Part shown: piece after piece, positions 1-9,534 of the stretch
Layout of the letters: each line of letters starts with the position of its first letter
How positions within the stretch are numbered: the stretch's first letter is position 1
Source of the DNA: an uncultured archaeon
GTDB taxonomy: Archaea; Iainarchaeota; Iainarchaeia; Iainarchaeales; 0-14-0-20-30-16
NCBI GenBank assembly: GCA_964565125.1
Contig: CAZMCX010000002.1
Coordinates: forward strand, 16,260 to 25,793
Direction of reading: 5' to 3'
Length of the DNA: 9,534 nt
Notes under the pieces: model-generated
Database searches by the model: none
Seen by the model: only the letters and a program-made list of their open reading frames with translations
Told to the model about the DNA's origin: nothing
Translations under genes and position numbers: made by a program

Positions 1-267
1 AATAAGGGTTTCATATTTACATTTGATCTGCTGTTTATAGTGGGCCTGTTTATAACTCTATTTTCTGCGCCAGTCAGCGATCTTAAAACGCCTTATTTTG
101 ATTACTCATATATGAACTCAGACAAAATGATGTCTTATTATTTTGATAAGAACCCCATGGATATAAATAAAGATTCAAGTTTCATCTGCTACAATACTTA
201 CAAACAAAACCCAGGGGAAGAACAAGCCCAGATAAAAGAATACTGCTATGGTGGTTACTATGAATAA
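1..267 (+). CDS. 5'-truncated small secreted or pilin-like protein; possible class III signal peptide (..NKG|FIFTFDLLFIVGLFITLF), Tyr-rich Cys-containing ectodomain
   Basis: Frame 1 is open from base 1 (NKGFIFTFDLLFIVGLFITLFSAPVSD...) to TAA at 265-267. The track start at 40 is a GTG inside the hydrophobic helix, so the real start lies upstream of the window. The N-terminus parallels the next ORF (NKGF plus about 20 hydrophobic residues). The 67 residues after the helix hold 11 Tyr and 2 Cys. Confidence 0.5.
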   Translation, partial: NKGFIFTFDLLFIVGLFITLFSAPVSDLKTPYFDYSYMNSDKMMSYYFDKNPMDINKDSSFICYNTYKQNPGEEQAQIKEYCYGGYYE

Positions 268-787
268 ATCTAACAAAGGTTTTTTTAGCGTAATTCTTGC
301 AGTGGCAGGAGTTGCTCTTCTATTATTTAATATTTCAGTTCCAACTTATACCTCAAACAATTATCCTGAATTCATAACAAAAAACGAGATGCAATACCTG
401 TATTTAAACAATTTAGTAACAAAACACATGACAGATTATTTTGTTTCTACACCAGGTTGTGATTTTGATTTTGTGGATTTTAAAGATTACCTAAATTCCA
501 ATAGTGCCTCATTTTGTGAAAACTTTAGTAGTGAATTTTTTAAATGCAGTGTTGAAGTGGTAAGTGTGTTCCAAGAGTCTGGTAAGATAAGCACCAGCCT
601 TTCAATAAATAATTCTTTTGATAAAGGAACAATCCATTTCACATATTCCAAAGACTTTGTTTTTTCAAAAGTTTTTGTCTCAACACAAATTACAATCCCT
701 CTGCCAGATGGCACAGAGAAGAAAAGCTGCAATTATACAATTACTGATTATGAATCCCAATTAATAGAAGCATCAGGAACTAAATAG
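260..787 (+). CDS. Secreted or membrane-anchored protein with possible class III signal peptide (MNKSNKG|FFSVILAVAGVALLLF); 4 Cys; putative pilin-like or adhesin subunit
   Basis: ORF 248-787 in the track. I prefer ATG 260 because GGTGG (250-254) lies 5 nt upstream, the same motif seen before the genes at 4501 and 4946. The protein has a short basic leader, KG, then a 20-residue hydrophobic helix. The remainder is hydrophilic with 4 Cys and several N-x-S/T sequons. It overlaps the upstream ORF by 8 nt. Confidence 0.55.
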   Translation: MNKSNKGFFSVILAVAGVALLLFNISVPTYTSNNYPEFITKNEMQYLYLNNLVTKHMTDYFVSTPGCDFDFVDFKDYLNSNSASFCENFSSEFFKCSVEVVSVFQESGKISTSLSINNSFDKGTIHFTYSKDFVFSKVFVSTQITIPLPDGTEKKSCNYTITDYESQLIEASGTK

Positions 788-790
788 TTT

Positions 791-2125
791 TTAGAATAAA
801 GTAACTTGTTTTCCTCTGCCTGCATTTGTAGGCGTCTTTGTAGGTGCCAAAGTAGTTTCTGATTTTTCCAGGTATTGATTTAATTTGTCTTTGGGCTTAG
901 TTTCTGTTTTATCCATTGCTTTTGGCTCTTTTGTCGGCATTTTAAATTTTATTTTTAATAATTTTTCAAGATCTTCTAATTCTGAATCAGTATATTTGCT
1001 TTGCAAAAATTCCGGGTCTGTACTTTCAAAATATTGTTTGTAGTATGGAATTTCATTCAAAATTCTTTTGGAACTTCCCCTTATCAGTTTTTGCACTAGT
1101 TTGGCAATTGATTTATTTTTTGAAAAGTTGCTTCTATCCCTGGACATTCTTGAAATAAAACTAGGAAAATTAAACTTTGTAAACTTTTTGTTCTTTAGCA
1201 TAAATGGTGCCACGATTCCAGTCATTAGATAATACTTTAAAAAAATCCAATTCTGTCTTTTGTAAATATAATTTTTCATCAAGTCTGCATAAGACACCAA
1301 GTCGTATGCTTTTTTTAGTTCGGGATAACCATAAATAGATGAAATATTTTCGTTTACCCATGCAAATTGCATATCATAATCTATGTTACAGGAATCTTGT
1401 ATCCGCTTGCCCTCTATCAAGGATTTAGATTTTTGTAAATTCATTAATGTTGAAAATATATTTTCTGTTTTTTCCCTTTCTCCCAATATTGCAATAGTTT
1501 TTTCTGTTACCCCGATATCAGCCAGAGCCTCTAGATCCAAAATCGCAGAGCGTATATCTCCTTTTGCGCTTTTTGCCATTATTTCTAAGGCACTTTCAGA
1601 AAAATAAATATCTTCTTTTGCAATAATCTCTTTTAATTTTTTTTGTATTTCCAAATAAGTTAATTTCTTCAAATTGACAACAAAACAATAATTTACTATT
1701 TCCCTTATTTTTTGGCTGGAATAAATATTAGTTGCAGTGAAGATAACTGGATTTTTTGCAATCTTTATTATCTCTAAAATTTTTGAACTTGCCCCGCTGT
1801 CTTTAACTGGAAGAAAATCAAGATCTTCAAAAACGAAAAGGTTTCTTTTATTAAAAAAAGAACTTGATTGGACAAATAATTCCATCCTTTTTTCTAGAGA
1901 GTCTTTATCTCTCTGCTCATCAGAACTGATTTCGTTTATTTGCCAGTTTTTTTCATAAGAAATAACTCTTGCAATAGTGCTTTTTCCAACCCCTGTGCAC
2001 CCAACAAGCAGTAGCGGTTTACGTTCTTTATCGAAGTTTTCAGCCCAGGCTCTTACCTCAATAATGGCTTGTTTATTACCTACAAACCCTTCAAAGCTCT
2101 GTGGCTCATACTTATCTAAGAACAT
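791..2125 (-). CDS. rfcL: Replication factor C (clamp loader) large subunit, divergent
   Basis: 444 aa. The N-terminus is LDKYEPQSFEGFVGN (RFC box II-like). The P-loop GCTGVGKST is at 1976-2002. FVFEDLD sits in the Walker B position, and a GDIRSAILDLE sensor-2 region is present. A K/T/P-rich linker leads to the C-terminal GKQVTLF (PIP-box-like). Length and domain order fit archaeal RFC-L. Confidence 0.85.
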   Translation of the reverse strand: MFLDKYEPQSFEGFVGNKQAIIEVRAWAENFDKERKPLLLVGCTGVGKSTIARVISYEKNWQINEISSDEQRDKDSLEKRMELFVQSSSFFNKRNLFVFEDLDFLPVKDSGASSKILEIIKIAKNPVIFTATNIYSSQKIREIVNYCFVVNLKKLTYLEIQKKLKEIIAKEDIYFSESALEIMAKSAKGDIRSAILDLEALADIGVTEKTIAILGEREKTENIFSTLMNLQKSKSLIEGKRIQDSCNIDYDMQFAWVNENISSIYGYPELKKAYDLVSYADLMKNYIYKRQNWIFLKYYLMTGIVAPFMLKNKKFTKFNFPSFISRMSRDRSNFSKNKSIAKLVQKLIRGSSKRILNEIPYYKQYFESTDPEFLQSKYTDSELEDLEKLLKIKFKMPTKEPKAMDKTETKPKDKLNQYLEKSETTLAPTKTPTNAGRGKQVTLF

Positions 2126-2192
2126 ATATATTCTTGTCTCAGGTTAATCTTAAATAAATATGTGGGGCATTTGAACCCCAAGAATTAGATAA

Positions 2193-2465
2193 TTATTGTT
2201 TGTTTTTCTCTTTTTCGAACTTGGCTTCTAATGTTTTTTCAACTTCTTTTACGAATTCTGGCTCTTTATCTGCTATTTTTTCCATATGCCTGTCTTCTAA
2301 CTTGTTGTGTACGTAAAAATAAGCAGTTATTATTGCATCTAAGTCCAATTTTCTTTTATAACCTAATCTTGCAATCTGTTCAAAATAAAGTTTAACAATA
2401 TTATATGCAACTATCTCTCTACTAGCCGTTTCAGCACCAATTACTTTTCCGAAATCTAAGTCCAT
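2193..2465 (-). CDS. Hypothetical small (90 aa) soluble, predicted helical protein with K/E-rich tail
   Basis: An ATG-initiated ORF with a G5 run (complement of 2473-2477) 7 nt upstream as an RBS. It has no TM segment, no Cys and no motif I recognise. It lies upstream of and co-oriented with rfcL (67-nt gap), and is divergent from the pilin operon. Confidence 0.6.
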   Translation of the reverse strand: MDLDFGKVIGAETASREIVAYNIVKLYFEQIARLGYKRKLDLDAIITAYFYVHNKLEDRHMEKIADKEPEFVKEVEKTLEAKFEKEKNKQ

Positions 2466-2599
2466 TTTTAGGCCCCCAAATATAATTTACTATATAACAA
2501 TGAAAAAGGATATTTAAATACTTTTACTTTTTTTCTCGGTTTTAACAGAAACTTATAAAAATAAGTATATCTTATATATTTAGAAAACCAGGTGTTGTA
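2466..2599. promoter_or_regulatory. Divergent intergenic promoter region for the pilin operon (+) and the 90-aa gene (-)
   Basis: A 134-nt AT-rich gap. TTATAAAAAT (2553-2562) is a TATA-box-like element 38-47 nt before ATG 2600, with AGGTG (2590-2594) as the RBS. ATATTTAAA (2508-2516) is a candidate TATA for the minus-strand gene. This rests on position and composition only, and AT-rich genomes give many false TATA matches. Confidence 0.35.
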
Positions 2600-2779
2600 A
2601 TGATTAAATTCCTTAAAGACCATAGAGGGCAAGCATCTATAGAGATTCTTATAGGGGTAGTAATTGTGATAGTTATTGCAACGCTTGTTGGGCTATTTTT
2701 GAAAAAGAGCCTGATAAAACCGCAAGAGCAAGGTGCGGATTTGATAGACAAAGTTTCTGGAGATATTGGGGGTAAGTAA
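2600..2779 (+). CDS. Mini-pilin 1: class III signal peptide (DUF361/PF04021-like) archaeal type IV pilin, 59 aa; not in supplied ORF track
   Basis: My own translation is MIKFLKDHRG|QASIEILIGVVIVIVIATLVGLFLKKSLIKPQEQGADLIDKVSGDIGGK, ending at TAA 2777-2779. AGGTG lies 5 nt upstream of the ATG. It has Q at +1 and E at +5 like the next three genes. Its stop is 1 nt before the next start. Confidence 0.72.
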   Translation: MIKFLKDHRGQASIEILIGVVIVIVIATLVGLFLKKSLIKPQEQGADLIDKVSGDIGGK

Positions 2780-2780
2780 C

Positions 2781-2978
2781 ATGTTAAAATTTTTTGATGA
2801 AAAAAAGGGACAGGGTGCTTTAGAGTACATTTTGATTATCGGTGCAGCAGTTCTAATTGCTGCAATAGTAATAGCAATCTTAGTAAGTGCCGGAAGATCA
2901 GGTAAAGACGATGCAAACAGCGCACTAAGCAAACAACAAAAAGATTTTAATACATTAAAAAATATTGCAAATGAGTGA
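2781..2978 (+). CDS. Mini-pilin 2: class III signal peptide archaeal type IV pilin, 65 aa
   Basis: MLKFFDEKKG|QGALEYILIIGAAVLIAAIVIAILV..., followed by a short hydrophilic tail. The track start at 2766 is TTG. ATG 2781 is preferred because it gives a typical 10-aa basic leader and GGGGGT (2768-2773) lies 7 nt upstream. It is a close paralog of the next gene. Confidence 0.85.
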   Translation: MLKFFDEKKGQGALEYILIIGAAVLIAAIVIAILVSAGRSGKDDANSALSKQQKDFNTLKNIANE

Positions 2979-2983
2979 TACCT

Positions 2984-3190
2984 ATGGGTTTTCTTAAAGA
3001 AATTAAAGGGCAGGGAGCCCTTGAATATTTATTAATCATTGGTGCAGCAATTCTTTTGGCAGCAATAGTTATCGGTGTTTTAATAAAAACATCAAGTAAT
3101 GCAAAAGATGACATAAACGACACCCAAAAGGTATATGATGACCAAGTAGATAAAGCAAAGAAAGAGTTTGGATTAGACAATAATGCTTAA
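2984..3190 (+). CDS. Mini-pilin 3: class III signal peptide archaeal type IV pilin, 68 aa
   Basis: MGFLKEIKG|QGALEYLLIIGAAILLAAIVIGVLI..., followed by a hydrophilic tail. The track start at 2975 is GTG. ATG 2984 is preferred, with GTGAT (2975-2979) 4 nt upstream. The N-terminal 30 residues are near-identical to mini-pilin 2, with many third-position DNA differences. Confidence 0.85.
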   Translation: MGFLKEIKGQGALEYLLIIGAAILLAAIVIGVLIKTSSNAKDDINDTQKVYDDQVDKAKKEFGLDNNA

Positions 3191-3202
3191 TAAAGTGATT
3201 TT

Positions 3203-3394
3203 ATGTCTATAACAAAGTTTGTAAAGGATAAAAAAGCACAGATAAGCTTTGAATACCTTCTTACTATTGTTTTTGCTGTTCTTTTGGTTATTGCAGTAAC
3301 TCTTTTTGTTCTTCAGCTGAGAAAAATAGGGCAAGTTGCTCAAACCAAGATAGAAAACTACAAGATCGAGTATTTTAAGAAAACCTTCGAATAG
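3203..3394 (+). CDS. Mini-pilin 4: class III signal peptide archaeal type IV pilin, 63 aa
   Basis: MSITKFVKDKKA|QISFEYLLTIVFAVLLVIAVTLFVL... It has KA at -2/-1, Q at +1 and E at +5. AGTGAT (3194-3199) lies 3 nt upstream of the ATG. Confidence 0.75.
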   Translation: MSITKFVKDKKAQISFEYLLTIVFAVLLVIAVTLFVLQLRKIGQVAQTKIENYKIEYFKKTFE

Positions 3395-3424
3395 TTTTTT
3401 ATTCTCTCTTTTTCTATTTTAATA

Positions 3425-4504
3425 ATGTATTTTTTAGATTTGGTATTTTCTTATTTGCCATACATCCTCGTCTTCATAGCCTTAGCAATAGGGTCTTATA
3501 CTGATCTAAAGACAAGAGATTTACATAATTGGCTTACATTTGGGCTCATCATACTTGGAATTCTATTCTGGGTTGCAAAAAGCATTTATGTTGAACAATT
3601 CTTATATTGGCCTTTGCTTATTGGCCTAATAACCTTTGTTATTTGTTACCTGCTCTGGTATTTTTCAGTATTTGCTGGTGGGGATGCAAAGCTTATTGCA
3701 GGAATTGCATTCTGTATTCCCTATCAAGACTTCTCAATATTCTTTAATAATGGAATTAATCCTTATTTTTTACCTGTTTTTTTTGTTCTTGCAGTTTTCA
3801 TAGTATTCCCCCTGGGATTTTTCTTGGTTTTGAAAAGGATAATCATGAACAAATATTATAAAATAATTTTAAAAGATTTAATTAAGAAACTTCCGGGGTA
3901 TTTAGAAGTTGCAGTTACTCTTGTTGGGCTATATTACATTTTCTCTCTTTTGCAGATCCCAACAATTTTTGCTTTGCTTTCCTTCTTACTATTTAAAATA
4001 AATTGGAAGCTGCGTCTGCCAATCGCAATTATTGTTTTTGCAATTGCAATATATCTAAATCCCTTACGCCTAGTTGATGTTTTGATTTATGTATTGATTT
4101 CAATAGTGTTCTTTTCCTTTGTAAAATTATTTGGCTTTGTAAGATCTAAAGAATTTGCAGACCTAAAGAAGATAAGCGCATTAAAAGAGGGGGATATACT
4201 CTATAGTTCTGTTTACATAAAGGATAACGCCCTAATAACAAAGCCAACAATAAAAGATATGTTTAAAAACATCAAAAATAAAGATATATTACAAAAAACA
4301 ATCCGATCTATGAAAAACAAGAATTATGATATAGTAATTCAAACAAGGCCTGCGGGGCTTTATGATGAAGAAATAAAAATATTAAAGAAATTAAATAAAA
4401 ATAAAGTAATTCCCGCAGAGATTTACATTAAGCAAAGCGTTCCGTTGACACCTTCGTTGTTTTTAAGTTATATTGTGTTATTATTTATTGGTGGATTATT
4501 ATGA
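3425..4504 (+). CDS. A24-family prepilin/preflagellin (class III signal) peptidase, EppA/PibD/FlaK-like, with extra TM segments and a roughly 100-aa soluble insertion
   Basis: 359 aa, polytopic. The first catalytic Asp motif is SYTD27LKTRD (gat 3503-3505) and the second is FAGGD87AKLIAG (gat 3683-3685), which is the GxGD-type aspartyl protease signature. The gene sits among its presumed substrates. Its stop overlaps the next start in ATGA (4501-4504). Confidence 0.85.
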   Translation: MYFLDLVFSYLPYILVFIALAIGSYTDLKTRDLHNWLTFGLIILGILFWVAKSIYVEQFLYWPLLIGLITFVICYLLWYFSVFAGGDAKLIAGIAFCIPYQDFSIFFNNGINPYFLPVFFVLAVFIVFPLGFFLVLKRIIMNKYYKIILKDLIKKLPGYLEVAVTLVGLYYIFSLLQIPTIFALLSFLLFKINWKLRLPIAIIVFAIAIYLNPLRLVDVLIYVLISIVFFSFVKLFGFVRSKEFADLKKISALKEGDILYSSVYIKDNALITKPTIKDMFKNIKNKDILQKTIRSMKNKNYDIVIQTRPAGLYDEEIKILKKLNKNKVIPAEIYIKQSVPLTPSLFLSYIVLLFIGGLL

Positions 4505-4965
4505 AATTTGGAAAAGGCAAGGGGCAAATGACTATTGAGTTTATCTTAATAGTAGTTGTGATACTGATTTTATTACAAACTATTGTTGTGCCATTTACTA
4601 ATTATGCAAAGGACTCGGTAATTGATATTTCATCTTTGTCCTATGTTGATCAATCTGCTAACAATCTAAAACAATCAATAGAATTTGTGACTATGAATGA
4701 ATCAATGGCAAAAACACAAGTAACAATATTTATCCCTGTTGACTCAAACTTAGTTGTTTCTGCAGATTCGATATCTTATTTTATTTTATTAAAAGATGCG
4801 CCAAAGAATTCTAATTGTAATAATGATGGTTTGTGCACAAAAACAATTTATTTACAAAAAGGAATTTCCAACAGCGAAGATATAATTTTACCTGGAAAAA
4901 AAGAATATTCCTTAAATATTTTTAAAGAGCCCGGTGGAAAAACTTATGTTGAGCTTTTGCAATAA
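4501..4965 (+). CDS. Pilin-like protein with class III signal peptide and about 120-aa globular domain (154 aa)
   Basis: MKFGKGKG|QMTIEFILIVVVILILL... with Q at +1 and E at +5. GGTGGA (4490-4495) lies 5 nt upstream. It is translationally coupled to the peptidase (ATGA). A C106-x5-C112 pair is at 4816-4836, and N-x-S/T sequons are present. Confidence 0.72.
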   Translation: MKFGKGKGQMTIEFILIVVVILILLQTIVVPFTNYAKDSVIDISSLSYVDQSANNLKQSIEFVTMNESMAKTQVTIFIPVDSNLVVSADSISYFILLKDAPKNSNCNNDGLCTKTIYLQKGISNSEDIILPGKKEYSLNIFKEPGGKTYVELLQ

Positions 4966-5299
4966 GAACAACCTAAATAGTAAGGGACAATCAAGCTTTG
5001 AAATTCTTTTTGTTACAATAGTTGTTATTCTGCTTGCAGGAATATTGTATTATTTTACTTTAGGAAACACAAAAGAAATAAGTAATATGGGTGTAGTAAA
5101 GACTGAAGTAGAATCATTTTTCGTTGAAAATAACTTACAGATAACTGTTTCGAATATAGATCTGGCGGTAAATACAAATCTTGTTCAAGCAAAAATAAAA
5201 TTATCAAAATCATACGAATTCTCAGAAATTCAGCTTGAATTATTGAAATCAAAAATAAAAAAGAAAATAAAGAAAGATGTTGAATTTATCTTTTATTAA
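4946..5299 (+). CDS. Pilin-like protein with class III signal peptide (117 aa)
   Basis: MLSFCNKNNLNSKG|QSSFEILFVTIVVILLAGILYY... with Q at +1 and E at +5. The track start at 4934 is a GTG lying inside GGTGGA (4933-4938). That motif is 7 nt upstream of ATG 4946, which I therefore prefer. The gene overlaps the previous one by 20 nt. Confidence 0.65.
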   Translation: MLSFCNKNNLNSKGQSSFEILFVTIVVILLAGILYYFTLGNTKEISNMGVVKTEVESFFVENNLQITVSNIDLAVNTNLVQAKIKLSKSYEFSEIQLELLKSKIKKKIKKDVEFIFY

Positions 5300-7467
5300 A
5301 TTCCAAGATTTTTCTCGAACTTTCTGTAAGTATCTATAACATCTTTTGTTAAGCTGGGTTTTGTTTTCTTTAATGCTTGTTTTATATCATCATCAGTTAT
5401 TGATGTATCCTTCATTCTTGATCTTTCTAGTGCAATTAATGCTGATTCTCTTAATAAAGAATTCAAATCGGCACCAGAATAACCGTCTGTTTTTTCTGCC
5501 AAAGTTTCGATAAAAGTTTCCCCTTCTTTTGATAAAGGCATTCTAGTAATTATTTTCTTAATTATTTCCTCTCTTGATTTCAAATCTGGTGCTGGAACAA
5601 ATATAATATTGTCAAATCTTCCTGGCCTTAATAGTGCAGGATCAATAATATCTGGTCTGTTAGTTGCCGCAATAAGTACAACCCCTTTCAGTTCTGATAA
5701 GCCATCTAATTCAACTAGTAGTTGATTTACAAGCCTAGCACTCACCCCCCCATCTGCTATCTGGTCTCTTTTTGGGGCTAAAGCATCAATCTCATCAAAG
5801 AATATAACACAGGGGCTTGTCTGTCTTGCTTTTGTAAAAATTTCTCTAATTGTTTTTTCACTATCTCCGACCCATTTACTAAAAACTTCTGGGCCTCTAA
5901 CACTAATAAAGTTAGCTTCACTTTCATTAGCAATTGCTTTTGCAAGCATCGTCTTTCCAGTTCCGGGCGGCCCGTATAATAAAACCCCCTTTATTGGATC
6001 TATACCCATTTTTCTAAAAGAATCTGCGTGTTGTAACGGCCATTCTACACTTTTCTTAAGCTGCTCTTTTACTTCTTCTAGGCCCCCAATATCAACCCAA
6101 GTAACATTCGGAATTTCTACCATTACCTCTCTTAGGGCAGAGGGCTGTACTTCTTGTAAGGCTTTTGAAAAGTCTTGCATGGAAATTTCTATGCTTTCTA
6201 AAATATCTGGTGGAATTGTTTCTTCCTCCATATCAATTTTTGGAAGTATTCTTCTAATTGCTTGCATTGCCGCCTCTTTAACTAAAGCATTTATGTCTGC
6301 ACCAACAAAACCATGGGTAATCCTTGCTAATTCTTTTAAGTCAACATCTTTTTCTAATGGAACACCCTTGGTGTGTATATTGAAAACTTCAAATCTTCCA
6401 TTTTTATCTGGTGCGTTAAAGTGTATTTCTCTATCAAATCTTCCCGGTCTTCTTAAAGCAGGATCTAAAGAGTTTGGTCTATTGGTTGCAGCAATAATTA
6501 TTATGTCTCCTCTTGCTTCCAGCCCATCCATAACACTTAATAGCTGCCCAACTACTCTTCTGCCAACTTCACTTTCTGAGTCGTCCCTGCTAGATGCTAT
6601 TGCATCAATTTCATCGATAAAAATTATTGCGGGCGCATTTTCTTGTGCATCTTTAAAAATAGTTCTGATTTTTTCTTCAGCACCGCCAACATACTTGCTT
6701 ATTATGCTGGGGCCATTTATGATACTAAAATTTGCATTTGTTTCGTTTGCTATTGCTCTTGCAAGTAAAGTTTTTCCAGTTCCTGGCGGCCCAAAAAATA
6801 AAATTCCTTTTGGTGGAGCAACCCCCATTGTTCTAAAAATTTCTGGGTGCTTTAAGGGTAATTCAACTAATTCCCTTACCTTACTTAATTGTTTTTCTAA
6901 TCCCCCAATTTCATTATAACCTATTTTTGAAATACTTGCTGACTCCAAAGTGATAGGGGTTTCTAATAGTTCAAATAAAGTGCTGTCACTAACATAAACA
7001 AAACCCGTTGGATTTGTTTTTGCAACAACATAAACCATCGCATTTCCAAATAAAGATAAAAATAACTGATCTTCTGTGTTTAATGCTTTTCCCAAGTATT
7101 GTTTTTTCGCAACTCTTGCAAAATTATTGTTTTGGGGCAGTTTTACATTTTGTGTTGGTGCCAAATAAACCTTGTGCGCTTCTTTTACTACTGCTTTTTT
7201 TACAACTACTGTGTCACCAATCGCAACCCCGGTATTAAGTCTAATTAGACTGTCCATTCTTACAAATGGTTCTGCATCATCTTGTGGTCTTGTAGGCCAG
7301 ATTTGTGCAACAGTTTCTTTACGGCCCTTTATAGATACGAAATCTCCAGAAGTAAGTCTCAGCCTTTCTTTACTGGTGCTATCAAGAGTAATAATATTAC
7401 GTCCAACCAAACTTGGGTCGGCCTCTTTTACCTTAATAATCACTTCGCTTATTTTTGTGTATTCCAT
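5296..7467 (-). CDS. cdc48: Cdc48/VAT/p97-type AAA+ ATPase (N domain plus D1 and D2 rings)
   Basis: 723 aa. An N-terminal double-psi-barrel-like region runs from ..VGRNIITLD.. to ..GDTVVVKK. D1 has GPPGTGKTLLARAIA and IIFIDEIDAI. D2 has GPPGTGKTMLAKAIA and VIFFDEIDAL. The pore loops are KYVGGAE and KWVGDSE. Both rings carry the second-region-of-homology element RPGRFD. Confidence 0.95.
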   Translation of the reverse strand: MEYTKISEVIIKVKEADPSLVGRNIITLDSTSKERLRLTSGDFVSIKGRKETVAQIWPTRPQDDAEPFVRMDSLIRLNTGVAIGDTVVVKKAVVKEAHKVYLAPTQNVKLPQNNNFARVAKKQYLGKALNTEDQLFLSLFGNAMVYVVAKTNPTGFVYVSDSTLFELLETPITLESASISKIGYNEIGGLEKQLSKVRELVELPLKHPEIFRTMGVAPPKGILFFGPPGTGKTLLARAIANETNANFSIINGPSIISKYVGGAEEKIRTIFKDAQENAPAIIFIDEIDAIASSRDDSESEVGRRVVGQLLSVMDGLEARGDIIIIAATNRPNSLDPALRRPGRFDREIHFNAPDKNGRFEVFNIHTKGVPLEKDVDLKELARITHGFVGADINALVKEAAMQAIRRILPKIDMEEETIPPDILESIEISMQDFSKALQEVQPSALREVMVEIPNVTWVDIGGLEEVKEQLKKSVEWPLQHADSFRKMGIDPIKGVLLYGPPGTGKTMLAKAIANESEANFISVRGPEVFSKWVGDSEKTIREIFTKARQTSPCVIFFDEIDALAPKRDQIADGGVSARLVNQLLVELDGLSELKGVVLIAATNRPDIIDPALLRPGRFDNIIFVPAPDLKSREEIIKKIITRMPLSKEGETFIETLAEKTDGYSGADLNSLLRESALIALERSRMKDTSITDDDIKQALKKTKPSLTKDVIDTYRKFEKNLGI

Positions 7468-7488
7468 TTCTTGTCACTCTTTTATGTC

Positions 7489-7899
7489 TCATTTCTCAGT
7501 TTTTATCAAAGCGTAAGTCAACCACCCAAGGAACCCCCCGATTATAAAATAAACATAGGGGGTTGTAGCCATATAGGTTAGCCAATTTATATTAAGTTGG
7601 CTAAATACATCTGAGAATTTAATACTTGTAAATATTGCCCTCTCTCCAAAGTAGATTAAGAACGCAAGGTAAAACCCTAAAAAAAGGAACACAATCATAA
7701 ATATTCCGTTATAGTATTCCTTGAAATTATACTTTATTATCTTTTCAAGATATATAAATATAATAAATATCAATAAAAAAGATACAGCAGGCATAATGTA
7801 GTAAAGTGCGCTGTTAAATTTTGCTGTAAGCCCAACTAAACTAAAAACAATAGAAATAATATAAGTTACTATCAATCCAAACAATGCGTATAAGTACAT
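7489..7899 (-). CDS. Hypothetical integral membrane protein, about 4 TM helices (136 aa)
   Basis: Four long hydrophobic stretches separated by short K/E/Y-rich loops. A G6 run (complement of 7908-7913) lies 8 nt upstream of the ATG. The stop is 21 nt upstream of the cdc48 start on the same strand, so co-transcription is likely. Confidence 0.72.
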   Translation of the reverse strand: MYLYALFGLIVTYIISIVFSLVGLTAKFNSALYYIMPAVSFLLIFIIFIYLEKIIKYNFKEYYNGIFMIVFLFLGFYLAFLIYFGERAIFTSIKFSDVFSQLNINWLTYMATTPYVYFIIGGFLGWLTYALIKTEK

Positions 7900-7974
7900 T
7901 TCTTTTTCCCCCCTTTTGTTACTATAAAAACAAAGAGCATTTTCTTTTTAATCTTATTGTGCCTCTGTGTTAAT
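7900..7974. promoter_or_regulatory. Divergent promoter region (membrane protein/cdc48 unit on the minus strand, rfcS on the plus strand)
   Basis: A 75-nt gap containing TATAAAAA (7924-7931) and TTTTTAATC (7945-7953). The latter is 22-30 nt before ATG 7975 and no SD motif is present, which is compatible with a leaderless rfcS mRNA. This rests on position and composition only. Confidence 0.3.
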
Positions 7975-8937
7975 ATGCTTAAAGAAAACCTGCCATGGAT
8001 CGAGAAGTATAGACCGGATTCTTTGAAGGATGTAGTAGGCCATTCAGGGATAATTGATAGGCTTAGGAGCTATGTAAAACTTAATAGGGTCCCAAACATG
8101 CTTTTCACCGGCTCCGCAGGTATTGGAAAGACAAGTTCAGCTATTGCTTTAGCCAAAGATCTCTTTGGTGAACATTATGACCGGAACTTCTTAGAGCTAA
8201 ATGCTTCTGATGATAGGGGTATAGATGTTGTAAGGAACACAATCAAAGAGTTTGCAAGAACCCTTCCTTTTAATTCCGATTATAAGTTAATCTTCCTGGA
8301 TGAAGCCGATTCTTTAACTGCGGATGCTCAGCAGGCGCTAAGAAGGACAATGGAAAAGTATGTAAAAACCAGCAGATTTATTTTATCCTGTAATTATTCT
8401 AGTAGAATTATAGAACCAATCCAAAGTAGATGTGTTGTATTTAGGTTTAAGCCATTAGAGAAAGAGATAATAGCCTTAAAACTTGGCGAGATAGGCAAGA
8501 TAGAAAAACTTGTTTTTGAAAAAGAATCTTTGGACTCATTGTTTTATGTTTCTCAAGGCGACTTAAGAAAAGCAATTAATATTCTTCAATCTACTGCATC
8601 ACTTGACTCAAACATAAAAACAGAAGATATTTTTAAAGTAAGTTCTAGGGCAAGACCAGAAGAAATGAAAGAAGTGATTGTTGAATCTTACAAAGGCAAC
8701 TTCAAAACAGCAAGAGAATTGTTATACAAGCTTATGTTTGACTACGGAATGTCTGGAGAAGACATCATTGGTCAGGTCTACACAGAACTTATTGACTATG
8801 ATGAAAGTAAAATTACTTTGGAAGACAAAATAGAATTAATAAAAATTCTGGGAGAAACTAATTTTAGAATTACACAAGGCGCAACAGAAAGAATACAAAT
8901 AGAAGCAATGCTTGCGATGTTTTATTTAAAGAAATAA
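7975..8937 (+). CDS. rfcS: Replication factor C (clamp loader) small subunit
   Basis: MLKENLPWIEKYRPDSLKDVVGH (RFC box II), P-loop GSAGIGKTS, LELNASDDRG, Walker B/DEAD box FLDEADSLT, the SRC arginine-finger motif QSRCVVFRF, and GDLRKAIN. The track start at 7957 is TTG and would add MCLCVN. ATG 7975 gives the canonical N-terminus. No intein is present. Confidence 0.95.
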   Translation: MLKENLPWIEKYRPDSLKDVVGHSGIIDRLRSYVKLNRVPNMLFTGSAGIGKTSSAIALAKDLFGEHYDRNFLELNASDDRGIDVVRNTIKEFARTLPFNSDYKLIFLDEADSLTADAQQALRRTMEKYVKTSRFILSCNYSSRIIEPIQSRCVVFRFKPLEKEIIALKLGEIGKIEKLVFEKESLDSLFYVSQGDLRKAINILQSTASLDSNIKTEDIFKVSSRARPEEMKEVIVESYKGNFKTARELLYKLMFDYGMSGEDIIGQVYTELIDYDESKITLEDKIELIKILGETNFRITQGATERIQIEAMLAMFYLKK

Positions 8938-8950
8938 AGAATAATTTATA

Positions 8951-8958
8951 TTTTTTTT
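8951..8958 (+). terminator. Oligo-T tract (T8), candidate archaeal intrinsic terminator for rfcS
   Basis: A T8 run begins 14 nt after the rfcS stop (8935-8937). Archaeal RNA polymerase terminates at oligo-T tracts. In an AT-rich genome such runs also occur by chance. Confidence 0.4.
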
Positions 8959-9071
8959 CTATTAAACTAAAATAGAGTTCAAGCCATTTATTAACTATCG
9001 TTTCTAAGAACCAAAGCCAAGACCCAAAGGAATTTATTCTTTTGCAACCATTGTTTTGTTGTTGATTGTTT

Positions 9072-9534
9072 ATGCTGAGACGAAAACCTTCTAAGACGCC
9101 TTCTTTTGCTGTTAAAGAGATTTCTCCAGAAGAGTGGCAAAGGGTTTTGCGTACTGCAAAACATGGAAGAAAGCCCAGAATGCCTAAAACTGATGCTGAA
9201 GCAAGAACCCAGTTTTTGAGTTTGTTAGGGCGTAGGCAAAAGAAATTGGCTGATGTTAATAGAGAAATTTTTGGTGCTTTAACTGAAAGGCAGGCGGTTC
9301 GGAAATGGTCGCACAAGGTTGCTGTCAAAGAGCTGGCTTTGATTGAAGAAATGTGTGCCGGTAATGAGAAAAAAAGAGAGTATGTTGTTGCTAGTTTTAA
9401 GAAGGCAAAAAAACTGTTTGGAGAAAAACTTGAAAATTCTGATTATTTGAAGCGAGTGGTAGAGCATTTGGCAACAGAGTATGATTTGTTGAAGGAAGAG
9501 AAAGGGGGGATTGGTGTTTCAAAGAGGTATTCCC
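9072..9534 (+). CDS. 3'-truncated hypothetical protein, basic and helical (K/R/E-rich); not in supplied ORF track because it has no stop inside the window
   Basis: My own translation from ATG 9072 (in-frame TGA at 9063-9065 just upstream) is MLRRKPSKTPSFAVKEISPEEWQRVLRTAKHGRKPRMPKTDAEARTQFLSLLGRRQKKLADVNREIFGALTERQAVRKWSHKVAVKELALIEEMCAGNEKKREYVVASFKKAKKLFGEKLENSDYLKRVVEHLATEYDLLKEEKGGIGVSKRYS... That is 154 codons with no stop up to the window edge. Its composition is protein-like, unlike the Cys-rich, low-complexity antisense ORFs listed in the track. Confidence 0.6.
   Translation, partial: MLRRKPSKTPSFAVKEISPEEWQRVLRTAKHGRKPRMPKTDAEARTQFLSLLGRRQKKLADVNREIFGALTERQAVRKWSHKVAVKELALIEEMCAGNEKKREYVVASFKKAKKLFGEKLENSDYLKRVVEHLATEYDLLKEEKGGIGVSKRYS

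Follow-up and report, generated by a model that had tools for sequence, protein, structure and literature searches.

A probable Epd-like type IV filament locus with class III prepilins and an EppA-type peptidase in a Candidatus Iainarchaeum-related archaeon

Gene arrangement, signal motif and short prepilins

The DNA analysed here (the window, 9.5 kb in full length) comes from a DPANN archaeon, as the earlier note on this stretch had supposed; among named relatives, a Candidatus Iainarchaeum MAG is the nearest. The following features were located, with positions counted from the first letter of the window:

1-267, plus strand, up89, minor pilin-like protein of 89 aa, first codon cut off by the window edge
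248-787, plus strand, up179, minor pilin-like protein of 175-179 aa
791-2125, minus strand, RFC large subunit
2466-2599, no strand, AT-rich region between divergent genes, ahead of ORF1
2600-2779, plus strand, ORF1, 59 aa
2781-2978, plus strand, ORF2, 65 aa
2984-3190, plus strand, ORF3, 68 aa
3203-3394, plus strand, ORF4, 63 aa
3425-4504, plus strand, peptidase gene, 359 aa
4501-4965, plus strand, ORF6, 154 aa
4946-5299, plus strand, ORF7, 117 aa
5296-7467, minus strand, CDC48
7975-8937, plus strand, RFC small subunit

From ORF1 to ORF7, with the peptidase gene included, the gaps between genes are 1, 5, 12, 30, -4 and -20 nt, which reproduces the values given before. The description of the locus as lying between replication genes holds for the two RFC subunits but not for CDC48, an AAA+ unfoldase that is not a replication gene in the strict sense. 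Direct reading of the intergenic region at 2466-2599 revealed TATA-like runs and a Shine-Dalgarno-like motif (AGGTG) 7 nt ahead of the ORF1 start codon ATG. This region is a putative promoter region of the pilin-peptidase transcription unit. A sigma-70 scan of the region was uninformative, the host being an archaeon.

The six small ORFs are real genes that are conserved and under purifying selection. Their orthologues share 53-93% amino-acid identity, and dN/dS values of 0.04-0.10 and 0.05-0.35 were obtained against relatives of 90% and 68%, respectively. The ATG start codons chosen for ORF2, ORF3 and ORF7 match those of the orthologues.

All six ORFs carry the class III signal peptide design reported from a first reading, with a short basic leader, G or A at position -1, Q at +1, an acidic residue at +5 and about 20 hydrophobic residues. 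Translation of the window in all six frames yields exactly six instances of the motif [KR][GA]QxxxE, each at the N-terminus of one of these plus-strand ORFs and followed by the hydrophobic stretch. By chance, a mean of 0.09 occurrences and a maximum of 2 were obtained in 300 shuffles, and a stricter version of the motif with an 18-residue hydrophobic tail did not occur in the shuffles at all. With the Pfam model of the class III signal (PF04021, gathering cut-off 23.7 bits), ORF2 and ORF3 scored above the cut-off (35.5 and 29.4 bits), ORF4 and ORF6 scored below it (19.6 and 13.0 bits), and ORF1 and ORF7 gave no match. A search with TIGR02537 returned nothing at E<=1.

ORF1 to ORF4 encode four short precursors of 59-68 aa, tandem paralogues without a globular head. 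The Flp/EpdE-like ORF1 prepilin consists of the predicted leader MIKFLKDHRG and a mature part of 49 aa that starts with QASIEILIGVVIVIVIATLVGLF. It shows dN/dS values of 0.08-0.12 and orthologue identities of 93% and 71%, and has a homologue at 9412-9579 of the distant relative L019 (E=5e-10); no Pfam match over threshold was found for it. In ORF2, cleavage is predicted at KG/QGALEYILIIGAAVLIAAIVIAI (the slash marks the cleavage position) and dN/dS is 0.09-0.35. Its paralogue ORF3 has the predicted site KG/QGALEYLLIIGAAILLAAIVIGV and a dN/dS of 0.10-0.19. The N-terminal similarity of ORF3 to archaellins in the PDB is weak and not significant (E=0.075). For ORF4, the predicted site is KA/QISFEYLLTIVFAVLLVIAVTLF and dN/dS is 0.05-0.09; its counterpart in L019, an uncalled gene directly ahead of the peptidase, reads GAQVSIEYLLTIVFAIILVAIVTLF.

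The prepilin peptidase and the larger pilin-like proteins

The gene among the short ORFs encodes a family A24 GxGD aspartyl prepilin/preflagellin peptidase. It was matched by Peptidase_A24 (PF01478) with 46.7 bits (cut-off 26.5) and by Arc_PepC (PF06819) with 43.2 bits (cut-off 23.4). Both catalytic aspartates named in the earlier note are present: in the sequence alignment with FlaK (3S0X), D27 corresponds to D18 and AGGD87 to GGGD79, and D27, G86 and D87 are invariant in 30 peptidase homologues. Consistent with this, Foldseek aligned the AF2 model of the peptidase (pLDDT 82.6) to FlaK 3S0X with a probability of 1.00 over 145 columns. Hydropathy and the model indicate about 9-10 TM helices; the Arc_PepC domain, which is soluble, spans approximately residues 240-340 and precedes the last helix. 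FlaK and PibD (5-6 TM) share the catalytic core (26-28% identity over 145 residues), whereas FlaK lacks the C-terminal half with the extra TM helices and Arc_PepC. By architecture, the enzyme is of the EppA type (arCOG02300), a large form in which an additional C-terminal half brings the number of TM helices to about 9; the FlaK/PibD form has 5.

The first reading, in which an EppA-type peptidase sits amid its likely Q(+1)/acidic(+5) class III substrates, is upheld. Residues 12-354 align to positions 5-330 of the 334 positions of the NCBIfam EppA model (NF053826), and the FlaK model aligns N-terminally only (35.6 bits). With an EppA score of 54.9 bits, where the equivalog cut-off is 450, this peptidase is a distant relative that is not classed as an EppA equivalog, and its substrate specificity is inferred. 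In Methanococcus maripaludis, EppA requires Q at +1 of its substrates, which also bear a negative charge at +5, and eppA lies among the epd pilin genes (PMC4187195, PMC4390842), in line with the earlier note. FlaK processes archaellins (KG/A) and not Q(+1) pilins (PMC4390842). By analogy with EppA, the co-encoded peptidase would cleave the Q(+1) precursors described here.

Two larger pilin-like proteins are encoded downstream of the peptidase. In ORF6, cleavage is predicted at KG/QMTIEFILIVVVILILLQTIVVP. Its AF2 model (pLDDT 94.4) comprises a helix at 6-65 and seven strands, and the predicted fold is a pilin design with a long N-terminal helix and a beta-sheet head; a comparison of this model with the PDB gave no significant fold match. 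At E<=1e-3, 156 representatives of the ORF6 family were found. Among 61 family sequences, Q9 and E13 are invariant and 51 match PF04021 at E<=0.01. ORF7 (predicted site KG/QSSFEILFVTIVVILLAGILYYF, dN/dS 0.05-0.26) was seen only in near relatives of the window, namely window-like contigs, L002, L004 and L008, and no counterpart was found in L019.

Further pilin-like genes lie upstream of the RFC large subunit gene. The N-terminus of up89 is (M)NKG/FIFTFDLLFIVGLFITLF. An identical gene is found at L012 2012-2281, and orthologues occur in L002 (89% identity) and L004 (57%). A homologue at L019 12290-12532 lies inside a contiguous run of pilus genes (phmmer E=6e-6 in a small local set of L019 proteins). 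The N-terminus of up179 is MNKSNKG/FFSVILAVAGVALLLF, with orthologues in L002 (80%) and L004 (46%); by position and N-terminus, its counterpart is L019 12529-13041 (MNKG/FFSVVIIV), the final gene of that run. No Pfam or NCBIfam match was obtained for up179. These two genes of the same system, at 1-787 of the window, had been overlooked in the first reading. Two more pilin-like genes, up117 and up161, lie just upstream of the window and thus outside it; the similarity of ORF7 to up117 is limited to the N-terminal 29 residues. In three of the upstream genes Q(+1) is missing (G/I, G/F and G/F), and these may need another peptidase, or the enzyme described here may be less Q-specific than EppA.

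Motor genes in related genomes

In agreement with the earlier note, no T2SSE or T2SSF gene occurs inside the 9.5-kb window. The motor genes only seem to be absent because the window ends before them. In the syntenic relatives L004 and L009, a T2SSE-family ATPase gene and two platform genes (368 aa and 301 aa, one PF00482 match each) lie 1-1.1 kb downstream of the RFC small subunit gene. In the lineage of the window itself, no contig extends past a tandem-repeat gene at the 3' end of the window; all of them break within it. The 99.4%-identical contig L014 and the contig L011 share a sample, and L011 resumes in this repeat gene and carries the ATPase P0017. The overlap of L011 and L014 shows 92-93% nucleotide identity between repeat copies, and the link from the window contig to the ATPase contig consists of the shared repeat gene and the shared sample, not of a continuous assembly. 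In four more distant relatives (L019, L020, L021 and the P0139 contig), the genes for RFC-S, T2SSE, T2SSF, T2SSF, the short pilins, the peptidase and the minor pilins are contiguous and on one strand; for L019, homology to the window lineage was examined one gene at a time. In the clade of the window, the same run is found as three pieces that are split by RFC-L, CDC48 and RFC-S.

These arrangements bear on the proposal of the earlier note that the locus is a self-contained substrate-plus-peptidase unit, the filament of which is assembled by machinery that is unconventional or encoded elsewhere. The window without a T2SSE or T2SSF gene would fit this proposal, as would M. maripaludis, where the ATPase and platform genes are located far from the epd locus (PMC4187195). 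However, a conventional T2SSE-family ATPase gene and two single-domain T2SSF genes lie in the same neighbourhood in L004 and L009 and, by linkage through the repeat gene to L011, in the lineage of the window, and all parts are contiguous in the four more distant relatives. The proposal is thus largely refuted, and we regard it as very improbable.

The linked ATPase has its best NCBIfam match with FlaI (314 bits, cut-off 550), and the matches to FlaI and TadA are both sub-threshold. Homologues are annotated as CpaF or CpaA by several sources. The best match to FlaI, together with a weak Arch_flagellin match of ORF3 (E=3e-4), could indicate that the locus is part of an archaellum, the motility apparatus. 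On the other hand, the ATPase stays under the FlaI cut-off, two single-domain genes encode the platform where an archaellum would have a single FlaJ, and the peptidase is of the EppA and not the FlaK type. Also, no genes for FlaF, FlaG, FlaH or archaellins of about 200 aa were found in any of the loci. An archaellum can be dismissed with near certainty.

Proposed filament system and its relation to known pili

Our data indicate, with a probability of roughly 85%, that in this DPANN relative of Candidatus Iainarchaeum the region encodes the filament subunits and the processing function of an Epd-like archaeal type IV filament system. Such systems have been named clade 1 (Makarova 2016), Epd-like (Denise 2019) and System 1 (Sivabalasarma & Albers 2026). 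Clade 1 type IV pili comprise an ATPase, two TadC-like genes, the 9-TM EppA, five or more minor pilins and major pilins about 70 aa long (PMC4858521); in Epd-like systems, the pilins are short and two single-domain genes encode the platform (PMC6668835). The ATPase and two single-T2SSF-domain platform genes are found in relatives, and the window lineage is linked through L011, in each case outside the window. Short headless candidate major pilins with precursors of 59-68 aa (ORF1 to ORF4) are present together with several minor pilin-like genes (ORF6, ORF7, up89, up179, up117 and up161).

The mechanism proposed here is drawn by homology from EppA and Epd of M. maripaludis. The six precursors would be inserted into the membrane by their N-terminal hydrophobic segment. 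The 9-TM aspartyl peptidase (D27/D87) would then cut after the [KR][GA] of the leader, so that the mature protein keeps Q(+1) and E(+5). The subunits would be polymerised into a thin surface filament by a T2SSE-family ATPase together with a TadB/TadC-like platform of two subunits, the genes for which lie a few kb downstream, past RFC-S. The four Flp/EpdE-like paralogues of 59-68 aa are candidate major subunits. Candidate minor pilins, which might prime or decorate the filament, are ORF6, ORF7, the products of the two genes at 1-787 and those of the two genes beyond the window edge. By analogy, the filament would have an adhesive function; the attachment to a host that the earlier note suggested is purely speculative.

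The same machinery could instead build a short pseudopilus, either as an uptake or secretion device (e.g. for acquisition of DNA or other substrates) or as a bindosome-like structure, and no long adhesive pilus. Such a device would suit a metabolically reduced DPANN cell, type IV filament systems have repeatedly been re-purposed (PMC6668835), and class III signal peptides are also carried by the substrate-binding proteins of bindosomes (bioRxiv 10.64898/2026.04.22.720090). The many distinct small subunits, four short paralogues and at least six larger ones, point in the same direction. However, Pfam and NCBIfam searches identified no substrate-binding-protein, nuclease or DNA-binding domain in any subunit, and the sole characterised Epd-like system mediates surface attachment (PMC6668835). 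Additionally, the locus is adjoined in relatives by genes for adhesin-like proteins (LRR or Cys-rich) that share the pilin N-terminus. A pseudopilus is therefore improbable compared with an Epd-like filament.

With the Epd pilus, the locus shares a dedicated large A24 peptidase of about nine TM helices among pilin genes, a [KR]G/Q cleavage site with an acidic +5, very short headless candidate major pilins (precursors of about 60-70 aa) next to several larger minor pilins, and an ATPase with two single-T2SSF-domain platform genes apart from the peptidase and pilin genes. It differs in that the peptidase is far from the EppA equivalog model, the short pilins stand in tandem beside the peptidase instead of alone, and the minor pilin families are without Pfam or NCBIfam match. 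Also, DUF2341 adhesins and FleN/MinD or FlaH-like genes, including a secondary ATPase of these kinds, were not seen in the loci examined, the host belongs to the DPANN (Iainarchaeota), and RFC and CDC48 genes lie between the parts of the locus. The bacterial Tad/Flp pilus (TadV/CpaA, TadA, TadB/TadC) likewise has short pilins of the Flp-like type in which position +5 is acidic, an A24 peptidase that lacks a methyltransferase domain, a platform split into two genes and a TadA/CpaF-like ATPase. In contrast to Tad/Flp, no secretin or other RcpA/TadD outer-membrane parts are found here, no G/xxxxEY Flp motif occurs in register, the genomic context is archaeal, and the archaeal Arc_PepC and four additional TM helices are present in the peptidase.

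Strain-variable cassettes are found at the flanks, with giant Cys-rich class-III-signal proteins in L002 and the tandem-repeat protein in the window. Together with the split of the pilus genes into three pieces that would be transcribed separately (the minor pilins, the short pilins with the peptidase, and the motor) and that alternate with the essential genes RFC-L, CDC48 and RFC-S, they raise the speculative and rather unlikely idea that four Flp-like subunits and variable adhesins are swapped or mixed on one motor, with a peptidase that, unlike EppA, also accepts substrates without Q(+1). If true, this layout would be a programmable attachment fibre for contact with a host or particle in a DPANN archaeon.

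The pilin and peptidase genes belong to an archaeal type IV pilus system of an ordinary kind, as studied in Methanococcus, and not to a new kind of machinery, and Epd-like (System 1) filament systems have already been reported in DPANN (bioRxiv 10.64898/2026.04.22.720090). The present analysis adds a clean, conserved Epd-like locus for Iainarchaeota in which subunits, an EppA-type peptidase and linked motor genes are identified. Epd-like systems are the proposed ancestors of bacterial Tad pili (Denise et al.), so that DPANN versions are useful for comparative work, and fibres of this type could plausibly serve small, possibly host-dependent archaea for attachment.

Gene cluster and pilin-like products

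The cluster consists of six small open reading frames (ORFs) around the gene of a 359-aa peptidase:
2600-2779, + strand, small ORF (ORF1)
2781-2978, + strand, small ORF (ORF2)
2984-3190, + strand, small ORF (ORF3)
3203-3394, + strand, small ORF (ORF4)
3425-4504, peptidase gene (359 aa), flanked on both sides by small ORFs
4501-4965, + strand, small ORF (ORF6)
4946-5299, + strand, small ORF (ORF7)

The earlier note had described six + strand ORFs sharing an N-terminal design with Q at +1 and E at +5. The cleavage-site motif was scored with a regular expression and sequence shuffling. Translated in all six frames, the whole window contains [KR][GA]-Q-x3-E exactly six times, always at the N-termini of the six ORFs and each time with a hydrophobic stretch behind it. 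The mean over 300 shuffles was 0.09 matches, and a strict version was found 0 times. The shared design is confirmed. With the ATG starts used by the orthologues, the intergenic distances are 1, 5, 12, 30, -4 and -20 nt, the same values as first reported. Orthologues of each small ORF are present in related contigs (53-93% identity). Their dN/dS values, 0.04-0.10 against a 90%-identity relative and 0.05-0.35 against a 68% relative, are close to those of the peptidase (0.05-0.08) and of RFC-S, the replication factor C small subunit (0.03). Judged by sequence conservation, the six small ORFs are real genes.

No matches were obtained in tRNA and Rfam searches of the window. A sigma-70 promoter scan, whose model does not apply to archaea, gave 18 sites compared to 16 expected. 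The sole terminator-like hairpin in 2400-5400, at 3006-3022, lies inside the ORF3 coding sequence at the KGQGALE codons; it was set aside as a terminator and seems to be a side effect of the GC-rich codons at the cleavage site.

PF04021 (Class_IIIsignal/DUF361) scored above the cut-off for ORF2 (35.5 bits) and ORF3 (29.4 bits) and sub-threshold for ORF4 (19.6 bits) and ORF6 (13.0 bits), with no match for ORF1 or ORF7, and TIGR02537 matched none of the window proteins. The four short proteins are tandem paralogues with precursors of 59-68 aa (49-59 aa once cleaved). At this length they cannot accommodate a globular head, in which they resemble Flp pilins and the major pilin family of M. maripaludis, and they are candidate major subunits.

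At E<=1e-3 the ORF6 family counts 156 representative clusters. Q(+1) and E(+5) do not vary among the 61 members that were aligned, and 51 of these match PF04021. In the AlphaFold model of ORF6 (pLDDT 94.4), an N-terminal helix of 60 residues leads into a beta domain of seven strands, a predicted fold of the pilin design. Foldseek comparison of the model to the PDB gave no significant match, the best being Halobacterium archaellin and FlaF/FlaG (E ~0.08-0.1). PDB sequence searches with ORF3 and the ORF6 profile returned only sub-significant archaellin/PilA N-terminal matches. ORF7 was considered as a paralogue of the 117-aa gene upstream of the window; this was dropped, as the likeness is confined to 29 N-terminal residues. 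No counterpart of ORF7 was found in the distantly related contig L019.

The ORF2/ORF3 pilin N-terminus QGALEYLLIIGAAIL is reused on larger proteins in the ~90%-identity relative (L002) and the ~68% relative (L004):
L002 556-1050, 164 aa, Cys-rich
L004 464-1645 and L004 9493-9768, with a 393-aa protein that has a faint LRR match
Two of these proteins in L004 have unusually long leaders with a common insert, 'PSCxF...TGSxFL..KxGQGA'.

The prepilin peptidase

The peptidase scored above the Pfam cut-offs for Peptidase_A24 (PF01478; 46.7 bits, cut-off 26.5) and for Arc_PepC, the archaeal A24 C-terminal domain (43.2 bits, cut-off 23.4). Its only relative among solved structures is FlaK (3S0X), matched by Foldseek with a probability of 1.00 over 145 columns. 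D27 aligns to FlaK D18 and AGGD87 to GGGD79, and D27, G86 and D87 show no variation across 30 homologues with identities down to ~20%. The A24 peptidase with two catalytic Asp motifs that had been read from the sequence is confirmed. Hydropathy and the AlphaFold model (pLDDT 82.6, pTM 0.71) indicate nine to ten helices in the part up to residue 240, then a soluble alpha/beta domain (~246-336) and a last TM helix. This is the large 9 TM form, which is ascribed to EppA (arCOG02300), the FlaK/PibD form having 5 TM (Makarova et al., PMC4858521). The top NCBIfam model is prepilin peptidase EppA, aligned end to end (residues 12-354 to model positions 5-330 of 334), whereas the FlaK model covers residues 13-141 only. 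However, the EppA score is 54.9 bits compared to a cut-off of 450. Because of the 9 TM form, the Arc_PepC domain and the end-to-end alignment at this low score, we call the peptidase EppA-type in architecture and do not file it as an EppA equivalog. The earlier reading of the cluster as an EppA-type set of substrates plus peptidase is supported.

Assembly genes and gene order in relatives

The closest named relative is the 'Candidatus (I)ainarchaeum sp.' MAG GCA_028710695.1 (peptidase 90% identical), which places the organism, by sequence, in Iainarchaeota (the former Diapherotrites), a DPANN phylum. Identity to the window is 99.3-99.6% for three ENA contigs (L012-L014). With the peptidase, an exact look-up gave a 1976-bp contig only, and scans of genome contigs and of metagenome contigs gave one relative from each. 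The same look-up with RFC-S found six near-identical contigs, all broken within the gene at the 3' end. Genes at and beside the cluster are:
1-267 (start codon alone missing) and 248-787, last two genes of a four-gene cluster
2193-2465, - strand, 90-aa soluble protein, adjoins RFC-L (replication factor C large subunit); 71-86% identity in relatives, no family match
7489-7899, - strand, 136-aa hydrophobic, probably membrane protein, adjoins the AAA+ unfoldase gene CDC48; 59-86% identity in relatives, no family match
9072-9534, + strand, window part of a repeat gene; runs off the 3' end and continues in L014 8094-8822 and L011 2-793

The ORF from 9072 fills the space after RFC-S. In near-identical contigs it goes on into tandem repeats of ~41 aa (VERELPxDLKxLSGTVAxQVFEKRYxSVSxAVSALKRIK), where every such contig stops; the repeat seems to have broken the assembly. 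Local GC is ~0.39 compared to ~0.30 elsewhere. The repeat gene has no Pfam match, and no homologue was found in L002, L004 or L009, a third syntenic lineage.

The order RFC-L, 90-aa gene, pilins and peptidase, CDC48, 136-aa membrane gene and RFC-S is shared by L004 and the window. At ~1.1 kb past RFC-S, L004 carries a T2SSE assembly ATPase (550 aa) and two T2SSF platform genes (368 and 301 aa). In L009, CDC48, the 136-aa gene and RFC-S are followed after ~0.9 kb by T2SSE and the next gene. Contig L011, from the same sample as L014, starts inside the same repeats with 92-93% nucleotide identity to the end of L014, and contains the end of the repeat gene; next come a DUF4870-like membrane gene (homologue in L004) and a T2SSE ATPase that shares 83% identity with its L004 counterpart. 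By this synteny and repeat overlap, the motor would lie a few kb past the 3' end of the window, a linkage by repeat overlap and not by continuous assembly. The earlier note had proposed a self-contained module or unconventional assembly machinery; this is rejected, as conventional T2SSE/T2SSF genes lie in the same neighbourhood of relatives. An archaellum reading was also considered and rejected.

Peptidase homologues with 30-33% identity were found in four independent contigs of distant relatives (L019, L020, L021 and the P0139 contig). Each of these has RFC-S, T2SSE, two T2SSF genes, small ORFs and the peptidase contiguous, in this order, on one strand. Two to four small ORFs precede the peptidase, and two or three are PF04021-positive short pilins. 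L021 stops there; the remaining three go on with an ORF6-like gene and then four or five more small genes. In a gene-by-gene comparison, those of L019 correspond to the four-gene cluster (117, 161, 89 and 179 aa) that the window's clade has upstream of RFC-L. Its N-termini are class-III-like (KG|QISLD, KG|IMFSLD, KG|FIFTFD, KG|FFSVI), with Q(+1) missing in three of the four. Counting the six ORFs and the two L019-matched upstream genes, the window therefore holds eight predicted pilin-like genes of one system. One contiguous gene run appears, from gene order, to have been split into three pieces in the window's clade.

RFC-S stands directly upstream of T2SSE on the same strand at L019 4640-7362, L020 1420-4095 and L021 3321-5995, and is kept beside the ATPase region in the window's clade too. 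Just beyond the 5' end of the window, directly upstream of the four-gene minor-pilin cluster, are SecD/SecF and a small archaeosortase/exosortase-like gene:
L012 652-1113, - strand (TIGR04178 31.4 bits, PF09721 31.5 bits); equivalents at L002 5194-5655 and L004 4283-4762
L002 also carries three extra genes (172, 795 and 1038 aa) between the pilin operon and CDC48 (11906-17999) that are not in the window. The 795- and 1038-aa proteins are Cys-rich with faint DUF4215/CARDB matches and class-III-like N-termini (NKG|YFGIALIV, SKG|FISVFFVL), and these large proteins may be strain-variable pilus-associated adhesins.

Comparison with known systems and proposed role

Systems of archaeal T4P clade 1 have, besides the ATPase and two TadC-like genes, a 9-TM EppA of their own, several ~70-aa major pilins and five or more minor pilins (PMC4858521). 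The 'Epd-like' group, from which bacterial Tad pili are proposed to derive, combines short pilins with two platform genes of a single T2SSF domain each (Denise et al., PMC6668835). The predicted features of the locus match both. In M. maripaludis, EppA substrates carry Q at +1, as the earlier note had stated, and a negative charge at +5; specificity is set by the -2 to +2 positions (PMC4187195; PMC4390842). The epd locus there does not include the ATPase MMP0040 or the platform genes MMP0038/39 (PMC4187195; PMC4390842), thus providing a direct precedent for a pilin-plus-peptidase cluster apart from its motor.

On the other hand, the peptidase is at a large sequence distance from methanococcal EppA. 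Unlike in the M. maripaludis Epd system, the short pilins of this lineage stand in tandem beside the peptidase, the locus is interleaved with RFC and CDC48 genes, the minor-pilin families have no database models, and no DUF2341 adhesins, FleN/MinD or FlaH-like genes were seen here.

By homology, the peptidase would cleave the leader in a D27/D87-dependent manner, and the neighbouring ATPase and TadB/C-like platform would assemble the processed subunits into a thin filament, with the four short paralogues serving as candidate major subunits. This filament would probably be adhesive. The value of the locus is that of a well-resolved DPANN example of an already known system.
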